Source of the DNA: Mycobacteriales bacterium
GTDB lineage: Bacteria; Actinomycetota; Actinomycetes; JAFAQI01
NCBI GenBank assembly: GCA_035548055.1
Contig: DASZTL010000061.1
Coordinates: 26,827-90,826 of the forward strand
Length of the DNA: 64,000 bases
Reading direction: 5' to 3'
Shown here: piece by piece, positions 1 to 64,000 of the stretch
Layout of the letters: every line of letters starts with the position of its first letter
Numbering within the stretch: position 1 is the stretch's first letter
The notes under the pieces: generated by a model
The model's input: only the letters and a program-made list of their open reading frames with translations
The model's database searches: none
What the model was told of the DNA's origin: nothing
Made by a program: the position numbers and the translations under genes

Positions 1-1
1 G

Positions 2-367
2 TTGGTCGCCGACGGGAACCTGCTCGCGGGTGGACACAACCGCCGGGTGCAGCGGGACAGCGCGATCCACCACGGCGAGACAAACGCGCTCGAGAACGCC
101 GGTCGTCAACCGGCGCGGGTCTATCGACGGTCGACGATGTACACCACGTTGTCACCGTGTGACATGTGCGCCGGCGCGATCCTGCTCTACGGCATCCCGC
201 GGGTGGTGATCGGCGAGAACGCGACATTCATGGGTTCCGAGGCACACCTTCGCAGCCGCGGCGTCGAGGTGGTGGTCGCCGACGACGAGGAGTGCAAGAC
301 GCTGATGCGGCAGTTCATCGCTGCCAACCCGGCGCTGTGGAACGAGGACATCGGGGAGGAAGGTTGA
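2..367 (+). CDS. Nucleoside/cytosine deaminase (zinc-dependent CDA fold), 5'-truncated by the window edge
   Basis: HGE (HxE) and PCDMC (PCxxC) zinc-binding motifs; directly upstream of upp, consistent with cytosine salvage. Confidence 0.85.
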   Translation: MVADGNLLAGGHNRRVQRDSAIHHGETNALENAGRQPARVYRRSTMYTTLSPCDMCAGAILLYGIPRVVIGENATFMGSEAHLRSRGVEVVVADDEECKTLMRQFIAANPALWNEDIGEEG

Positions 368-371
368 GCCG

Positions 372-1019
372 GTGAAGATCACCGTGGTCGACCACCCCGT
401 AGTCGCCGCAAAGCTGAGCACCTTGCGGGACGAATCGACCCCTGCACCGGTGTTTCGGCGGCTGGTCGACGACCTCGTCACGCTTCTCGCCTACGAGGCG
501 ACGCGATCCGTGTCGGTCGAGCCGATGCCGATCACCACACCGTTGGCGGTCACGGAAGGGGTGCGGCTCACCATGCCGCCGCCGCTCGTCGTCCCGGTGC
601 TGCGAGCCGGTGTCGGCATGCTTGACGGCATGGTCCGCCTGCTGCCCGCCGCCGAGGTGGGATTCGCCGGCCTGGTCCGCGATGAACGGACAGCCCAGGC
701 CTCCTGGTACGCCGATCGGCTTCCCGAGGATGCCGCCGGCCGTGACGTGTTCGTGCTCGACCCGATGCTCGCGACCGGTGGGACGCTGGTTGCCGTCGTC
801 GAGGTGCTGCTCGCCCGTGGTGCCCGGACCGTCACGTGCGTCTGCCTGCTCGCGGCCCCGGAAGGCGTCGACCGGGTCGAGACGGCCTTCCCCGACGACA
901 CGGTTCGCCTCGTGGTCGCCGCAGTCGACGACCGCCTCGACGAGCGCTCCTACATCGTTCCGGGGCTCGGCGACGCCGGCGACCGGCTCTTCGGCAGCGC
1001 ACCCAGCACGAGCGGCTGA
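372..1019 (+). CDS. upp: Uracil phosphoribosyltransferase
   Basis: VVPVLRAG, VLDPMLATGGT (PRPP-binding loop) and YIVPGLGDAGDRLFG signatures. Confidence 0.96.
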   Translation: MKITVVDHPVVAAKLSTLRDESTPAPVFRRLVDDLVTLLAYEATRSVSVEPMPITTPLAVTEGVRLTMPPPLVVPVLRAGVGMLDGMVRLLPAAEVGFAGLVRDERTAQASWYADRLPEDAAGRDVFVLDPMLATGGTLVAVVEVLLARGARTVTCVCLLAAPEGVDRVETAFPDDTVRLVVAAVDDRLDERSYIVPGLGDAGDRLFGSAPSTSG

Positions 1020-1028
1020 GACGATGGA

Positions 1029-2213
1029 GTGGTGCGGTACCCGCTGTTCCTCGATCTGACCGGGCGACGTGTCGTCGTCGTCGGCGGCGGGCGGGTCGCT
1101 GCCCGCCGCTTGCCCGGCCTGCTCGCGGCCGGGGCGCGGGTGCTGGTGGTCGCGCCGGAGATCGCGCCCGATCTCGCCGCCCAGAGTGCGGACCTGGCCC
1201 GGCGCTCGTATGAGCCCCCCGACATCGACGGCGCCTGGTTGGTCTTCGCGTGCACCGACGACGCGGCCGTCAATGCCCGCGTCTCCGCGGACGCTGAGGA
1301 ACGTGGCATCTGGTGCGTGAGGGCGGACGACGCCAGCAGCTCCGCGGCGTGGCGACCGGCGGCCACAGCGATCGACGACCTCACGGTGGCCGTAAGTGCC
1401 GGGGGAGACCCGGGCCAAGCCGCAGAGCTTCGCGACCTGATCGAGAACGCGCTGCGCAGTGGGACGCTGGCCCCCCGTCGGCGGCGACCCGGGGAGGGTC
1501 GCGTGACCCTCGTCGGCGGCGGCCCGGGCGATCCGGATCTGATGACTCTCAAGGGCATGCGAGCGCTACAAGATGCCGACGTGATCGTCACCGACCGGCT
1601 CGGTCCGACGGGGTTGCTCGACGGGCTGCACGCCGAGATCGAGATCGTCGACGTCGGCAAGACTCCGGGGGGCCATGCTGCGGAGCAGGCCGACATCAAC
1701 GCTCTGCTGATCGAGCGAGCCCGAGCCGGTCAGCGAGTGGTCCGCCTCAAGGGTGGTGACCCGTTCGTGCTCGGCCGGGGGAGCGAGGAGGTCGACGCCT
1801 GCCTGGCTGGTGGCGTGGAGGTGGCGGTCGTTCCCGGGCTTACCAGCGCGACCGCGGCGGCGACCCTCGCCGGTATCGCCCTCACCGAGCGCGGCGTCAC
1901 GCAGCAGTTCGTCGTGGCGAGCGGCCATGTTCCGCCGGGCGACACGCGCTCGACCGTCGACTGGGCGTCGGTCGCGGCGGCCGACGCCACCCTGGTCCTC
2001 CTCATGGCGGTGGCGAACCTCGGCGCGATCGCGAACACACTCGTCGCGGGCGGTCGCGATCCGAAGACCGGTGCCGCAATCATCGAGAACGCATCGCTTC
2101 CCGCGCAGCGTGTAATCCGATGCAGGCTCGGGGAGCTTGCCGACGTCGCGCAGCGGCACGGCGTCGTACCACCGGCGGTCGTGATCGTCGGCGACGTCGT
2201 GCGCGTGGAGTAG
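1029..2213 (+). CDS. cysG: Siroheme synthase (precorrin-2 dehydrogenase/ferrochelatase fused to uroporphyrinogen-III C-methyltransferase)
   Basis: N-terminal YPLFLDLTGRRVVVVGGGRVA; C-terminal LVGGGPGDPDLMTLKG and VRLKGGDPFVLGRG. Confidence 0.9.
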   Translation: MVRYPLFLDLTGRRVVVVGGGRVAARRLPGLLAAGARVLVVAPEIAPDLAAQSADLARRSYEPPDIDGAWLVFACTDDAAVNARVSADAEERGIWCVRADDASSSAAWRPAATAIDDLTVAVSAGGDPGQAAELRDLIENALRSGTLAPRRRRPGEGRVTLVGGGPGDPDLMTLKGMRALQDADVIVTDRLGPTGLLDGLHAEIEIVDVGKTPGGHAAEQADINALLIERARAGQRVVRLKGGDPFVLGRGSEEVDACLAGGVEVAVVPGLTSATAAATLAGIALTERGVTQQFVVASGHVPPGDTRSTVDWASVAAADATLVLLMAVANLGAIANTLVAGGRDPKTGAAIIENASLPAQRVIRCRLGELADVAQRHGVVPPAVVIVGDVVRVE

Positions 2214-2434
2214 CCGGACGAAGGGCGCTAGCGGTACGAATCGGACCCCGGGCGATGCCGAACGGCCACGGGGGCAGCCGCCCGGCATCGCGTCCGAGAG
2301 CGTCGAGCGCCGGATCCCCCCGCAGATCGCGTGTCCGCTAGGCGCTGTTCACTAGCCTGCCAGGTTCGAAGGTGCGACGTCCATAGATAGCGTCGTCGTT
2401 GTTGATCTTCGTTGTGTCGAGAAGGGACGAAGTC

Positions 2435-2641
2435 GTGGCAGATCAGACATACGGCATCAGCGAGATCGTCGGGACGAGTCCCGACAGCCTCGACCAGGCG
2501 ATTCGCAACGGCGTTGCCAAGGCCGCGCAGACGGTCCGCAACCTCGACTGGTTCGAGGTGAGCAGCATCCGCGGCCAACTCGGTGAAGGTCAGGTCGCGC
2601 ACTTCCAGGTGCAGATGAAGGTCGGCTTCCGCATCGAGTAG
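2435..2641 (+). CDS. Dodecin (flavin-binding)
   Basis: YGISEIVGTS...AIRNGVAKAAQTVRNLDWFEV...HFQVQMKVGFRIE; GTG at 2435 follows GAAGGGA at 2421-2427. Confidence 0.9.
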   Translation: MADQTYGISEIVGTSPDSLDQAIRNGVAKAAQTVRNLDWFEVSSIRGQLGEGQVAHFQVQMKVGFRIE

Positions 2642-2651
2642 CGGTTGTCGG

Positions 2652-4040
2652 TCAGGACGCCTGGCTGACGGTGCTCATGTTGAAGTCGGCGACCCGCAAC
2701 GCGGGCATGCGGGTCCGGGTGAAGTAGTCGCCGAACTCGCGGGCAAGTGTCTCCTCGGTGCGTCCGGCTTCGACGATGCGCTTGAGCATCCCGACCGGAC
2801 TCTCGTTGAACCGGAAGTTGTTCACGGCGCCCACGACCTCGCCACCCTCGACGAGGAAGACCCCGTCGCGGGTCAGTCCGGTGAGCAGCAGGGTTTGCGG
2901 GTCGACCTCGCGGATGTACCAGAGGCAGGTCAGCAGCAGGCCACGCTCCGTCGTGGCAATCATGTCCGTCACACCACCGTCGGCGCCCGGCACGGTCATC
3001 TCGAGGTTGTCCACCCACGGCGTGAACGGCAGCCCGGTGAGCTTCGCGGAGTAGCGGGTCTGGATCAGCGAGGCCAGCTCGCCATCCCGGATCCACTCGG
3101 TCGGCGAGATCGGTGAACCGTTGTCGAACACCGACGACATCCGGCTCGACGCACCTGCGACCACAAAAGGCAGGCACTCCTGGCCCGGCATCGAGGGATC
3201 GCTGCGAAGTGAGAGCGGTACGTCGGCGAGGTGCTCGCCGACGCGGGTTCCGCCACCCGCGCGCGAGTAGACGGACTGACCCTCGTGGGCGTCGAGTGCG
3301 CCGGCACTCCAGTACGCGTTGATCATCATGTCGGCGACCGCTGAGGGCGGCAGGATCGTCTGGTAGCGGCCGGCGTCGAGCGAGACTCTCCGCTCGCCCC
3401 AGGCAAGGCGTCGGGCGACGTCGGACTCGATCGCGGCGAGGTCGAGCGCCGCGATGTCGGCGCTTCCCTTGCCGCTCCATGCCGAGCGCGACCCGTCCGA
3501 AGTGCGACCGGTCAGCTCGAGGCGCACTGCGGGCTGCGCGAAGCGCAGACGTGCGCCGGTCGACGTCCCCACGTAGACCGTGTCGATGGAATGTTCGGCG
3601 TACCCGTACCGGCCCTGGTTCGCCGCCCTCGCGGTCTGGAAGATCTCACCCAGCCACGACGCGATCCCGCCGAGTGCTGCCACCGGAGCCTCGACTGCGG
3701 CGTCGTCCCAGTCGGCGGACGTCCTGCCGTCTGGAAGCGGGGCGGCATCATCGGCGGCGGCGGACGTGCGGGCGGCGGCTTCGGCCTCGCGGACGAGCGC
3801 GTCGACCTCGTCGTGAGACGTGAGGTTGCGACTGACGGATGCTGCCTTGGTGCCGTCGGCGTCGTTCACCGTGGCGACGACCGTGACCTCGAGGGTCTGC
3901 GTCACACCGTTGGTGGTCAGTGTGTTGTTCGCCCAGCGCAGGTTCGTCGTCGCGGCGTGAGTGGCAATCGCGATGCAGCCATCGGCCTTGCTCGCGGTGA
4001 GAGCGCGGTCGACCGCCTCCTGCGGCCGGATGGTGGTCAC
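2652..4040 (-). CDS. TldE/PmbA-family metalloprotease subunit
   Basis: LLTGLTRDGVFLVEGGEVVGAVNNFRFNESP C-terminus; GTG start at 4040 overlaps the tldD stop. Confidence 0.85.
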   Translation of the reverse strand: MTTIRPQEAVDRALTASKADGCIAIATHAATTNLRWANNTLTTNGVTQTLEVTVVATVNDADGTKAASVSRNLTSHDEVDALVREAEAAARTSAAADDAAPLPDGRTSADWDDAAVEAPVAALGGIASWLGEIFQTARAANQGRYGYAEHSIDTVYVGTSTGARLRFAQPAVRLELTGRTSDGSRSAWSGKGSADIAALDLAAIESDVARRLAWGERRVSLDAGRYQTILPPSAVADMMINAYWSAGALDAHEGQSVYSRAGGGTRVGEHLADVPLSLRSDPSMPGQECLPFVVAGASSRMSSVFDNGSPISPTEWIRDGELASLIQTRYSAKLTGLPFTPWVDNLEMTVPGADGGVTDMIATTERGLLLTCLWYIREVDPQTLLLTGLTRDGVFLVEGGEVVGAVNNFRFNESPVGMLKRIVEAGRTEETLAREFGDYFTRTRMPALRVADFNMSTVSQAS

Positions 4041-5539
4041 CCGGCCTCCCTTGTGGCGTTGAGGATGTTGACCCTCGTGAACAACGCTGATGGGCAGCCG
4101 TGGCTGACGGCGGCGACCTGCCCGGGCTGGCCCTTGCCGCAGTTGAACGCGCCACCCAGCACGTAGGTCTGCGGTCCGCCGACCGCCGCCATCGAGTTCC
4201 AGAAGTCGGTGGTCATCGACTGGTACGCCGCGTCTCGCACCTGGCCCGCGATCTTGCCGCTCTTGATCCGGTAGAACCGCTGACCGGTGAACTGGAAGTT
4301 GTAGCGCTGCATGTCGATCGACCACGACTTGTCACCGACGACGTACAGCCCATCTTCGACGGCCCCGATCAGCTCGTCCGTGGACGGCCCGTTTTCCGCA
4401 GGTTGCAGTGACACGTTCGCCATGCGTTGAATCGGGACATGTAGCGGCGAGTCGGCGAACGCGCAGCCGTTCGACCTCGCGATCCCCGACAGTGCCGCCG
4501 TACGGCGATCGAGCTGGTAGCCGACAAGCGTCCCGTCCTTGACGAGATCCCAGGTCTGCGCCGCCACGCCTTCATCGTCGAACCCGACCGTTGCCAGGCC
4601 GTGTTCGGCCTGTCGATCGCCGGTGACGTGCATCAGATCGCTGCCGTAGCGCAGCGTGTTCAGCTTGTCCGGCGTGGCGAACGAGGTGCCCGCATAGTTG
4701 GCCTCGTAGCCCAGCGCGCGGTCGAGTTCCGTCGCATGCCCGATCGACTCGTGGATGGTCAGCCAGAGATTCGAAGGATCGACGACGAGGTCGTATCGAC
4801 CAGGCTCCACTGAGGGCGCCTGCGCCTTCTCGGCGAGCCACCCGGGCAGCTGCGCGAGCTCGTGATCCCAGGCGTAGCCGCCGGTCATGAACTCCCATCC
4901 GCGCCCGACCGGCGGGGCGATGGTGCGCATCGACTCGAAGCGACCGGTGGCCTCGTCCACCCAAAGCGCAGTCAGCTGACAGTGCAGTCGCACCCGCTGC
5001 TGCATGGTCACGGTGCCGGCGAGGTCGGCGAAGAACTTGTTCTCCCTCACCTGCTTGAGGCTGGCGTCGGCGTGCTTGACGATCTCAGCCGCCATGAGCC
5101 GGCTCGACCAGTCGGCGAGCAGCGCGATGCGGTCCGCCTCGGCGATCGTGAACGGGTCCACGTCGTACGCCGAGAGCCAGGTCTGCTCGCCGTGTGCCGG
5201 TTCGGGCGCGAGCTCGATGCGCTCACCCGTCACCGGCTTCGACACCTTGGCGACCTCGACGGCTCGGTCGACGAGGGCACGCGCCGCCTCAGGGTCGATG
5301 ACAGCCCCGCCGGCGAATCCCCAGGTGCCGTCGTGAACCACGCGAACCGCGAGCCCGCGCTCGTCGTTGTCGTGACTGGTTTCGAGCCGCGCGTCGTGCA
5401 GCGCGAGGTCCGCAGTGCGGATCCGCTCGACCCTCACGTCGGCGTGCTCGACGTTGAGCTCACGCGCTCGGTCGAGGACGGCGTCGGCAATCGCGTTGAG
5501 GGGGAGTGCGGTGAACTCGGGGTCGATCGAATGGGGCAT
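4037..5539 (-). CDS. tldD: TldD-family metalloprotease
   Basis: LTIHESIGHATELDR (HExxGH) and FNCGKGQPGQ...VSHGCP motifs. Confidence 0.92.
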   Translation of the reverse strand: MPHSIDPEFTALPLNAIADAVLDRARELNVEHADVRVERIRTADLALHDARLETSHDNDERGLAVRVVHDGTWGFAGGAVIDPEAARALVDRAVEVAKVSKPVTGERIELAPEPAHGEQTWLSAYDVDPFTIAEADRIALLADWSSRLMAAEIVKHADASLKQVRENKFFADLAGTVTMQQRVRLHCQLTALWVDEATGRFESMRTIAPPVGRGWEFMTGGYAWDHELAQLPGWLAEKAQAPSVEPGRYDLVVDPSNLWLTIHESIGHATELDRALGYEANYAGTSFATPDKLNTLRYGSDLMHVTGDRQAEHGLATVGFDDEGVAAQTWDLVKDGTLVGYQLDRRTAALSGIARSNGCAFADSPLHVPIQRMANVSLQPAENGPSTDELIGAVEDGLYVVGDKSWSIDMQRYNFQFTGQRFYRIKSGKIAGQVRDAAYQSMTTDFWNSMAAVGGPQTYVLGGAFNCGKGQPGQVAAVSHGCPSALFTRVNILNATREAG

Positions 5540-5587
5540 GTGTTGCTGCGTTCCCTCTCTCGGTCGCTGTCACCGGGCGCGCGGGAC

Positions 5588-6541
5588 CTACTTCGTGGGA
5601 TCGAGGACGAGCTTGCCCGTGGAACGGCGTGACCGAAGGTCCTCGTGCGCCTGCTTGGCTTCGGCCAGCGGATAGGTCGCGCCGACGATCGGCTTCAGCC
5701 GTCGCTCGGCGACCAGGTCCAGCATCTCTGCCATCGGCTCGTGGATCATCCCCGGCCGACCGATGCAGTTCGTGAGCCAGAATCCGATGACTGACCGGCT
5801 CCCGATCATCAGCGAGTTCGGCTCGACCGGCTTCGGCGCAACCCGTGAGGCCATCCCGAACGTCGCGATCCGCCCGAACGGCGCCAGCGCGGCAAGGCTG
5901 GCATCGAAGGCGTTGCCGCCCGACATCTCGAGCACGATGTCGACGCGTTCTCCGCCGTTCGCGTCGCGCAGCACCCGGGCGAGGTCGTCAGCGGCGCCGT
6001 CGACGGTCGCGTCCGCACCGAGCTGCTCGGCGAGCTCCCGCTTCTCCGGAGTGGAGGCGACTCCGATGACCCGCCCCGCGCCCCACAGCTTCGCGAGCTG
6101 GATCGCGAGTGTGCCGACACCGCCCGCCGCCGCGTGTACGACGACGGATTCGCCGTTGGTCATCCGCGTCGAGGTGCGCAGCAGGTGCCATGCGGTGAGG
6201 CCCTGCACCATCAAGGCGAGCGCCTCGCCATCGGTGACCGCTGTGGGTAGGGCGAAGCTGAGTGCGGCCGGCGCGAGCGCGTACTCGGCGTACCCGCCGG
6301 CTCCAACGATCGAGGCGACTCGGCGGCCGTCGCCCAGGGTGCCGACCGCCTCGCTGCCGGGGATGAGCGGCAGCTGCGTCGTCGACAGGTAGGAGTTCTC
6401 GGTCTGGTGGGTGTCGGCGTAGTTCACGCCGGCCCCCGACACCTTGATGACGTCGAAGCCGTCAGCGGCCGTCGGCTCCGGCAGGTCGACGAGCTGCAGA
6501 ACCTCGGGACCGCCGAACTCACTGATCTGAATCGCGCGCAC
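5588..6541 (-). CDS. NADPH:quinone oxidoreductase (MDR family)
   Basis: FGGPEVLQL, GVNYAD, VVHAAAGGVGTLAIQLAK, STGKLVL. Confidence 0.9.
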   Translation of the reverse strand: MRAIQISEFGGPEVLQLVDLPEPTAADGFDVIKVSGAGVNYADTHQTENSYLSTTQLPLIPGSEAVGTLGDGRRVASIVGAGGYAEYALAPAALSFALPTAVTDGEALALMVQGLTAWHLLRTSTRMTNGESVVVHAAAGGVGTLAIQLAKLWGAGRVIGVASTPEKRELAEQLGADATVDGAADDLARVLRDANGGERVDIVLEMSGGNAFDASLAALAPFGRIATFGMASRVAPKPVEPNSLMIGSRSVIGFWLTNCIGRPGMIHEPMAEMLDLVAERRLKPIVGATYPLAEAKQAHEDLRSRRSTGKLVLDPTK

Positions 6542-6579
6542 GTCCGAACCCTAGACGTATGGGTTCGCGACGGGTCCGG

Positions 6580-7083
6580 CTAGGAAGGGTCGGCCGGATC
6601 CTCGAAGGACGCGCTGAGCTGCGAAAGCTCGTGCAGGGGGTCAGGTCCGGCGTCGGGGAGCTGGAACGGCTTGGGCGGCGGCTTGAGGTCCGCGCGCGGG
6701 CAGTTCTCGAGGGTCAGGCCACCGAAGGCGAGCGCCTCGTTCGTCAGAGACTCGACGGTGACGCCTCGCTCGGTGCCCACCCGAGTCACGGAGACCCGGT
6801 AGATGGTGATCTCGTAGCGGGTCGGGGTGCCGTAGGCGATCTGGATGCTGCCGAGCAGCTCGGCGCTGCCCTGGGTGCGTTCGGGGCCGTCCCACGGCTT
6901 GTCGAAGCGGCGCCAGGTAGCGGGATCGGCCCACCACTCGCCGTCGAGACGTACGTCGCGCATGGCCATCTCGATGAGGATGTTGCGGGCAGCGTCTTCC
7001 GGCACGATCGCCGATGGGCGCAACACCTCGGTGATCGCGCCGTCGCCGAACGCCTCACTGACGAGGAGCTCGAGCTTGTCCAC
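6580..7083 (-). CDS. Hypothetical protein
   Basis: Balanced composition unlike the Arg/Pro-rich shadow ORFs; GGAG upstream of the start; no motif recognised. Confidence 0.7.
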   Translation of the reverse strand: MDKLELLVSEAFGDGAITEVLRPSAIVPEDAARNILIEMAMRDVRLDGEWWADPATWRRFDKPWDGPERTQGSAELLGSIQIAYGTPTRYEITIYRVSVTRVGTERGVTVESLTNEALAFGGLTLENCPRADLKPPPKPFQLPDAGPDPLHELSQLSASFEDPADPS

Positions 7084-7248
7084 GACTCCTACTTTCGAGC
7101 ACTCAGGGAACCGAGTGGCTCACTCCCACCCCGCTCGGCCACCTGAGCCGAGTCCGTTGCTACTCCATAAGCGTGACATGCCGTTGCCAATATGTCTCGA
7201 CCCCTCGGTAACTCTTTCCGTGCGTGTCGGCCTGGTTAGGCTCGATTC

Positions 7249-7524
7249 ATGGCGTATGCGGACACCGAATCCCGGGTTGACGAACGCCCGGACGTCCAAC
7301 CGACGCATCACGGCGACCACGAGCGATTCGCGCACTACGCCGACCGGGACAAGATCACCGAGGCGATGGTGACGGGGACGCCCGTCGTGGCGTTGTGCGG
7401 GAAGGTCTGGGTGCCCAGTCGCGATCCGAAGAAGTTTCCGGTCTGCCCCGAGTGCCAGCGGCTCTACGAGCTCGGGCCCGAAGGACGGATGCGGGAGTGG
7501 CAGGAGCGCGGCAGCGAGTCCTGA
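7249..7524 (+). CDS. DUF3039 domain protein
   Basis: GTPVVALCGKVWVPSRDPKKFPVCPECQRLYE; TAGGCT (7237-7242) lies 6 nt before the ATG (leaderless-type). Confidence 0.88.
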   Translation: MAYADTESRVDERPDVQPTHHGDHERFAHYADRDKITEAMVTGTPVVALCGKVWVPSRDPKKFPVCPECQRLYELGPEGRMREWQERGSES

Positions 7525-7555
7525 CATCCGGGCCGAGAGCGGGGATACTTGGAGC

Positions 7556-8317
7556 ATGGCTGAACTGCGGATCCCGTTGCCCCCGAAGTTCGACTCCCTC
7601 GAGGACGAGCGCCAGCATCGCAAACAGCGGCTTGCCGCCGGCTTCCGGTTGTTCTCGAAGTTCGGGTTCGAGGAGGGCGTCGCGGGCCACATCACCGCGC
7701 GTGACCCGATCGAGCCGAACACCTTCTGGGTGAATCCGTTCGCGGTGCCCTTCGCGCACGTGTCGGTGAGCAGCCTGATCCGGGTCAACGACACCGGACA
7801 GGTCGTGGAGGGCGACTACGCCGTCAACGAGGCCGCATTCTGCATCCACTCCCGCGTTCATGAGGCGCGGCCCGACGTGGTGGCCGCCGCGCACAGCCAC
7901 TCGACGTACGGTCGAGCGCTCTCAGCCTTGGGCGAGCTGCTCGAGCCGATCACGCAGGACGTGTGCGCGTTCTACGACGACCACTCGCTGTTCGACGACT
8001 ACACCGGCGTGGTCACGGATCTCGAGGAGGGCAAGCGGATCGCGCGCGCCCTCGGCGAGAACAAGGCAGTCATCCTTCGCAACCACGGCCTCCTCACCGC
8101 TGGAACGACGGTCGACTCGGCCGTGTGGTGGTTCATCACGATGGAGCGCTCCTGCCAGGTGCAGCTGCTCGCGAAGGCCGCCGGGAAGGTCGTGCACATC
8201 GACCTCGACCAGGCCAAGAAGACGCACGAGACGGTCGGCTCGGAGCTGGCCGGATGGTTCTCCTTCCAGCCGCTCTACGAGAAGATCGTGCGCGAGCAGC
8301 CCGACCTCCTCGACTGA
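7556..8317 (+). CDS. Class II aldolase/adducin family protein
   Basis: EGVAGHITARDP, AAAHSHS, ILRNHGLLT metal-binding motifs. Confidence 0.92.
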   Translation: MAELRIPLPPKFDSLEDERQHRKQRLAAGFRLFSKFGFEEGVAGHITARDPIEPNTFWVNPFAVPFAHVSVSSLIRVNDTGQVVEGDYAVNEAAFCIHSRVHEARPDVVAAAHSHSTYGRALSALGELLEPITQDVCAFYDDHSLFDDYTGVVTDLEEGKRIARALGENKAVILRNHGLLTAGTTVDSAVWWFITMERSCQVQLLAKAAGKVVHIDLDQAKKTHETVGSELAGWFSFQPLYEKIVREQPDLLD

Positions 8318-8323
8318 CGAAAG

Positions 8324-8367
8324 TTGTCCGGCTCTGCGCCGGCTATAGCCGGCTGAGCCTCGGACAA
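8324..8367. terminator. Hairpin after the aldolase stop (possible terminator or palindromic element)
   Basis: TTGTCCG (8324-8330) pairs with CGGACAA (8361-8367) around a perfect 16-bp palindrome GCCGGCTATAGCCGGC (8338-8353); no U-tract. Confidence 0.45.
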
Positions 8368-8375
8368 GTCTTGCG

Positions 8376-9179
8376 ATGGGAACCGTTTACGAGGTCGACG
8401 ACCCTGACGATCCGCGGCTTGCCGACTACCGGTCGCTGACCGACGTCGCGCTGCGGTCGTCGATCGAGGCGCCGCACGGTCTGTTCATCGCCGAGGGCGC
8501 ACTGGTCATCGAACGGGCACGGGCGGCTGGGTACTCACTGCGCTCCGCGTTGATGACGCCGGAGTGGCTGGAGCGTACGGCGCCGGTCCTGTCGAACTCT
8601 GATGCGCCGGTGTATCTCGGCTCCGATGCGACGCTGCGCGCTCTCACCGGCTTCCACGTCCATCGCGGCGCACTCGCCTCGGTCCAGCGCCAACCGCTTC
8701 GCACGCTGGGCGACGTCATCCGGTCGGCGCGTCGACTCGCCGTCATCGAGGACATGGTCAATCACACCAACCTCGGAGCGATCTTCCGGACGGCTGCGGC
8801 GCTGGGAGTCGACGGCGTGGTGATCTCACCCCGAGCCGCGGATCCGCTCTACCGGCGTTCGGTCCGGGTCTCGATGGGTGCGGTGTTCACGGTCCCGTAC
8901 GCGCGCGCCGAGACCTGGCCCGACGCCATAGACGAGGTCAAGGCTGCCGGCTTTCGGACGCTGGCGCTGACGCCGAGAGACGGCGCGCTCGACCTGGGAG
9001 AGGTCGCTGTCGACATCGATGACCGGCTCGCGATCGTCGTCGGGACGGAGGGCGAAGGTCTGTCCGACGAAGTCGCGGAACGTTGCGAGGTCGCCGTACG
9101 GATCCCGATGTCGGCGGGCATCGACTCGCTCAACGTGGCGACGGCGGCCGGGATCGCCTTCTGGGAGCTCCGGCGCTGA
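8376..9179 (+). CDS. TrmH/SpoU-family RNA methyltransferase
   Basis: NHTNLGAIFRTAAALG, VGTEGEGLS, RIPMSAGIDSLNVATAAGI. Confidence 0.93.
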   Translation: MGTVYEVDDPDDPRLADYRSLTDVALRSSIEAPHGLFIAEGALVIERARAAGYSLRSALMTPEWLERTAPVLSNSDAPVYLGSDATLRALTGFHVHRGALASVQRQPLRTLGDVIRSARRLAVIEDMVNHTNLGAIFRTAAALGVDGVVISPRAADPLYRRSVRVSMGAVFTVPYARAETWPDAIDEVKAAGFRTLALTPRDGALDLGEVAVDIDDRLAIVVGTEGEGLSDEVAERCEVAVRIPMSAGIDSLNVATAAGIAFWELRR

Positions 9180-9211
9180 CTACCACCTGGTCGGTCGGGA
9201 ATGCTTGACGG

Positions 9212-10075
9212 ATGACCCAAACCGCAGCACCCGTCCTCGCTTCAGGCAGTTTCATGATCGGCGGCGATCTCGCGGTGCATCGGCTGGGCTTCGGCGCGAT
9301 GCAGATCACCGGAAAGGGCATCTGGGGCGAACCGGCCGACCGCGACGAGTGCATCCGGGTGCTGCGTCGCGCCGTCGACCTCGGTGTCGACCTGATCGAC
9401 ACTGCGGACTCCTACGGCCCGTATGTCTCGGAGGACCTGATCCGCGAAGCGCTGCACCCCTACCCGGACGGGCTCGTCATCGCGACGAAGGGCGGGCTGA
9501 CCCGACCGGGACCCGGCATCTGGCACGCCGTCGGACGGCCGCTCTACCTGCGGCAATGCGTGGAGATGTCGTTGCGGCGCCTGAAGCTCGAGCGCATCGA
9601 CCTCTACCAGCTGCACCGCGTGGACGCGCAGACGCCGATGGAGGACTCGCTGGGGGAGCTCGGCCGGCTGCAGCAGGAGGGGAAGATCCGCCACATCGGC
9701 GTCTCCGAGGTCGACGTCGACACCATCGCGGCGATGCGCCAGATCGTCGATGTCGTGTCCGTGCAGAACCTGTACAACCTCACCGACCGCACCCACGAGC
9801 CGGTGCTCGACTACTGCGAGCGGGAGGGCATCGGCTTCATCCCCTGGTTCCCGCTCGCGACCGGTGAGCTGGCGGCCGACGGCGGACCGCTTGCGGGCGT
9901 TGCAGGTCGTCACTCGGCCACTGCGTCGCAGCTGGCTCTCGCCTGGCTGCTGCGCCGCTCTGCCGTGATGCTCCCGATTCCCGGTACGTCATCGGTGGCG
10001 CATCTCGAGGAGAACTGCGCGGCGGCCGAGGTGGAGCTGACCGACGAGGAGTACGCGACGCTTTCGGCGCTGTAG
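9212..10075 (+). CDS. Aldo/keto reductase
   Basis: [46 protein letters not shown]. Confidence 0.94.
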
Positions 10076-10134
10076 CACGCCCGCGTGGCGCCACTGGATG
10101 TCACGCTTCCCCGTCCTGGGTAGAGTCCCCGCTC

Positions 10135-11733
10135 GTGCCGGTGCTTCCCGATCGCGTCGACCGAGACGCGCCGGAGTTCGCGGCTCGCCGCGAGGCACTG
10201 CTGGACCTGCTCGCCGAGCACGACCGGCAGCTGGCGCTGGCGAATGCGGGTGGCGGCGAGCGTGCGGTCGCGCGTCACCGTCAGCGCGGAAAGCTGTTGC
10301 CGCGGGAGCGGGTGGAGCTGCTGCTCGATCCGGACTCGCCCTTTCTCGAGCTCTCGCCGCTGTGCGCCTGGGGCACGAGCTACACCGTCGGCGGCAGCGT
10401 CGTCACCGGGATCGGTGTGGTCGAGGGCACCGAAGTGCTCATTCAGGCCCACGACCCGACGGTCCGGGGCGGCGCGATCAACCCTTTCGGCGCGAAGAAG
10501 CAAGGACGCGCCTCGCAGATCGCTCACGAGAACCGGCTGCCGGTCGTCAACCTCGTCGAGTCAGGCGGCGCGGACCTGCCGACCCAGAGTGAGATCTTCA
10601 TCCCGGGCGGGTCCGGGTTCCGGGACTTGACGCAGAAGTCGGCGGCGGGGATCCCCACCATCTCGCTGGTCTTCGGCAACTCGACAGCAGGCGGGGCCTA
10701 CGTCCCCGGCATGTCCGACTACATCGTCATGGTCGAAGGGCGGGCGAAGGTCTTCCTGGGCGGACCGCCGCTGGTGAAGATGGCGACCGGCGAGGTCTCC
10801 GATGACGAGGAGCTCGGCGGTGCCGAGATGCATGCACGGACGAGCGGCCTCGCGGACTACCTCGCGGTCGACGAGCACGACGCGATCCGCATCGGCCGGC
10901 AGATCGTGCGCCGACTGAACCGGCGCAAGCTCGGCCGGGTACCGATGGCGTCGTACTCCGAGCCGCTCTACGACATCGACGATCTGCTGGGCATCGTGCC
11001 GACCGACCTGCGTGAGCCGTTCGACCCGCGCGACGTACTCGCCCGGATCCTCGACGGCAGCGAGTTCGACGAGTTCAAGCCGCTGTACGGCTCGTCGCTG
11101 GTCACCGGGTTCGGGCAGCTTCACGGCTATCCCATTGGCGTCCTCGCCAATGCGCGCGGCGTGCTCTTCAACGAGGAGAGCGAAAAGGCGGCGCAGTTCA
11201 TCCAGCTCGCCAACCAGAGCGACACGCCACTGCTGTTCTTGCAGAACACGACCGGCTACATGGTCGGCAAGGAGTACGAGCAGCGGGGCATCATCAAGGC
11301 CGGCGCGCAGATGATCAACGCAGTCTCCAACAGCGACGTCCCGCACTTCACGATCAACATGGGTGCGTCGTACGGCGCCGGCAACTACGGCATGTGCGGA
11401 CGCGCATACAACCCACGGGTGCTCTTCACCTGGCCCAACGCGAAATCCGCGGTCATGGGTCCGGCACAGCTCGCCGGCGTGCTGTCGATCGTTGCGCGCG
11501 CTTCTGCGGAGGCGAAGGGTCAGCCGTACGACGAGGCCGCCGACGCTGCGATGCGGGAGATGGTCGAGAACCAGATCGAGGCGGAGAGCAAGGCGTTGTT
11601 CCTCACGGCGCGCGTCTATGACGACGGGATCATCGATCCGCGCGACACCCGGACCGTGCTCGGGATGTCACTGTCGGTGGCGCACAACAACGAGGTAAAG
11701 GGACGCCGCGGCTTCGGCGTCTTCAGGATGTGA
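10135..11733 (+). CDS. Acyl-CoA carboxylase, carboxyltransferase (beta) subunit
   Basis: GKLLPRERVELLLDPDSPFLE, STAGGAYVP, GASYGAGNYGMCGRAY, DDGIIDPRDTR. Confidence 0.95.
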   Translation: MPVLPDRVDRDAPEFAARREALLDLLAEHDRQLALANAGGGERAVARHRQRGKLLPRERVELLLDPDSPFLELSPLCAWGTSYTVGGSVVTGIGVVEGTEVLIQAHDPTVRGGAINPFGAKKQGRASQIAHENRLPVVNLVESGGADLPTQSEIFIPGGSGFRDLTQKSAAGIPTISLVFGNSTAGGAYVPGMSDYIVMVEGRAKVFLGGPPLVKMATGEVSDDEELGGAEMHARTSGLADYLAVDEHDAIRIGRQIVRRLNRRKLGRVPMASYSEPLYDIDDLLGIVPTDLREPFDPRDVLARILDGSEFDEFKPLYGSSLVTGFGQLHGYPIGVLANARGVLFNEESEKAAQFIQLANQSDTPLLFLQNTTGYMVGKEYEQRGIIKAGAQMINAVSNSDVPHFTINMGASYGAGNYGMCGRAYNPRVLFTWPNAKSAVMGPAQLAGVLSIVARASAEAKGQPYDEAADAAMREMVENQIEAESKALFLTARVYDDGIIDPRDTRTVLGMSLSVAHNNEVKGRRGFGVFRM

Positions 11734-13706
11734 GCGCCGTGCCGTCCATTCGCCGGATCCTTGTCGCAAACCGCGGTGAGATCGCGCGCCGCGTCTTCCG
11801 GACCGCACGGGAGATGGGCATCGGCACGGTCGCCGTCTACAGCGACGCCGACGCCCACATGCCGTTCGTGCGTGACGCCGACCAGTCCGTACGGCTGCCC
11901 GGCAACACCCCGGCGGAGACCTACCTCCGTGGCGACCTGGTCATCGCCGCGGCGAAGGCGGCGGGGGCTGACGCGATCCACCCTGGCTACGGCTTCCTCT
12001 CCGAGAACGCGTCGTTCGCGCGAGCCGTCGTCGCGGCCGGGCTGAGCTGGATCGGGCCGCCGGCCGACGCGATCGAGGCGATGGGATCGAAGCTCGGCGC
12101 GAAGCGCATGATGCGTGACGCCGGCGTGCCCACCTTGCCATGGGCGGAGTCGGCCGACGGCGCGGCGGACGTCGGCTTCCCGCTGTTGGTGAAGGCGTCG
12201 GCAGGCGGCGGCGGTCGCGGCATGCGGATCGTCCGCGAGCCGGGGGAGCTCACCGAGGCGATCGACGCCGCCAGTCGTGAGGCGGCCGGCGCGTTCGGCG
12301 ACGCGACAGTGTTCTGCGAGCGCTATCTCGAATCGCCGCGCCACATAGAGGTCCAGGTCTTCGCGGACACGCATGGCAATGTCGTCTCGCTGTTCGAGCG
12401 CGAGTGCTCGATCCAACGACGGCACCAGAAGATCGTGGAAGAGGCACCGTCGCCCGCAGTCGACGAGGCTCTCCGCACGCAGCTTGGCGAGGCGGCCGTT
12501 GCGGCTGCCCGGGCTGTCGGCTACGTCGGAGCCGGCACTGTCGAGTTCGTCATGGCGCCCGACTCGTCGTACGCGTTCCTCGAGATGAACACCCGCCTGC
12601 AGGTCGAGCACCCGGTGACCGAATGCATCACCGGTCTCGACCTGGTGCGGCTGCAGATCCTCGTCGCGTCCGGTGAGCCGCTGCCCCCCGAAGCGCTCGT
12701 CCCGACCATCGACGGCCACGCGATCGAGGTCCGGCTCTACGCCGAGGACGCGGTCAACGGGTTCCTGCCCGTGACCGGGACCCTGCGCGCCTTCGACATC
12801 GCCCCCGGGGTTCGTTGCGACGCCGGCGTCGAGGCGGGGAGCTCGGTCTCGCCGTACTACGACGCGATGATCGCCAAGGTCATCGCCCACGCGCCGAGTC
12901 GTGGCGAAGCGGCCGCTCGCCTTGCGTCAGCGCTGAGTGCTTCGCGCATCCACGGCGTGACAACCAATCGTGACCTGCTCGTCCGCCTCCTTGCCGAGGC
13001 CGACTTCCTTTCCGGAGCCACCGACACCGGCTACCTCGATCGCCACGACCCAGCGGAACTGGGCGCGACGTTGGTCGACGACACGGGTCGCCGTCACCAC
13101 GCCGCGGTCGCCGCGCTCGCGATCCAGGCGTCGAACCGCGCCGCGGCGCGAGCGTGGTCGAGCATCCCGAGCGGATGGCGCAACAACCCGTCACAACGAC
13201 AGCAAGTCGTGCTTGCCGACGGCGAGCTCGAGTTCAAGGTGACGTACGTCGTCGGGCGCGGAGGCGCTGTCGAGGTGGCAGTCGATGACGAGGCGGTCGA
13301 GGTCGACATCCATTCCGTCAGGGCCGAGCTCGTCGATGCCACGGTCGACGGAGTTCGGCGTCGCTATGCGGTGGCGGTCGGCGCGAGTGGCGCCACAGTC
13401 GACGTCGACTCACCGCTCGGGGCATCGTCGTTCGGCGTCGTTCCTCGCTTCGAGGATCCGTCCCATCACGTGGCGGCCGGGTCGCTCGTCGCGCCGATGC
13501 CGGGATCAGTCGTCCGCGTTCTCGTCCAGTCCGGCGCATCGGTCACGAAGGGCGACCCGCTGATCGTCCTCGAGGCGATGAAGATGGAGCACACGGTGGC
13601 CAGCCCGGCCGACGGAACCGTCAGCGAGGTGCGGGTGCAGGCCGGCCAGCAGGTAGACGCCGGCTCGGTGCTGGTGGTCGTCGACTCAGACGGAACCGAC
13701 ACGTAG
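11730..13706 (+). CDS. Acyl-CoA carboxylase alpha subunit (biotin carboxylase plus biotinyl domain)
   Basis: ILVANRGEIA, IHPGYGFLSEN, ERECSIQRRHQK, EMNTRLQVEHPVTE, EAMKM biotinylation motif. Confidence 0.96.
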   Translation: MSAVPSIRRILVANRGEIARRVFRTAREMGIGTVAVYSDADAHMPFVRDADQSVRLPGNTPAETYLRGDLVIAAAKAAGADAIHPGYGFLSENASFARAVVAAGLSWIGPPADAIEAMGSKLGAKRMMRDAGVPTLPWAESADGAADVGFPLLVKASAGGGGRGMRIVREPGELTEAIDAASREAAGAFGDATVFCERYLESPRHIEVQVFADTHGNVVSLFERECSIQRRHQKIVEEAPSPAVDEALRTQLGEAAVAAARAVGYVGAGTVEFVMAPDSSYAFLEMNTRLQVEHPVTECITGLDLVRLQILVASGEPLPPEALVPTIDGHAIEVRLYAEDAVNGFLPVTGTLRAFDIAPGVRCDAGVEAGSSVSPYYDAMIAKVIAHAPSRGEAAARLASALSASRIHGVTTNRDLLVRLLAEADFLSGATDTGYLDRHDPAELGATLVDDTGRRHHAAVAALAIQASNRAAARAWSSIPSGWRNNPSQRQQVVLADGELEFKVTYVVGRGGAVEVAVDDEAVEVDIHSVRAELVDATVDGVRRRYAVAVGASGATVDVDSPLGASSFGVVPRFEDPSHHVAAGSLVAPMPGSVVRVLVQSGASVTKGDPLIVLEAMKMEHTVASPADGTVSEVRVQAGQQVDAGSVLVVVDSDGTDT

Positions 13707-13745
13707 CGCGAAACGTCTCACCTGCAGTCAAGGTGGGGAGGCGTC

Positions 13746-14783
13746 ATGCGACTCGGTCACAAGGCCCGGATCGGGCTGATCGGGACATGTGCGGTGCTGG
13801 TCGCGCTCATCGCTACTGCGTTCGCGGTGGGCGGATCACAGCCGAACAACGACGCGGGCGGGTCCGCGTCGGTAGGTGTTGCCGCGCGACCAGCAGACAG
13901 CTTCGCGCTCCGGCACACGTCCAACAGCGGCGGCAGCGTCGCGCCGGAGCCAGTGGTCGCGCCCGGACTCGCCGCGCCGACCACTGACCAGGCCGCAGCG
14001 TCGGAGGACGCTGTCGCCGGCGTCACGCCGTCGGGCAGAACTGCCGCTTCGGCGGGTGCCAGCTCGGCTGGTGGTGGCGCCGACCTCGGTGCGAGCCGGA
14101 TCGTGAAGACCGGCAACCTCACCATCCGGGTCCCGAAGCTCAGCGTGCAGGACACCGCGCGAGCACTGACCGGTCTCGCGACGGCGCAGGGTGGGTACGT
14201 CTCCGGCAGCAACGCGAGCCTTGAGACCGCAAGCCCATATGCCGAGGTCGTCCTTCGAATTCCCGTCGCACACTTCCAGGACGCGATCACGGCGGCCGAG
14301 AAGCTGGGCCAGAAGGTCGTGTCACTGACGACGTCGGCGGATGACGTCACCGGGAAGTACGTCGACCTCTCGGCCAAGAAGCACGCGCTCGAGCGGACCC
14401 GCTCGACGTACCTGACGATTCTGTCGCGGGCACGGACGATCGGGGCGACGTTGGCCGTGCAGCAGCGCATCGACGGCGTTCAGCAGCAGATCGACCAGTT
14501 GCATGGTCAACTCAAGCTGCTCGGCAGCCAGTCGTCGTACTCGACCTTGACCGTCGATGTCGTGTCGGACACGCGGGCCTTCGCCGCGGTACATCAACGC
14601 GACGGCATCGACAAGGCGTGGCACGACTCATGGAGCCGGTTCGATCGGGGGGTCAACGCCATCGTGGGAGCGATCGGGCCGGTCGTCTTCGCGGTCCTGT
14701 TGCTCGGATTGGTGGGCCTGATCGGCCTCGGCGGGTACCGCGGCTTCCGCCGGATCAACCAGCGCCCTCACGCGACGTCCTAG
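13746..14783 (+). CDS. DUF4349-type membrane-anchored protein
   Basis: N-terminal hydrophobic segment, IVKTGNLTI...DVTGKYVDL coiled region, C-terminal TM helix. Confidence 0.75.
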   Translation: MRLGHKARIGLIGTCAVLVALIATAFAVGGSQPNNDAGGSASVGVAARPADSFALRHTSNSGGSVAPEPVVAPGLAAPTTDQAAASEDAVAGVTPSGRTAASAGASSAGGGADLGASRIVKTGNLTIRVPKLSVQDTARALTGLATAQGGYVSGSNASLETASPYAEVVLRIPVAHFQDAITAAEKLGQKVVSLTTSADDVTGKYVDLSAKKHALERTRSTYLTILSRARTIGATLAVQQRIDGVQQQIDQLHGQLKLLGSQSSYSTLTVDVVSDTRAFAAVHQRDGIDKAWHDSWSRFDRGVNAIVGAIGPVVFAVLLLGLVGLIGLGGYRGFRRINQRPHATS

Positions 14784-14824
14784 GCGAGGCAGGAAACCCA
14801 CCGGCTGAACCGTATTCTGCTGAG

Positions 14825-15970
14825 GTGCAAAGGGACCTCTACACAGAAGACCATGACGCCTTTCGCGACACCGCCCGCGGGTTCGTCGAGCGCTACATCT
14901 CGCCGCACCACGACGAGTGGGAGAAGGACGGCGTCGTCGATCGTGGCGTCTGGGTGGAGGCCGGCAAGCACGGCTTGCTCGGCTTCGAGATCGAGGAGCA
15001 GTACGGCGGCGGGGGAGTCCACGACTTCCGCTACAACGCCGTCCTCTCCGAGGAGCTGATCCGGGCCGGCGCGAGCGGCGTCGGCTTCGGGCTGCACAAC
15101 GACGTGTCCGCGCCGTACTTCGACCGGCTCGCCACGCCGGAGCAGAAGGAACGCTGGCTGCCGAAGTTCTGCAGCGGTGAGCTGATCTCCGCGATCGCGA
15201 TGACCGAGCCGGCGGCCGGCTCTGACCTGCAGGGCATCAAGACGACCGCGGTGCGCGACGGTGACGACTGGATCCTCAACGGCCAGAAGACGTTCATCAC
15301 CAACGGGATCAACTCCGACCTCGTGATCGTCGTCGCGAAGACCGATCCGGAGGCGAAGGCCTCTGCCGGCACCTCGCTGCTGATCGTCGAGCGCGACATG
15401 CCGGGGTTCGAGCGAGGCCGCAACCTCAACAAGGTCGGTATGAAGGCGCAGGACACTGCCGAGCTCTTCTTCACCAACGTGCGGGTGCCGGGCAACAACC
15501 TGCTCGGCGGGGAGAACCGCGGCTTCATCCACCTGATGGAGAACTTGCCGCAGGAGCGGCTCTCCATCGCAGTTGGTGCGGTTGCGTCGGCCGAGCAGGT
15601 GCTTGCGACGACGATCGAGTACTGCAAGACGCGGACCGCGTTCGGCAAGCCGATCGGATCGTTCCAGAACTCGCGGTTCGTGCTTGCCGAGCTCGCTACC
15701 GAGGTCGAGATCGCGCGCCACTACCTGAACAAGTCGATCCTCGAGCACAACGCGGGCCGGTTCTCCGCGGTCGATGCGGCGATGGCGAAGTGGTGGACCA
15801 CGGAGCTGCAGAAGAAGGTCATCGACTCCTGCTTGCAGCTGCACGGCGGTTACGGCTACATGCTCGAGTACCCGGTCGCGAAGGCGTTCATCGACAGTCG
15901 GGTACAGACGATCTATGGCGGCACCACGGAGATCATGAAGGAGATCGTCGGCCGCTCCCTCGGCGTCTAA
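14825..15970 (+). CDS. Long-chain-type acyl-CoA dehydrogenase
   Basis: AIAMTEPAAGSDLQ, WILNGQKTFITNG, LQLHGGYGYMLEYPVA, IYGGTTEIMKE; start moved to GTG at 14825 (TATTCT 7 nt upstream). Confidence 0.94.
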   Translation: MQRDLYTEDHDAFRDTARGFVERYISPHHDEWEKDGVVDRGVWVEAGKHGLLGFEIEEQYGGGGVHDFRYNAVLSEELIRAGASGVGFGLHNDVSAPYFDRLATPEQKERWLPKFCSGELISAIAMTEPAAGSDLQGIKTTAVRDGDDWILNGQKTFITNGINSDLVIVVAKTDPEAKASAGTSLLIVERDMPGFERGRNLNKVGMKAQDTAELFFTNVRVPGNNLLGGENRGFIHLMENLPQERLSIAVGAVASAEQVLATTIEYCKTRTAFGKPIGSFQNSRFVLAELATEVEIARHYLNKSILEHNAGRFSAVDAAMAKWWTTELQKKVIDSCLQLHGGYGYMLEYPVAKAFIDSRVQTIYGGTTEIMKEIVGRSLGV

Positions 15971-15976
15971 CCCACC

Positions 15977-17551
15977 GTGATCTTGACGAAGAAGGCGTCC
16001 AAGAGGCGTCCAGCGGGCCTTGTCGTCAAGATCGCCGCGCTCTTGCTGGCGATCGCTCCGGCCGTCGCCGCCGCGACGCCAGCTCGTACGCCGGTCGGCG
16101 GGACGCTCGTCGACCTTTGCTACGACTCGCTTGGCCAGCCGCTGAACTCGCCGCAGTACGCGACTTGTCGCGGGTTCCAGGCCGCTGTCGACTCGGTGGC
16201 CTCGCTGTGCCGGATGCCGATGCGGTCGTTGCCGAACCAGGCGTTGATCGCTGACTGCGGGCTGGTCGACGGCCGGTCGATCAGCGAGCAGCAGATCGCG
16301 GCGTACCGCAAGACCTGGGTGTCGAAGGCAATCGTTGCGCAGCAGGAGCTCGCCCGATCCTCGCCGCTGTATGAGGCGCAGATCGCGGGCACCCACAACT
16401 CGTTCAACGCCTCGTCGTACCTGGTCCCGCTGGACGGGAAGCCGATCGAGTACTTTCCGTCGCTGACCAACCAGGATCCGAACCAGGTCTACTCCATCAC
16501 CGACCAGCTGCGGATGGGGATCCGTGGGCTGGAGATCGACCTCCACTGGGTGCCGAGCATCTACGGCAGCGTCGCTACGGGCGGCTACTGGGTGGACGTC
16601 TGTCATGGGCAGTCGACCGCGATCCCGGATACCGGGCAGTCGATCCATGTCGGCTGCACCACCGACAGGTCGCTGCAGAACACGCTCGCCGAGATCCGCG
16701 CCTGGCTGAAGGCGCACCCGCACCAGTTCCTGCTCCTCTACCTGGAGAACCAGCTCGACGACAACGTGCAAGGTCACAACCTCGCCGCATCACTCATCAA
16801 GCAGGCGTTCGGGCACCTCGTGTACCGCCCACCGGGCTCGCTCAAGGCGGGCGACTGTGCGCAGATGCCATACGGCAAGAGCGAAGCCGCCATGGCGCGA
16901 GGCGGACACCGGGTGTTGCTCGTCGGCAACTGCGGGCCTGGCAACGCGTGGAACCACTGGGTGTTCACCCGCGGCGACAAGTGGAACGAGGGCGGCAACC
17001 CCACGACGTACGGCGCGAAGGACTGCGCGGCCGATACCAAAGCGCGCGAGTCGCACTCGGTGTTCAGGCGTTGGTATGAGGAGAGCCCGTTCCTCGAGGC
17101 CGTGATGGGGGCGACCCAGACGCTGACCCCGCACGCGCTCCGGCAGATGGTCCGGTGCGGGGTCAACCTCACCGGTATCGACCAGCTGATGCCCTCCGAC
17201 GGCCGGCTCAAGGCGTTCATCTGGAGCTGGGCGCCGGGGCAGCCGGGGGTTCGGCGTGGTTGCGCCTATCAGGGCACGGACGGACGCTTCCACGCAGGTA
17301 GCTGTCAGGCGAAGCGACATGCAGCCTGTGTCGGCCCGCACGACAAGTGGCACGTGACTGACAAGGTCGGCGTGCAGCGACGCGGTCAGCAGATGTGCAG
17401 TCAACAGTTCCCGGGGAGCCGGTTCGGCGTACCGCCTAATGGCCTGCGCAATGCCGAGGTGCACCGCGCCCGCCCCGCCAGACGCTCGACAGTCTGGTTG
17501 AACTACGCCGTGGTGCACGGCCGGTGGCGCGTGGATAGGGTCCCCGGGTGA
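15977..17551 (+). CDS. Secreted PI-PLC X-domain-like protein with Cys-rich C-terminal domain (Rv2075c-like)
   Basis: Signal peptide; GTHNSFN, DQLRMGIRGLEIDLHW and VCHG (PLC-like His motifs); C-terminal Cys-rich module. Confidence 0.7.
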   Translation: MILTKKASKRRPAGLVVKIAALLLAIAPAVAAATPARTPVGGTLVDLCYDSLGQPLNSPQYATCRGFQAAVDSVASLCRMPMRSLPNQALIADCGLVDGRSISEQQIAAYRKTWVSKAIVAQQELARSSPLYEAQIAGTHNSFNASSYLVPLDGKPIEYFPSLTNQDPNQVYSITDQLRMGIRGLEIDLHWVPSIYGSVATGGYWVDVCHGQSTAIPDTGQSIHVGCTTDRSLQNTLAEIRAWLKAHPHQFLLLYLENQLDDNVQGHNLAASLIKQAFGHLVYRPPGSLKAGDCAQMPYGKSEAAMARGGHRVLLVGNCGPGNAWNHWVFTRGDKWNEGGNPTTYGAKDCAADTKARESHSVFRRWYEESPFLEAVMGATQTLTPHALRQMVRCGVNLTGIDQLMPSDGRLKAFIWSWAPGQPGVRRGCAYQGTDGRFHAGSCQAKRHAACVGPHDKWHVTDKVGVQRRGQQMCSQQFPGSRFGVPPNGLRNAEVHRARPARRSTVWLNYAVVHGRWRVDRVPG

Positions 17552-18510
17552 GCAACCGTTACGGCATCACCTTTCCCTTCGACGGTCTGTCCCTTCTCGA
17601 GCAGCGACCTGTCGTCGAGTCACTGGCCGATCTCGGCTACACGGATCTGTGGTCGGCAGAATCGAACGGGTACGACGGCTTCACGCCGCTGACCCTCGCG
17701 AGCGTCTGGGCTCCGACCCTGCGCCTCGGTGTCGCGATCATCCCCGTCTACACCCGTGGCCCGGCCACTCTCGCGATGTGCGCCGGCAGCCTGGCTGCGG
17801 CCGCTCCGGGTCGCTTCGTCCTGGGGATCGGCACCTCGTCGAACGTCATCGTCGAGAAGTGGAACAGCACGCCGTTCGACGACCCGTACAAGAAGGTTCG
17901 CGACACGTTGCGCTTCCTCAAGCCGGCGTTTGCCGGCGAGAAGGTGACCGAGACCTACGACACCTTCGCGATCGATGGCTTTCGGATGGGGTTCACGCCG
18001 CCCGAGCCGCCGACGGTTCTCGTCGCAGCCCTGCGCGCGGGCATGCTGCGGCTCGCCGGTCGTGAGGCCGACGGCGCCATCACCAACTGGCTGGCGCCAA
18101 CCGATGTCCCGGCCGTCGCGGCTGAGCTCGCCGCCGGCGGCGACGGCAAAGAGCTCGCCGCCCGCATCTTCGTCGCTCCTACCGAGGACAAGGACATGGC
18201 ACGCGCCGTCGGGCGCTTCGCGCTTGCGGCGTACCTGACCGTGCCCGTCTACCGCGCCTTCCACGAGTGGCTCGGCCGGACCGAGCTGATGGCCGGCATG
18301 CAGGAGGCATGGGCGGCCGGAGACCGCAAGGGGGCACTCGCCGCAATCCCGGACGAGCTGGTCGACGACCTCGTCGTACATGGGCACCCGGCCGCCTGTC
18401 GGGAACGGATCCAGGAGTACGTCGCGCACGGCATCACGACGCCGGTGCTCGCCGTCCTGCCGGTCGGGGTCGACGCAGCAACCGCCGCGAAGGAGCTTGC
18501 GCCGCAATGA
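17548..18510 (+). CDS. LLM-class (probably F420-dependent) oxidoreductase
   Basis: GYTDLWSAE, GRFVLGIGTS, MLRLAGREADG. Confidence 0.85.
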   Translation: MSNRYGITFPFDGLSLLEQRPVVESLADLGYTDLWSAESNGYDGFTPLTLASVWAPTLRLGVAIIPVYTRGPATLAMCAGSLAAAAPGRFVLGIGTSSNVIVEKWNSTPFDDPYKKVRDTLRFLKPAFAGEKVTETYDTFAIDGFRMGFTPPEPPTVLVAALRAGMLRLAGREADGAITNWLAPTDVPAVAAELAAGGDGKELAARIFVAPTEDKDMARAVGRFALAAYLTVPVYRAFHEWLGRTELMAGMQEAWAAGDRKGALAAIPDELVDDLVVHGHPAACRERIQEYVAHGITTPVLAVLPVGVDAATAAKELAPQ

Positions 18511-19280
18511 GCGAACCTGTCCTGTACGCCGTCGAGGGCGGCATCGGCATCATCACCCTGAACCGGCCCGACGCCCTCAACGCGTGGACCTTCGAGATGG
18601 GCGTGGAATACCTCCGCGTGCTCGACGAAGCGGCGGCCGACCGCGAGGCGAAGGTCCTCATCGTCACGGGTGCCGGTCGCGGCTTCTGCGCCGGCGCGGA
18701 CATGGGCAGCCTCAAGCAGCTGATCGCCGGGGAGCTCCCGCCGCCGGAAGGCGTTCGTGACGACTTCGCCACCGAGCCCGCCGTACCGAAGCCGGTCATC
18801 GCGGCGATCAACGGTCCGTGCGTCGGTCTCGGGCTGGCCCGTGCCCTCTACTGCGACATCCGATTCCTGCAACGCGGGACCAAGCTGTCCACGGCGTTCG
18901 CCCGCCGTGGCCTCCCGGCTGAAGACGGGCTCGCCTGGCTGATCCCGCGGATCGTCGGATGGTCGAAAGGTCTCGATCTCCTGCTGTCGGCGCGGACCGT
19001 GACAGATGAGGAGGCCCTGGCGCTCGGCCTGGTCAACCAGGTGGTGGACGACGCGCTTGCGTCGGCGAAGGAGTACGCCCGCGACATGGTCACGAACTGC
19101 TCGCCCGCGTCGCTTCGGGAGATCAAGGGCCAGATCTGGGGCGGGGCGGATAGCAGTCTGCAGGACGCCGACAAGCGAGCGAATGAGCTGCTGATGGCGG
19201 CCTTCAAGCGCCCCGACCTCAGCGAGAGCGTCGCGGCCTTCCTGGAGAAGCGCCCCCCAAACTTCCCACCCCTCACCTAG
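18507..19280 (+). CDS. Enoyl-CoA hydratase/isomerase family protein
   Basis: ITLNRPDALNA, GRGFCAGADM, KPVIAAINGPCVG; ATG at 18507 overlaps the upstream stop. Confidence 0.92.
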   Translation: MSEPVLYAVEGGIGIITLNRPDALNAWTFEMGVEYLRVLDEAAADREAKVLIVTGAGRGFCAGADMGSLKQLIAGELPPPEGVRDDFATEPAVPKPVIAAINGPCVGLGLARALYCDIRFLQRGTKLSTAFARRGLPAEDGLAWLIPRIVGWSKGLDLLLSARTVTDEEALALGLVNQVVDDALASAKEYARDMVTNCSPASLREIKGQIWGGADSSLQDADKRANELLMAAFKRPDLSESVAAFLEKRPPNFPPLT

Positions 19281-19289
19281 GCGCGACCT

Positions 19290-19358
19290 CCCCGGTGATC
19301 ATGAGCGCGAATTCACGACACGCCGCGTCGAAGGAATTTGCGCTCATGATCACCGGGG
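19290..19358. repeat. 69-bp palindromic element, left copy
   Basis: Arms 19290-19314 and 19334-19358 are complementary at 24 of 25 positions (one G-T); loop contains GACACGCCG. Confidence 0.9.
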
Positions 19359-19434
19359 TCGGTGGGCGAGAGATCTATCCACAGACCGGCGTTGGGCCGC
19401 TCAGTCAGCTCGCCAGCTCGCCGAGTGTGCGCTG

Positions 19435-20406
19435 GTGCATCTCGACACCGACCCTCGAGTGGCCGCGTTGGCCGCTACCCAGGACGGCCTGGTAACCGCC
19501 TCGCAAGCCCGCCGGCTTGGCTACAGCCGAAGTCGGATTGCGAACCTGATCCGCGCGCACCGCTGGCGCTCGCTCGCGCCCGGCGTCTATCTCGTCGACG
19601 CGTACCTGTTCGGTGATCCGCTGCCCGCTCGCACGTGGTGGCGCGCTGCGCTGCTGTTCAACGGAACCCAGTCATGTCTCGTTGCGTCGACTGCCATGCG
19701 GCTGTACGGCGTACATGGCCTTCGGCTTGCTGAGCCGCATATAGAGGTCGGCATCGTTGGAGGGCCGTCGCGCCACGGGCGGTGCGCGGCCGAGTTGCCA
19801 GCGCGGGGCCGCGACGAGTCGGCACCGAGATTCGTGGTCCGTCAGTTCAACATCGCCTCGGACGAGATCGAGCTGTACGACGATCTACAGGTACGGCGAT
19901 TCGCGATGTCGCTGGTGGATACCGCCTTGGAATCCGATCGCGCGACTGCGCTTGCGCTGCTCGATTCGGCCCTTCACAAAGGCCTGATATCTCGGGATGA
20001 CCTTTGGTGGCAGGTGGTTTGCGCAACGGGTCGGCGGGGAGTGGTCGCGCTACGCGAGTTGCTCACACTTGCCGACTCTCGGGCAGAGTCTCAGGTGGAG
20101 TCGAGAGTCCGACTGGCGTGTATTGACGGCAAGGTGGCACCGGATGACCTTCAGTTCCCAGTCCGTGACGAGTTCGGGAACCTGCTGGCCATCGGCGACA
20201 TGGCCTGGGTCAAAGGCCGCCGCCGACCGCTGATTGCCGAGGCTGACGGTGAAAGCGTGCATTCGCTCCCGCAGGCCGTCTACCGCGATCGGCGCCGGGG
20301 GAACTCGCTGGTTGCGCAGGCTTGCGACACGGTCCGCTTCACGTTCGCAGATTCGCTGCGCCCGGCGTACATCGTGAGTGTGGTGCGAGCAGCCCTCGCG
20401 GCCTGA
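19435..20406 (+). CDS. AbiEi-like N-terminal HTH plus C-terminal DUF559/Vsr-like PD-(D/E)xK endonuclease domain
   Basis: LAATQDGLVTASQARRLG...LAPGVY (AbiEi-type wHTH); AESQVESRVRL...GDMAW...AEADGESVH...DRRRGNSL...VRFT (ExDG..H nuclease pattern). Confidence 0.78.
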   Translation: MHLDTDPRVAALAATQDGLVTASQARRLGYSRSRIANLIRAHRWRSLAPGVYLVDAYLFGDPLPARTWWRAALLFNGTQSCLVASTAMRLYGVHGLRLAEPHIEVGIVGGPSRHGRCAAELPARGRDESAPRFVVRQFNIASDEIELYDDLQVRRFAMSLVDTALESDRATALALLDSALHKGLISRDDLWWQVVCATGRRGVVALRELLTLADSRAESQVESRVRLACIDGKVAPDDLQFPVRDEFGNLLAIGDMAWVKGRRRPLIAEADGESVHSLPQAVYRDRRRGNSLVAQACDTVRFTFADSLRPAYIVSVVRAALAA

Positions 20407-20409
20407 GAC

Positions 20410-20478
20410 CCCCGGTGATCATGGGCGCAAATTCAAGACACGCCGTCACGGACGAATTAGCGGTCATGATCACCGTGA
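20410..20478. repeat. 69-bp palindromic element, right copy (direct repeat of 19290-19358)
   Basis: Ungapped alignment to the left copy, 57/69 identical by manual count; keeps CGGTGATCATG/CATGATCACCG arms and the GACACGCCG loop. Confidence 0.9.
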
Positions 20479-21443
20479 TTTGAGGGTGGTTTCGAACCAG
20501 CGGCGAGGGTTGTCCACGAGGAGGGTCTCGATCGCGGCGTCGTCGACGCCGCGCTCTCGGAGTGCCGGCAACACGTCCTTGCTGATGTGCAGGAAGTTCC
20601 AGTCCGGGGCGGCTTGCAGGAACCGCGGCTCGGCCCAGTCGAAGTAGCACGAGGCGTCATGCGCGAGAGCCATCCGGTCGCCGTACCCGCGACGGATCAG
20701 CTCGGCGACCATCTCCACACGCTCGTCGAACGGCCGGTACACGTTGACACCGAAGCGATCCATGCCAAGCAGGTAGCCGTGCTCCGCGAGGGCGCTCAAA
20801 TGGTCCGCGTCGCCTGAGTCCCCGCTATGCGCCAGGCACACCGCCCCAGGCTCGACGCCCTCCTCCTGCAGGACATTGTGAACCTCAAGGCCGCGCTGGG
20901 TGCCGGGATGCGTGTGCACCATCACCGGGGCGCCGGTGCGAAGGTGAGCCTGCGCGACCGCGCGCAGCACCCGCTCGACGCCGGGCAGCATGCCCTCCTC
21001 GTCGATCGCGCACTTGAGGAAGGCGGCACGTACGCCGGTGTCGCCGATCCCGTCGGTGATGTCCGTGACGAACATGTCGACCATCGGGTCCGGGGCGTTG
21101 ATGCCCGGCAGGAACGGTCCGCGTAGCCGGAAGTACTTCGGTACGTCGTTGTAGGTGTACACACCCGTCGCGACGATGATGTTGAGCTCGATCTGCTGGG
21201 CGATCTCCACGATCCTGGGGATGTAGCGACCAAGCCCGATCACGGTTGGATCGACGATGGTGTCGATTCCGGCTTCCTTCAGCGCCGTGAGCTTCGTGAT
21301 CGCGTCTTCGACGTTGCGCTCCTCGTCCCAGTCCGTCTTGAAGTTCGCCTGGACCTCGGTCGTCATGACGAAGACGTGCTCGTGGATGAGCGTCCGCCCC
21401 ATGCCTGCGGTGTCGATCACACCGCGTGCGGTGGGGAGCCGCA

Positions 21444-21444
<1 letters not shown>
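20470..21444 (-). CDS. Phosphotriesterase-like lactonase family protein
   Basis: TLIHEHVF (HxH), VDPTVIGLGR, FLKCA, VMVHT, CLAHSGD, ALAHDASC. Confidence 0.92.
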
Positions 21445-23429
<1,985 letters not shown>

Positions 23430-23471
23430 GTCTGCAGCCTTTCATCCTCACTTGCGTCATGCTTGTCGACC

Positions 23472-24857
23472 ATGGCGCTGATGTCGCTCCAGGACGCAGT
23501 CTTCCTGCTCCCGGAGACCCGTGAGCAGCCGATGCACGTCGGGGGTCTGCAGCTGTTCCAGCGCCCCGAGGGCGCCGGCCGGAATTTCCTCAACGACATG
23601 CATGCCGACCTGGTCGCCATCGAGGACGTGGCACCGATCTTCCGTCGCCGCGTGCACCGCTCGGTCGCGACTCTCGGGCAGTGGGCCTGGGAGGAAGACG
23701 CCGATCTTGACCTCGAGCATCACGTCCGGCATTCGGCGCTCCCGCGACCGGGTCGCATCCGCGAGCTGCTCGCGCTGACCTCACGGCTGCACAGCACCCT
23801 GCTCGACCGGCACCGGCCGTTGTGGGAGATGCACCTCATCGAGGGCCTGCAGGACGGCCGCTTCGCGATCTACTTCAAGCTGCACCACGCGGTGATGGAC
23901 GGGGTGCACGGGCTGCGCCTGATGCAACGGTCGCTGAAGGCGGATCCGGACGATCTGAGCCTCTGTGCGCCTTACCTGCCAGGCGTTACCGCCTCAGCAG
24001 GCGCCGGCGGCGGCTTCTCACCGCTCGCACTGCCCGGCCTGCTCGCCGGTGCGGCACGCGACGTCGTGAGCGACGCGATCAGCTTCGCCCCCGCGGTGCT
24101 GCAGACCGCCGAGCGCCTGGTACGTGAGCAGGCCGCCGCACTGCCCACGGTCGCCCCTCGCACCATCCTCAACGGCCCGATCACCGGCTCGCGCCGGTTC
24201 GCTGCGCAGTCTTGGCCGCTAGAGCGGCTCCGCGGCATCGCGAGAAGTGCCGGCGTCACGATCAACGACGTGGTGCTGGCGATGTGCTCCGGCGCGCTCC
24301 GCGAGTACCTCGACGAGCAGGGCGAGCTACCTGACGCCCCACTGCTCGCGATGGTGCCGGTGTCGCTCGCGTTGCGCGCTGACGGTCCGGAGAGCACCCA
24401 CGGCAACAACATTGGCGCGATCATCGCGAACCTCGCGACGGACGAGCCCGACCCCGCCGTCCGTCTGGAGGCGATCAGCCGGTCGGTCATGGACGGGAAG
24501 GAGCGGCTGGCCGGGATGAGCCGGCTGGCGGTGCTCGCGACATCCGGGATCGCGATGGCACCGATCGCGATGAGCGCGTTCTTCGGCATCAACCGGCTGA
24601 TGCCGCCGCCGTTCAATCTTGTGATCTCCAACGTGCCCGGGCCGAAGCAGCCGCTGTGGATGCAAGGAGCGCGTCTCGACGCCTTCTATCCGCTGTCGAT
24701 TCCGTCCGGCGGGCAGGCCCTCAACATCACGGTCACGAGCTACGTCGACAACATGGAGTTCGGCCTGACCGGTTGCCGCCGCCACGTCCCGCACTTGCAG
24801 CGGCTGCTGAGCCACCTCGAGAGCTCGCTGGCAGACCTCGAGAAGGCGTTCGGCTAG
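23472..24857 (+). CDS. Wax ester synthase/diacylglycerol acyltransferase (WS/DGAT)
   Basis: LHHAVMDGVHG (HHxxxDG), PMHVGGLQLF, FNLVISNVPGP; start moved to ATG at 23472. Confidence 0.95.
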   Translation: MALMSLQDAVFLLPETREQPMHVGGLQLFQRPEGAGRNFLNDMHADLVAIEDVAPIFRRRVHRSVATLGQWAWEEDADLDLEHHVRHSALPRPGRIRELLALTSRLHSTLLDRHRPLWEMHLIEGLQDGRFAIYFKLHHAVMDGVHGLRLMQRSLKADPDDLSLCAPYLPGVTASAGAGGGFSPLALPGLLAGAARDVVSDAISFAPAVLQTAERLVREQAAALPTVAPRTILNGPITGSRRFAAQSWPLERLRGIARSAGVTINDVVLAMCSGALREYLDEQGELPDAPLLAMVPVSLALRADGPESTHGNNIGAIIANLATDEPDPAVRLEAISRSVMDGKERLAGMSRLAVLATSGIAMAPIAMSAFFGINRLMPPPFNLVISNVPGPKQPLWMQGARLDAFYPLSIPSGGQALNITVTSYVDNMEFGLTGCRRHVPHLQRLLSHLESSLADLEKAFG

Positions 24858-24867
24858 TTGTACTGAG

Positions 24868-25332
24868 GTGAACCGGAGCGCCGTTGCCGGCGTAGTAGGA
24901 GACGTGAGCTCCCGGATCCAGCTGCAGGTCGTAGGGCGGGTGCTCACCGCCGTCGCGCTCGCCGTCATGGCGGTCATCCATCTTCGGCTGTACTCGACGT
25001 ACGACTACCGCGCGATCCACGCCATCGGGGCGTTGTTCCTCGCCAACGGGATCGCCGGCGCCGTGCTGTGCCTGGCGATGCTCGGGGTCCCGTCGCGCTT
25101 GGTCGGGCTCACCGCGCTGGCGAGCTCCGGTCTGCTCGCCGCCACCTTCGCCGGGTTCGTGATCGCCCTCCAGCACCCCCTCTTCGGGTTCCAGGACTCG
25201 ATCCGCGCGCCGCACGCCTGGACCGCCCTCATCGATGAGGCCGCTGGGGCCGTGATCGCCCTCGTCATCGCCGCGATGTCACTGCGTGGTGGTGCCACAA
25301 GGGCGGTCGCCGGTACCTGGCGGCGAGCATGA
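24868..25332 (+). CDS. Membrane protein (about 4 TM helices) upstream of the ECF sigma factor
   Basis: Hydrophobic helices; stop overlaps the sigma factor start. Confidence 0.7.
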   Translation: MNRSAVAGVVGDVSSRIQLQVVGRVLTAVALAVMAVIHLRLYSTYDYRAIHAIGALFLANGIAGAVLCLAMLGVPSRLVGLTALASSGLLAATFAGFVIALQHPLFGFQDSIRAPHAWTALIDEAAGAVIALVIAAMSLRGGATRAVAGTWRRA

Positions 25333-25853
25333 TGATGACCGTGGATCGGGCCGACGAGACCGCGCTGCGCGAGCTGTACGACGCGCACGCCGGCGCGCTG
25401 CTCGCCTACGCGGTCCGCTTGACCGGGGGCGACCGAGGCCGGGCGGAGGACGTGGTGCAGGAGACGTTGCTGCGCGCCTGGCGGCACCGGGAGGCGCTGG
25501 AGGACGCGCGTGGCCCGATCCGCCCGTGGCTGTTCACCGTCGCTCACCATGTCGCGATCGACGCCTACCGTGCGCGTTCGTCGCGGCCGCACGAAGTGGG
25601 GGACTCGGTTCTCGACGTGATCCCGGCCGCCGATGACATCGACGTGCGGCTCGACCGGCTGTTGGTGCTCGATGCGTTGAGCGCGTTGTCGACCGAACAC
25701 CGAAGCGTCCTCGTGGAGACCTATTACCGCGGCCGGTCGGTCGCCGAGGCTGCCGACGCCCTGGGGGTGCCGCCCGGAACGGTCAAGTCCCGCACCTTCT
25801 ACGCCCTCCGTGCACTGAAGCTCGCCCTCGCGGAGCGCGGGGTGAGCTCGTGA
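25329..25853 (+). CDS. ECF sigma-70 factor
   Basis: AEDVVQETLLRAW, RPWLFTVAHH, region 4 GVPPGTVKSRTFYALRAL. Confidence 0.94.
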   Translation: MMMTVDRADETALRELYDAHAGALLAYAVRLTGGDRGRAEDVVQETLLRAWRHREALEDARGPIRPWLFTVAHHVAIDAYRARSSRPHEVGDSVLDVIPAADDIDVRLDRLLVLDALSALSTEHRSVLVETYYRGRSVAEAADALGVPPGTVKSRTFYALRALKLALAERGVSS

Positions 25854-26545
25854 ACTGCCAGACGGCGACCGGGGCGCTCGGCGTCTACCTCGTGGGCGCG
25901 ATCGAACCAGGGGAGCGCGCCGAGGTCGACGTCCACCTTCGCGGCTGTGCTGCCTGCCGCGCCGAGCTTGCCGAGTTGGCGATGCTCCCCGCGATGCTCG
26001 ACAGGCTGACGCTCGACGACGTCGCCGAAGTCATCCCGGACTCGACCGCGCCAGAGGACCTGTTCGCCCGGGTCGCGGCGCGAGCGCGCGCAGAGGCCGA
26101 TGCGGCGGCAGCGGCCGACCAGCCGGCAGGCGGGGCCTCGGTGGCCGGGGTGCGACGGCGACCACGCTGGCAGCTGATGGCTGCCGCCGCGGCAGCCGTT
26201 CTCGTCGTCGGCGGGGTGAGCGTCACGGCGGTCGAGGTGCTGCGTTCCGCTCCTGGCCCGGAGACGGTCAACGCGGCGCAGGGCGCAGTCCACATGCGGG
26301 TCGCGCTGACCTCCCAGGCCACGGGCACCGCGTTGCGGGTCACCGTCTCCGGTCTGTCGAACGACGAGCACTGCCGGCTGCTGGCGATTGCCGCCGACGG
26401 GACGACCGACCTGGTCAGCCAGTGGGACGCGACGTACGCCGGTGAAGCGCAGGTCACCGGGTCGACCTCGATCGCGACCTCGGACCTGCGGCAGCTGATC
26501 CTGCTCGGCCGAGATGGCAGCCAGCTGGTCGCGGCCGACGTCTGA
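25850..26545 (+). CDS. Zinc-binding (ZAS, zf-HC2) membrane anti-sigma factor
   Basis: HLRGCAAC (HxxxCxxC), a single TM helix and an extracytoplasmic domain; coupled to the sigma gene. Confidence 0.9.
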   Translation: MNCQTATGALGVYLVGAIEPGERAEVDVHLRGCAACRAELAELAMLPAMLDRLTLDDVAEVIPDSTAPEDLFARVAARARAEADAAAAADQPAGGASVAGVRRRPRWQLMAAAAAAVLVVGGVSVTAVEVLRSAPGPETVNAAQGAVHMRVALTSQATGTALRVTVSGLSNDEHCRLLAIAADGTTDLVSQWDATYAGEAQVTGSTSIATSDLRQLILLGRDGSQLVAADV

Positions 26546-26710
26546 TCTGCCCGATCCGGCCCGAAATCTCCACCTGTACGCCCATATGGCGTAATTCCAT
26601 GTGGCATTCGGCTGAGCCGGCTGGCGGGTTCTATTGCGCCGAAAAGCGGGCATCCTCCGAATAACCGCTGCTCAACGCCGACGGGCAGCCGCCCCAGGAG
26701 AAGTGCCGAC

Positions 26711-27088
26711 GTGACGACCGCCACCCGCGAGGTCTTGACGCTTGTGTCGTCTCGCAACGCCCCGGCCGAGGCGCGGCGCGCGGTCCACGACTTCGCCGAA
26801 GCGGTCTCACCGTCCTCCGCGCGCACCGCTGAGCTGCTCGCCTCCGAGCTCGTCACCAACGCGGTCACCCACGGTCGTGGCGAGGTGACCGTCGTCATGG
26901 AGTACGACGTCGACGGGCTTGCCGTGACCGTTTCCGACGACGAGCCGGCCATGCCGGAGGTCGCCGCGACGACGCCGGCCGCGCAGGGCGGTCGCGGCCT
27001 GCGGCTCGTCGAGGTGCTGTCCAGCGACTGGGGAGTCAAGCCGGACCGTCGCGGTCATGGCAAAGGGGTCTGGTTCCGTCTCGGCTAA
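26711..27088 (+). CDS. HATPase_c RsbW-like anti-sigma/kinase protein
   Basis: LLASELVTNAVTHG, VSDD, GGRGLRLVEVLSSDWG, GKGVWFRL. Confidence 0.88.
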   Translation: MTTATREVLTLVSSRNAPAEARRAVHDFAEAVSPSSARTAELLASELVTNAVTHGRGEVTVVMEYDVDGLAVTVSDDEPAMPEVAATTPAAQGGRGLRLVEVLSSDWGVKPDRRGHGKGVWFRLG

Positions 27089-27102
27089 CCGGGTACTGTT
27101 AC

Positions 27103-27121
27103 GCAGGTAAGCCTTACCTAA
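27103..27121. promoter_or_regulatory. IdeR/DtxR iron box upstream of efeU
   Basis: GCAGGTAAGCCTTACCTAA matches the known consensus TWAGGTWAGSCTWACCTWA at 17/19; sits before an iron-uptake operon. Confidence 0.9.
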
Positions 27122-27166
27122 GGTGCCGTTCCGGCGGGGCGGCCCCGACCTGCGTGATGTGAGGGC

Positions 27167-28648
27167 ATGCTTCCCACCTTCGTCATCGGCCTCCGTGAGG
27201 GCCTTGAAGCGGCACTGATCGTCGGCATCGTCGCGGCCTTCCTGCGCAAGCAGGAGCGCACCGACCTGCTGCGTTGGGTATGGGCCGGCGTTGCCGCCGC
27301 CGTGGTGCTGTGCCTCGCGGTCGGCGCCGGGCTCGAGGCCGTGTCGCGCGACCTCCCGCAGCGCCAGCAAGAGGGTCTCGAGACGGTGATCGGTGCGCTC
27401 GCCGTCGTGATGGTCACCTACATGGTCGTCTGGATGCGGCGCCACTCCCGGGAGCTGAAGGGCAGTCTCGAAGGGGCCGCGGCGTCTGCGTTGACCACGG
27501 GGTCCGGTCGGGCGCTGGTGGCGATGGCGTTCCTTGCGGTCATCCGCGAGGGGTTCGAGACGGTCGTCTTCCTGATGGCGACGTTCAACGAGAGCGGCTC
27601 TGGCCCCGGCCCGGTCCTTGGCGCCGTACTCGGCATCCTGGTGGCTGTCGGTCTCGGGTACGGCATCTATCGCGGTGGGGTCCGGATCAACCTCTCGAAG
27701 TTCTTCCGGGCCACCGGCCTGGTGCTGGTCCTGGTCGCCGCCGGTCTCGTGATGACGGCCCTGCACACCGCGCACGAGGCGACCTGGTTGAACGCCGGCC
27801 AGCAGAGCACCGTGGACCTCACCTGGCTGGTCCACCCAGGATCGGTCCAGTCGTCGCTGCTGACGGGCATGCTCGGCATGCAGCCGCGGCCGGTCCTGAT
27901 CGAGGTCGTCGGCTGGTTGGTCTACCTGGTCCCGGTCGCGCTGTACGTCGGGTGGCCGGCCGGCCGCCGGATCTCACTGCAGACGGCGAGCCGCCTGGCA
28001 GCTGCGGGCGCGGTCGTCTCGGTCGCCACGGCGGGGCTCCTGATCGCGACCCGGCCGGAAGCGCCGACGGCGCGGCCGTTCGCGGTGCCGACCGGCTACG
28101 AGCGTGCCGGAACGGCAGAGGTCGACGGTCTCGCGGTGCTCCGGTATACTCGGACGACGACCGGCATCCCGTCGACCCGGCCGCTGAGTGCGGAGAAGGT
28201 GGCGCGCCACAACGGGGGGCGGTTGCCGCTCGGCCTGACACCCGGGCCTGACGGCCGGTTCGCGGTCGACGTCTCGACCGAGACCACGGACACGATCGAG
28301 GTCGATGCCCGCACCCACGACCTGATCGCCAGCAGCAAGGTGACCCGTAGGGCGATGACGGCGAATGGTGCACCGGTCGGCGCACCCGTGGTTCTCTCGC
28401 GCACGCAGCGACCCGCGGCGGAGGTGGCGAAGGCGGTGGTCTCGGCCCGCCACGATGGCTCCGTGCTCGCCAGCCGGCACGACCGGCGGGTCGCCGCGGA
28501 GTGGCTGCTGGGACTCGGCGTGGCGCTGCTCGCCGTCGCCGGCGGCGGGTTCATCGCGGGACGCTCGCTGCGTCGCCGCGCCGGCTCGCCGACCCCCCTG
28601 GACGGCCCGGAGGCGGCTTTGGTAGAAAGAGAGGTAAGCCTTACCTAA
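27167..28648 (+). CDS. efeU: FTR1/EfeU iron permease with a long C-terminal extension
   Basis: Two RExxE motifs (REGLEA, REGFET); first gene of efeUOB. Confidence 0.9.
   Translation: MLPTFVIGLREGLEAALIVGIVAAFLRKQERTDLLRWVWAGVAAAVVLCLAVGAGLEAVSRDLPQRQQEGLETVIGALAVVMVTYMVVWMRRHSRELKGSLEGAAASALTTGSGRALVAMAFLAVIREGFETVVFLMATFNESGSGPGPVLGAVLGILVAVGLGYGIYRGGVRINLSKFFRATGLVLVLVAAGLVMTALHTAHEATWLNAGQQSTVDLTWLVHPGSVQSSLLTGMLGMQPRPVLIEVVGWLVYLVPVALYVGWPAGRRISLQTASRLAAAGAVVSVATAGLLIATRPEAPTARPFAVPTGYERAGTAEVDGLAVLRYTRTTTGIPSTRPLSAEKVARHNGGRLPLGLTPGPDGRFAVDVSTETTDTIEVDARTHDLIASSKVTRRAMTANGAPVGAPVVLSRTQRPAAEVAKAVVSARHDGSVLASRHDRRVAAEWLLGLGVALLAVAGGGFIAGRSLRRRAGSPTPLDGPEAALVEREVSLT
28630..28648. promoter_or_regulatory. 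Second IdeR/DtxR box, overlapping the efeU stop codon
   Basis: AGAGGTAAGCCTTACCTAA; the 17-mer AGGTAAGCCTTACCTAA is identical to 27105-27121. Confidence 0.85.
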
Positions 28649-28681
28649 CCAAGCCGTCTGCCCGTAGGGGGAGAGCCACCG

Positions 28682-29863
28682 ATGTACTCACGGCCGTTGC
28701 CGCACGCTCGTACGCTTCGCACCGCGGGGACTGGTGCCGTCGTGGCGGTCGCCGTCGCGGCCTGTGGCGGGGCAAGCTCTGGCGGTGGGACGGCGGGTGC
28801 GTCCGGTAGCTCGCGTCACGCCGTCGTGACGATCTCCGAGGCCGACGGCTGTCAGGTGTCCGCGACGTCCTTCCGCGCTGGCGCGCTCACGTTCGACATC
28901 ACCAACAAGGACGCGAACGCGGTGACAGAGGTCGAGCTCGAAGCCAACGGGCGCATCGTCGGGGAGAAGGAGAACCTGCCCGCGGGGTTCACCGGCAGCT
29001 TCTCCGTCAACGTCGACGGCGGGAGCTACGAGCTGGTCTGCCCGGGTGCCAAGCCCGACAGCGTCGCGATCACGGTCACCGGCAAGGCCGCCTCCTCCGC
29101 AGGCACGGTCGCCGACCTCCTCAGGCAGGGCGCGAAGGAGTACGCCGGGTACGTCAATGACCAGGCGACCGAGCTCGTCGAGGCCGCCGAGACGCTGCGC
29201 GACGCGATCAAGTCCGGCAACCTCACCGATGCCCAGACTGCCTACGACAAGGCTCGACCGTTCTACGAGAAGATCGAGCCGGTTGCGGAGTCCTTCACCG
29301 CCGGCAAGGTCAATCTCGACGCCGACATCGACGCCCGTGAAGGCGATGTGCCGGCCGCCCAGTGGCAGGGCTTCCACCGCATCGAGAAGGGTCTGTTCGC
29401 CGACCAGAGCGTCGAGGGCCTGTCGACGTACGCCGCGGGTCTGGTCGCCAACACCAAGACGCTGCGGAAGCTGACTGTCGGGCTGACCTTCCAGCCCTAC
29501 GAGATCGCGAACGGGGCGCAGGAGCTGCTCGACGAGGTCGCAGCCTCCAAGATCACCGGCGAGGAGGAGCGCTACTCCCACATCGACCTCGTCGACATCG
29601 AGAACAACGATGAGGGGGCGGAGCAGGCGTTCGCTGCGTTGCGCCCGGGCCTGACGAAGATCGACAGCCAGCTGACGGCGACGATCGCCGCGCGCTTTGC
29701 CGCGCTCGACGCGCTCATCGAGACCTATCGAACCGGCGACAACCCGTCGGGCTTCGTCTACTACGGCGACCTCACCAAGGCCGACAAGCGAAAGCTGGCC
29801 GCGGCCGTCAAGGCAGTGCAGGAGCCGCTGTCGAAGGTTGCCAGCAAGGTCGCCCAGGGCTAG
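28682..29863 (+). CDS. efeO: EfeO iron-uptake lipoprotein (cupredoxin plus imelysin-like M75 domain)
   Basis: Lipobox-like VAAC; GFHRIEK (HxxE); ITGEEERYSHIDL. Confidence 0.93.
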   Translation: MYSRPLPHARTLRTAGTGAVVAVAVAACGGASSGGGTAGASGSSRHAVVTISEADGCQVSATSFRAGALTFDITNKDANAVTEVELEANGRIVGEKENLPAGFTGSFSVNVDGGSYELVCPGAKPDSVAITVTGKAASSAGTVADLLRQGAKEYAGYVNDQATELVEAAETLRDAIKSGNLTDAQTAYDKARPFYEKIEPVAESFTAGKVNLDADIDAREGDVPAAQWQGFHRIEKGLFADQSVEGLSTYAAGLVANTKTLRKLTVGLTFQPYEIANGAQELLDEVAASKITGEEERYSHIDLVDIENNDEGAEQAFAALRPGLTKIDSQLTATIAARFAALDALIETYRTGDNPSGFVYYGDLTKADKRKLAAAVKAVQEPLSKVASKVAQG

Positions 29864-29893
29864 GCGACCCGAGTCGGCGAGGAAGGGGAACCG

Positions 29894-31150
29894 GTGCGCG
29901 CCGAGGACGTGCGGCCTAGCCGGCGGCAGTTCGTGACCAGCGCGTTGGGCGCGGCCGGGGTGCTCGTCGCCGGCGGCGCGGGCGGTGTCGCGATCGGTCG
30001 CGCGGCGGACGGCGGCTCGAGCTCGCAAGTCGGCGGCACGATCCCGTTCTACGGCCCGTACCAGGCCGGTATCGCGACGCCCGCACAGGACCGGCTCGCC
30101 TTCGCGGCGTTCGACCTCACCAGCTCGAACCGGCACGAGGTCGCGCTGCTGCTCGGGAAGTGGGCAGCAGCCGCGGCCCGGATGACACAGGGCGACCTGA
30201 TCGGCGCGGTCACGGACGCGCCGCAGGCGCCGCCGATCGACACCGGAGAGGCGCTCGGCCTCGGCCCCGCGCAGCTGACCATCACCGTCGGGTTCGGCCC
30301 GTCGGTGTTCGACAGCCGCTATGGCTTGGCGGGCAAGCGGCCGGCGGCACTCGCCGACATCCCGCCGCTGCCGGGCGACGCGCTGCGGGCGGGGATCAGC
30401 AACGGCGACATCGGCGTACAGGCCTGCTCCAACGACCCGCAGGTCGCCTTCCACGCGATCCGCAACTTCGCGCGTCTCGCCCGCGGAACCGCGGTGATGC
30501 GGTGGTCGCAGCTCGGGTTCGGGCGCACATCCTCGACGTCGACCTCGCAAGAGACGCCCCGCAACCTGATGGGCTTCAAGGACGGCACGAACAACATCAA
30601 GGCCGAGGCCACGGCCGACTTCGACAAGTTCGTGTGGGTCGGGTCCGAGACCGATCAGCCGTGGATGCGCGGCGGCAGCTATGTCGTGACCCGACGAATC
30701 CGCATGCTGATCGAGTCGTGGGACACCGACTTCCTCGCCGATCAGGAGAATGTGTTCGGCCGGCTCAAGAACAGCGGCGCACCGCTCGGCGGGAAGACCG
30801 AGTTCGAGCCGGTCGACCTGGTGGCGAGGCATCCGGACGGCACTCCGGTGATCCCGGCCGACGCCCACATTCGCCTTGCCTCGCCGCACGCTCACGGCGG
30901 CAAGAAGATCCTTCGCCGGGGCTACTCGTTCACCGACGGGATCGACCCCGACACCGGGCTGCTCGACGCCGGGTTGTTCTTCATCGCCTACCAGAAGGAC
31001 CCGCGAGAGCAGTTCGTGCCGATTCAGCGGCTGCTGGGCGGCTCGGACAGCCTGAACGAGTACATCCGGCACACCTCGAGCGCGTTGTTCGCCGTGCCGC
31101 GGGGGCTGTCAGGCCCCGGTGACTGGTGGGGCAAGGAGCTGTTCGGCTGA
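29894..31150 (+). CDS. efeB: EfeB Dyp-type peroxidase, Tat-exported
   Basis: SRRQF Tat motif; RNLMGFKDGTNN (GxxDG); ILRRGYSF. Confidence 0.95.
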   Translation: MRAEDVRPSRRQFVTSALGAAGVLVAGGAGGVAIGRAADGGSSSQVGGTIPFYGPYQAGIATPAQDRLAFAAFDLTSSNRHEVALLLGKWAAAAARMTQGDLIGAVTDAPQAPPIDTGEALGLGPAQLTITVGFGPSVFDSRYGLAGKRPAALADIPPLPGDALRAGISNGDIGVQACSNDPQVAFHAIRNFARLARGTAVMRWSQLGFGRTSSTSTSQETPRNLMGFKDGTNNIKAEATADFDKFVWVGSETDQPWMRGGSYVVTRRIRMLIESWDTDFLADQENVFGRLKNSGAPLGGKTEFEPVDLVARHPDGTPVIPADAHIRLASPHAHGGKKILRRGYSFTDGIDPDTGLLDAGLFFIAYQKDPREQFVPIQRLLGGSDSLNEYIRHTSSALFAVPRGLSGPGDWWGKELFG

Positions 31151-31288
31151 CGCGGTGACCGCTGTTCGGCAGGCCTGCGGGGCGCCGTCGCAGCACGGCT
31201 CGTAGTACCGGCACGAGGGGCAGCGGTTGTGCGCCTGCTCGGCGTACATCTGGGCGCCGCAGTTGGGGCAAGGTAGATCGAGTGCCAT
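31109..31288 (-). CDS. Small Cys-rich zinc-ribbon-like protein
   Basis: MALDLPCPNCGAQMYAEQAHNRCPSCRYYEPCCDG (CxxC-x12-CxxC-x5-CC); CATCAT 6 nt before the ATG; 3' end overlaps efeB by 42 nt. Confidence 0.6.
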   Translation of the reverse strand: MALDLPCPNCGAQMYAEQAHNRCPSCRYYEPCCDGAPQACRTAVTASAEQLLAPPVTGA

Positions 31289-31326
31289 CGGGTCATGATG
31301 GATGCCGGGGAGTCCGGCAACCCGGA

Positions 31327-31356
31327 TTGACATGATTCGAACATACGTTCGATGAT
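31327..31356 (+). promoter_or_regulatory. imuA promoter with a LexA (SOS) box
   Basis: TTGACA (31327-31332), perfect actinobacterial SOS box TCGAAC-ATAC-GTTCGA (31337-31352), GATGAT (31351-31356) 6 nt before the ATG. Confidence 0.92.
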
Positions 31357-31362
31357 GGCGGG

Positions 31363-32079
31363 ATGCTCGACCAGGCCCTCAGGAACCCGATCCGGGAGCG
31401 GCCACCGGCACCGATCACGGCCGCTGCGCTAGGGGCTCGTTCCCCAGCACTACCAGTGCATCCGGCCCTCCACGACCTGCTTCCGGACGGCTTGCGACGG
31501 GGGAGCACGGTCAGCGTCAGCGGCTCGCTGTCGCTGCTTCTGGCCCTGCTCGCCGACGCTTCGGCGGAGGGGGCCTGGTGCGTGCTGGTCGATCTGCCGG
31601 TCGGCTCCGCGACGCGGCTGGGCGCCGAGGCGGCGCGCGACTACGGGATCGACCTGGCCAGGCTGCCGGTAGTACCGGCGGCGGGAGAGAGCTGGACCAA
31701 CGTGGTCGGCGCGCTGCTCGATGCGTTCGACATCGTTGCGGCGCGGGCGCCGGCTCGGCTGGCCGACGGCGACCTGCGTCGACTCGCGGCCCGTGCCAGG
31801 TCGCGTGACTCGGTGTTGCTGCCGTTCCTCACCGGGCAGCGCTGGCCGATGGCAGACCTGCGGCTGACCGCGGAGCCGGGCGAGTGGTCGGGGATCGGCG
31901 ACGGTCACGGCCGGCTGGCGCGGCGGCGGATGCGGGTCAGCGTCGAGGGTCGTGGTCAGGCGGGGCGATCCCGCCGGGTCGCGTTGTGGCTGCCGGGCGG
32001 GCAAGGGGGAGTGGAGCCTTACGGCGACGAGCTCGCCCCGGTGGTGGAGCTTTCCGGCGTACGGAGAAGCGCTAGTTGA
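31363..32079 (+). CDS. imuA: ImuA' (RecA-like mutasome subunit)
   Basis: LRRGSTVSVSGSLSLLLALLA...AWCVLV; position between the SOS box and imuB. Confidence 0.88.
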   Translation: MLDQALRNPIRERPPAPITAAALGARSPALPVHPALHDLLPDGLRRGSTVSVSGSLSLLLALLADASAEGAWCVLVDLPVGSATRLGAEAARDYGIDLARLPVVPAAGESWTNVVGALLDAFDIVAARAPARLADGDLRRLAARARSRDSVLLPFLTGQRWPMADLRLTAEPGEWSGIGDGHGRLARRRMRVSVEGRGQAGRSRRVALWLPGGQGGVEPYGDELAPVVELSGVRRSAS

Positions 32080-33650
32080 CGCTTCCTCGAATCGCCATGG
32101 TGTGGTGCCCGGACTGGCCGGTCGTCACGGCGCGGGACACCGCCGACGCCGCCTCCTCGCATGCCCCGGTGGCGGTGCTCGCCGGTGGCCGCATCGTCGC
32201 CTGCTCGCAGAGTGCGCGCGGCATCGGCGTACGTCGCGGAATGCGCAAGCGCGAAGCGCAGTCTCGTTGTCCCGACCTCGTCGTGCTGCCGCGTGACGAG
32301 GCGGTCGAAGCCCGTCGTTTCGAGCCCGCTATCCGTGCCGTGGAGGCGATCGTGGCGGGCGTCGAGGTGATCCGGCCTGGGCTGCTCTGCCTGGCCGCCG
32401 GAGGGCCGGCACGCCATCTCGGCGGGGAACCGGCGCTGGCCACGCGGTTGCAGGAGGCGGTGAGCTGGACGGCTGAGGAGGTCGCGGTCGGAATCGCGGA
32501 CGGCGCGTTCGCTGCCGAGCAGGCAGCCAGACGCGCGGTCGTGGTCCCGGCCGGAGGATCTGCGGCGTTCCTGGCCGATCTGCCGATCGGGACGCTCGAT
32601 GCGTTCGGTGACTCCGCGCTGGTCGACGTCCTGCGCCGACTGGGAATCTGGACGCTCGGTGGTTTCGCGGCGTTGCCGGCACGTGATGTCGCGGCGCGGT
32701 TCGGACCAGGCGGAGCCTGGGCGCATCGGCAAGCTGGCGGCCGGGACGACCGGCCGGTGGTGGTACGCGAGCCGCCCGTCGACTGCTCGGTGACGGTGGA
32801 GCTCGAGCCGGCGGTCGACCGTGTCGACGTGGTGGCGTTCTCTGCCCGCAACGCCGTCGAGACCTTCGTCAACAATCTTTCGGCGCGCGCCCTCGCATGC
32901 TCGTGCGTCGAGCTCGAAGTCATGTCGGAAGCCGGGGAGTGCGCGGCGAGGCGGTGGCGGGGGACCGGAGTCCTGTCGGCGAGCGATGTGATCGATCGGA
33001 TCCGCTGGCAGATCGAAGGCTGGCTGCACGCCGCAGACGGCACCGCGCGGCTGACCGCCGGGATCGCTCGGCTGCGAATCATCCCCATCGAGACGGTGCC
33101 GACCGGCACTCATCAGCAGGCGTTGTGGGGCGGCGACGGCGAGGCCGGCGAGCGGGCGCGCCGGGCGATCGCGCGGGTGCAGACGATGCTCGGCTTCGAC
33201 GGCGTCGTAGCCCCGGCGGTAGTGGGCGGGCGCGGCCCGGCGCAGCGGACCCAGCTGCTGCCCTGGGGAGAGGAACGTGAACCGGCTCGCCGTGTCGCCG
33301 AGCCGTGGCCGGGTCATCTGCCGTCGCCGGCACCGAGCGTGCTGGTCGACCCACCCGCACCGATCGAGCTGCTCGATGCCGGGGGGCGGGTGGTGGTGGT
33401 CGGTGACCGAGGCGCCCTGCTTCGCCCGCCCACTCGGCTCGGGCTGCGGCGCGAGTCGGCGGTGGAGGTGACGTCGTGGGCCGGACCGTGGCCGGCCGAC
33501 GAGCGGTGGTGGGACCCGGGCAGCGCGACCCGGGTGGCGCGGATGCAGGTGGTCGATGTAAGAGGGCGCGCATATCTCGTAGCGGGCGAGATGACGACAG
33601 GAGCCGGTACTGCGGAGCCGCGCTGGGTCCTGGAAGGCATCTATGACTGA
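32076..33650 (+). CDS. imuB: ImuB (inactive Y-family polymerase)
   Basis: WCPDWP, GVRRGMRKREAQSRCP, C-terminal WAGPWPADERWW...LEGIYD. Confidence 0.92.
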   Translation: MTLPRIAMVWCPDWPVVTARDTADAASSHAPVAVLAGGRIVACSQSARGIGVRRGMRKREAQSRCPDLVVLPRDEAVEARRFEPAIRAVEAIVAGVEVIRPGLLCLAAGGPARHLGGEPALATRLQEAVSWTAEEVAVGIADGAFAAEQAARRAVVVPAGGSAAFLADLPIGTLDAFGDSALVDVLRRLGIWTLGGFAALPARDVAARFGPGGAWAHRQAGGRDDRPVVVREPPVDCSVTVELEPAVDRVDVVAFSARNAVETFVNNLSARALACSCVELEVMSEAGECAARRWRGTGVLSASDVIDRIRWQIEGWLHAADGTARLTAGIARLRIIPIETVPTGTHQQALWGGDGEAGERARRAIARVQTMLGFDGVVAPAVVGGRGPAQRTQLLPWGEEREPARRVAEPWPGHLPSPAPSVLVDPPAPIELLDAGGRVVVVGDRGALLRPPTRLGLRRESAVEVTSWAGPWPADERWWDPGSATRVARMQVVDVRGRAYLVAGEMTTGAGTAEPRWVLEGIYD

Positions 33651-33662
33651 GCGGCGTCGCTG

Positions 33663-36600
33663 ATGGGCTGGGAGAACCCGCCGGTTCCGTGGCGGGAGCT
33701 GGAGCGGCGGTTGTCGGGCCGTAGGCCCGACCCGCCGCTACGAGGAGACGGCGGCGATGCCGCCGGCTGGTCGCGGCACCGCCCGGCGTACGAGCCGAAG
33801 CTGCTGTCGCGCCCCGCCGATCCGGTGCCCTACGTCGAGCTGCACGCGCATTCCTCCTTCAGTCACCTCGACGGCGCGAGCCTGCCGGAGGAGCTGGTCG
33901 AGGAAGCGGTTCGGCTCGGCCTGTCCGGGCTTGCCCTCACCGACCACAACGGGATGTACGGCGTGCCTCGCTTCGCCGAGGCAGCGGAGGCGGTCGGCCT
34001 CGCGACCATCTTCGGCGCCGAGCTCTCCCTTGACCTACCCGTCCCGCGGACGACGTCGCAACGCGCCACCGGAGCGCGCTCCGGGATGCCGGATCCGGCC
34101 GGGCGGCATCTGCTGGTGCTGGCGCGCGATCCCGAGGGGTACTCCCGGCTGTGCCGAGCGATGAGCACGGCGCAGCTTCGGGGCGGCGCCAAGGGCCATC
34201 CGGTCTACGACCTCGACGAGCTGACCGGGCTGGGCGGTGGGCACTGGCTGGTGTTGACCGGATGCCGCAAGGGGTCGGTCCGCGCAGCACTCGAATCGGG
34301 GCAGTACGGCACCTTCGGTGTCGACGCCGCGCGCAGTGCGCTGGATGAGCTCGTCGCGCGGTTCGGCCATGACAACGTCGCGGTCGAGCTCTCCTTCGCC
34401 CGCGATCCGCTCGCCGACGAGCGGTACGACGTACTGACGATGCTCGCCGACGAGGCGGACCTGCCTGTGGTCGCCACTACCGCGGCGCACTACCACGGTT
34501 CGGTGCGCCGGCCACTCGCTACCGCCATGGCGGCGGTGCGGGCCCGGCGCAGCCTTGACGAGATCGACGGCTGGCTGCCGGCGTGGGCAGATGCGCACCT
34601 TCGCAGTGGTGCGGAGCTGGTCACCCGGTTCGCGCGATGGCCGGGGGTCGTCGAGACCGCGGCCCGGATCGGCGCCGAGCTGGCCTTTCCGATTCGCCTG
34701 ATCGCACCGCGGCTGCCGCCCTTTCCGGCGCCCGACGGCCAGGACGAGATGACCTATCTGCGCCGGCTCACGATGCGGGGTGCGGAGAAGCGCTACGGGC
34801 CGCGCGGCAAGCAGACGGAGCGGGCCTACGCCCGGATCGAGCACGAGCTCGCGGTGATCGAGGAGCTGAGCTTTCCCGGCTACTTCCTCGTCGTCTGGGA
34901 GATCGTCAGCTTCGCGCGCTCGCAAGGGATCCTCTGTCAGGGACGAGGGTCGGCGGCGTCATCCGCGGTCTGTTACGCGCTGGAGATCACCGCGATCGAC
35001 CCGGTCTTCTACAACCTCGTGTTCGAGCGGTTCCTGTCCGCCGAGCGCAACGAGCCGCCCGACATCGACGTCGACTTCGAGTCGGGGCGCCGCGAGGAGG
35101 TCATCCAGCACGTCTACGAGACCTACGGCCGTGAGCACACCGCCCAGGTCGCCAACGTCATCACCTACCGGCCGCGGTCGGCGATCCGCGACGTCGCCAA
35201 GGCGCTCGGCTATCCCACCGGCACGCAGGACGCGTGGAGCAAGCAGATCGAACACGGTTACAAGATGGATCTCGAAGCGGTGACCGGCGTACCGCAGGAA
35301 GTCCTGGATCTCGCTGACGAGCTGCGTGACGCACCGCGTCATCTCGGCATCCACTCCGGCGGAATGGTGATCTGCGACCGTCCGATCGTCGAGGTCTGCC
35401 CGGTCGAGTGGGGCCGGATGCCGGGCCGCACCGTCTTGCAGTGGGACAAGGACGACTGCGCGGCGATCGACCTCGTGAAGTTCGACCTGCTGGGCTTGGG
35501 GATGCTCTCCGCGATCCGTTACAGCTTCGAGCTGATCGAGGACTGGCATGGCGTCCGCTACGAGCTGGCGACGGTCCCGCGCGAGATGCCGTGTGTGTAC
35601 GACATGGTCTGCAAAGCGGACACGGTCGGGGTGTTCCAGATCGAGTCGCGGGCGCAGATGGCCACCTTGCCGCGGCTGCGGCCTCGCAGCTTCTACGACC
35701 TGGTGATCGAGGTCGCGTTGATCCGGCCGGGGCCGATCCAAGGCGACTCGGTGCATCCCTACATTCGCCGACGCCATGGACTGGAGGAGGTCACCTACAT
35801 CCACGACAAGGTGAAGCCGGCACTGGAGCGCACCCTCGGCGTACCGCTCTTTCAGGAGCAGATGATGCAGCTCGCGGTCGCGGTCGCGGACTTCACGCCG
35901 ACCGAAGCCGACCAGCTGCGTCGCGCCATGGGGTCGAAGCGGTCGGAGGCGCGGATCGCCGCACTGCAGCAGCGGCTGTACGACGGGATGGCCGCCAACG
36001 GCATCACCGGTGCGGACGCCGACCAGATCTTCGACAAGATCCACGCATTCGCGTCGTTCGGCTTCGCGGAGAGCCACGCGATCTCGTTCGCCCTGCTCGT
36101 CTACGCCTCGTCTTGGTTGAAGCTGCACTACCCGGCTGCGTTCTGCGCTGCGCTGATCAATGCGCAGCCGATGGGCTTCTACTCACCGCAGTCCCTGGTG
36201 GCGGATGCGAGACGGCATGGGATCGAGACGCGCGGGCCCGACATCAACCGCTCGGGTGTGGGCGCGAGCCTCGAGCCGGCGGACGGCCCGTCGCAATGTC
36301 CCTGTCTCCACGCACCGCAGCCGGCGGTGCGACTCGGTTTGAGCGAGGTGCGGACGATTGGCGAGGAGCTGGCCGAGCAGATCGTCCGGCTCCGCGACCA
36401 GGAAAGGCCCTACTCCTCGCTGACCGATCTCGCCCATCGGGTCGGCCTGTCCACCGACCAGATGGAGGCGCTGGCGACGTCGGGCGCCTTCGACTGCTTC
36501 GGAGTGAGCCGGCGGGATGCGTTGTGGGTTGCCGGTGCTGCGGCGGCAGTCAAGCCCGGACAGCTCGAGCTGGCGCTCGTCGACGAGCAGGAGGCGCCGG

Positions 36601-37025
36601 AGCTGCCGACCATGACGGTGCCGGAGGAGCTGTACGCCGACCTGTGGGCGACCGGCGTCACCCCGGACCGGTATCCCACCGCCCTGGTCCGGGAGCGGCT
36701 GGCCACGATGGGGGTGGTGTCTGCGGCAGGCTTGCACCAGGTCGCGGATCGCACCCGCGTGCTGGTGGGAGGGGTCGTGACTCATCGGCAACGACCGGCG
36801 ACAGCCCGCGGGGTGACGTTCGTCAATCTCGAGGACGAGACCGGGATGATCAACGTGATCTGCTCGAAGGAGATCTGGGGCCGCTACCGGAAGGTGGCGC
36901 AGAGCTCAGCGGCGCTGCTGATCCGGGGAATGCTGCAGCACACCGACAACGTCGTGAACGTCATGGCGGAGCGCATCGACCCGCTCCCTCTCGGCGTACG
37001 GCCGTCGGCCCGCAACTTCCGCTGA
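33663..37025 (+). CDS. dnaE2: Error-prone DNA polymerase DnaE2 (ImuC)
   Basis: YVELHAHSSFS PHP domain, GRGSAASS, PPDIDVDF catalytic motif, C-terminal SARNFR (SRDFR-like). Confidence 0.97.
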   Translation: MGWENPPVPWRELERRLSGRRPDPPLRGDGGDAAGWSRHRPAYEPKLLSRPADPVPYVELHAHSSFSHLDGASLPEELVEEAVRLGLSGLALTDHNGMYGVPRFAEAAEAVGLATIFGAELSLDLPVPRTTSQRATGARSGMPDPAGRHLLVLARDPEGYSRLCRAMSTAQLRGGAKGHPVYDLDELTGLGGGHWLVLTGCRKGSVRAALESGQYGTFGVDAARSALDELVARFGHDNVAVELSFARDPLADERYDVLTMLADEADLPVVATTAAHYHGSVRRPLATAMAAVRARRSLDEIDGWLPAWADAHLRSGAELVTRFARWPGVVETAARIGAELAFPIRLIAPRLPPFPAPDGQDEMTYLRRLTMRGAEKRYGPRGKQTERAYARIEHELAVIEELSFPGYFLVVWEIVSFARSQGILCQGRGSAASSAVCYALEITAIDPVFYNLVFERFLSAERNEPPDIDVDFESGRREEVIQHVYETYGREHTAQVANVITYRPRSAIRDVAKALGYPTGTQDAWSKQIEHGYKMDLEAVTGVPQEVLDLADELRDAPRHLGIHSGGMVICDRPIVEVCPVEWGRMPGRTVLQWDKDDCAAIDLVKFDLLGLGMLSAIRYSFELIEDWHGVRYELATVPREMPCVYDMVCKADTVGVFQIESRAQMATLPRLRPRSFYDLVIEVALIRPGPIQGDSVHPYIRRRHGLEEVTYIHDKVKPALERTLGVPLFQEQMMQLAVAVADFTPTEADQLRRAMGSKRSEARIAALQQRLYDGMAANGITGADADQIFDKIHAFASFGFAESHAISFALLVYASSWLKLHYPAAFCAALINAQPMGFYSPQSLVADARRHGIETRGPDINRSGVGASLEPADGPSQCPCLHAPQPAVRLGLSEVRTIGEELAEQIVRLRDQERPYSSLTDLAHRVGLSTDQMEALATSGAFDCFGVSRRDALWVAGAAAAVKPGQLELALVDEQEAPELPTMTVPEELYADLWATGVTPDRYPTALVRERLATMGVVSAAGLHQVADRTRVLVGGVVTHRQRPATARGVTFVNLEDETGMINVICSKEIWGRYRKVAQSSAALLIRGMLQHTDNVVNVMAERIDPLPLGVRPSARNFR

Positions 37026-37075
37026 CGTCGCCAGGTCCGCGCCTATCCGGCGAAACTCGACGGTCGCACTTTCCC

Positions 37076-37156
37076 CGAAGTAGCACATGTTGTCCGCCTC
37101 GAATCGGACAACGAGCCCAGAAGTGGCTCGCACGACGTACTTCATGTGCTATTTCG
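37076..37156. other. Multi-branched inverted-repeat structure after dnaE2
   Basis: Outer stem 37076-37089/37143-37156 (13 of 14 WC plus one G-T); inner hairpins 37090-37111 and 37112-37130. Confidence 0.6.
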
Positions 37157-37253
37157 TGCAGTTCGGGATGGTTGGCCTGACGCGGTTTTCTGCGTTCCTC
37201 CCGAGGCACACCAAAAGGGTCGTCCGAGTACACCCCAGCAAAGAGGAGGCGTC

Positions 37254-37427
37254 GTGAGCGGCATGGACAAGGCCAAGAACGCCGCAGAGGCCGCAACAGG
37301 CAAGGCCAAGAACACCGCGGGCAAGGCGATGGACAACGAGCAGATGCAGGCCGAAGGCAAGGTCGACCAGGCCAAGGGTGACCTCAAGCAGGCCGGCGAG
37401 AAGGTGAAGGACGCCCTACGGGGTTGA
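37254..37427 (+). CDS. CsbD-family stress protein
   Basis: DKAKNAAEAATGKAK...AEGKVDQAKGDLKQAGEKVKDA; AGAGGAGG RBS before GTG at 37254. Confidence 0.9.
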   Translation: MSGMDKAKNAAEAATGKAKNTAGKAMDNEQMQAEGKVDQAKGDLKQAGEKVKDALRG

Positions 37428-37432
37428 CCGAG

Positions 37433-37565
37433 ACGAGCGACTCCGACGAGCGGTTGCGGGTTCGCCCGTAGCGAGTGAGCACCGTCGCTCGTTGACCTTG
37501 TGTCGGGCCCGCCGATAGGGGTGCCTTCAACTTGGGTCCTTTCGACCCGTATCGGCGGGCTCGAC
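37433..37565. terminator. Tandem GC-rich hairpins between the convergent csbD-like and amidohydrolase genes
   Basis: ACGAGCGAC/GTCGCTCGT (37433-37441/37484-37492) and a 16-bp stem 37502-37517/37550-37565. Confidence 0.55.
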
Positions 37566-37572
37566 GTTCGTC

Positions 37573-38772
37573 TCAGGCGAGCGGCAGCACGACGTCGGGG
37601 AGCGGGTGGCGGTAGAGCTTTGCGGCGTTCTCGCTGCAGATCATCCGCAGCTCATCTGATGGCAGATGGCCCCACGCGCGTTCGATGACGTCCTGGGTAT
37701 TGGGCCAGGTGCTGTCGCCGTGCGGATAGTCGACCTCGACCATGATGTTCTCCACGCCGATCCGATGGCGGGTGTCGATCGTCGACGGGTCATCGATCGT
37801 GCAGAACCAGAAGTTCCGCTTCAGCACATCGGCGGGCCGGATCGCCCAGCCCAGGCCGTAGCCCGACCGGTCGACGATGTTGTCGAGCCGATCCATCAGC
37901 ATCGCAACCCAGCCGATGCCGCCCTCGCTCATGGCGATCTTCAGGTTCGGATGGCGCAGCGGATGCTCAGACCACAGCCACTCCGCGCAAGCTCCCAACG
38001 ACTGCTGCCCGAACAGCGTCGCCGAGAGCTGTACGGCGGGAGAGCCGGCCGGTAGCGCAGGCATCCCTGAGCTGCCCACGTGCAACGAGATCACGGTGTC
38101 GGTCTCGACACACGCGGCGATGATCGGATCCCAGTGCTCGCGGTCCCACAGGGACGGCAGGCCGATCTCGTGCGGACGCTCCGGGAAGGTGACGGAGGTG
38201 AAGCCGCGGGCTGCGTTGCGATGGATCTCCGCGACCGCGAGAGCCGGGTCGGTCAGGAAAGTGATGCCGAGCGGGATGATCCGCTGCGGATGCCTGGAGT
38301 ACCACTCCTCGAACAGCCAGTCGTTCCACGCCCGCAGGCAGGCGAGCCCGAGCTCCCGATCCGCGGCATCGAAGAAGACCCGGCCGCAGAAGCCGCTGAT
38401 CTGGGAGGGAAAGTTCAGCGACGCCCATACGCCGTTGAGGTCCATGTCGTGCACCCGCGCGTCGACGTCGTAACAACCGGGCCGCATCTGGTCGAAGCGG
38501 AACGGCTCCATCGACACCGTCTCGGGACGGCGCCCGGCTACGGCGTTCATGCCGATCTGGCTGTACTTGCGCCCCTCGAACTCCCACACCTGGTAACCGC
38601 GTGACGTCTCGACGATGCGCGGTGCCCGATCGGCCAGCGCTCCTGGCAGCCGGCCTTCGAACAGGTGTGGTGGCTCGACGACGTGATCGTCCACCGAGAT
38701 GACCGTGTACCGCAGCGGCCGCGGCTCGGGCTCGGGAAGGAAGAGCTCCGCAGTGAGCTCGACCGTCATCAA
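37573..38772 (-). CDS. Amidohydrolase family 2 protein
   Basis: ISVDDHVVEP, MDLNGVWASLNFPS, SLHVGS, EVDYPHGDSTWP. Confidence 0.9.
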   Translation of the reverse strand: MMTVELTAELFLPEPEPRPLRYTVISVDDHVVEPPHLFEGRLPGALADRAPRIVETSRGYQVWEFEGRKYSQIGMNAVAGRRPETVSMEPFRFDQMRPGCYDVDARVHDMDLNGVWASLNFPSQISGFCGRVFFDAADRELGLACLRAWNDWLFEEWYSRHPQRIIPLGITFLTDPALAVAEIHRNAARGFTSVTFPERPHEIGLPSLWDREHWDPIIAACVETDTVISLHVGSSGMPALPAGSPAVQLSATLFGQQSLGACAEWLWSEHPLRHPNLKIAMSEGGIGWVAMLMDRLDNIVDRSGYGLGWAIRPADVLKRNFWFCTIDDPSTIDTRHRIGVENIMVEVDYPHGDSTWPNTQDVIERAWGHLPSDELRMICSENAAKLYRHPLPDVVLPLA

Positions 38773-38778
38773 CCACTC

Positions 38779-39705
38779 CTACGTCTCCGCGGCAGGTGCG
38801 CCGCGTGGTTCGTCCTCAGGTGTCGCGGTCGGTGTCGACGCCCAGGGCCTCGACAGGAGCAGCCAGCCGAGGAACCCTGCGAACAGTACGCCGACCAGGC
38901 TCCAGCCGAGCACCTTGTTGTCGACGCCGATGTACTTCAAGCCAGACGCGAAGATGACGAACGTGATCACCGGCCGGATCACGCGGTCAGGAGCCCGCGA
39001 GGACAGCACCGAGCCGACGAGGACCGCGGGGATGCTGCCGATGATGAGCGACGTGGTCACCCCGAACGAAACGCTGCCGAAGATGAGCGCCCCCAACGCC
39101 GCGGATGAGGTGAGAGGAAGCGCCTGGGCGAGATCCGTCCCGACCAGCTGGTTCGCGCCGAGCATCGGGTAGAGGAACAGCATCAGCACGATCATCAGCG
39201 AGCCGGATCCGACGGACGTCATCCCGACGATCAGGCCACCCACCATGCCGATGACCACCGTGCGCACCGGGTGAATCGGGATGTTCTGCACGATGCCTTC
39301 GCGCTTGTTGCCGGCGCGGATGTCCAGACCGAACCGCACCACCATCGCGACCGCGCCCACGAGGAGGGCGGTCCCGAGCAGACGCTCGATGTCGGTCTGC
39401 GCGCTGTCGGCGTGGCCCTTGATGAGGTGCAGCAGGTAGGAGCCGAGGAACGCCATCGGCACGGACCCGGCCGCCAGCAAGCCGACGAGCCGCTTGTTGA
39501 CGGTGCCCTGCCGGAAGTGGACGACGGCGCCGAGCGGGCGCATGAGCACAGCGGCGACGAGATCGCTCGAGATCGCCTTGTCCGGCTGCACGTGGAACAA
39601 CAGGATCAACATCGGGGTCATCAGGGCGCCGCCACCGGCGCCTGTCATGCCGACGAACAGCCCGATGACGGCGCTGCCCAGGACGATGTACGGGTCGATG
39701 TGCAC
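38779..39705 (-). CDS. TauE/SafE sulfite-exporter-family membrane protein
   Basis: GMTGAGGGALMTP, VGMTSVGSGS, LVGTDL and multiple TM helices. Confidence 0.9.
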   Translation of the reverse strand: MHIDPYIVLGSAVIGLFVGMTGAGGGALMTPMLILLFHVQPDKAISSDLVAAVLMRPLGAVVHFRQGTVNKRLVGLLAAGSVPMAFLGSYLLHLIKGHADSAQTDIERLLGTALLVGAVAMVVRFGLDIRAGNKREGIVQNIPIHPVRTVVIGMVGGLIVGMTSVGSGSLMIVLMLFLYPMLGANQLVGTDLAQALPLTSSAALGALIFGSVSFGVTTSLIIGSIPAVLVGSVLSSRAPDRVIRPVITFVIFASGLKYIGVDNKVLGWSLVGVLFAGFLGWLLLSRPWASTPTATPEDEPRGAPAAET

Positions 39706-39900
39706 CCTCGTGCCTCCGGTGTCGTCGAGCGGGGGGCCTTAAACTACACAAGTCTGATCGAATTATGTAGGTGGGCGCCGACATACCTGGCGGCGCACAT
39801 CGAGCACAGGAGATCCTATGGGGGCCATCGCCTCTAGCAACAGGATCTCCGGGCTAGATGGGTCTAGACTGAAGGGAATCCGGCCGCAGAGGAGATCGCG

Positions 39901-41265
39901 ATGAAGACCTACGCCGCCGCGCGCGTCGCCCCGCAGGATGTTCACGCCCGCCTCGAGCGGCACCTTCTCGTCGATGGCTTCCGGCTCGTGGTGGATCTGA
40001 GGGCGAGCCACGGCAGCTGGCTGGTCGACGCCCGTGACGGCAGCGAGTACCTCGACCTGTACACGTTCTTCGCATCGGCGCCGCTTGGCGCGAACCCGCC
40101 AGGTCTGGCCGACGACCCGGAGTTCATGCGGCTGCTCGCCGAAGTCGCTGCGAACAAGCCGGCGAACTCCGACACGTACACGACCCACCTGGCGGAGTTC
40201 GTCGAGACCTTCGATCGGGTGCTCGGCGATCCAGCGCTGCCACACCTGTTCTTCGTGGAGGGCGGTGCGCTCGCCGTGGAGAACGCGCTGAAGACCGCCT
40301 TCGACTGGAAGAGCCGGCGCAACGAGCTGGCGGGTCGCTCGCCGGCGCTCGGCACGAAGGTGCTTCACCTCAGTCGTGCTTTCCACGGCCGCAGCGGCTA
40401 CACCCTGTCGCTGACGAACACCGACCCCGTGAAGACGGACCGGTTCCCCAAGTTCGGCTGGCCTCGGATCGACGTACCGGCGATGCGGTTCCCGGTACAC
40501 GCACACCTCGACGAGATCGAGGCCGCCGAGCAGGTCGCCCTGAGCCAGGCGCGCGCCGCGTTCGAGCGCAGCCCGCACGACATCGCCTGCTTCATCGCGG
40601 AGCCGATCCAGGGAGAGGGTGGTGACAACCACCTCCGTCCGGAGTTCTTGCAGGCGATGCAGGCGCTCTGTCACGAGTACGACGCGCTGTTCGTGCTCGA
40701 CGAGGTGCAAACCGGAGTCGGTCTGACCGGTACCCCGTGGTGCTACCAGCAGCTCGGCCTCGAGCCGGACATCGTCGCCTTCGCGAAGAAGCTGCAGGTC
40801 GGCGGGATCATGGCCGGGCGGCGGGTCGACCTCGTCCCGGACAACGTGTTCGCCGTGTCGAGCCGGATCAACTCCACCTGGGGCGGCGGTCTGGTGGACA
40901 TGGTGAGAGCGCGGCGGCTGCTGGAGATCATCGAGGCCGACGGGCTGTTCGACGCGGCGGCTCGTAGTGGTGACAAGTTCCTCGGCGGTCTGCACGATCT
41001 GGCACAGCGGCACCCGGGGCTGGCGGCGAACGTCCGCGGCCGTGGCCTGATGTGTGCCGTCGACCTCCCGGACGGTCGCATTCGCAGCCAGGTGGTCGCG
41101 GGTCTGCGTGACGAGCGGGTGCTCGTCCTGCCGTGCGGCGAGCGGTCGGTGCGCTTCCGTCCGGCGCTGTCCGTGACGGAGGATGAGCTCGGGATCGCAA
41201 TCGAGGCGTTGCATCAGGTGCTCAGCCGCCTTGCCGTCCCGTCGCGAGAGCGGGAGCCAGCATGA
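39901..41265 (+). CDS. lat: L-lysine 6-aminotransferase (class III PLP enzyme)
   Basis: YLDLYTFFASAPLGANP, AVENALKTAFDWK, EPIQGEGGDNH, DEVQTG, RINSTWGG. Confidence 0.93.
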   Translation: MKTYAAARVAPQDVHARLERHLLVDGFRLVVDLRASHGSWLVDARDGSEYLDLYTFFASAPLGANPPGLADDPEFMRLLAEVAANKPANSDTYTTHLAEFVETFDRVLGDPALPHLFFVEGGALAVENALKTAFDWKSRRNELAGRSPALGTKVLHLSRAFHGRSGYTLSLTNTDPVKTDRFPKFGWPRIDVPAMRFPVHAHLDEIEAAEQVALSQARAAFERSPHDIACFIAEPIQGEGGDNHLRPEFLQAMQALCHEYDALFVLDEVQTGVGLTGTPWCYQQLGLEPDIVAFAKKLQVGGIMAGRRVDLVPDNVFAVSSRINSTWGGGLVDMVRARRLLEIIEADGLFDAAARSGDKFLGGLHDLAQRHPGLAANVRGRGLMCAVDLPDGRIRSQVVAGLRDERVLVLPCGERSVRFRPALSVTEDELGIAIEALHQVLSRLAVPSREREPA

Positions 41266-42818
41266 GAACGATCACCTCCGTCATTGCGGGCACGGCGGTG
41301 TCCGGAGCGCCCGCCGCGATGATCGAGGACCGCAACCCGGCGGCGCTCCACGATGTCGTCGCGGAGGTTGCGCTCGCTGACGCTGCGACCTTTGCCGCGG
41401 CCTGCCGAGCGGCGCGGGCCGCGCAACCGGGCTGGGCCGACGTGCCCGCGCCGATCCGGGGGCGGGCGATCGCGCACATCGGGCGCACGGTCGAAGCCAA
41501 CGCGGAACGGCTCGCACGCCTTGTGACTCGCGAAATCGGCAAGCCGTACGCAGAGGCGCTCGGCGAGGTGCGCGAGATCGTCGACACCTGCGACTTCTTC
41601 CTCGGCGAAGGGCGCCGTCTCTACGGGCAGACCGTCGGCAGTGAGATGCCGGACAAGCAGCTGTTCACCTTCCGCAATCCGGTGGGCGTCGTCGCCGCGA
41701 TCACGGCGGGAAACTTCCCGGTTGCCGTGCCGTCCTGGTACCTCGTGCCGGCGCTGCTGTGCGGAAACACGGTGGTCTGGAAGCCCGCCGACTACTCACC
41801 GGCCTGCGGGGCGGCGCTCTTCGAGCTGTTCGTCCGAGGCGGCGGGTTGCCCGACGGCGTGCTGAACCTGGTGCTCGCCGACGGCGCGTCGACGTACGAC
41901 GGGCTGGCGACAGCTCTCGAAGAAGGCAATGTCGACAAGGTCGGGTTCACCGGATCCAGCGCCGTGGGCGCGAAGATCGGCGAGCTGGCGGGACGTCATC
42001 TGCAGTCGGCCTGCCTCGAGCTCGGTGGCAAGAACCCGATGGTGGTCACGCCCTCGGCGGACCTCGACCTCGCAGCAGAGGGCGCCCTGTTCTCCGGGTT
42101 CGGAACCGCTGGGCAGCGCTGCACGTCGCTCGGGACCGTCGTCGTTCACGAGAGCATCCACGACGACTTTCTGGCGCGCTTCGACAAGCTGACCCGGCAA
42201 GCCGCCATCGGTGACCCCACCGATGCCGTCCTGTTCGGCCCGATGCTCGACGAGAAGTTCGCCGCGCAGTTCGACGAGTACCTTCACTGGTTGCAGCCGC
42301 ACCACGCGCTTCACGGCTCGTCGGCGACCGGTCGGATCACTCGGGACAACCCTCGTGACGGGTTCGTCGGTGATCCCGACGCCGGTGTCTACTACCACCC
42401 CGTCATCGTCGACGGGGTGCGGGAAGACGACGCCATCTTCCGCCAGGAGACGTTCGGGCCCCTCGTCGGCATCACGACGTACCGGGACCTCGACGACGCG
42501 ATCCGGCTTGCGAACCTGCCCGGCTACGGCCTGTCATCGGCGATCTACACGACCGATGCCGAGGAGGTGTTTCGCTTCCGTCGGGGGGTCTCCGCCGGGA
42601 TGGTGAGCGTCAACAACTCGACGTCCGGTGCGGAAGCGCACCTGCCGTTCGGCGGCAACGGCAAGTCGGGCAACGGCTCCCGCCAGTCGGGAATATGGGT
42701 GCTGGACCAGTTCACCCGCTGGCAGGCGGTGAACTGGGACTACTCAGGCCGCTTGCAGAAGGCGCAGATGGACGTCGCAGAGCTTTCGCCCGACGAGTCC
42801 TACCGGCTCCCCGAGTAG
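41262..42818 (+). CDS. Aldehyde dehydrogenase (probable piperideine-6-carboxylate/aminoadipate-semialdehyde dehydrogenase)
   Basis: GNFP, FTGSSAVG, LELGGKNP, GQRCTS, ETFGP; coupled to lat. Confidence 0.85.
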   Translation: MRTITSVIAGTAVSGAPAAMIEDRNPAALHDVVAEVALADAATFAAACRAARAAQPGWADVPAPIRGRAIAHIGRTVEANAERLARLVTREIGKPYAEALGEVREIVDTCDFFLGEGRRLYGQTVGSEMPDKQLFTFRNPVGVVAAITAGNFPVAVPSWYLVPALLCGNTVVWKPADYSPACGAALFELFVRGGGLPDGVLNLVLADGASTYDGLATALEEGNVDKVGFTGSSAVGAKIGELAGRHLQSACLELGGKNPMVVTPSADLDLAAEGALFSGFGTAGQRCTSLGTVVVHESIHDDFLARFDKLTRQAAIGDPTDAVLFGPMLDEKFAAQFDEYLHWLQPHHALHGSSATGRITRDNPRDGFVGDPDAGVYYHPVIVDGVREDDAIFRQETFGPLVGITTYRDLDDAIRLANLPGYGLSSAIYTTDAEEVFRFRRGVSAGMVSVNNSTSGAEAHLPFGGNGKSGNGSRQSGIWVLDQFTRWQAVNWDYSGRLQKAQMDVAELSPDESYRLPE

Positions 42819-42829
42819 CCGAAGCGGCC

Positions 42830-45067
42830 ATGGGGGAAGCGAGTCCCGAGGAGGTCCTCGACGCCCGGCTGCGTGCCGCCTTCGGATCCCTGACGTCGCG
42901 GCACGGTGGCGGCACCCCGCTCGACGACCCCGTCCGGTTGGGCAGCACCCTGACGGTGCGGCGGGCGTTGGCGTTGTTCGATGCTCAGCTCGCCAGCCGT
43001 GCTCTCGACCTGTTCGCGCGTCGGCTGCGAGCGGAGGGGCACGGCTACTACACGATCGGATCGGCGGGCCACGAGTCGAACGCGGCCGTCGCCGCTGCTA
43101 CGCGGCCGACCGACCCCGCCCTGTTGCACTACCGATCGGGGGCCTTCTACATCGCGCGGGCCGCCCAGGTACCGGGTACGACGCCGCTGCGTGACGTACT
43201 GCTGGGCCTGGTCGCCGCAGCCGATGAGCCGATCGCCGGCGGGCGACACAAGGTCTTCGGAAACGCCGATCTCGCGGTGATCCCGCAGACATCGACGATC
43301 GCCTCGCACCTGCCTCGCGCGCTCGGGGTCGCATTCGCGATCGACCGCGCTCGCAAGCTCAAGGTCGATTGCCCCTGGCCGCGGGATGCCGTCGTCGTTG
43401 CGAGCTTTGGCGACGCCACGGCCAACCATTCCACCGCGACCGGCGCGATCAACGCGTCCTGTCGTGTGGCGCATGACGGCTTGCCGCTCCCGCTGCTGCT
43501 GGTCTGCGAGGACAACGGTCTCGGCATCAGCGTGCCCACCTCGAGCGGATGGATCGAAGCGGCGTACGGCAGCCGGCCCGGACTCGCGTACTTCACCGCC
43601 GACGGGAGCGACCTCGCGGCATGTTTCGAAGCCGCGGTCGCTGCTGTCGAGCACGTGCGTACGCGTCGAGCTCCGGCGTTCCTTCACCTGCGGGTGGTGC
43701 GCTTCATGGGTCATGCGGGCAGTGACGCCGAGATCAGCTACCGGTCTCGCACCGACATCGAGGCGGACTACGGCCGCGACCCGTTGCTCGGTACCGCGCG
43801 CCTGCTGGTCGAAGCCGCCGTGATGACCCCCGGGCAGGTGATCGAGCGGTACGACGCCGTTCTCGGCGAGGTCGAGACCCTCGCGCGGGAGGTGGTCACG
43901 CACCGGCGCCTCGGGAGTGCCGGCGAGATCATGGCACCGCTCTCGCCCCGTAGCCCGGAGCGCGTGGCAGAGGCCGCGTCGACGGCCACCGAGCCGGCGC
44001 GACGCGTCGACGGCTTCGGCGGCCGGCTGCCAGAGGACGGCGACCCGCTGACGCTGGCAGACAGCATCAACCGCACGCTTGCGGACGCACTGCTCGGCGA
44101 GCCGCGGATGCTGGTGTTCGGCGAGGACGTGGCACGCAAAGGTGGCGTGTACGGCGTGACGCGTGGGCTTGCCCGCCGGTTTGGTGCCGGCCGGGTCTTC
44201 GACACACTGCTCGACGAGCAGTCGGTCCTCGGCGTTGCCCTGGGTGCCGGCGTCTCCGGTTTGATCCCCGTCCCGGAGATCCAGTACCTGGCGTATCTGC
44301 ACAACGCCGAGGACCAGCTCCGCGGTGAGGCGGCCAGCCTGTCCTACTTCTCCAACGGCCGCTACCGCAACCCGATGGTCGTGCGAGTCGCCGGCCTCGC
44401 CTACCAGAAGGGGTTCGGAGGCCACTTCCACAACGACAATGCGCTTGCCGTCCTGCGCGACATTCCCGGCATCGTGGTGGCTGTTCCCGCTCGCGGAGAC
44501 GATGCCGCGGCCATGCTGCGGACGTGCCTTGCGGCCGCGCGGATCGACGGCACGGTCTGCGTGTTCGTCGAGCCGATCGCGCTCTACCACTCACGAGACC
44601 TGTACGCCCCCGGTGACGGCGAATGGGCCAGTCGATATCCGGCTCCGCACGAGTGGGCTGCCACACACGTACCGATCGGGGTGGGGCGTGGATATGGCGC
44701 CGGAACGGATCTCACGATCGTGACGTTCGGAAACGGTGTGCCGATGTCGCTTCGCGTTGCTCGCCGCCTCGGCGATGGCGGCATCGGCTGTCGGGTCCTG
44801 GATCTTCGCTGGGTGTCTCCGCTCCCGGTCGAGGACATCCTGCGGGAGGCGACGGCGACCGGACGAGTGCTGGTCGTTGACGAGACGCGTGCCAGCGGTG
44901 GCGTGTCCGAGGGAGTGCTCGCGGGTTTGACGGACGCGCGCTACCGCGGTGAGGTGGCACGGGTCGCCGCGCAGGACACGTTCATCCCGCTCGGCGACGC
45001 GGCCGACCATGTGCTCGTCTCCGAGGCGGCCATCGAGAAGGCCGCGTACGAGCTCGTCAACCGCTAG
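42830..45067 (+). CDS. ThDP-dependent 2-oxoacid dehydrogenase E1, fused alpha/beta
   Basis: FGDATANH...CEDN ThDP motif; FGEDVARKGGVYGVT; FDTLLDEQS; EIQYLAY; start moved to ATG at 42830. Confidence 0.88.
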   Translation: MGEASPEEVLDARLRAAFGSLTSRHGGGTPLDDPVRLGSTLTVRRALALFDAQLASRALDLFARRLRAEGHGYYTIGSAGHESNAAVAAATRPTDPALLHYRSGAFYIARAAQVPGTTPLRDVLLGLVAAADEPIAGGRHKVFGNADLAVIPQTSTIASHLPRALGVAFAIDRARKLKVDCPWPRDAVVVASFGDATANHSTATGAINASCRVAHDGLPLPLLLVCEDNGLGISVPTSSGWIEAAYGSRPGLAYFTADGSDLAACFEAAVAAVEHVRTRRAPAFLHLRVVRFMGHAGSDAEISYRSRTDIEADYGRDPLLGTARLLVEAAVMTPGQVIERYDAVLGEVETLAREVVTHRRLGSAGEIMAPLSPRSPERVAEAASTATEPARRVDGFGGRLPEDGDPLTLADSINRTLADALLGEPRMLVFGEDVARKGGVYGVTRGLARRFGAGRVFDTLLDEQSVLGVALGAGVSGLIPVPEIQYLAYLHNAEDQLRGEAASLSYFSNGRYRNPMVVRVAGLAYQKGFGGHFHNDNALAVLRDIPGIVVAVPARGDDAAAMLRTCLAAARIDGTVCVFVEPIALYHSRDLYAPGDGEWASRYPAPHEWAATHVPIGVGRGYGAGTDLTIVTFGNGVPMSLRVARRLGDGGIGCRVLDLRWVSPLPVEDILREATATGRVLVVDETRASGGVSEGVLAGLTDARYRGEVARVAAQDTFIPLGDAADHVLVSEAAIEKAAYELVNR

Positions 45068-45077
45068 CCGCCCGCCG

Positions 45078-45902
45078 TCACAGCATGCGGTTGGCGATCC
45101 ACTGCGGCATGTGCGAGGCCATCACCTGGGCCGCCGCCCGGCGCGGAAGGACTACTCGATCGCGGTCGTTGCCGCACGCCCGGACGACCGCATCGGCGAC
45201 CTCGTCGACGGTCAGCTTGCGCAGCATGCGGATCCGCAGCATCCGGTCGAACGCGTCTCGACATGGCTCGTAGCTGGTGGCCTCGTCGTACAGACCGGTG
45301 TCGACCGGCCCCAGCTCGACATTGGTGACGCCCACCCCGGTACCGCGCAGGTCGCGGCGGAGCCCTTCGGCAAGCTGCGACACCGCCGCCTTGGTTGCGG
45401 AGTAGGCGGTGAGGCCAGGCAGCGCCACTTGAGCACTCAACGACGAAACGAAGACGAGCCGGCCCCGGGCCCGGGCCCGCATCCCCGGCAGCAGCTGGCG
45501 AGCCAGCTCAGCCGGGGCGAGGGCGTTCACCTCGTACAGCTGCCGTAGCTGGGGCGCCGAGAAGTCCGTGAGGTCGCCCGACGTGCCGAGTCCGGCGTTG
45601 TTGATGAGGACGTCGACCGGCGCAATTGCCTCGAGCCGCTCCGCCACCCCGTCGGCGTTGGCGACGTCGGCGGCCAGATGTCCGACCCGGAGCTGTGCGG
45701 CGACCCGCTCGAGGTCGGCGCTACCGCGGGCGAGCAGCGTCACCCGGGCGCCGGCCGTCGCGAACTCGCGGCCGAACGCGGCGCCCATGCCGCGCGACCC
45801 GCCCGTGACGACCACGTGCCGGCCGGTGAGATCCACCCGGATATCTTCACCCGGCCGGCGCGGAGGGATCGGGCGCACCCCGCCGAAGTTGGAATCTGCC
45901 AT
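45078..45902 (-). CDS. SDR-family oxidoreductase
   Basis: VVTGGSRGMG, LINNAG, YSATK (YxxxK); start uncertain (ATG at 45902 or a GTG about 65 nt downstream). Confidence 0.88.
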   Translation of the reverse strand: MADSNFGGVRPIPPRRPGEDIRVDLTGRHVVVTGGSRGMGAAFGREFATAGARVTLLARGSADLERVAAQLRVGHLAADVANADGVAERLEAIAPVDVLINNAGLGTSGDLTDFSAPQLRQLYEVNALAPAELARQLLPGMRARARGRLVFVSSLSAQVALPGLTAYSATKAAVSQLAEGLRRDLRGTGVGVTNVELGPVDTGLYDEATSYEPCRDAFDRMLRIRMLRKLTVDEVADAVVRACGNDRDRVVLPRRAAAQVMASHMPQWIANRML

Positions 45903-45955
45903 CAAAAATCGGGACAATCTGTTGTGATGGCATCGATGCAGAGGACCCAGAGCGG

Positions 45956-46981
45956 ATGAGCCGGCTCGACAGGTACCGGGCCCACCGGGACGACCCGTAC
46001 CGCGGCTACTACTCCGGGCGCACCGCGTGGCGCGCTCCGGTCGCGATAGGGCTTCCGCTCGCGGTCGCACTCGTGCTGATCATCACCTTCGCACTCTCGG
46101 CCGTGCGGCCGGCTTCCGGTCAACCTGCTCGGGCCGGACATCCCAACGGCCACAGCTACCAGTCCCTGCTGATTCCCTCGGATCAGGCCGCGCCGACGTT
46201 CCAGGTCGGCCGCGATCACCAGGCGAAACATCCTCAGCGGGTCGTGATGGCGTACAACGCCGGGGCAGGGCAGACCCGGGCGGAGAGTGCTCCTCGCACC
46301 CGTAGTGGAAGCAGTACGTCGTACCGCACCGACGAGAACGGCTACCGGATCGCGCCACGTAGGGACAGTGCCCTGGTCCCGTACACCACCGTCGTGGCAC
46401 ATCTCGAGCACACCACCAAGGGCTACCCTTCGGCGCGCTCGTTCTCGAGCAACCGCAAGGTGCCGGGTTCGTGGTACGGCTACCCCTCGATCCTCCCGGT
46501 GATTGACTCCACCGCGGACCGGATCAAGGTGATGCTCGCTCAGCGCCCCGACGAGTCGACGAGCTGGGTCAAGCGCAGCGCCGCGGTGCTGACCAGGGTC
46601 CACTACGCAATCGTCGTGGACATCTCGCAGCACTGGCTCTACGTGTTCTACAAGGGCATCCAGATCTCGTCGTTTCCGGTTGGCACCGGTGCCTCCGGCA
46701 CCCCCACGCCCACCGGCCACTACTTCGTTGCCTTCCACGCTCCGCCTAACGGACCGGGCTACGGCGCGTTCATGATCGAGACCTCCGCGCACTCGCGGGT
46801 GATCGCGCACTTCGAGGGCGGTGATGACGCGATCATCGCGATCCATGGACCCGTCGGGTCAGATGCGCAGATCGGCAATCACGGCGCGGCGATCTCGAAC
46901 GGCTGTATCCGCATGCACGACAGCGACCTTCGTCAGATCCGGCACGTTCACAACGGCTCACCGGTCTTCCTGACCTACTGA
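45956..46981 (+). CDS. L,D-transpeptidase (YkuD) with an N-terminal membrane anchor
   Basis: FPVGTG...TPTG, IAIHG...AISNGCIRM (HxxxxxxxxxxxxxxSxGC). Confidence 0.88.
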   Translation: MSRLDRYRAHRDDPYRGYYSGRTAWRAPVAIGLPLAVALVLIITFALSAVRPASGQPARAGHPNGHSYQSLLIPSDQAAPTFQVGRDHQAKHPQRVVMAYNAGAGQTRAESAPRTRSGSSTSYRTDENGYRIAPRRDSALVPYTTVVAHLEHTTKGYPSARSFSSNRKVPGSWYGYPSILPVIDSTADRIKVMLAQRPDESTSWVKRSAAVLTRVHYAIVVDISQHWLYVFYKGIQISSFPVGTGASGTPTPTGHYFVAFHAPPNGPGYGAFMIETSAHSRVIAHFEGGDDAIIAIHGPVGSDAQIGNHGAAISNGCIRMHDSDLRQIRHVHNGSPVFLTY

Positions 46982-46995
46982 GCGAGCCGCGCACC

Positions 46996-48600
46996 GTGAG
47001 GGGGGTCCGTTCCGGCACGATCGCGGTCGCGCTTTCGCTGATCGCGATCGGCTCCGCCGGTAGCGGGTCGACCGCAATCGCACGGCCTTCGCAGGCCGAC
47101 CCGCATCGTCCGCCGTTGACGATTCCGGCGTTGCGGCAGTGGTATCACGGCGAGGGCACGTGGCACCTGGGGGAGAGGGCCCGCATCCTGGTCTGGCCTG
47201 CCCGCCCTGCCATGGTGCGACTCGGCAAGCAGCTCGCGACCGACGTTCGGGCCGAGGTGGGACGCCGACTGCCCGTCGTCGAGGGTCGGGGGGGCTACCG
47301 GCGCGGCGACATCGTCCTTCGTCACAGTCGTGACCTCGCCCGCAGCCTCGGCACCGAGGGCTACGCGCTCGAGGTCAGTCGGGTGGTCCGGATTTCCGCT
47401 CCGACGAGCACCGGGATCTTCTACGGCGGTCGGACGCTGGTGCAGCTGCTGCATCAGGGCACATCACTTCGGCAGGGCTTCGGGCTGGATAGTCCGCGAT
47501 ACCCGGAGCGCGGGCTGATGGTCGACGCGTCGCGGACGACGTACAGCACCCACTGGGTGTTGCGCGAGATCCACCGTCTCGCGGCGCTGAAGCTGAACGT
47601 CCTCCATCTGCATCTCACCGACGACCAGCGGTGGGCGATCGACAGCAGGGCCTATCCGTCGGTCGTCGCCAAGCATGCGTTCAGCCGGGCCGACATTCGG
47701 CGCATCCTGCGGGTCGCCAAGCGCAACCACGTGATGGTGATCCCTGAGTTCGAGATGCCCGGGCACATGGCGTCATTCCTTTCCCGGCATCCGGCGCTGG
47801 AGCTGAAGCCGGCGGCGATCGTCGGATCCTCGACCTCGCAGCAATACGTGACGGACAAGCTCGACATCACCAACCCGAAGGCGCTCGCGGCGATGCGCCG
47901 GATCCTCGACGAGTACCTGCCGCTGTTCCCCGGCCGGTACTGGGACATGGGGTGCGACGAGTACCTGTCACCGGCTGAGTACGCCGTCTTCCCCCAGCTG
48001 GCGGCCTACGCCGTGACGCACTACGGTCCCGGCGCGACCCCGGCCGACGTGATCCACGCCTTCATCAACGCGGTCGACCGGATCGTTCGGGCACATCACA
48101 AGACGCTGCGAATCTGGAGCGACCAGATGGGCGGCACCGGGCTCGTCCCGGTCAACAACGACGTCGTCGCCGAATGGTGGTCCAGTGCGTCGCCGCTCGG
48201 CGATCCAGTCACCGTCGCACCCTCGACGTTGCTCAACCGGGGCTTTCAGGTGCTCAACGCGGGCTGGTACCCGAACTACTACACGGACGACCTCGGCCCG
48301 GTCGCAGGCCGGGCTGACCTCGCCGGGGTCTACCAGAGCTGGGCGGTCAACCAGTTCGACGGTCAGGAGCTCACGACCGGCACGGTCACGACCCGGCAGA
48401 CGGTCCCGGCGGGCAGTCCGGGCCTGCTCGGCGCAACGCTGAACGTTTGGGGCCCGCTGAAGGAAAGCACCGAACAGACCGCGGCCGGAATCGAGCCGCA
48501 TCTCGCAGTGCTCGCCCAGAAGACATGGGGGAGCCGACTACCGACCCCGACCTACCAGGGGTTCTCCCGGGCGATGCGCCGGGTCGGTCTCCCGCGCTGA
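46996..48600 (+). CDS. Secreted GH20 beta-N-acetylhexosaminidase-like glycosidase
   Basis: Signal peptide; ERGLMVD, LHLHLTDDQ, IPEFEMPGH, MGCDE catalytic pair. Confidence 0.88.
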   Translation: MRGVRSGTIAVALSLIAIGSAGSGSTAIARPSQADPHRPPLTIPALRQWYHGEGTWHLGERARILVWPARPAMVRLGKQLATDVRAEVGRRLPVVEGRGGYRRGDIVLRHSRDLARSLGTEGYALEVSRVVRISAPTSTGIFYGGRTLVQLLHQGTSLRQGFGLDSPRYPERGLMVDASRTTYSTHWVLREIHRLAALKLNVLHLHLTDDQRWAIDSRAYPSVVAKHAFSRADIRRILRVAKRNHVMVIPEFEMPGHMASFLSRHPALELKPAAIVGSSTSQQYVTDKLDITNPKALAAMRRILDEYLPLFPGRYWDMGCDEYLSPAEYAVFPQLAAYAVTHYGPGATPADVIHAFINAVDRIVRAHHKTLRIWSDQMGGTGLVPVNNDVVAEWWSSASPLGDPVTVAPSTLLNRGFQVLNAGWYPNYYTDDLGPVAGRADLAGVYQSWAVNQFDGQELTTGTVTTRQTVPAGSPGLLGATLNVWGPLKESTEQTAAGIEPHLAVLAQKTWGSRLPTPTYQGFSRAMRRVGLPR

Positions 48601-48659
48601 GCAGGCAACGGAAGGTCCGACCGGCCCGATCACGAACTCCTCAGGCTGTGTGGGTCGGG

Positions 48660-50987
48660 ATGCGAGCGCTGGCGGCCGGCGCGTTGCTCGGCGTGCTCAT
48701 CACGCCGCTCACGGCGAATGCCGGGCCGGCCGCGGCCGGGCAGCCGGTCAGCAACCCGGCCGGTCTGGTCGACGCCCGGAGCGGTTCGCTCGGCCCCGGG
48801 TTCGTCACTGTCGCTGCGGGACTGCCGTTCGGCATGGTGACGCCGGGCCCGATCACCACGACGCCTGTGGGTGACGATCCGCTCAACTACGTCGGCTACG
48901 CCTACCAGGATCCAGAGATCCGTGGCTTCGCGCTGACCCACTTCTCCGGGGCCGGAATCCACATCGGTGGCGAGCTGCCTGTCATGCCCGTGACCGGCCC
49001 GGTCACGAGTCCGAAGCCCTCGGACTGGGCGAGCCCGTTCACGCACGCCACCGAGACGGCCGAGCCCGGCTACTACGCGACGACCCTGCTCAAGTCCGGG
49101 GTCCGAACAGAGCTCACTGCCACCACGCGTACGGCGGTCGAGCGCTACACGTTCCCGCGCGGTTCGCAGGCGAACCTGATCTTCGACGTCACCAGGAACA
49201 ACGACAGCAACCAATCCGGCGGCACGCTGAGCGGAGCCTTCCGAGTCGTGGGCCATCACCGCGCGCAAGGATCGGTCCGCGTGCCGGACTCGGGTGGTCT
49301 GACCATCTGGTTCGCAGCCCGGTTCGACCAGCGCATCGTCAGGCACGGCACGTGGACGGCGGCTGGGATGACACCCGCCAAGTCGACTGCCAGGGGTCAC
49401 GGGGCCGGGGGCTGGGTGGGATTCGACTCCACACGCAGCAGCGAGGTGCAGGCCGACATCGCCCTCAGCTACACGTCTCAGCGCGAGGCGGTTCGCAACC
49501 TTCGCGCCGAAGCGCCAGCCGGCCGCTCGTTCGACGAGGTACGCCGGCAGGCGGCGCGTACCTGGAACACGCGGCTTCGCAGCGTCGAGATCGCCGGCGG
49601 CACCCGGCACGCTCGGCGTACCTTCTACACCGCCCTATACCACGCGCTGCTGATGCCGACGGCCTTCGACGATGCCGATGGGCGCTATCGCGGCTTCGAC
49701 AGCAAGATCCGTCGAGTTCCGCGAGACCACCACCACTACACGGACCTGAGCCTGTGGGACACCTACCGCACCCAGACACCGCTGCTCACGCTGGTGGCGC
49801 CGAGGGTCGCGCACGATCTAGGCGTCTCGCTGCTTGCTGACACTGCGCAGAACTCAGGCGTCATCCCACGCTGGGTTCGTGGCAACCGTGACTACGGGAT
49901 CATGGGCGGGGACTCCGGTACACCCACGCTTGCGACCTTGGTCACCAGTGGCGCGCTTCGCGGCGCAGCCGCGCGTAGGGCGTACGCGGCCGTCGTTCAC
50001 CAAGCGACGACGCTGCCGCCGGCCGATCCCCGATCCGGTCTCGACAGCTACCTGAAGCTCGGTTACGTCCCGCTGGACGTGAGCGGTCGAGGCGCGTCGG
50101 TCACCCTCGAGTACGCCATCGACGATGCGGCGATCGCGGGCCTGGCGCGACACTTCCACGACGCCCACCGGGCTGCGGTCTTCACCCGTCGAGCCGGGTA
50201 TTGGCGCCACTTGCTCGACCGCTCCGACGGCTTCCTCCGGCCCCGGATGAGCGACGGCGCCTGGGCCACCCCGACCAACCTCGGCCTCACCCACGTGTGG
50301 AACCCGATCTTCCCGGACGGCTGGCAGGAGGGCACCGGCTGGCAGTACCTGTGGCTGGTCCCGCAGGACGTGCGCGGACTGGCGAACGCGATCGGCAAGA
50401 ACACGATGATCGAGCGGCTGGATCGATTCTTCCTTGCAGCCTTGGACCGGCAGGCAGCTCCGGTGGTACCGGAAGCGCAGGCCCAGGCTTCGCTGTTCGG
50501 GGCGTACTACATCGGCAACCAGTACACGCCGGCAAACGAAACGGATCTCCAGGCGCCGTGGTTGTACAACTGGCTCGGCCAGCCGTGGCGGACTCAGCAG
50601 GTCGTCCGCGCCGAGGCCGGTGTCTTCAACGCCTCCCCGTACGGGCTTCCCGGCAACGACGATGCGGGGACGATGTCGGCGGCGTACGTGCTGTCCGCGA
50701 TCGGCCTGTACCAAGCACAGCCGGGAGTCGATGCCTGGGAGCTGTCCTCGTCGTTCTTCCCCACGGTGCGGATCCGCGGCGGCCTTCGCATCTCAGCGCC
50801 GGGCAGCAGCCCGCTCCGGCAATACATTGCCTCGGCGCAGCTCAACGGCAAAGCGCTCGAGCGGGTCTGGCTGTCGTATGGCGACTTGCACGGCCGCCTG
50901 GTCGAGACGATGGCTTCGCGTCCCACCGCCTGGGGCACACCGGCGAGCGCGGCGCCGCCGAGCCTCAGCGACCGGCGGCGACGGTAG
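48660..50987 (+). CDS. Secreted GH92 alpha-mannosidase
   Basis: PFGMV, GFALTHFSGAG, FYTALYHALLMP, SLWDTYRT, GNDDAGTMSA; start moved to ATG at 48660. Confidence 0.92.
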   Translation: MRALAAGALLGVLITPLTANAGPAAAGQPVSNPAGLVDARSGSLGPGFVTVAAGLPFGMVTPGPITTTPVGDDPLNYVGYAYQDPEIRGFALTHFSGAGIHIGGELPVMPVTGPVTSPKPSDWASPFTHATETAEPGYYATTLLKSGVRTELTATTRTAVERYTFPRGSQANLIFDVTRNNDSNQSGGTLSGAFRVVGHHRAQGSVRVPDSGGLTIWFAARFDQRIVRHGTWTAAGMTPAKSTARGHGAGGWVGFDSTRSSEVQADIALSYTSQREAVRNLRAEAPAGRSFDEVRRQAARTWNTRLRSVEIAGGTRHARRTFYTALYHALLMPTAFDDADGRYRGFDSKIRRVPRDHHHYTDLSLWDTYRTQTPLLTLVAPRVAHDLGVSLLADTAQNSGVIPRWVRGNRDYGIMGGDSGTPTLATLVTSGALRGAAARRAYAAVVHQATTLPPADPRSGLDSYLKLGYVPLDVSGRGASVTLEYAIDDAAIAGLARHFHDAHRAAVFTRRAGYWRHLLDRSDGFLRPRMSDGAWATPTNLGLTHVWNPIFPDGWQEGTGWQYLWLVPQDVRGLANAIGKNTMIERLDRFFLAALDRQAAPVVPEAQAQASLFGAYYIGNQYTPANETDLQAPWLYNWLGQPWRTQQVVRAEAGVFNASPYGLPGNDDAGTMSAAYVLSAIGLYQAQPGVDAWELSSSFFPTVRIRGGLRISAPGSSPLRQYIASAQLNGKALERVWLSYGDLHGRLVETMASRPTAWGTPASAAPPSLSDRRRR

Positions 50988-51657
50988 GCGTTGCCGGCAG
51001 GACGTCGGCGAAGAGGAACCCGTCACGCTCGACGACCTCGCCGATGGTGACATCGAGCGGTTCGCTGAACCCCGGGCCGTCGACCACGAAGGTGTGGAAC
51101 TCCCCGTTCTCGCCGCACGGGTCCACCGCGGGCGGTAACGCATCGAGCAGATCGGCGTCGTACCAGCGGCCGACCAGGTCACCGGGCGCTTGCGCGGGGT
51201 CGACGCACGTCAGTACCGCACGCATCCCGGTGGCGACCATCCGTCGCGACAGCTGGTCGGTCGGCTCGAGCCACAGCGGGAAGACCGGCTCGATGCCGGA
51301 CCCGGCCAGCATCCGCACGCGATAGTCCCGCACGTCGGCGAGGTACAGATCGCCGAACACCATGTGGGTCACCTCGGCGGCATGGGCGGCGCGGACAGCG
51401 GCGGCCATGCGCTCCTCGTAGACGTCGTTGGGACAGGGCCACGGCAGGTCGACGACGTGAAGTGGCAAGCCGACTGCCGCCGCCTGTGCCTCCAGGAGCC
51501 CGCGTCGAACCGCGTGCATCGCCACCCGGTCAGCCGTCGAGTTCACAGTGGTGAGCAGACCGACGACCTCCAGCTCGCCGGCATTGCGGATCGCCTCGAG
51601 GGCAAAGGCGCTGTCCTTGCCGCTGGACCAGCTCAGCCAGGCCCGGGGGAGTGTCAT
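50965..51657 (-). CDS. PP-loop ATPase (diphthamide-synthase/Dph6-like adenine nucleotide alpha hydrolase)
   Basis: WLSWSSGKDS, VFGDLYL, VDPCGENGEFHTFV. Confidence 0.85.
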   Translation of the reverse strand: MTLPRAWLSWSSGKDSAFALEAIRNAGELEVVGLLTTVNSTADRVAMHAVRRGLLEAQAAAVGLPLHVVDLPWPCPNDVYEERMAAAVRAAHAAEVTHMVFGDLYLADVRDYRVRMLAGSGIEPVFPLWLEPTDQLSRRMVATGMRAVLTCVDPAQAPGDLVGRWYDADLLDALPPAVDPCGENGEFHTFVVDGPGFSEPLDVTIGEVVERDGFLFADVLPATPTVAAGR

Positions 51658-51959
51658 CGGCGCGCCGCATCGACGACGTAGGGGCAATGGCGACAGCCGT
51701 TCTCGCAGCAGTAGCCGCGCTCAGCGAGATATGCCGCGGTGAGCACGAACAGACCTGTCAGCGGGTCCGGATAGCCGGCCTCATCCGCAGCCAGCGCGGC
51801 GTCATGGGCCGCAAGGATGCGGTCGCGTCCGGGTGCATCGAGCGGGAGTCTCGAGTGAGCCGGCGTCGACAGCGGCCGGTCTGCAAGGACGTCCGCGTGG
51901 GGCGCGCCGGCTGCCGACTCAGAATCGATGTCTGAGCGTGACAAGGCCGACGACCCCAC
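51654..51959 (-). CDS. DUF5522-like small Cys-rich protein
   Basis: YPDPLTGLFVLTAAYLAERGYCCENGCRHCPY; the only in-frame start overlaps the upstream gene by 41 nt. Confidence 0.75.
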   Translation of the reverse strand: MGSSALSRSDIDSESAAGAPHADVLADRPLSTPAHSRLPLDAPGRDRILAAHDAALAADEAGYPDPLTGLFVLTAAYLAERGYCCENGCRHCPYVVDAARR

Positions 51960-52263
51960 AGATGATCGCCGCCGCGAATGCGAGTGGCGCCAGCTTCTCG
52001 TTCTTGCTCTTGCTCGCGAACGCTGTGAAGAACGGCGTCACGATCAGCGGGACGAAACCGGTCGCGAGCGCGAAGAAGATCGACAGCGCAGCAGCGACGA
52101 AGGTGTACATCGAATACTGATTGTGCTCGAAGAGCGACTCGCTCTGGGTTGCGGTGCTGGTCGTGCCGTCGGTGGTCGACGTCGTCCAGGCCTGGCCGTT
52201 CCACCACCGGAAGGGGGCGACGCCTCCCGGGTCCGGATACCAACCGGGTGCGGGACTGGTCAC
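51919..52263 (-). CDS. DUF2510 membrane protein
   Basis: PAPGWYPDP...RWWNGQAWT followed by TM helices; AGGAG RBS. Confidence 0.85.
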   Translation of the reverse strand: MTSPAPGWYPDPGGVAPFRWWNGQAWTTSTTDGTTSTATQSESLFEHNQYSMYTFVAAALSIFFALATGFVPLIVTPFFTAFASKSKNEKLAPLAFAAAIICGVVGLVTLRHRF

Positions 52264-52309
52264 GCGAACTCCTGTACGGCGAAGGCTCGATCGACTCTAC
52301 TGGCCGGCT

Positions 52310-52849
52310 TCAGCGGCCGTCAGCATAGAGAGCCGTCGCAAGCCGCTCGGCGTGCTCTCGCAACGTCGCATCCGGCAGCGGTTCGTCGAAGAACATCTCG
52401 TCCCAGGTCAGCGGATTCCCGGGCGCGGGATCATCGACGTACCTCGGCACGACGTGGGTGTGCAGGTGGGGCAGCCAGTTCCCCAACGTCATCAGGTTGA
52501 TCTTGACCGGCTTGAACACCCGGTCGATCGCGCGGGCGACCCGGTTCACGTCGGCCCAGTAGCTCGCGGACTGCTCCTTGCTCAGTGCGAATGCCTCGGC
52601 GACGTGCTGGCCGTTCCAGGCGACGACGCAGAAGCCGGGCAGCCGGCTCCGCGAATCCAGCCGCACCACAGTGGCCGGAAGCGCAGCGCCGGTGACCAGG
52701 TCACGGCTTCGGGTGTCGACGATCGCCGCGCAGATCGGGCAGTCGGCACCCGCCTTGCGCTCGGCCCAGTCATCGGGCCAGCCACCCTCCCTCACCCCGG
52801 CAACGTACCTCCGGTCGCGTGGCGGTGGGTCCTGGGAGCGCAAGATCAC
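52310..52849 (-). CDS. HIT-family hydrolase
   Basis: CPIC, GNWLPHLHTHVVPR (HxHxH); the start may be a little downstream. Confidence 0.85.
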   Translation of the reverse strand: MILRSQDPPPRDRRYVAGVREGGWPDDWAERKAGADCPICAAIVDTRSRDLVTGAALPATVVRLDSRSRLPGFCVVAWNGQHVAEAFALSKEQSASYWADVNRVARAIDRVFKPVKINLMTLGNWLPHLHTHVVPRYVDDPAPGNPLTWDEMFFDEPLPDATLREHAERLATALYADGR

Positions 52850-52899
52850 GCCGCTAGGAGCGAGCAGGATCCGCTATCCGCCGGGTCGAATCAGGGGCG

Positions 52900-55125
52900 A
52901 TGCGCCGCAACCCAGCAAGCCGGGCCCTGCTCACCGTGCTCGTCGTCGCCGGCTGCAGCGCTGGCCTGGTCCGAGGCACCGGGGCACCGGCGGTCGCCGC
53001 GACGGCGGTCGCCCACTGCCCGTGGATGAACCCCCACCTGTCGGCTGAGCGTCGCGCCGCCATGGTGGTCAAGCGCATGACCCTGCAGCAGAAGGTGAGC
53101 CTGCTCTACGGCCGGGGCGACATCACCCACTACGGCGCCGCGAACTACATCCCCGGCATTCCATCGCTCTGCGTCCCGGACCAGGTGTCGAACGACGCAG
53201 GCGCCGGGCTTGGGGACGTACAGGTCCTGGTCACCGCCTTCCCGGACGGGATCACGCAGGCGGCCAGCTGGGACCGCGCGATGCAGTACAAGCTTGGTGC
53301 CGCGATCGGCTGGGAGGCGTGGCACAAGGGGGTCAACGTTCAGCTCGCGCCGGGCGTGGACATCGCACGCAACCCGCTGAACGGCCGCACCTTCGAATAC
53401 GCCGGAGAAGACCCCTACCTGTCCGGGCAGACCGGCGTGGCCGAGATCAGGGGGATCCAGAGTCAGCACGTCGCGGCAACCGTCAAGCACTACGCGCTGA
53501 ACGACCAAGAGACCAACCGCATGACCGACTCTTCGGATGTGGACGTGCGCACGATGCAGGAGATCCACCTCCCGGCATACGAGGCCGCAGTCAAGGAGGG
53601 CCACGTCGCGTCGGTGATGTGCAGCTACAACCGGATCAACGGCGTGTACGCCTGTCAGAACCGCTATCTGCTCCGGGACGTCCTCAAGCGGCAGTTCGGC
53701 TTCAAGGGGTGGGTGATGTCCGACTGGGGCGGCACCCACTCAACTGTCGCCGCCGCCAAGAACGGCCTCGATCAGGAGCAGAACATCACTCCCGGCACCT
53801 ATTTCTCCAAGCCGTTGCAGGCGGCTGTGCAGAACCATCAGGTGTCGATGCGGACGCTCAACGAGATGGTGCGTCGGGTCATGTGGGGTCTGTTCACCGC
53901 TGGCGTGTTCGACCATCCGGCGCCGGCAGCCCCGATCGCGACCACCGCCATCGTCAACACCCCGCAGGAGAAGGCGACCGCGCTCGAGGTGGCCGAGGGT
54001 GGAGCGGTCCTGCTCAAGAACGCCCGAGGTGTTCTACCGCTGCAAGGAACGGGACAGAGCCTCGCCGTGATCGGCCTGCCGGCGACGCCGGTGGGGGCGC
54101 AGCAGTACTACCAAGGCGGCGGTAGCTCGAAGGTGCCGTTGTTCGGCGTGAACCCGAACGTCGTCGACCCGCTGTCGGCGATCACGCTACGGGCGCAAGC
54201 AAACGGTGACGTCGTCATCCCGGCGGCGGGACTCACGACCGCTGACGCCGTGGCGGCCGCCAAGCTCGCCAAGACAGCAGTGGTCTTCATCGGCGACGGC
54301 GAGACCGAAGGAAGCGACCGCAAGTCGCTCAACGCGGTGAACGCCGTGTGCGCACTCGTGTGCCTTCCGTCGACGGGTCCTGACCAGAACGCTTTGGTGT
54401 CCGCGGTGGCGAAGGCGAACCCGAACACGATCGTCGTCGTGCAGGCGGGCGGCCCGGTCGCGATGCCGTGGCTGAAGCAGGTCCGAGGCGTCCTGCACAT
54501 GTGGTTCCCCGGCGAGCAGGATGGCAACGCCGCGGCCGCGCTGCTGTTCGGCGACGTCAACCCGTCGGGCAAGCTGCCCATCACCTTCCCGAAGTCGATG
54601 AAGCAGACGCCGCTGCGGTCCGCACAGCAGTACCCGGGTGTGACCATCCAAGGGATCCCGCACTCGCGGTACACCGAGCGGCTCCTGGTGGGCTATCGCT
54701 GGTACACGGCGAAACACATCACGCCGAGGTTCCCGTTCGGCTTCGGCCTGTCGTACACCCACTTCGCGTTGAGCCATCTCACCGTGCGCGGCACGACCCG
54801 TGGTGCAACCGCGCGGTTCGCGGTGACGAACACCGGCAGCCGAGCCGGCGCGGAGGTGGCGCAGCTGTACGTCGGTGACCCGCCTGGCGCCCACGAGCCG
54901 CCCATCCAGCTCAAGGGCTACGAGAAGGTGTGGCTGCAGCCGGGCGAGCGCAAGTGGCTGACCCTCGATCTGGACCGCCGTTCGTTCGCCTACTGGAAGA
55001 CCAAGGCCAACGCCTGGCGGGTGGCGCCTGGCTGCTACTCGATCCGGGTCGGCGACTCATCGGCCCACCTGCCGCTGCACGGACGGATCTGCACCAGCGA
55101 CCGAGGTGCCGCAGCGCAGCGGTAG
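52900..55125 (+). CDS. Secreted GH3 beta-glucosidase
   Basis: Signal peptide; GRTFEYAGEDP, ATVKHYALN, VMSDWG nucleophile, VGYRWY, FPFGFGLSYT. Confidence 0.94.
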   Translation: MRRNPASRALLTVLVVAGCSAGLVRGTGAPAVAATAVAHCPWMNPHLSAERRAAMVVKRMTLQQKVSLLYGRGDITHYGAANYIPGIPSLCVPDQVSNDAGAGLGDVQVLVTAFPDGITQAASWDRAMQYKLGAAIGWEAWHKGVNVQLAPGVDIARNPLNGRTFEYAGEDPYLSGQTGVAEIRGIQSQHVAATVKHYALNDQETNRMTDSSDVDVRTMQEIHLPAYEAAVKEGHVASVMCSYNRINGVYACQNRYLLRDVLKRQFGFKGWVMSDWGGTHSTVAAAKNGLDQEQNITPGTYFSKPLQAAVQNHQVSMRTLNEMVRRVMWGLFTAGVFDHPAPAAPIATTAIVNTPQEKATALEVAEGGAVLLKNARGVLPLQGTGQSLAVIGLPATPVGAQQYYQGGGSSKVPLFGVNPNVVDPLSAITLRAQANGDVVIPAAGLTTADAVAAAKLAKTAVVFIGDGETEGSDRKSLNAVNAVCALVCLPSTGPDQNALVSAVAKANPNTIVVVQAGGPVAMPWLKQVRGVLHMWFPGEQDGNAAAALLFGDVNPSGKLPITFPKSMKQTPLRSAQQYPGVTIQGIPHSRYTERLLVGYRWYTAKHITPRFPFGFGLSYTHFALSHLTVRGTTRGATARFAVTNTGSRAGAEVAQLYVGDPPGAHEPPIQLKGYEKVWLQPGERKWLTLDLDRRSFAYWKTKANAWRVAPGCYSIRVGDSSAHLPLHGRICTSDRGAAAQR

Positions 55126-55131
55126 GGCGCC

Positions 55132-56556
55132 CTACGACGCGCCGGCCCGACGGCGTGTGATGGCGTCGACCGAGGCCGCGACCAACAAGACGAGGCCCGT
55201 GATCTCCTGCACGACACTGATCGGCAGGCCCGGGTGGAGCTGAATGCCGTTGGGAATCATCGCGATGACTACGGCACCGAGGAGGGCATCGCGCGGCTTG
55301 CCCCGTCCGCCGAACAACGACGTGCCACCGATCACTGCGGCTGCGACGGCGTAGAGCAGCGTGTTGCCCTGGCCGAGTGCGGGTTGGGCGCCACCGCTGA
55401 AGTCAGCGAGGAACAGTCCGCCGATCGCTGCCAGCGTGGAGCAGAGAATGAAGGCCGAGATGCGCACCCGTTCGACGGGGATTCCGGCGCGGGAGGCCGC
55501 CTCGCTGTTGCCGCCGATCGCGTAGAGGTGACGACCCCACGAGGTGCGTGCCAGCAGGATCGAGAACACGACCATGAGCGCGATCGGGACGCTCGCCGCC
55601 CACGGCACACCTTGGATGACGAATCCAGGGTTCGGGTTCCGGTTTCGGTTGAACCAGATGACGATGAGCGCGCCGCCGACCGCGAGGACGCTGATCCGCA
55701 ACGCGACCAGTGCATGGCGGTCGTAGGACACGCCCTGTGAGGCGCGCCTACGCTGCCGCGTGATCGTGACCGCCGCGTAGCCGAGCACGAGGACGCCGAA
55801 GAAGATCCAGCCCTGTGCCGGCGACATGTTCTTGTGCGTCATCGCGAACCAGGGGCCGTAGCGGCTGGTGCCGATCGACTGGCTCTGCACCGCGTCGAGC
55901 GTCACTCCCTCCCAGGTGAGGAACAACGCCAGGGTGACGATGAACGATGGAATGCCGATCGCGGTCACCAGAACGCCATTGAAGGTCCCGATCGCAATAC
56001 CAATCGCGCACGCGACAGCGAACGCGAGCCAGACGTGGTTCTCATCGGCGCCGGTGACGATCAGCACGATGCCGACGACGACGAGCACGGCAGCCGGGTA
56101 CAGGCGCTTCCATACCGCGAGGCCCGCCGCTGCCGCCATCGCCACGATCAAGCCGATGTAGACCGCTGAGCCGACCGCTTGATGCAGGTCCCCGGATCGC
56201 AGAGCCTGCGCTGCAAACCCGGCAGCGACGCCCCCCGCCGCCCCTGCGGAAAGGTCAATGTCGCCCAGCAGCAGCACGAAGACGAGGCCCAGCGCGATCA
56301 ACGCGATGAACGACGCTTGGGACATGAGGTTGCCGATGTTGTTGGCGGTGTGGAACAGCGGCGTCGTGACGCTGAACAACACCCCGATCACCACGAGGCC
56401 GAGTACGGCCGGCAGTCCACCTGGGTCGCCGCGGCGTACCCGGATGACGTATTCCGAGAACGCGGCCGACAGCCCGCGGGGTGTGGTGTCGACGCGGAAG
56501 CTGGTGCGTGGGTCGTCGCTGTCGTCGGTGACGGTGCTTGTCGGGTCGCTGGACAT
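55132..56556 (-). CDS. Sugar ABC transporter permease (XylH/GguB-like)
   Basis: IDLSAG, GIPSFIVTLA, GRHLYAIGGN, AVIGGTSLFGGRG; start moved to ATG at 56556. Confidence 0.92.
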   Translation of the reverse strand: MSSDPTSTVTDDSDDPRTSFRVDTTPRGLSAAFSEYVIRVRRGDPGGLPAVLGLVVIGVLFSVTTPLFHTANNIGNLMSQASFIALIALGLVFVLLLGDIDLSAGAAGGVAAGFAAQALRSGDLHQAVGSAVYIGLIVAMAAAAGLAVWKRLYPAAVLVVVGIVLIVTGADENHVWLAFAVACAIGIAIGTFNGVLVTAIGIPSFIVTLALFLTWEGVTLDAVQSQSIGTSRYGPWFAMTHKNMSPAQGWIFFGVLVLGYAAVTITRQRRRASQGVSYDRHALVALRISVLAVGGALIVIWFNRNRNPNPGFVIQGVPWAASVPIALMVVFSILLARTSWGRHLYAIGGNSEAASRAGIPVERVRISAFILCSTLAAIGGLFLADFSGGAQPALGQGNTLLYAVAAAVIGGTSLFGGRGKPRDALLGAVVIAMIPNGIQLHPGLPISVVQEITGLVLLVAASVDAITRRRAGAS

Positions 56557-56564
56557 CGGCAGGC

Positions 56565-57353
56565 CTACGCGCTCTGGGCGGCCGTCGCCGGGGCCAGGCC
56601 GATCTCGCCGCTGCGTCCGGTCGTGATCAGCTCGACCACCTGCTCGAGTGAGGTGTCCGCGCGCTTGACCTCGGCGGCCCGACGGCCGAGGTAGAGCACC
56701 GCGATCCGGTCGGCGACCTCGAGCACGTCGTTCATGTTGTGCGAGATCAGAACGACGCCGATGCCGTTGTCGGCGAGGCGGCGTACCAGGTCGAGGACCT
56801 GCCTGGTCTGGGCGACGCCGAGCGCAGCCGTCGGCTCGTCGAGGAAGACGACGCGCCCGTTCCAGAGCACGGCGCGGGCGATGGCGACGGTCTGGCGTTG
56901 CCCGCCGGACAGGCTCGCAACCGGTTGGCGGACCGAGTTGATCGTCCGTACGGCGAGGGAGCGCAGCGTCTCGCGCGCCTTGGTCTCCATCTCGCCGTCG
57001 GAGAGGAACGGGCCGCGGCGCATCTCGCGCCCGAGAAACATGTTCTGGGTGATGTCGAGGTTGTCGGCGAGTGCAAGGTCCTGGTAGACGAACTCGATCC
57101 CGAGCGACGAAGCGACTGCCGGCGAGGAGATGGTGACAGGCTTGCCGTCCCAGTACATCCGGCCCGTGTCGATCGTGTTGATCCCGGCGATGCACTTCAC
57201 AAGGGTCGACTTGCCGGCGCCGTTGTCCCCGACGAGTGCGGTGACCTGACCGGGGTAGACGGCGAAGTCCACGTCATGGAGCACATGCACCGCGCCGAAG
57301 CTCTTGTTCAGTCCCTCGACTCGGAGTACCGGCGTCTCGGACGGGTCGGACAC
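56565..57353 (-). CDS. Sugar ABC transporter ATP-binding protein
   Basis: GDNGAGKS, LSGGQRQ, FLDEPT; start moved to GTG at 57353. Confidence 0.94.
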   Translation of the reverse strand: MSDPSETPVLRVEGLNKSFGAVHVLHDVDFAVYPGQVTALVGDNGAGKSTLVKCIAGINTIDTGRMYWDGKPVTISSPAVASSLGIEFVYQDLALADNLDITQNMFLGREMRRGPFLSDGEMETKARETLRSLAVRTINSVRQPVASLSGGQRQTVAIARAVLWNGRVVFLDEPTAALGVAQTRQVLDLVRRLADNGIGVVLISHNMNDVLEVADRIAVLYLGRRAAEVKRADTSLEQVVELITTGRSGEIGLAPATAAQSA

Positions 57354-57430
57354 TTGCGGTCTCCTCGCACTCAGCGTCGTCGAGCCGAGGGCACCGGATG
57401 GCGCCCTCGGCTCGACGACTTGCTGCTCTT

Positions 57431-58552
57431 CTAGCTGCTGACGCCTGCGGACTTGCACTCGCTCGCGTAGCCCTTGCAGAGCTCGGCAGCGGTGACGGCA
57501 CCCGCCGTGACGACGTCGTTGATGTTCTTCAGCGTGATCGCCTCCGGCACGAGGAGCACCGACGGGATGTCGCGCTTGCCCTCGGGATCGTGCAGGTTGC
57601 CGGTCGCCAACGCATCCGCCGCCGCCGTGTCACCCTTGGCGAGAGCGATTGCGAGCTTCGAGGCCGCGTCCGCCTCCTTCGAGACGTCCTTGAACACCGT
57701 CATGCACTGGTCGCCGCTCAGGATGTACTGCAAACCCTGGGTCGTCGCGTCCTGCCCGGTCACCGGCACCTGGAGGTTCTTGGACTTCAGGATGCCGATC
57801 GCCGCGCCGGCGATGCCGTCGTTGGCAGCGAGCACACCGTCGACCTTGCCGCCGTTCTTCGTCAGCAGCTGCTGGAAGTCGGTCGCCGCCGTCGTGTTGT
57901 CCCACTTGCTGACATCCACCTCTTGGGCGATCTTGATCTTGCCGGCCTTGACCGCCGGGTCGAGCACCTCATGGGCGCCCTTCTTGAACAGCACGGCATT
58001 GTTGTCGATGTCGGTGCCACCGTTGAGCTCGATGACCTGGGCACCGCTGGTCTTGCCGGATGCCGCGAGGCAGTCGAGCAGGCCCTGGCCCTGCAGCTTG
58101 CCGACGGCCACGTTGTCGAACGAGACGTAGTAGCCGGCCGAGCCGCCGAGATTGACGCGGTCGTAGTCGATGACCTGTACGCCCGCGGACTTGGCGGCGC
58201 TCTCCACGCTGATTCCGGTCTGCGGATCGGCTGGGTCGATGAGGAGGACCTTCACACCCTCCGCGATCATCGACTGCGCGATCGAGACGAACTTCGCGTT
58301 GTCGCCCTGCGCGTTCTGAATGTCGGCCTTGACGCCGGCGTCCTTGAAGGCCTTCGTCAGCAGGGGTGCGTCGTACTGGGTGTAGCGCGCGGACGAAGTG
58401 GTGTCCGGAAGGATCACGCCGACCTCGGTCTTGCCGCTTGACGCCCCTCCGGTGCCCTGGTTGTCGCCCCCGGAACTGCTGCTGCCGCAGGCGCTAAGTG
58501 CCAACAGGCCCGACACGGCGAGTACGCCGATGCCGGCCTTGCGTTCTGCCAC
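57431..58552 (-). CDS. Sugar ABC substrate-binding lipoprotein (XylF/ChvE-like)
   Basis: Lipobox LSAC; ILPDTTSSARY, YDR, VSFDNVAVGKLQG, TGQDA; start near 58552-58558. Confidence 0.92.
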   Translation of the reverse strand: MAERKAGIGVLAVSGLLALSACGSSSSGGDNQGTGGASSGKTEVGVILPDTTSSARYTQYDAPLLTKAFKDAGVKADIQNAQGDNAKFVSIAQSMIAEGVKVLLIDPADPQTGISVESAAKSAGVQVIDYDRVNLGGSAGYYVSFDNVAVGKLQGQGLLDCLAASGKTSGAQVIELNGGTDIDNNAVLFKKGAHEVLDPAVKAGKIKIAQEVDVSKWDNTTAATDFQQLLTKNGGKVDGVLAANDGIAGAAIGILKSKNLQVPVTGQDATTQGLQYILSGDQCMTVFKDVSKEADAASKLAIALAKGDTAAADALATGNLHDPEGKRDIPSVLLVPEAITLKNINDVVTAGAVTAAELCKGYASECKSAGVSS

Positions 58553-58739
58553 TCTCACAAACGTCCTCCTCGACAAGCGCGAGACCGTGGTGGCTACGCG
58601 CGAGGAGACAGTCTCGCGGCGTGCGCGTCCCGTCAACAAAACGCGCCGACTGCAACGAGCTTGTGATCACCACCGCGATGCGCGCACCACCTCAAGATCA
58701 CGGGCGCTCGGGCGTGAACGGGAGGGGGCGTGAAGACCT

Positions 58740-58763
58740 TGGTGTCGGAGGGGGGACTCGAAC
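58740..58763 (-). mobile_element. 3' fragment of a tRNA (tRNA-Leu-like); probable att site bounding an integrated element
   Basis: Minus strand reads GTTCGAGTCCCCCCTCCGACACCA = T-loop, 3' T-stem, acceptor 3' strand CTCCGAC, discriminator A, CCA; the rest of the tRNA is absent. Confidence 0.85.
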
Positions 58764-58816
58764 AGATATCCCACGGTTCTCGCTTCGGGACACCTGCGGC
58801 TGTAGCTCCGAGTCGC

Positions 58817-60085
58817 TCAGCGTGCCCACCCTTCGCGTTCGCGCTGCGCCTGGCCCCGCGGATCGGCGCGCAGGTTGAGGAAGCCCGCACCGGTGAGGAG
58901 CCGACTAGGGCTCGGATGCGCCGACCGTTCGTCGTTTGCGGGCCAAGTGTTGAGAAGAGCAACCCGCCGGGCGATCACGCCGTTGTACATGCCAATCGCC
59001 CGCCGCATCACGTCGGCCACTTCCGCGGGCGTGGGCGCCATCGCTGGGTCGGCCACCTCAGCGCCAACCGCTTCGGCGAGGAGCACTCGCAGGCCGCACT
59101 GCCTGAACTCCCATTCGTCGATCGTGCGGTCACCTTGCCCGGCAGGAGCCGCTGCTGCCTGCCTATCCAGTGAGAGGACAAGACCGAGCGTGGCGAGAGC
59201 GAGAACCGACGCCGCCGCGCTCTGCAACGGAGTCCAGCCGTTGCCTCGCTGCGCGAAAATCGAGCACGCCGTCGCGGCAAAGACGTCGCATGTGAGTTCG
59301 GTGAGCAGCCTGCGATCCCGAGCCGCGACGGCAGCGAGATCGGGCAGGACAGGCACCACCTTCCCAGCCGCGAGCTCCGGCTGAGAATCGAACCTCGGGG
59401 CGTACCACCAACTGTCTGGTTCCACGCCCGCGTGATGCCGCCCGTAGGTCGTCGGGCGTTCTCGCCCGATGTCATGTGCGGAGGCCAACGCCGGGTCGGT
59501 CTCGGAGAGGTTGCTCGCCGTCCGAAGCCGATCCAACACCTGTTCGCGAAGGCGATCGAAGGAGGCCGGATCAGCAGCTTCTAGGTAGTGCAACAGCTCG
59601 TGGGCGACTGCGAACTGCTCCTGCATCGCCACGCCTACCCAGGTCTCGAATGCGCTCTCAGCGTCCTCGATGTAGTCGCGAACGCGGTGCACCCGAAGAA
59701 TCTGATCTGCGTGCGCGGCGAGGACAACCGCCGTGCCGAGGTACCCCCCACAGACACGCCGCACTGCAGCGATTCGAAGCAACAGTGCGTCGATCACCTG
59801 CTCATGTTGTGGGTCATTGAGGACTTTGAAGGTCTGCGAGAACAAGGTCCCCAGGCCAGCGTCATAGACCAGTTGCGTGGCGCCGCTGTGCTGCAGGAGT
59901 GCGGGTAGGGCACGAGCGGTGTGCACGACGGAACTAGGCGGCTCCGGTGCGCCGCTTCCGGAGAACTTCTTGATGGTCGGCCAGAGCATCCGGACGTTTC
60001 GCTCGAGATCCTGCCGGCTTCTGAGCGATAAGTCTCTCTCGGCGTCGGTGCCCCACGTCGTCTCGATCAACTCACGGATCGACAT
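58817..60085 (-). CDS. HExxH zincin-like metallopeptidase (M48/Lit/ImmA-like motif layout)
   Basis: FAVAHELLHYL (59588-59602) and downstream ELTCDVFA (ExxxD); start ATG 60085 or 60112. Confidence 0.7.
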   Translation of the reverse strand: MSIRELIETTWGTDAERDLSLRSRQDLERNVRMLWPTIKKFSGSGAPEPPSSVVHTARALPALLQHSGATQLVYDAGLGTLFSQTFKVLNDPQHEQVIDALLLRIAAVRRVCGGYLGTAVVLAAHADQILRVHRVRDYIEDAESAFETWVGVAMQEQFAVAHELLHYLEAADPASFDRLREQVLDRLRTASNLSETDPALASAHDIGRERPTTYGRHHAGVEPDSWWYAPRFDSQPELAAGKVVPVLPDLAAVAARDRRLLTELTCDVFAATACSIFAQRGNGWTPLQSAAASVLALATLGLVLSLDRQAAAAPAGQGDRTIDEWEFRQCGLRVLLAEAVGAEVADPAMAPTPAEVADVMRRAIGMYNGVIARRVALLNTWPANDERSAHPSPSRLLTGAGFLNLRADPRGQAQREREGWAR

Positions 60086-60095
60086 CGGATGCGGG

Positions 60096-60401
60096 TTAGT
60101 CAGCCTGGCCAAGCGCAGCTATCACTCGCTCTACGGCCTCGACATCCGCGCCGACGATCTCCATGCCGTCGACGGTTACGCGGAAGTTCTTCTTGACCGA
60201 GGCGCGCTCCCGCAACCAGACCTCGACGACTCGTAGCGCGCCACCGCCCCCGCCTAGTGCGACCACTAGTTGGACGGCCGTTTGACCATCGAATGGCCGC
60301 ACCTCGACCGGGTCGAAGCTCGGCAGCCCAAGGGCAACTGACAGATCTTCAAGGTCAGAACGGTCTTCGGCGGGAACACCGACAGCGATCTTCGGAGGCA
60401 T
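60096..60401 (-). CDS. Small protein resembling effector-associated constant component EACC1
   Basis: VQLVVALGGGGGALRVVEVWLRER...FRVTVDGMEI: Gly-rich hydrophobic hairpin, WL.R, then beta strands with DG. Confidence 0.6.
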   Translation of the reverse strand: MPPKIAVGVPAEDRSDLEDLSVALGLPSFDPVEVRPFDGQTAVQLVVALGGGGGALRVVEVWLRERASVKKNFRVTVDGMEIVGADVEAVERVIAALGQAD

Positions 60402-60488
60402 GCCCGATCCTTGCATGGCATGGCTCCGGGCTGGATGACAATGAGGCGTACGGCGCCGGCCGGCGTCTACCGCCGTGTGGTGCGACAG

Positions 60489-61271
60489 TTACGTCGTTCG
60501 GCTCTCGGCAGCCGCGGACACGCCGTAGAACGTGGCTCGAGCCGAGTCGACACGCGCGCGGGCCTCGCGGACCAGATCGAAGTCATGCTCGTTGGGGGGC
60601 ATGTCGCGCACCGGGTGCATCACGCGATTGCGGACGTCGTTGACCTCCTGGATCTCGCTCTTGAAGGCCTTGCCACTGCTGGCGCGGAGGAGCGAAGAGA
60701 AGAGCGCCCAGCGCTTCTCCACGATGATTCCGGTCTCGATGAGGGTGAGGCAGTACCAGGGGTCGTAGCCATCGCGGGCGAGGCCCTCTGCGCGCATCGC
60801 GCCGTCCTTTCGGATGGCCTCGTCGACGCCCTTGAACCACCACGCCCTGGCGTCGGTTCCGTACTCACGCTCAAGCACGTGGCGAACAAGGCGGTGGAGG
60901 TCGACTTCGAACCCGCGCAGCTCCTCGTAGAGGTCTCCGTAGTAGCGACTGGCGGGCCCGTACCGCAAGCAGACCTGTATGTCGCCGGCGTCCTCATGCG
61001 GCAAGGCGTCTTCGAAGGGACGGGCGTGGACGTAGCCGTCGTAGGCGTCCCGGCGTAACTTGAAGCCGCGTTCGTCCTTGACCTTCTCCACCAGCTCGCG
61101 CGTGCCGCTGGGTATCGAGAAGTAAATGTCGCTACGCCGGATCAAGCCTTTGCCGACAGCACGGTCGAGGTAGTCGAGAACCGTGCTGAGCGAGACGCCC
61201 CTTGCGTGCGCTGCCTCTCTCGGCAGGTTCCCAGCCCGCAGCAGTCTTGCGCATTCGTCGGCCGCAGCCAT
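60489..61271 (-). CDS. HTH plus Swt1-like HEPN domain protein (putative RNase)
   Basis: N-terminal GNLPREAAHARGVSLSTVLDYL HTH; ELRGFEVDLHRLVRHVLEREYG...WW; RNRVMH (Rx4H) at 60615-60632; GGAGG RBS. Confidence 0.78.
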   Translation of the reverse strand: MAAADECARLLRAGNLPREAAHARGVSLSTVLDYLDRAVGKGLIRRSDIYFSIPSGTRELVEKVKDERGFKLRRDAYDGYVHARPFEDALPHEDAGDIQVCLRYGPASRYYGDLYEELRGFEVDLHRLVRHVLEREYGTDARAWWFKGVDEAIRKDGAMRAEGLARDGYDPWYCLTLIETGIIVEKRWALFSSLLRASSGKAFKSEIQEVNDVRNRVMHPVRDMPPNEHDFDLVREARARVDSARATFYGVSAAAESRTT

Positions 61272-61387
61272 CCGTCCTCCGGGCGCATCGGTTCCGCGTT
61301 TCGGCGTTCAGCCTCTCATCTCTTCTGGGCACGGAAGGTCGTAACGGATCTCGCTCGCGAAGTGCCGCACGCGGGATACTGGCCTTC

Positions 61388-62329
61388 ATGTGGCGATCGC
61401 GTGAGGTGAACCATCCGGAACCGGATGAGTCGCCGCCGAGGGCGGTGCTGTATAGCGAGTACGTCAGGCGCAAGCCTTCCAAGCCTCGGCCGGTCGACAG
61501 CGCCGGGCAGGTCATCCCAATCGCCTTGCTTGACCTGGTTGACCCACTCGACCGGGAGGCGAGGAACCGACTCGTTCTTGCGCTTGAGCAACATCAGCCC
61601 AACGTCGTGGTGACCGACGGAAGGTTCAACCACATCACTGACGTGATGGCCCAGATCGCGATCGAGCACATGGTGAACGCTCGGGCCGACTTGTCACTTC
61701 GCAGTCGCTACCCATCGAGATCGCCCTACCAAGCGTTGGCGGCGATGATTCTTGACCCCGAAGTGCCGCTGGCGTTGGACGCCGTCGGTGCCTGGGTGGA
61801 CTCCTACGCGCGGCTTCCCGGTACATCGTGGCAGCGGGACAAGGAGGCAGGCTTTCTGGCGGCAGTCGACGCAGCCCTGTCCGGCACCATCTTCGCCGTC
61901 CGCGGCCGCGAAATCGTGCTCCGGGAGGATCTTGGCGCCTCGGTCCTGGTCGACACACCGATGGCGGCGTTGCTCACTGCCAACCCCGCCCTACGAGGTG
62001 TTGACGCGAAGCTTCGCGAGGCACTGGCGGAGCTTGATGCCGGCCAAGCAGGCGACGCGGTTACCGACGCTGGCACGGCACTGCAGATGCTGTTGGATCA
62101 CCTTGGGTTCCAGGGCACCCAGCTGGGCGATCAGATAAAGGCGGCGCGCAACGCGGGCTGGCTCGCTGGCATCGACACGCCGCTGGCGACGGCGGTCGAG
62201 AGTATCGCCGCCTGGGTGGCGTCGGTACGCAATCAACGCGGCGATGCACACCACGGTCCACCGCCCGATCTTCGGGATGCGGAACTTGTGGTGCGGGTCG
62301 TCGGTTTGCTGACCCTGCGGTTCGGCTAA
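61388..62329 (+). CDS. Abortive-infection C-terminal (Abi_C, HEPN-like) domain protein
   Basis: EALAELDAGQAGDAVTDAGTAL...VRNQRGDAHHG (Rx6H, 62228-62251); start uncertain (61388 or 61406). Confidence 0.7.
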   Translation: MWRSREVNHPEPDESPPRAVLYSEYVRRKPSKPRPVDSAGQVIPIALLDLVDPLDREARNRLVLALEQHQPNVVVTDGRFNHITDVMAQIAIEHMVNARADLSLRSRYPSRSPYQALAAMILDPEVPLALDAVGAWVDSYARLPGTSWQRDKEAGFLAAVDAALSGTIFAVRGREIVLREDLGASVLVDTPMAALLTANPALRGVDAKLREALAELDAGQAGDAVTDAGTALQMLLDHLGFQGTQLGDQIKAARNAGWLAGIDTPLATAVESIAAWVASVRNQRGDAHHGPPPDLRDAELVVRVVGLLTLRFG

Positions 62330-62339
62330 TCGGTGGTCC

Positions 62340-62386
62340 TTGACGTTCCTAGGAACCTAGGTACCTTATAGGTAGTACAGGTACCC
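62340..62386 (+). promoter_or_regulatory. Promoter with overlapping palindromes upstream of the small gene and helicase
   Basis: TTGACG (62340-62345), 16 nt, TACCTT (62362-62367); palindromes GTTCCTAGGAAC (62345-62356) and AGGTACCT (62359-62366); AGGTA three times. Confidence 0.6.
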
Positions 62387-62398
62387 AGGGAGGCTGGT

Positions 62399-62815
62399 AT
62401 GGCGCGGATGATCGTGGGCGGTCGGGAGCTGGATCTGACGATGGAGGAAGTGGCCCACAAGATGCGGGGCGTGCAGCCCGAGCCGATCCGGGAACACATC
62501 GTCGAGATGTTCGGGACGGTGTACCCGCCCAAGCAGGTACTCGCGACGGTGACGGGGTGGGACCGGCAGAGCTTCACGACGATGGAGGCGCAGCGCGTCC
62601 TCAGCAAGGTTGGCTTCATTTGTCGCCGGGCTGGACACCGACCCGACGGCCACCCCGCCTTCGTCCTGCAGCAGGAGGGTGACTTCGAGCCCGAGCCCGA
62701 GCCGAACGTTGACGAGCATCGTCTTGCCGCGCTCGAGTCGGGCCTGGCAGTTGCGAATCAGGCCATCGCGAACCTGTCCGCCAGGATCGGTGCTCTAGAG
62801 GCTGCTGTCGCCTGA
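62399..62815 (+). CDS. Small protein with a YPPK...GF domain (SCO5918-like) and a C-terminal coiled coil
   Basis: LDLTMEEV...PEPI...GTVYPPKQVLATVTGWDRQSFTTMEAQRVLSKVGF; heptad tail RLAALESGLAVANQAIANLSARIGALE; GGGAGG RBS. Confidence 0.7.
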   Translation: MARMIVGGRELDLTMEEVAHKMRGVQPEPIREHIVEMFGTVYPPKQVLATVTGWDRQSFTTMEAQRVLSKVGFICRRAGHRPDGHPAFVLQQEGDFEPEPEPNVDEHRLAALESGLAVANQAIANLSARIGALEAAVA

Positions 62816-62919
62816 CGATGCCGATGCTGCCGATTGTCCACTTCGGCTGCTGATTGACGGATCTCGGCGGTAACGTTCTAGCCGATCGAAAGACGGGTGG
62901 AGGCCGATCGGGGGAAAGC

Positions 62920-64000
62920 GTGGACGTCTTCAAGATCCACGAGCACCTGATCGACGACTACCGGGCCTTCACCTCAGCCTTCGTCGAAGTCCGCGACCCA
63001 CGGATTCGCGAGTATGTCGATCGCCGCCTAGCCGATGGCATCCAGTGGCCCGACCCTTGGCTGAGCCTGAACCCAAGCTTCGAGTCCGGCGGCACAATCA
63101 CCGACCTCGTCCGAGCGGGACTCCTCGACGCCGAGTGCGAGCGGATCTTCCGCGTCAAGACCGATCGGAACGATGCCGGCGCGCCTCTTACCCTGCACCG
63201 TCACCAGCGCGACGCCGTCGAGGCTGCTCGTTCCGGCGAGTCGTACGTCCTGACCACCGGCACTGGTTCGGGGAAGTCGCTGGCCTACATCCTGCCGATC
63301 GTCGATCGCGTGCTGCGGGAGCGCGCCGCCAACGGGGGTCGCCGGGTTCCCGGAGTCAAGGCGATCGTCGTCTACCCGATGAACGCCCTGGCCAACTCCC
63401 AGATGCACGAGTTGGAAAAGTTCCTGCGGTTTGGCTACCCAGACGGAGGCGAGCCGGTCACCTTCGCTCGCTACACCGGACAGGAAGACCCAGACGACCG
63501 GCGGAAGATCCTCGCCGAACCTCCTGACATCCTGCTCACCAACTACGTGATGCTCGAGCTCGTCATGACCAGGCCCGATGAGCGGCAGCACCTGATCCGG
63601 GCCGCGAGCAACCTCCGATTCCTCGTCCTCGATGAGCTGCACACCTACCGCGGCCGGCAGGGAGCCGACGTCGCGTTGCTGATCCGCCGCCTCCGCGATG
63701 CCTGCGCGTCCGACGCGCTACAGATCGTGGGGACCTCGGCAACGATGGCTTCTGGCGGAACAGTCGCTGACCAACAGCAGGTCGTTGCCGATGTTGCGAC
63801 CCGACTGTTCGGGACGCCGGTCAGCGAACACCGAGTGATCGGTGAGACTCTCCGGCGAGCAACCACCCCTCTTGCCGCCGAGCGCGACGCACTGCGCTCC
63901 TCTGCCCTCGCCGCCGCGTCAGCAGATTCCGCAGCTCGCGGGTACGACGAGCTTGCTGCCGATCCGCTGGCCAGCTGGGTGGAGAGCACGTTCGGTCTCG
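62920..64000 (+). CDS. SF2 DEAD/DEAH-box helicase, 3'-truncated by the window edge (absent from the ORF track because no stop is in the window)
   Basis: Own translation from GTG 62920: MDVFKIHEHLIDDYRAFTSAF...HQRDA...TTGTGSGKS...VYPMNALANSQ...LTNYVMLE...VLDELHTYRGRQGADVA...GTSAT. Confidence 0.92.
   Translation, partial: MDVFKIHEHLIDDYRAFTSAFVEVRDPRIREYVDRRLADGIQWPDPWLSLNPSFESGGTITDLVRAGLLDAECERIFRVKTDRNDAGAPLTLHRHQRDAVEAARSGESYVLTTGTGSGKSLAYILPIVDRVLRERAANGGRRVPGVKAIVVYPMNALANSQMHELEKFLRFGYPDGGEPVTFARYTGQEDPDDRRKILAEPPDILLTNYVMLELVMTRPDERQHLIRAASNLRFLVLDELHTYRGRQGADVALLIRRLRDACASDALQIVGTSATMASGGTVADQQQVVADVATRLFGTPVSEHRVIGETLRRATTPLAAERDALRSSALAAASADSAARGYDELAADPLASWVESTFGL

What the first reader, a model, noticed from the sequence alone, without database searches (positions are those of the whole stretch)
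19290..20478. Candidate selfish element: AbiEi/Vsr-like nuclease gene bracketed by two 69-bp hairpin direct repeats
Seen directly: two same-orientation 69-bp copies (19290-19358 and 20410-20478; 57/69 identical, ungapped). Each folds into a long hairpin (left 24/25 bp, right 19/22 bp WC with a perfect 11-bp CGGTGATCATG core) and keeps GACACGCCG in the loop, while neighbouring loop bases diverge. Between them is one gene with an AbiEi-type wHTH and an ExDG..H PD-(D/E)xK nuclease domain, whose stop lies 3 nt from the right copy. The unit sits between two convergent metabolic genes. Inference: the layout parallels REP/RAYT and IS200/IS605 elements, where a hairpin-recognising nuclease is flanked by its palindromic substrates, but the enzyme here is not an HUH transposase. 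It may be a hairpin-guided mobile or repeat-propagating element usually annotated as a toxin-antitoxin protein. No cognate AbiEii toxin is adjacent.
Basis: partly seen in the sequence, partly recalled or inferred. Interest (0 to 1): 0.78.

Follow-up and report, generated by a model that had tools for sequence, protein, structure and literature searches.

The report
Nuclease gene bracketed by cognate palindromes
A gene for a DNA-binding nuclease sits between two copies of a 69-base hairpin-forming repeat that is also scattered behind other genes of the same actinobacterium, and gene and repeat type are gained, lost and exchanged together among relatives, much like the known REP/RAYT repeat-and-enzyme partnership but with an unrelated enzyme and no published description that I could find.

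Summary
Two same-orientation 69-nt palindromes (57/69 identical) bracket a 323-aa ORF between convergent enoyl-CoA hydratase and phosphotriesterase genes.

The protein is a full AbiEi-like DNA-binding module fused to a Vsr/EDxHD-type PD-(D/E)xK nuclease. Its catalytic residues are conserved and dN/dS is about 0.1.

The palindrome is one of a dispersed family: 9 'type A' copies in this 3.1-Mb MAG, the 7 solo copies in tiny spacers, mostly just past a stop codon.

- Each of the four distant paralogues of the gene in the genome is followed by its own, different hairpin family. Three are bracketed on both sides; the fourth is cut by a contig end.
- 28 of 30 paralogues in 10 relatives have matching flank repeats.
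- All 12 family genomes with the gene have the cognate hairpins. Twenty of 24 without it have none.
- One relative carries a different gene lineage, inverted, at the same site, and all its hairpins are of the matching type.
- Clean empty sites exist.

The gene-repeat partnership is therefore real. That the nuclease binds, cuts and so spreads or homogenises the hairpins is inferred, not shown (about 50%). No publication describes this. The closest known systems are REP/RAYT and, for the solo hairpins, mycobacterial TRIT.

The parts
19290..19358 (.). Left copy of the 69-nt 'type A' palindrome. It has 25-nt arms starting CCCCGGTGATCATGAGCGCGAATTC and a 19-nt asymmetric loop with ACGACACGCCG. It starts 9 nt after the TAG stop of the enoyl-CoA hydratase gene (19278-19280).
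   Evidence: family membership
19359..19434 (+). 76-nt leader between the left palindrome and the GTG start. It holds a conserved TCCACA box (19378-19383, in CTATCCACAGAC), which is DnaA-box-like.
   Evidence: the box is present within 130 nt upstream of the start in 11 of 14 ortholog loci, against 3% of random 130-nt windows. It is also visible in most paralogue loci.
19435..20406 (+). 323-aa ORF. Residues 8-205 form an AbiEi-like winged-helix DNA-binding module. The C-terminal ~120 residues form a Vsr/EDxHD-type PD-(D/E)xK nuclease domain.
   Evidence: Pfam AbiEi_4. PADLOC AbiEi models match residues 8-205. AF2 model: pLDDT 89. Foldseek: 6Y8Q AbiEi at E 2e-5 and 3R3P I-Bth0305I nuclease at prob 0.99. 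dN/dS is 0.09-0.14.
19456..19596 (+). Winged helix-turn-helix (AbiEi_4, residues 8-54).
   Evidence: E 1.2e-7, above the gathering score
20047..20403 (+). Nuclease domain. S219, E222, D255, E269 and G272 are invariant even against 21-25%-identical paralogues. D271 and H276 are invariant in orthologues (motif IAEADGESVH).
20410..20478 (.). Right copy of the type A palindrome, in the same loop orientation. It has 22-nt arms and begins 3 nt after the gene's stop. It is about 95% identical to the solo copy at G000:C61:8720, which lies outside the window.
20470..20472 (-). TGA stop codon of the phosphotriesterase gene. It lies inside the right arm of the right palindrome, so the insertion rewrote the last codons of that gene (TTLKSR* here, against TADAGPR* at an empty site).

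Best explanation
The segment is one unit of a gene-repeat partnership that is widespread in Actinobacteria.

The unit has four parts: a palindrome, a leader with a TCCACA box, a gene, and a second palindrome. The gene is single-copy and mostly vertically inherited. It encodes a sequence-specific DNA binder (an AbiEi-like winged-helix module) fused to a Vsr/homing-endonuclease-type nuclease. The flanking ~69-bp palindrome is the gene's own cognate repeat. The same repeat also occupies a handful of 'slots' in very short spacers, mostly just past the stop codon of an unrelated gene.

Proposed mechanism (inferred):
1. The protein binds the palindrome as a dimer. Candidate contacts are the apex box GACACGCC(n)GGCGTGTC and/or the basal TGATCATG box.
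2. It nicks or cuts there.
3. Repair from another copy (gene conversion, as in homing) keeps the copies alike, converts or seeds slots, and can carry the gene-bearing copy into a slot in either orientation, because the arms are palindromic.
4. The upstream copy and the TCCACA box probably also control the gene's own expression.

Shown here: the anatomy, the fold and conserved catalytic residues, purifying selection, cognate gene-repeat matching, co-occurrence and co-loss across genomes, type switching, and empty sites.

Inferred: binding, cleavage and the propagation mechanism.
For: 1. Dispersed family. There are 9 gaplessly alignable type A copies in G000, all intergenic. Seven of the 9, and six of the 7 solo copies, lie 2-10 nt from a stop codon.

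2. Cognate matching within the genome. The four distant paralogues (21-25% identical) are each followed by their own distinct hairpin family, with about 8-19 copies each. Three are bracketed on both sides; the C25 paralogue is cut by a contig end. The only three multi-copy long-hairpin families in the genome (19, 13 and 7+ copies) are exactly those that bracket such genes.

3. Generality. Every ortholog locus with both flanks on its contig (11 genomes, 30-83% identity) is bracketed by a within-genome-similar pair. So are 28 of 30 paralogue loci in 10 relatives.

4. Co-occurrence.
- The pattern GATCATG-N8-16-GACACGCC gives at least 3 hits in 12 of 12 gene-bearing genomes of the family and at most 2 hits in 20 of 24 gene-less ones (Fisher p = 1.5e-6). 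Contrasts inside four genera go the same way.
- Four same-genus genomes lack the gene and have no such hairpins, although they interleave with gene-bearing genomes on a PTE tree.

5. Type switching. G011 carries a different gene lineage, which falls outside the type A clade, inverted at the same ECH/PTE site. All 13 of its hairpins are 'type B', including at slots where G000 has type A.

6. Genome-specific compensatory change. Four of G010's five copies share a paired stem change (TGATCC/GGATCA) at four different slots.

7. Stem covariation. 7 of 18 pairs show changes on both sides. The covariation score is 0.147 against 0.088 in shuffles (0 of 500 shuffles reach it).

8. Empty sites. Clean empty sites exist at ECH/PTE and at slots S3-S9.

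9. Protein. The AbiEi-plus-I-Bth0305I-like fold, invariant acidic residues and dN/dS of 0.09-0.14 point to an active enzyme. AbiEi proteins are known to bind inverted repeats (PMC7319586, PMC3985639).
Against: - No biochemical or read-level evidence was available.
- Copy numbers are small (5-20), against hundreds for REPs.
- Four gene-less genomes still hold 4-15 cognate-type hairpins: G001, G031, G008 and G009. Two of these assemblies are poor and one has a gene relic.
- Across type A copies, identity by genome (0.734) is barely above identity by slot (0.718), so homogenisation is not general.
- Many slots are shared between genomes, which fits slow vertical descent as well as targeting.
- The co-occurrence counts include the gene's own two flanking copies. 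Solo copies remain in all 12 gene-bearing genomes after subtracting them, but the margin shrinks.
Confidence: 0.5

Rival explanations
1. The hairpins are host 3'-end elements of the TRIT/REP kind: transcript-end or RNase III processing sites, mRNA stabilisers or insulators. They spread by a mechanism unrelated to this protein. The protein is a regulator or nuclease that uses the palindrome only as its own operator and insulator, so the two flanking copies serve gene expression, not repeat propagation.
For: - Six of the 7 solo copies lie 2-10 nt past a stop codon, even inside operons (acn, sucB, hspR-clpB).
- TRIT in mycobacteria is a published family of palindromes overlapping stop codons (PMC3152330, PMC13714241).
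- AbiEi autoregulates through inverted repeats (PMC7319586).
- A conserved TCCACA box lies in the leader.
Against: - It does not explain why every paralogue has its own family, and why the only long-hairpin families are those with a gene.
- It does not explain why hairpins vanish from all slots when the gene is lost, or switch type when the gene lineage is replaced.
- The hairpins lack U-tracts, and no terminator-like site was found.
Confidence: 0.2
2. The whole hairpin-gene-hairpin unit is an autonomous mobile cassette, with the hairpins as its ends. Solo hairpins are what remains after recombination between the two flanking copies deletes the gene, or are MITE-like derivatives.
For: - The gene has a patchy distribution: 12 of 36 genomes of the family.
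- Its context differs in five genera.
- There is a relic with a half hairpin in G009, and a different lineage inverted at the same site in G011.
- GC3 is lower than in the neighbours (0.74 against 0.88).
Against: - The gene sits at the same ECH/PTE locus in at least 7 genomes of three genera.
- There is one copy per type per genome.
- No target-site duplication is evident at filled/empty comparisons.
- Solo copies sit in 0-30-nt spacers with no gene remnants.
- Paralogue loci are syntenic across the genus.
Confidence: 0.15
3. The two palindromes are recombination sites of a programmed inversion switch (an inverton) that flips the gene.
For: [quoted passage not shown]
- The gene is inverted in G011, and the relative orientation of the loops differs between genomes.
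Against: - The leader and TCCACA box lie inside the unit, so flipping would not uncouple the gene from its control region.
- No recombinase gene is adjacent.
- In this window the asymmetric loops are in direct orientation.
- This reading does not explain the solo copies.
Confidence: 0.05

Closest known systems
REP/REPIN-RAYT systems ('REPtrons') of Proteobacteria (PMC3116915, PMC3337134)
   Same: - A single-copy, mostly vertically inherited enzyme gene is flanked by its own palindromic repeat.
- The same repeat is dispersed in extragenic positions near gene ends.
- Several gene-repeat pairs, each with its own repeat type, coexist in one genome.
- Repeats dwindle where the gene is lost.
   Different: - The enzyme is a winged-helix plus PD-(D/E)xK (Vsr/EDxHD) nuclease, not an HUH Y1 transposase.
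- There are 5-20 copies, not hundreds.
- The units are single long palindromes (55-80 nt) with a conserved asymmetric or palindromic apex, not short REPs in REPIN doublets.
- No activity has been demonstrated.
TRIT, the 'Tuberculosis Rho-independent terminator' motif of Mycobacterium (PMC3152330; PMC13714241)
   Same: - Well-conserved palindromic hairpins are dispersed through the genome, sit at or over stop codons, and are bidirectional.
- They occur in a related order of Actinobacteria.
- Their function is disputed.
   Different: - TRIT has 147 copies and its own consensus, and the papers read here name no partner gene for it.
- I could not compare sequences or test whether family members in Mycobacterium are bracketed by TRIT.
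AbiEi antitoxin of the type IV AbiE toxin-antitoxin / abortive-infection system (6Y8Q; PMC3985639, PMC7319586)
   Same: The N-terminal ~200 residues match AbiEi in sequence (Pfam, PADLOC) and fold. AbiEi binds inverted repeats.
   Different: There is no AbiEii (DUF1814) toxin gene next to it. A nuclease domain is fused to the C-terminus, and the gene is monocistronic between hairpins.
I-Bth0305I and the EDxHD/Vsr-like homing endonucleases (3R3P; PMC3239194)
   Same: The fold of the catalytic domain matches. A homing-type cut-and-copy mechanism would fit the data.
   Different: The gene is not inside an intron or intein. Its DNA-binding part is AbiEi-like, and its presumed target is a dispersed palindrome rather than an intron-less allele.
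IS200/IS605 elements and their PATE/MITE derivatives
   Same: Hairpins lie at the ends of a one-gene unit, and gene-less hairpin copies occur elsewhere.
   Different: There is no TnpA or TnpB. The two ends here are copies of the same complete palindrome.

Membership tests
REP/RAYT (REPtron) | The enzyme is an HUH Y1 (IS200/IS605-like) transposase | tested here: not met
   Pfam, NCBIfam and PADLOC show only AbiEi. The fold is AbiEi plus a Vsr-like nuclease.
REP/RAYT (REPtron) | The gene is flanked on both sides by its cognate palindromic repeat | tested here: met
REP/RAYT (REPtron) | The same repeat is dispersed in extragenic positions, and its presence tracks the gene | tested here: met
   9 copies in G000. 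At least 3 pattern hits in 12/12 gene-bearing genomes against 4/24 gene-less ones. Copy number is far lower than for REPs.
REP/RAYT (REPtron) | The repeats form REPIN doublets (two inverted REPs plus a spacer) | tested here: inconclusive
   Each copy is one long palindrome, which could be read as two inverted half-sites around a 19-nt spacer. No separate doublets were seen.
AbiE type IV toxin-antitoxin system | AbiEi-type winged-helix antitoxin | tested here: met
   PF13338 at E 1.2e-7. PADLOC AbiEi models match residues 8-205. 6Y8Q at E 2e-5.
AbiE type IV toxin-antitoxin system | An adjacent AbiEii (DUF1814 nucleotidyltransferase) toxin gene in one operon | tested here: not met
   The neighbours are ECH and phosphotriesterase, and hairpins lie on both sides.
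DUF559 / Vsr-like PD-(D/E)xK nucleases | Vsr-type nuclease fold with conserved acidic and His residues | tested here: met
   3R3P at prob 0.99 and TM 0.66. E222, D255 and E269 are invariant; D271 and H276 are invariant in orthologues.
DUF559 / Vsr-like PD-(D/E)xK nucleases | Match to Pfam PF04480 above the gathering score | tested here: not met
   There is no PF04480 hit for this protein, only a weak PF18741 hit at E 0.046. Some homologues carry PF04480 or PF18741.
Homing endonuclease (EDxHD family) | Encoded within a self-splicing intron or intein, and cuts the empty allele | tested here: not met
   The gene is free-standing between two protein genes. Cleavage is not testable here.
TRIT (Mycobacterium) | Conserved palindromic hairpin positioned at or over stop codons | tested here: met
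   7 of 9 copies lie within 10 nt of a stop codon, and the PTE stop lies inside one copy.
TRIT (Mycobacterium) | Match to the TRIT consensus or covariance model | not testable with these tools
MITE / IS-type transposon | Terminal inverted repeats with a target-site duplication | tested here: inconclusive
   No duplication is evident at the filled/empty pairs. TGATCA is self-complementary and stands at both ends, so a 6-bp duplication cannot be excluded.

The most novel reading that the evidence does not exclude
AbiEi-winged-helix/Vsr-nuclease genes and their lineage-specific palindromes would be a second, independently evolved class of enzyme-dependent intragenomic replicator, analogous to REPIN-RAYT.

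In this reading it works by hairpin-targeted cutting and copy-repair (homing onto palindromes) rather than HUH transposition. This would explain the long dispersed palindromes at gene ends across Actinobacteria, possibly including the mycobacterial TRIT elements whose origin and function are unresolved. It would also re-annotate a very large set of 'AbiEi antitoxin / DUF559' proteins: 15,475 clusters at 50% identity at E <= 1e-10.
Probability: 0.4. Interest if true: 0.9.

Novelty: new variant of a known kind. Interest (0 to 1): 0.75.

Why it matters
If the nuclease does maintain or spread its palindromes, several things follow.

- Actinobacteria would hold a large, unrecognised class of enzyme-repeat partnerships built on a different enzyme from RAYT. 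That would show that this lifestyle evolved at least twice.
- It would give a cause for the conserved hairpins that sit on stop codons in high-GC Gram-positives. These are currently argued to be terminators or RNase III sites.
- It would correct the annotation of a very large set of proteins now called antitoxins or DUF559. The profile finds 15,475 clusters at 50% identity at E <= 1e-10.
- It would offer a natural set of nucleases with co-evolving 50-80-bp palindromic targets.

Even without the mechanism, the rule 'gene bracketed by its own dispersed palindrome' is a useful annotation signature. It also warns against reading these genes as toxin-antitoxin or defence loci.

Tried and rejected
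**Searches that found nothing**
- Rfam at E <= 10 found only chance miRNA-like matches to the hairpins.
- Sequence searches of the PDB with the protein and with a 64-sequence profile found nothing. NCBIfam found nothing.
- The promoter/terminator consensus scan found no site.
- Literature searches for DUF559 with palindromes or repeats, for AbiEi with DUF559, and for RAYT or REPIN with Actinobacteria found no description. The only mention is one table row on predicted inversion targets.

I could therefore not look for excision, inversion or conversion junctions in reads.

**Ideas dropped**
- My first reading was that the two hairpins are ordinary REP-like insertions that happen to lie either side of an unrelated accessory gene. 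I dropped it.

**Analyses that were uninformative or inconclusive**
- Picking the most stable 90-nt fold to find hairpins in slot regions was useless in this 68% GC DNA. I replaced it by reading the spacer after the stop codon.
- Comparing identity by slot with identity by genome gave a mixed answer (0.718 against 0.734).
- A test of whether orphan hairpins are more decayed was suggestive only. Type C without a gene pairs worst, but n = 4 and the ungapped measure is crude.
- A target-site duplication or a GTGATCAC target was considered. G007 has CGTGATCACGCG at two slots, but other empty sites lack it, so it may be a deletion footprint rather than a target.
Full report
**1. The observation**

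The window is G000:C61:26827-90826 of a 3.13-Mb, 112-contig, 68% GC actinobacterial MAG that is 87% complete. Its closest named relatives are 'Mycobacteriales bacterium' and 'Frankiaceae bacterium' MAGs.

- Positions 19290-19358 and 20410-20478 are 57/69 identical, ungapped and in the same orientation.
- The left copy has 25-nt arms that are 96% complementary around a 19-nt loop. The right copy has 22-nt arms that are 86% complementary.
- The folds are far more stable than shuffles for the left copy (z = -8.8) and moderately so for the right (z = -3.0).
- CGGTGATCATG occurs exactly only in the four arms.
- The ORF 19435-20406 ends 3 nt before the right copy. It lies between an enoyl-CoA hydratase gene (stop at 19278-19280) and a convergent phosphotriesterase gene. 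The TGA stop of the latter (20470-20472) is inside the right arm.

**2. The protein**

- Pfam finds only AbiEi_4 (residues 8-54). PADLOC AbiEi models cover residues 8-205.
- An AlphaFold model from 64 homologues is confident: pLDDT 89, pTM 0.87.
- Foldseek matches the first ~200 residues to the AbiEi antitoxin 6Y8Q (E 2e-5). It matches the last ~100 residues to the catalytic domain of the Vsr-like homing endonuclease I-Bth0305I, 3R3P (prob 0.99, TM 0.66), with weaker TnsA and VRR-NUC hits.
- S219, E222, D255, E269 and G272 are invariant even against paralogues only 21-25% identical. D271 and H276 are invariant among orthologues.
- dN/dS against the G006 and G005 orthologues is 0.09 and 0.14.
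- GC3 is 0.74, against 0.88 in both neighbours.
- The superfamily is very large: 33,607 clusters at 50% identity at E <= 1e-3.
- No AbiEii gene is adjacent.

**3. The hairpin is a dispersed family**

- BLAST of the 69-mer finds nine places in G000.
- Oriented by the loop, all nine copies align without gaps. The arms and the 5' loop half (GACACGCCGTAC) are conserved, and the 3' loop half is variable.
- All copies are intergenic. Seven of the nine lie 2-10 nt from a stop codon. Several sit in very short spacers between co-directional genes, for example after aconitase, sucB and hspR.
- On 28 type A copies from four genomes, 90.5% of stem cells pair. Seven of 18 pairs show changes on both sides, and the covariation score exceeds all 500 shuffles.
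- No Rfam family matches. The hairpins have no U-tract.

**4. Every relative of the gene has its own hairpin pair**

- The 11 genomes with an orthologue (30-83% identity) in which both flanks lie on the contig all have the gene bracketed by two long hairpins. In G010 the gene is split across two contigs, each half next to its flank copy.
- The two hairpins resemble each other within a genome but differ between genomes. Their relative orientation is direct in some genomes (G000, G006) and inverted in others (G013, G021, G011).
- G000's four distant paralogues are each followed by a different hairpin: the C20, C42, C111 and C25 types. Three are bracketed on both sides. The upstream flank of the C25 paralogue is cut by the contig end. 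Each type is itself dispersed, with about 8-19 copies.
- A de novo scan for long hairpins in G000 finds only three multi-copy families (19, 13 and 7+ copies). Each of them brackets a superfamily gene.
- Ten relatives carry 4-14 superfamily genes each. 28 of 30 fetched loci have matching upstream and downstream repeats, and one of the two misses is cut by a contig end.

The association is therefore a rule of the superfamily in this lineage, not a coincidence of this locus.

**5. Does the repeat go with the gene?**

- With the specific pattern GATCATG-N8-16-GACACGCC, all 12 gene-bearing genomes of the GTDB family have 3-15 hits.
- Twenty of 24 gene-less genomes have at most 2 hits, mostly a single hit in a conserved coding sequence.
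- The exceptions are G001 (53% complete), G031 (580 contigs), G008, and G009, which holds a relic of the gene.
- Fisher p = 1.5e-6.
- Caveat: the gene's own flanks contribute up to 2-4 hits. Solo copies remain in all 12 gene-bearing genomes after subtracting them.
- Contrasts within four genera (g1, g3, g5, g8) go the same way.

Within the window's own genus:
- Type A hairpins occur in the four genomes with a type A gene: G000, G005, G006 and G010.
- Type B hairpins occur in G011, whose gene falls outside the type A clade.
- G002, G003, G004 and G007 have neither the gene nor any such hairpin. On a phosphotriesterase tree they interleave with the gene-bearing genomes. This is a single-gene tree with modest support.

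**6. Slots, empty sites and replacement**

The ECH/PTE site differs between genomes:
- It is cleanly empty in G003 and G012, where the convergent stop codons overlap or nearly touch.
- It holds only GCGTGATCACGC in G007 and TGATCAC in G004.
- It holds one hairpin of another, genome-native family in G002 and G008.
- It holds a ~290-nt relic with a half hairpin in G009.
- It holds the type B gene in inverted orientation in G011.

Most solo sites are orthologous 'slots' shared between genomes, but the occupant follows the genome:
- G008 has type C where G000, G005 and G006 have type A.
- G000 has C20-type hairpins where G005 has type A and where G006 and G008 have type C.
- G011 has type B at four slots where G000 has type A. 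One of these copies is decayed.
- The hairpin-free genomes have spacers of 0-30 nt at those slots.
- One slot is empty in G000 and filled in G006.

Evidence on homogenisation is mixed:
- Four of G010's five copies share a genome-specific compensatory stem change at four slots.
- The right-hand copy in the window is about 95% identical to the solo at C61:8720, but only 83% identical to the left copy.
- Overall, identity by genome (0.734) is only marginally above identity by slot (0.718).
- Homogenisation is therefore episodic, not pervasive.

**7. Interpretation**

The partnership itself is, in my judgement, established (about 0.9).

The mechanism is inferred. A dimeric winged-helix module would read the palindrome, and the Vsr/EDxHD domain would cut it. 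Copy-repair from other copies would then homogenise, convert or seed slots, and would occasionally carry the gene-bearing copy into a slot in either orientation. This accounts for the following:
- cognate matching;
- co-loss;
- type switching at fixed slots;
- the inverted, replaced gene in G011;
- the two full palindromes at the gene's flanks.

I give this about 0.5. The rivals are:
- host 3'-end elements of the TRIT kind, plus an autoregulated nuclease (0.2);
- an autonomous cassette whose deletions leave solo copies (0.15);
- an inverton (0.05).

**8. What is known**

The library holds no description of this arrangement.
- DUF559 appears only as a row in a table of predicted inversion targets (PMC9881135).
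- REP/RAYT (PMC3116915, PMC3337134) is the closest system in logic, but its defining HUH transposase is absent.
- TRIT (PMC3152330, PMC13714241) is the closest published analogue of the solo hairpins. The papers read here name no partner gene for it.
- This scan has flagged the same layout in about 89 other genomes. I treat those notes as leads only.

**9. Verdict**

I rate it a new variant of a known kind, with interest 0.75.

Noticed in passing
window 19378-19383 (TCCACA in CTATCCACAGAC); same position in loci L014, L016, L018-L022, L024-L026: A DnaA-box-like TCCACA/TGTGGA motif lies between the upstream hairpin and the start codon in 11 of 14 ortholog loci, against 3% of random 130-nt windows. 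It is also visible in most paralogue loci, often as TTGTGGA(C/T)GG. It could be an operator, a promoter element or a DnaA box.
   Followed up: partly
G000:C20:11839-12759; also C42, C111, C25, C89, C14 and C52 (outside the window): The MAG holds 8 ORFs of this superfamily. The C20-type hairpin (GCGGTGATCTTGACGT..., 13-16 copies) and the C42-type hairpin (CAAGCAATGTGGCATTGC..., 13-19 copies) are more numerous than the type A family studied here. The type A/B/C and C20-type hairpins all begin with GGTGATC and end with GATCACC.
   Followed up: partly
L028 (G007 ECH/PTE site) and L104 (G007 hspR-clpB spacer): G007 has no hairpins of this family but has CGTGATCACGCG at two slots where relatives carry them. 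TGATCA is self-complementary and stands at both ends of each hairpin. This could therefore be a deletion footprint (slippage between the two TGATCA) or an unoccupied target.
   Followed up: partly
alignment A3, columns 9 and 47 (window 19304/19344 and 20424/20464): At one stem position, half of the 28 type A copies are mismatched (G or C on both arms; 7 CG, 7 GC, 14 unpaired). It looks as if two arm variants (AGCGC and ACCGC) have been recombined into chimeras.
   Followed up: no
G000:C48:~129790-129860: G000 carries a single type B hairpin (GATCATGGCGTTTGAGGCACAACACGCC...) without a type B gene, at a slot where G005 and G006 have type A. It is an orphan copy of the family that G011 uses.
   Followed up: partly
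window 20470-20490: The hairpin insertion rewrote the C-terminus of the phosphotriesterase: ...ETTLKSR* here, against ...ETADAGPR* at the empty site of G003. It also supplies the gene's stop codon.
   Followed up: partly
G052 (another family of the same class): G052 has 65 copies of a 56-nt element, GATCATGCTCGAA..N..TTCGAGCATGATC, with the same GATCATG ends but a poorly paired interior. This is an unrelated-looking, much larger repeat family. I did not examine it for a partner gene.
   Followed up: no
G022, G029, G033 (genus g12): There are tandem pairs of a shorter ~30-nt palindrome, GTGATCATGGCGTTCGCAGCC..GCAAACGCCATGATCAC, with 10-19 copies per genome. None of the three G022 paralogue loci I fetched carried this type, so its partner, if any, is unidentified.
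   Followed up: no

What the first reader, a model, noticed from the sequence alone, without database searches (positions are those of the whole stretch)
60489..61271. Unusual HTH-HEPN fusion: RecQ-tail-like HTH joined to a Swt1-type RNase domain
The N-terminus (LLRAGNLPREAAHARGVSLSTVLDYL) resembles the HTH found at the end of RecQ-like helicases. The C-terminus has the Swt1-like HEPN pattern with an intact Rx4H. HEPN RNases are established toxins and effectors in anti-phage systems. A DNA-binding sensor fused to an RNase could couple detection of phage DNA structures to RNA cleavage. The gene is co-oriented with, and 87 nt upstream of, the EACC1-like/peptidase pair, so all three may form one system.
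Basis: partly seen in the sequence, partly recalled or inferred. Interest (0 to 1): 0.62.

Follow-up and report, generated by a model that had tools for sequence, protein, structure and literature searches.

The report
Stand-alone HTH-HEPN RNase gene family
The gene is real and belongs to a widespread but unstudied family of about 250-residue proteins that join a small DNA-binding-type domain to a predicted RNA-cutting (HEPN) domain; it is most likely a self-contained suicide or anti-phage RNase, not part of a three-gene system with its neighbours.

Summary
The ORF at 60489-61271 (-), 260 aa, is real and both domain calls hold. The query alone scores just below Pfam's thresholds (HEPN_Swt1 24.2 bits, cut-off 27.5; HTH_40 17.0, cut-off 27). 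At family level the calls are clear: of 129 full-length relatives, 92 hit HEPN_Swt1, 66 hit HTH_40 and 124 hit PADLOC's candidate-defence component PDC-M34B. The motif R214-N-x-V-M-H219-P is about 96% conserved.

This is not a one-off fusion. HTH plus HEPN is the fixed architecture of a family with 508 clusters at 50% identity, every named member I looked up a "hypothetical protein", almost all from metagenomes. The gene is accessory: absent from 60 related genomes, and no full-length copy in 400 genomes of the phylum.

Relatives often sit beside restriction-modification or other defence genes, but 45 loci share no partner. The EACC1-like/peptidase pair occurs elsewhere without this gene, and this gene elsewhere without the pair, so the three-gene system is not supported.

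AlphaFold models are confident and place the motif where HEPN domains have it, but Foldseek gave no significant match to a solved HEPN structure.

Best reading: a stand-alone, self-regulated HEPN RNase of the abortive-infection or toxin type. Activity and defence role are untested. Interest is modest.

The parts
60489..61271 (-). HTH-HEPN gene, 260 aa plus stop
   Evidence: ORF. It has 16 relatives at 30-73% identity in the nr90 collection and 508 clusters at 50% identity.
61068..61271 (-). N-terminal HTH domain, residues 1-68 (helices 3-12, 17-24, 28-40, 46-50, 55-68)
   Evidence: HTH_40 E=7e-3 and HTH_29 E=2e-3 for the query. 66 of 129 family members hit HTH_40, best 2.6e-9. Foldseek: RecQ C-terminal domain 3iuo, prob 0.44; a viral helicase over 105 columns, prob 0.99. 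pLDDT is about 90.
60954..61067 (-). Linker, residues 69-106; part is poorly predicted (74-79, pLDDT below 50) and two short helices follow
   Evidence: This region is variable in the family alignment.
60522..60953 (-). Swt1/Abi2-clade HEPN domain, residues 107-250
   Evidence: HEPN_Swt1 E=4.2e-5, 24.2 bits (cut-off 27.5), residues 122-224. 92 of 129 relatives hit it, best 4.4e-8. PDC-M34B is hit by 124 of 129, best 1.2e-16. The domain-only AF2 model has pLDDT 91.3.
60615..60632 (-). Catalytic-type motif R214-N-R-V-M-H219
   Evidence: R 97%, N 86%, M 94%, H 96% and P220 95% conserved in 129 full-length relatives. The motif lies at the end of helix 200-218 and the start of the loop to helix 228-249, the position described for HEPN in PMC3710099.
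60894..60908 (-). Conserved E122-x3-H126 in the first long HEPN helix
   Evidence: E122 98% and H126 91% conserved. This is a candidate for the conserved acidic active-site residue of HEPN domains; the assignment is an inference.

Best explanation
The gene encodes a stand-alone two-domain protein. A small tri-helical HTH domain of the HTH_40 type is joined by a flexible linker to a Swt1/Abi2-clade HEPN domain with a conserved R-N-x-V-M-H-P motif. Shown here: the gene, the two-domain family, the conservation of the motif and of the N-terminal domain, its patchy accessory distribution, its frequent but not obligatory position beside restriction-modification and defence genes, and the lack of any conserved partner gene. 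Inferred from what is established for HEPN domains (PMC3710099): the protein dimerises through the HEPN domains to form an RNase site, is kept latent, and when triggered (phage infection or failure of a neighbouring restriction system) cleaves cellular and/or phage RNA, causing growth arrest or abortive infection. Because there is no conserved antitoxin or partner, control must be built in. The fused HTH domain is the obvious candidate, either binding nucleic acid as the trigger or sensor, or repressing or occluding the RNase. In this genome the gene is one independent cassette in an island that also holds an EACC1-like/HExxH-peptidase pair, an Abi_C-like HEPN gene and a DruE-like helicase.
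For: Family and architecture. Full-length matches dominate among 508 clusters, and both the N- and C-terminal regions are conserved. Domain identities. Model: pLDDT 89.6 and pTM 0.80; domain-only pLDDT 91.3. The motif sits at the end of helix 3, as in HEPN. The same HEPN module is shuffled onto TPR, Card1-nuclease+DndB, GmrSD_N, zinc-finger-like and PLD-like fronts, which is typical of defence effectors. Accessory status: 0 of 60 relatives; 0 of 400 phylum genomes carry a full-length copy. Defence context: type IIG RM + PLD-SNF2 (L001); C5 methylase/Vsr/Mrr-helicase/GHKL (L002); Eco29kI RM (L005, L006); HsdM (L020, L025, L063); GmrSD_N-HEPN (L045). No conserved partner among large or small ORFs. 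The window's island context is shown.
Against: No experiment exists for any member, and the held library has no paper on this architecture. The query alone is below Pfam's gathering scores for both domains. Foldseek found no significant solved HEPN match: best are AF_0298 HEPN prob 0.47 and Csm6 HEPN TMq 0.41. Some relatives lie among housekeeping genes such as sulfatases, Cpn60 and MreB, so the defence link is an enrichment judged by eye, without a statistical control. No operator-like motif is conserved upstream. No terminator separates the gene from the downstream pair, so read-through transcription is possible.
Confidence: 0.55

Rival explanations
1. One reading: the HTH-HEPN protein, the EACC1-like protein and the HExxH peptidase form one three-gene defence system transcribed as an operon.
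For: The three genes are co-oriented. The gap is 72-87 nt, and no terminator-like hairpin is predicted. One relative (L003) has a U49-like HExxH peptidase with a small upstream gene 3-5 kb away.
Against: The peptidase plus its roughly 100-aa partner recur as a pair in three independent contexts with no HTH-HEPN within 6 kb. No homologue of either is found in 82 other loci holding relatives of this gene. The L003 pair is on the opposite strand behind two transposases, and it resembles the window's peptidase only around HExxH (E=0.023).
Confidence: 0.06
2. It is mainly a transcriptional regulator of adjacent defence genes, in the way BrxR or CapW regulate theirs. The HTH binds an operator, and the HEPN domain serves as a sensor or RNA-level modulator rather than a toxin.
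For: There is an N-terminal HTH. The gene is divergent from another defence-type gene here (Abi_C-like, 116-nt gap) and from a GHKL ATPase gene in three close relatives, L002, L003 and L006.
Against: The neighbouring genes differ between loci. No conserved palindrome or shared motif lies upstream. The catalytic R/N/H motif is 96-97% conserved, which is not expected for a non-catalytic sensor.
Confidence: 0.15
3. It is a fail-safe RNase that depends on a neighbouring restriction-modification enzyme (PrrC/EcoprrI logic). It would be held inactive by contact with the R-M complex and released when phage neutralises restriction.
For: R-M genes are the most frequent neighbours. PMC3710099 proposes this logic for Abi2/Swt1 HEPN proteins embedded in R-M operons.
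Against: The R-M types differ (IIG, Eco29kI, type I), so no single partner fits. Many loci, including this window, show no adjacent R-M genes.
Confidence: 0.12
4. It is a non-defence RNA-processing or stress-response RNase that happens to lie in variable regions.
For: Several relatives lie among housekeeping genes. No phage or plasmid copies were found.
Against: The gene has an extremely patchy distribution and sits in an island here. It resembles a PADLOC candidate component.
Confidence: 0.08

Closest known systems
Bacterial Swt1-like / Abi2-clade HEPN proteins (Pfam PF18731; Anantharaman et al. 2013, PMC3710099)
   Same: The HEPN domain has an R-N-x3-H motif. It shows profile similarity at family level. 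It occurs in R-M and defence islands, and it is modularly fused to diverse N-terminal domains.
   Different: The 2013 catalogue lists fusions to TM, PLD, ParB, AAA+, SNF2, STAND/TPR, Zn-ribbon and the giant MTES_1575 protein with wHTH. It does not list a compact N-terminal HTH_40 + HEPN protein. The query itself scores 24.2 bits, below the 27.5 gathering score.
PADLOC candidate system PDC-M34 (M34A + M34B), untested
   Same: The HEPN domain matches the M34B profiles: query E=1.8e-6, and 124 of 129 relatives match, best 1.2e-16.
   Different: M34B profiles are 185-192 positions long, and only positions about 51-168 align. No M34A partner is detected among the neighbours. Here an HTH domain is fused and there is no partner gene.
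Single-gene lactococcal abortive-infection proteins AbiD/AbiD1/AbiF (Pfam Abi_2), grouped with Swt1 in the same HEPN clade in PMC3710099
   Same: All are stand-alone proteins with an N-terminal region plus a C-terminal Rx4H HEPN domain, and they act without a dedicated antitoxin (own knowledge plus PMC3710099).
   Different: No Abi_2 Pfam match was found in the query or the family. The N-terminal domain differs, and no phenotype is known.
HTH_40 (PF14493) C-terminal tails of RecQ/UvrD-type helicases, e.g. PDB 3iuo
   Same: There is sequence-profile similarity in 66 of 129 relatives and a weak fold match.
   Different: Here the domain is N-terminal and attached to an RNase, not a helicase. The function of HTH_40 itself is not established.

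Membership tests
HEPN superfamily, Swt1-like clade (PF18731) | Profile match at or above Pfam's gathering score (27.5 bits) | tested here: inconclusive
   The query scores 24.2 bits, E=4.2e-5, below the cut-off. 92 of 129 relatives match at E<=0.01, best 4.4e-8. A related TPR-HEPN protein (L062; phmmer E=1e-15 to the query) scores 33.8 bits, above the cut-off.
HEPN superfamily, Swt1-like clade (PF18731) | Conserved Rx4-6H motif | tested here: met
   R214-N-R-V-M-H219 is present; R is 97% and H 96% conserved in 129 relatives.
HEPN superfamily, Swt1-like clade (PF18731) | Four-helix up-down bundle with an insert between helices 2 and 3, and the motif at the end of helix 3 | tested here: inconclusive
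   The helix order and motif position in the AF2 models fit. Foldseek against the PDB gave no significant HEPN hit: 2hsb prob 0.47; Csm6 5yjc_B TMq 0.41, prob 0.16.
HEPN superfamily, Swt1-like clade (PF18731) | Metal-independent endoRNase activity | not testable with these tools
   This needs a biochemical assay.
HTH_40 (PF14493) | Profile match at or above the gathering score (27 bits) | tested here: inconclusive
   The query scores 17.0 bits, E=7e-3. 66 of 129 relatives match, best 2.6e-9. Relative P0003 carries a precomputed PF14493 hit.
HTH_40 (PF14493) | Fold like the RecQ C-terminal domain (PDB 3iuo) | tested here: inconclusive
   Foldseek: 3iuo prob 0.44, TMt 0.45, rmsd 5.4 over 104 columns, E=3.7. 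BFVD helicase hit: prob 0.99, E=0.66.
PADLOC PDC-M34 two-gene candidate system | M34B-type HEPN component | tested here: met
   E=1.8e-6 over profile positions 51-161 of 185. 124 of 129 relatives match.
PADLOC PDC-M34 two-gene candidate system | Adjacent M34A partner gene | tested here: not met
   The four adjacent genes have no PADLOC hit at all; the helicase hits only DruE-type and other helicase models, not M34A. Relatives share no conserved adjacent ORF.
AbiD/AbiF (Pfam Abi_2) | Profile match to Abi_2 | tested here: not met
   Abi_2 is absent from the query's Pfam hits (E up to 1) and from the listed top 25 of the 27 families matched by relatives.
HEPN-MNT or other toxin-antitoxin pair | Conserved adjacent antitoxin gene | tested here: not met
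   No recurrent neighbour was found among ORFs of 80 aa or more within 5 kb, or among ORFs of 25-110 aa within 400 nt, in 45 loci.
Three-gene system with the EACC1-like/HExxH-peptidase cassette | Conserved linkage across genomes | tested here: not met
   0 of 82 other loci holding relatives of this gene carry the cassette. 0 of 3 independent cassette contexts carry an HTH-HEPN gene.

The most novel reading that the evidence does not exclude
HTH_40-HEPN proteins are a previously unrecognised single-gene anti-phage system. The helicase-tail-type HTH domain directly recognises invading nucleic acid, or a phage DNA/RNA structure, and thereby licenses the fused HEPN RNase. This would also give a first function to the HTH_40 domain. 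It may be the fused counterpart of the split 'small HTH protein(s) + Swt1-like HEPN' cassettes noted elsewhere in this scan.
Probability: 0.25. Interest if true: 0.55.

Novelty: new variant of a known kind. Interest (0 to 1): 0.33.

Why it matters
HEPN RNases are a major class of bacterial suicide and immune effectors, yet most clades outside CRISPR and a few Abi systems are untested. This family is compact (about 250 aa), has no partner gene and is widespread in environmental bacteria. That makes it a convenient system for asking how a HEPN RNase is kept silent and switched on by a fused nucleic-acid-binding domain. For the annotation of this genome, the result separates one island into independent cassettes rather than one large new system.

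Tried and rejected
- **PDB by sequence:** a phmmer search with the query and an hmmsearch with the family profile found only HTH-type and designed-repeat hits, and no HEPN structure.
- **Foldseek:** the whole model against PDB and BFVD, and a separately predicted C-terminal domain against PDB, gave nothing significant.
- **GTDB genome scan:** A narrower one gave only 5 loci.
- **Viral contigs, phage records, plasmid records:** no relatives.
- **Conserved operator or palindrome upstream:** none.
- **Terminator or stable hairpin between the HEPN gene and the EACC1-like gene:** none; z=0.43.
- **Separately encoded copies of the N-terminal HTH next to HEPN-only relatives:** none in the loci held.
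- **Full tRNA matching the island-edge fragment:** not present in this incomplete assembly.
- **Literature:** searches for the architecture, PF18731, PF14493 and PDC-M34 returned nothing relevant beyond PMC3710099.

Full report
**Observation.** The ORF at 60489-61271 on the minus strand is present as described: ATG start, 260 codons, TAA stop. GGAGGA lies 3 nt before the ATG. The motif R214-N-R-V-M-H219 is intact (window 60632-60615).

**Domain identity.**
- The query alone gives sub-threshold Pfam hits. HEPN_Swt1 scores 24.2 bits (cut-off 27.5, E=4.2e-5, residues 122-224). HTH_40 scores 17.0 bits (cut-off 27, residues 8-64). HTH_29 also hits.
- PADLOC gives PDC-M34B at E=1.8e-6 over the HEPN part only. 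NCBIfam and the PDB sequence search give nothing useful.
- The word-indexed search of 5.8 billion proteins finds only 16 relatives.
- The exhaustive HMMER search of the 50%-identity representatives finds 508 proteins at E<=1e-3 and 262 at E<=1e-10. Nearly all are 240-260 aa and aligned end to end.
- Of 129 full-length members, 92 hit HEPN_Swt1 (best 4.4e-8) and 66 hit HTH_40 (best 2.6e-9). The remaining N-terminal hits are to sigma-70 region 4, LuxR, resolvase-type and similar small HTH models.
- 124 of the 129 hit PDC-M34B, best 1.2e-16.
- The R-N-x-V-M-H-P motif is 86-97% conserved position by position. E122, H126, W144, W145, R154 and W188 are also conserved. In the N-terminal domain G14, P17, Y34, L35, G40, G42, S47 and R58 are conserved.

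The combination, however, is the defining architecture of a family, not a singular fusion.

**Structure.**
- AlphaFold2 with the 17-sequence alignment gives a confident all-helical model: pLDDT 89.6, pTM 0.80.
- It shows an N-terminal five-helix HTH module (residues 3-68), a partly disordered linker, and a C-terminal bundle.
- In the bundle, the motif lies at the end of helix 200-218 and in the loop leading to helix 228-249. Short helices are inserted between the second and third core helices. This is the layout that PMC3710099 describes for HEPN domains.
- Foldseek gave no significant match. With the whole model, the AF_0298 HEPN protein (2hsb, prob 0.47) and the RecQ C-terminal domain (3iuo, the HTH_40 structure, prob 0.44) appear among noise.
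- In BFVD the top hit is a viral DEAD/SNF2-like helicase (prob 0.99, 105 columns; which part of it aligns was not shown).
- A separately predicted C-terminal domain (pLDDT 91.3) gave only Csm6 HEPN at TMq 0.41, prob 0.16.

The HEPN assignment rests on profiles, the motif and the helix topology.

**Distribution.**
- The gene is absent from 60 genomes of the same genus, family, order and class.
- No full-length copy exists in 400 genomes sampled across the phylum. Six of those carry the HEPN module in other, longer or shorter proteins.
- None is found in IMG/VR, in 50,697 phage records or in 72,556 plasmids.
- Full-length relatives occur in MAGs of Acidobacteriota and Planctomycetota. HEPN-only or short matches occur in Alphaproteobacteria, Verrucomicrobia and Nitrospinota MAGs. 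Many metagenome contigs also carry relatives.
- The three of the ten looked-up members that carry a name, and the one named relative, are called 'hypothetical protein'.
- The held literature has nothing on this architecture.
- The 2013 HEPN survey lists many fusions of the bacterial Swt1-like clade but not this one.

**Context and partners.**
- The closest relatives (47-69% identity) lie next to the following:
  - L001: a type IIG R-M enzyme and a PLD-SNF2 helicase.
  - L002: a C5 methylase, Vsr, an Mrr-helicase and a GHKL ATPase.
  - L003: a GHKL ATPase and transposases.
  - L005, L006: Eco29kI-type R-M systems.
  - L004: an S8 peptidase.
- More distant members lie next to HsdM in L020, L025 and L063, and next to a GmrSD_N-HEPN protein in L045. 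Others lie between sulfatase genes or near Cpn60 and MreB.
- I ran an all-against-all comparison of every ORF of 80 aa or more within 5 kb in 45 member loci. The only neighbour recurring three times is the divergent GHKL ATPase of three closely related loci.
- Small ORFs within 400 nt show no conserved family either.
- The family thus has no obligate partner. The association with R-M and defence genes is recurrent but was judged without a statistical control.

**The three-gene hypothesis.**
- The 431-aa HExxH protein has five relatives. In three independent contexts it keeps its roughly 100-aa upstream partner, but the next gene differs. No HTH-HEPN relative lies within 6 kb, by tblastn or by a family HMM on six-frame ORFs.
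- Conversely, none of the window's four neighbours has a homologue in any of the 82 other loci that hold relatives of this gene. The four are the 431-aa peptidase, the 106-aa EACC1-like protein, the Abi_C-like protein and the SCO5918-family protein.
- The U49-like peptidase near the L003 relative resembles the window's peptidase only around HExxH (E=0.023). It lies on the other strand behind two transposases.
- No terminator or unusually stable hairpin lies in the 72-nt gap, so read-through transcription cannot be excluded.
- Functional linkage is not supported.

**Mechanism.**
- Shown: a conserved two-domain protein with a catalytic-type HEPN motif under strong conservation, accessory and island-borne, without a partner gene. 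Its HEPN module is also found fused to TPR, Card1-nuclease+DndB, GmrSD_N, zinc-finger-like and PLD-like fronts.
- Inferred from established HEPN biology (PMC3710099): dimerisation to form an RNase site, latent activity, and RNA cleavage leading to growth arrest or abortive infection.
- Because no antitoxin-like neighbour exists, control is most likely intramolecular, with the HTH domain as sensor or brake.
- A pure regulator role is less likely. The catalytic residues are conserved, neighbours vary, and no upstream motif is shared.
- A PrrC-like dependence on an R-M partner is possible in some loci but cannot be general, since the R-M types differ and are often absent.

**Verdict.** This is a real, conserved but uncharacterised HTH_40-HEPN family member. 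It is best filed as a new architectural variant within the known kind 'HEPN RNase effectors of defence islands', and it is related at domain level to the untested PADLOC candidate PDC-M34B. The three-gene system is not supported. Interest is modest: a good candidate for a simple single-gene test, not a surprise to specialists.

Noticed in passing
window 61388-62329 (+): The divergent neighbour, 116 nt from the HTH-HEPN start, has weak DUF4145 (E=2.8e-4) and Abi_C (E=6.5e-4) hits at its C-terminus. It is probably a second, unrelated HEPN-type protein. It has no homologue in any other HTH-HEPN locus.
   Followed up: partly
window 58740-58763 (-): A 24-nt tRNA 3' end (GTTCGAGTCCCCCCTCCGACACCA) lies at the boundary between the sugar ABC-transporter genes and the island. 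It is probably an att remnant of an integrated element. No full tRNA gene occurs in the window, and there is no second copy in this incomplete assembly.
   Followed up: partly
window 62854-64000 (+) and L084 4681-9423: A DruE-like DEAD/DEAH helicase ORF (PADLOC DruE3, E=5e-47) runs for more than 1581 aa to the end of the contig. A 138-aa SCO5918-family protein (NCBIfam E=4e-15) precedes it. This may be a Druantia-type or related helicase module, cut off by the assembly.
   Followed up: partly
window 58820-60416 (-); L085-L090: The 431-aa protein has an HELLH motif. With its roughly 100-aa upstream partner it forms a rare pair that is conserved in three other contexts: next to an integrase/RES-Xre TA, next to MOSC/GmrSD_C/Ku, and one unannotated.
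   Followed up: partly
L070 2997-5288, L074 1713-4016, L069 8063-10384: Proteins of about 770 aa (two of the three; L069 has no Pfam hit) combine a Card1-like endonuclease domain (weak), a DndB/DGQHR-like domain and a C-terminal HEPN closely related to this family. I have not seen this architecture described.
   Followed up: no
L045 7277-9871: A GmrSD_N (DUF262) + Swt1-like HEPN fusion protein of 865 aa lies directly upstream of, and co-oriented with, an HTH-HEPN family member. Two HEPN_Swt1-type genes are therefore in tandem.
   Followed up: no
L002 5342-7657, L003 3338-4084, L006 2-334: In three close relatives' loci a GHKL (HATPase_c_3) protein gene lies divergent from the HTH-HEPN gene. 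It is the only neighbour that recurs. The intergenic DNA is not conserved.
   Followed up: partly
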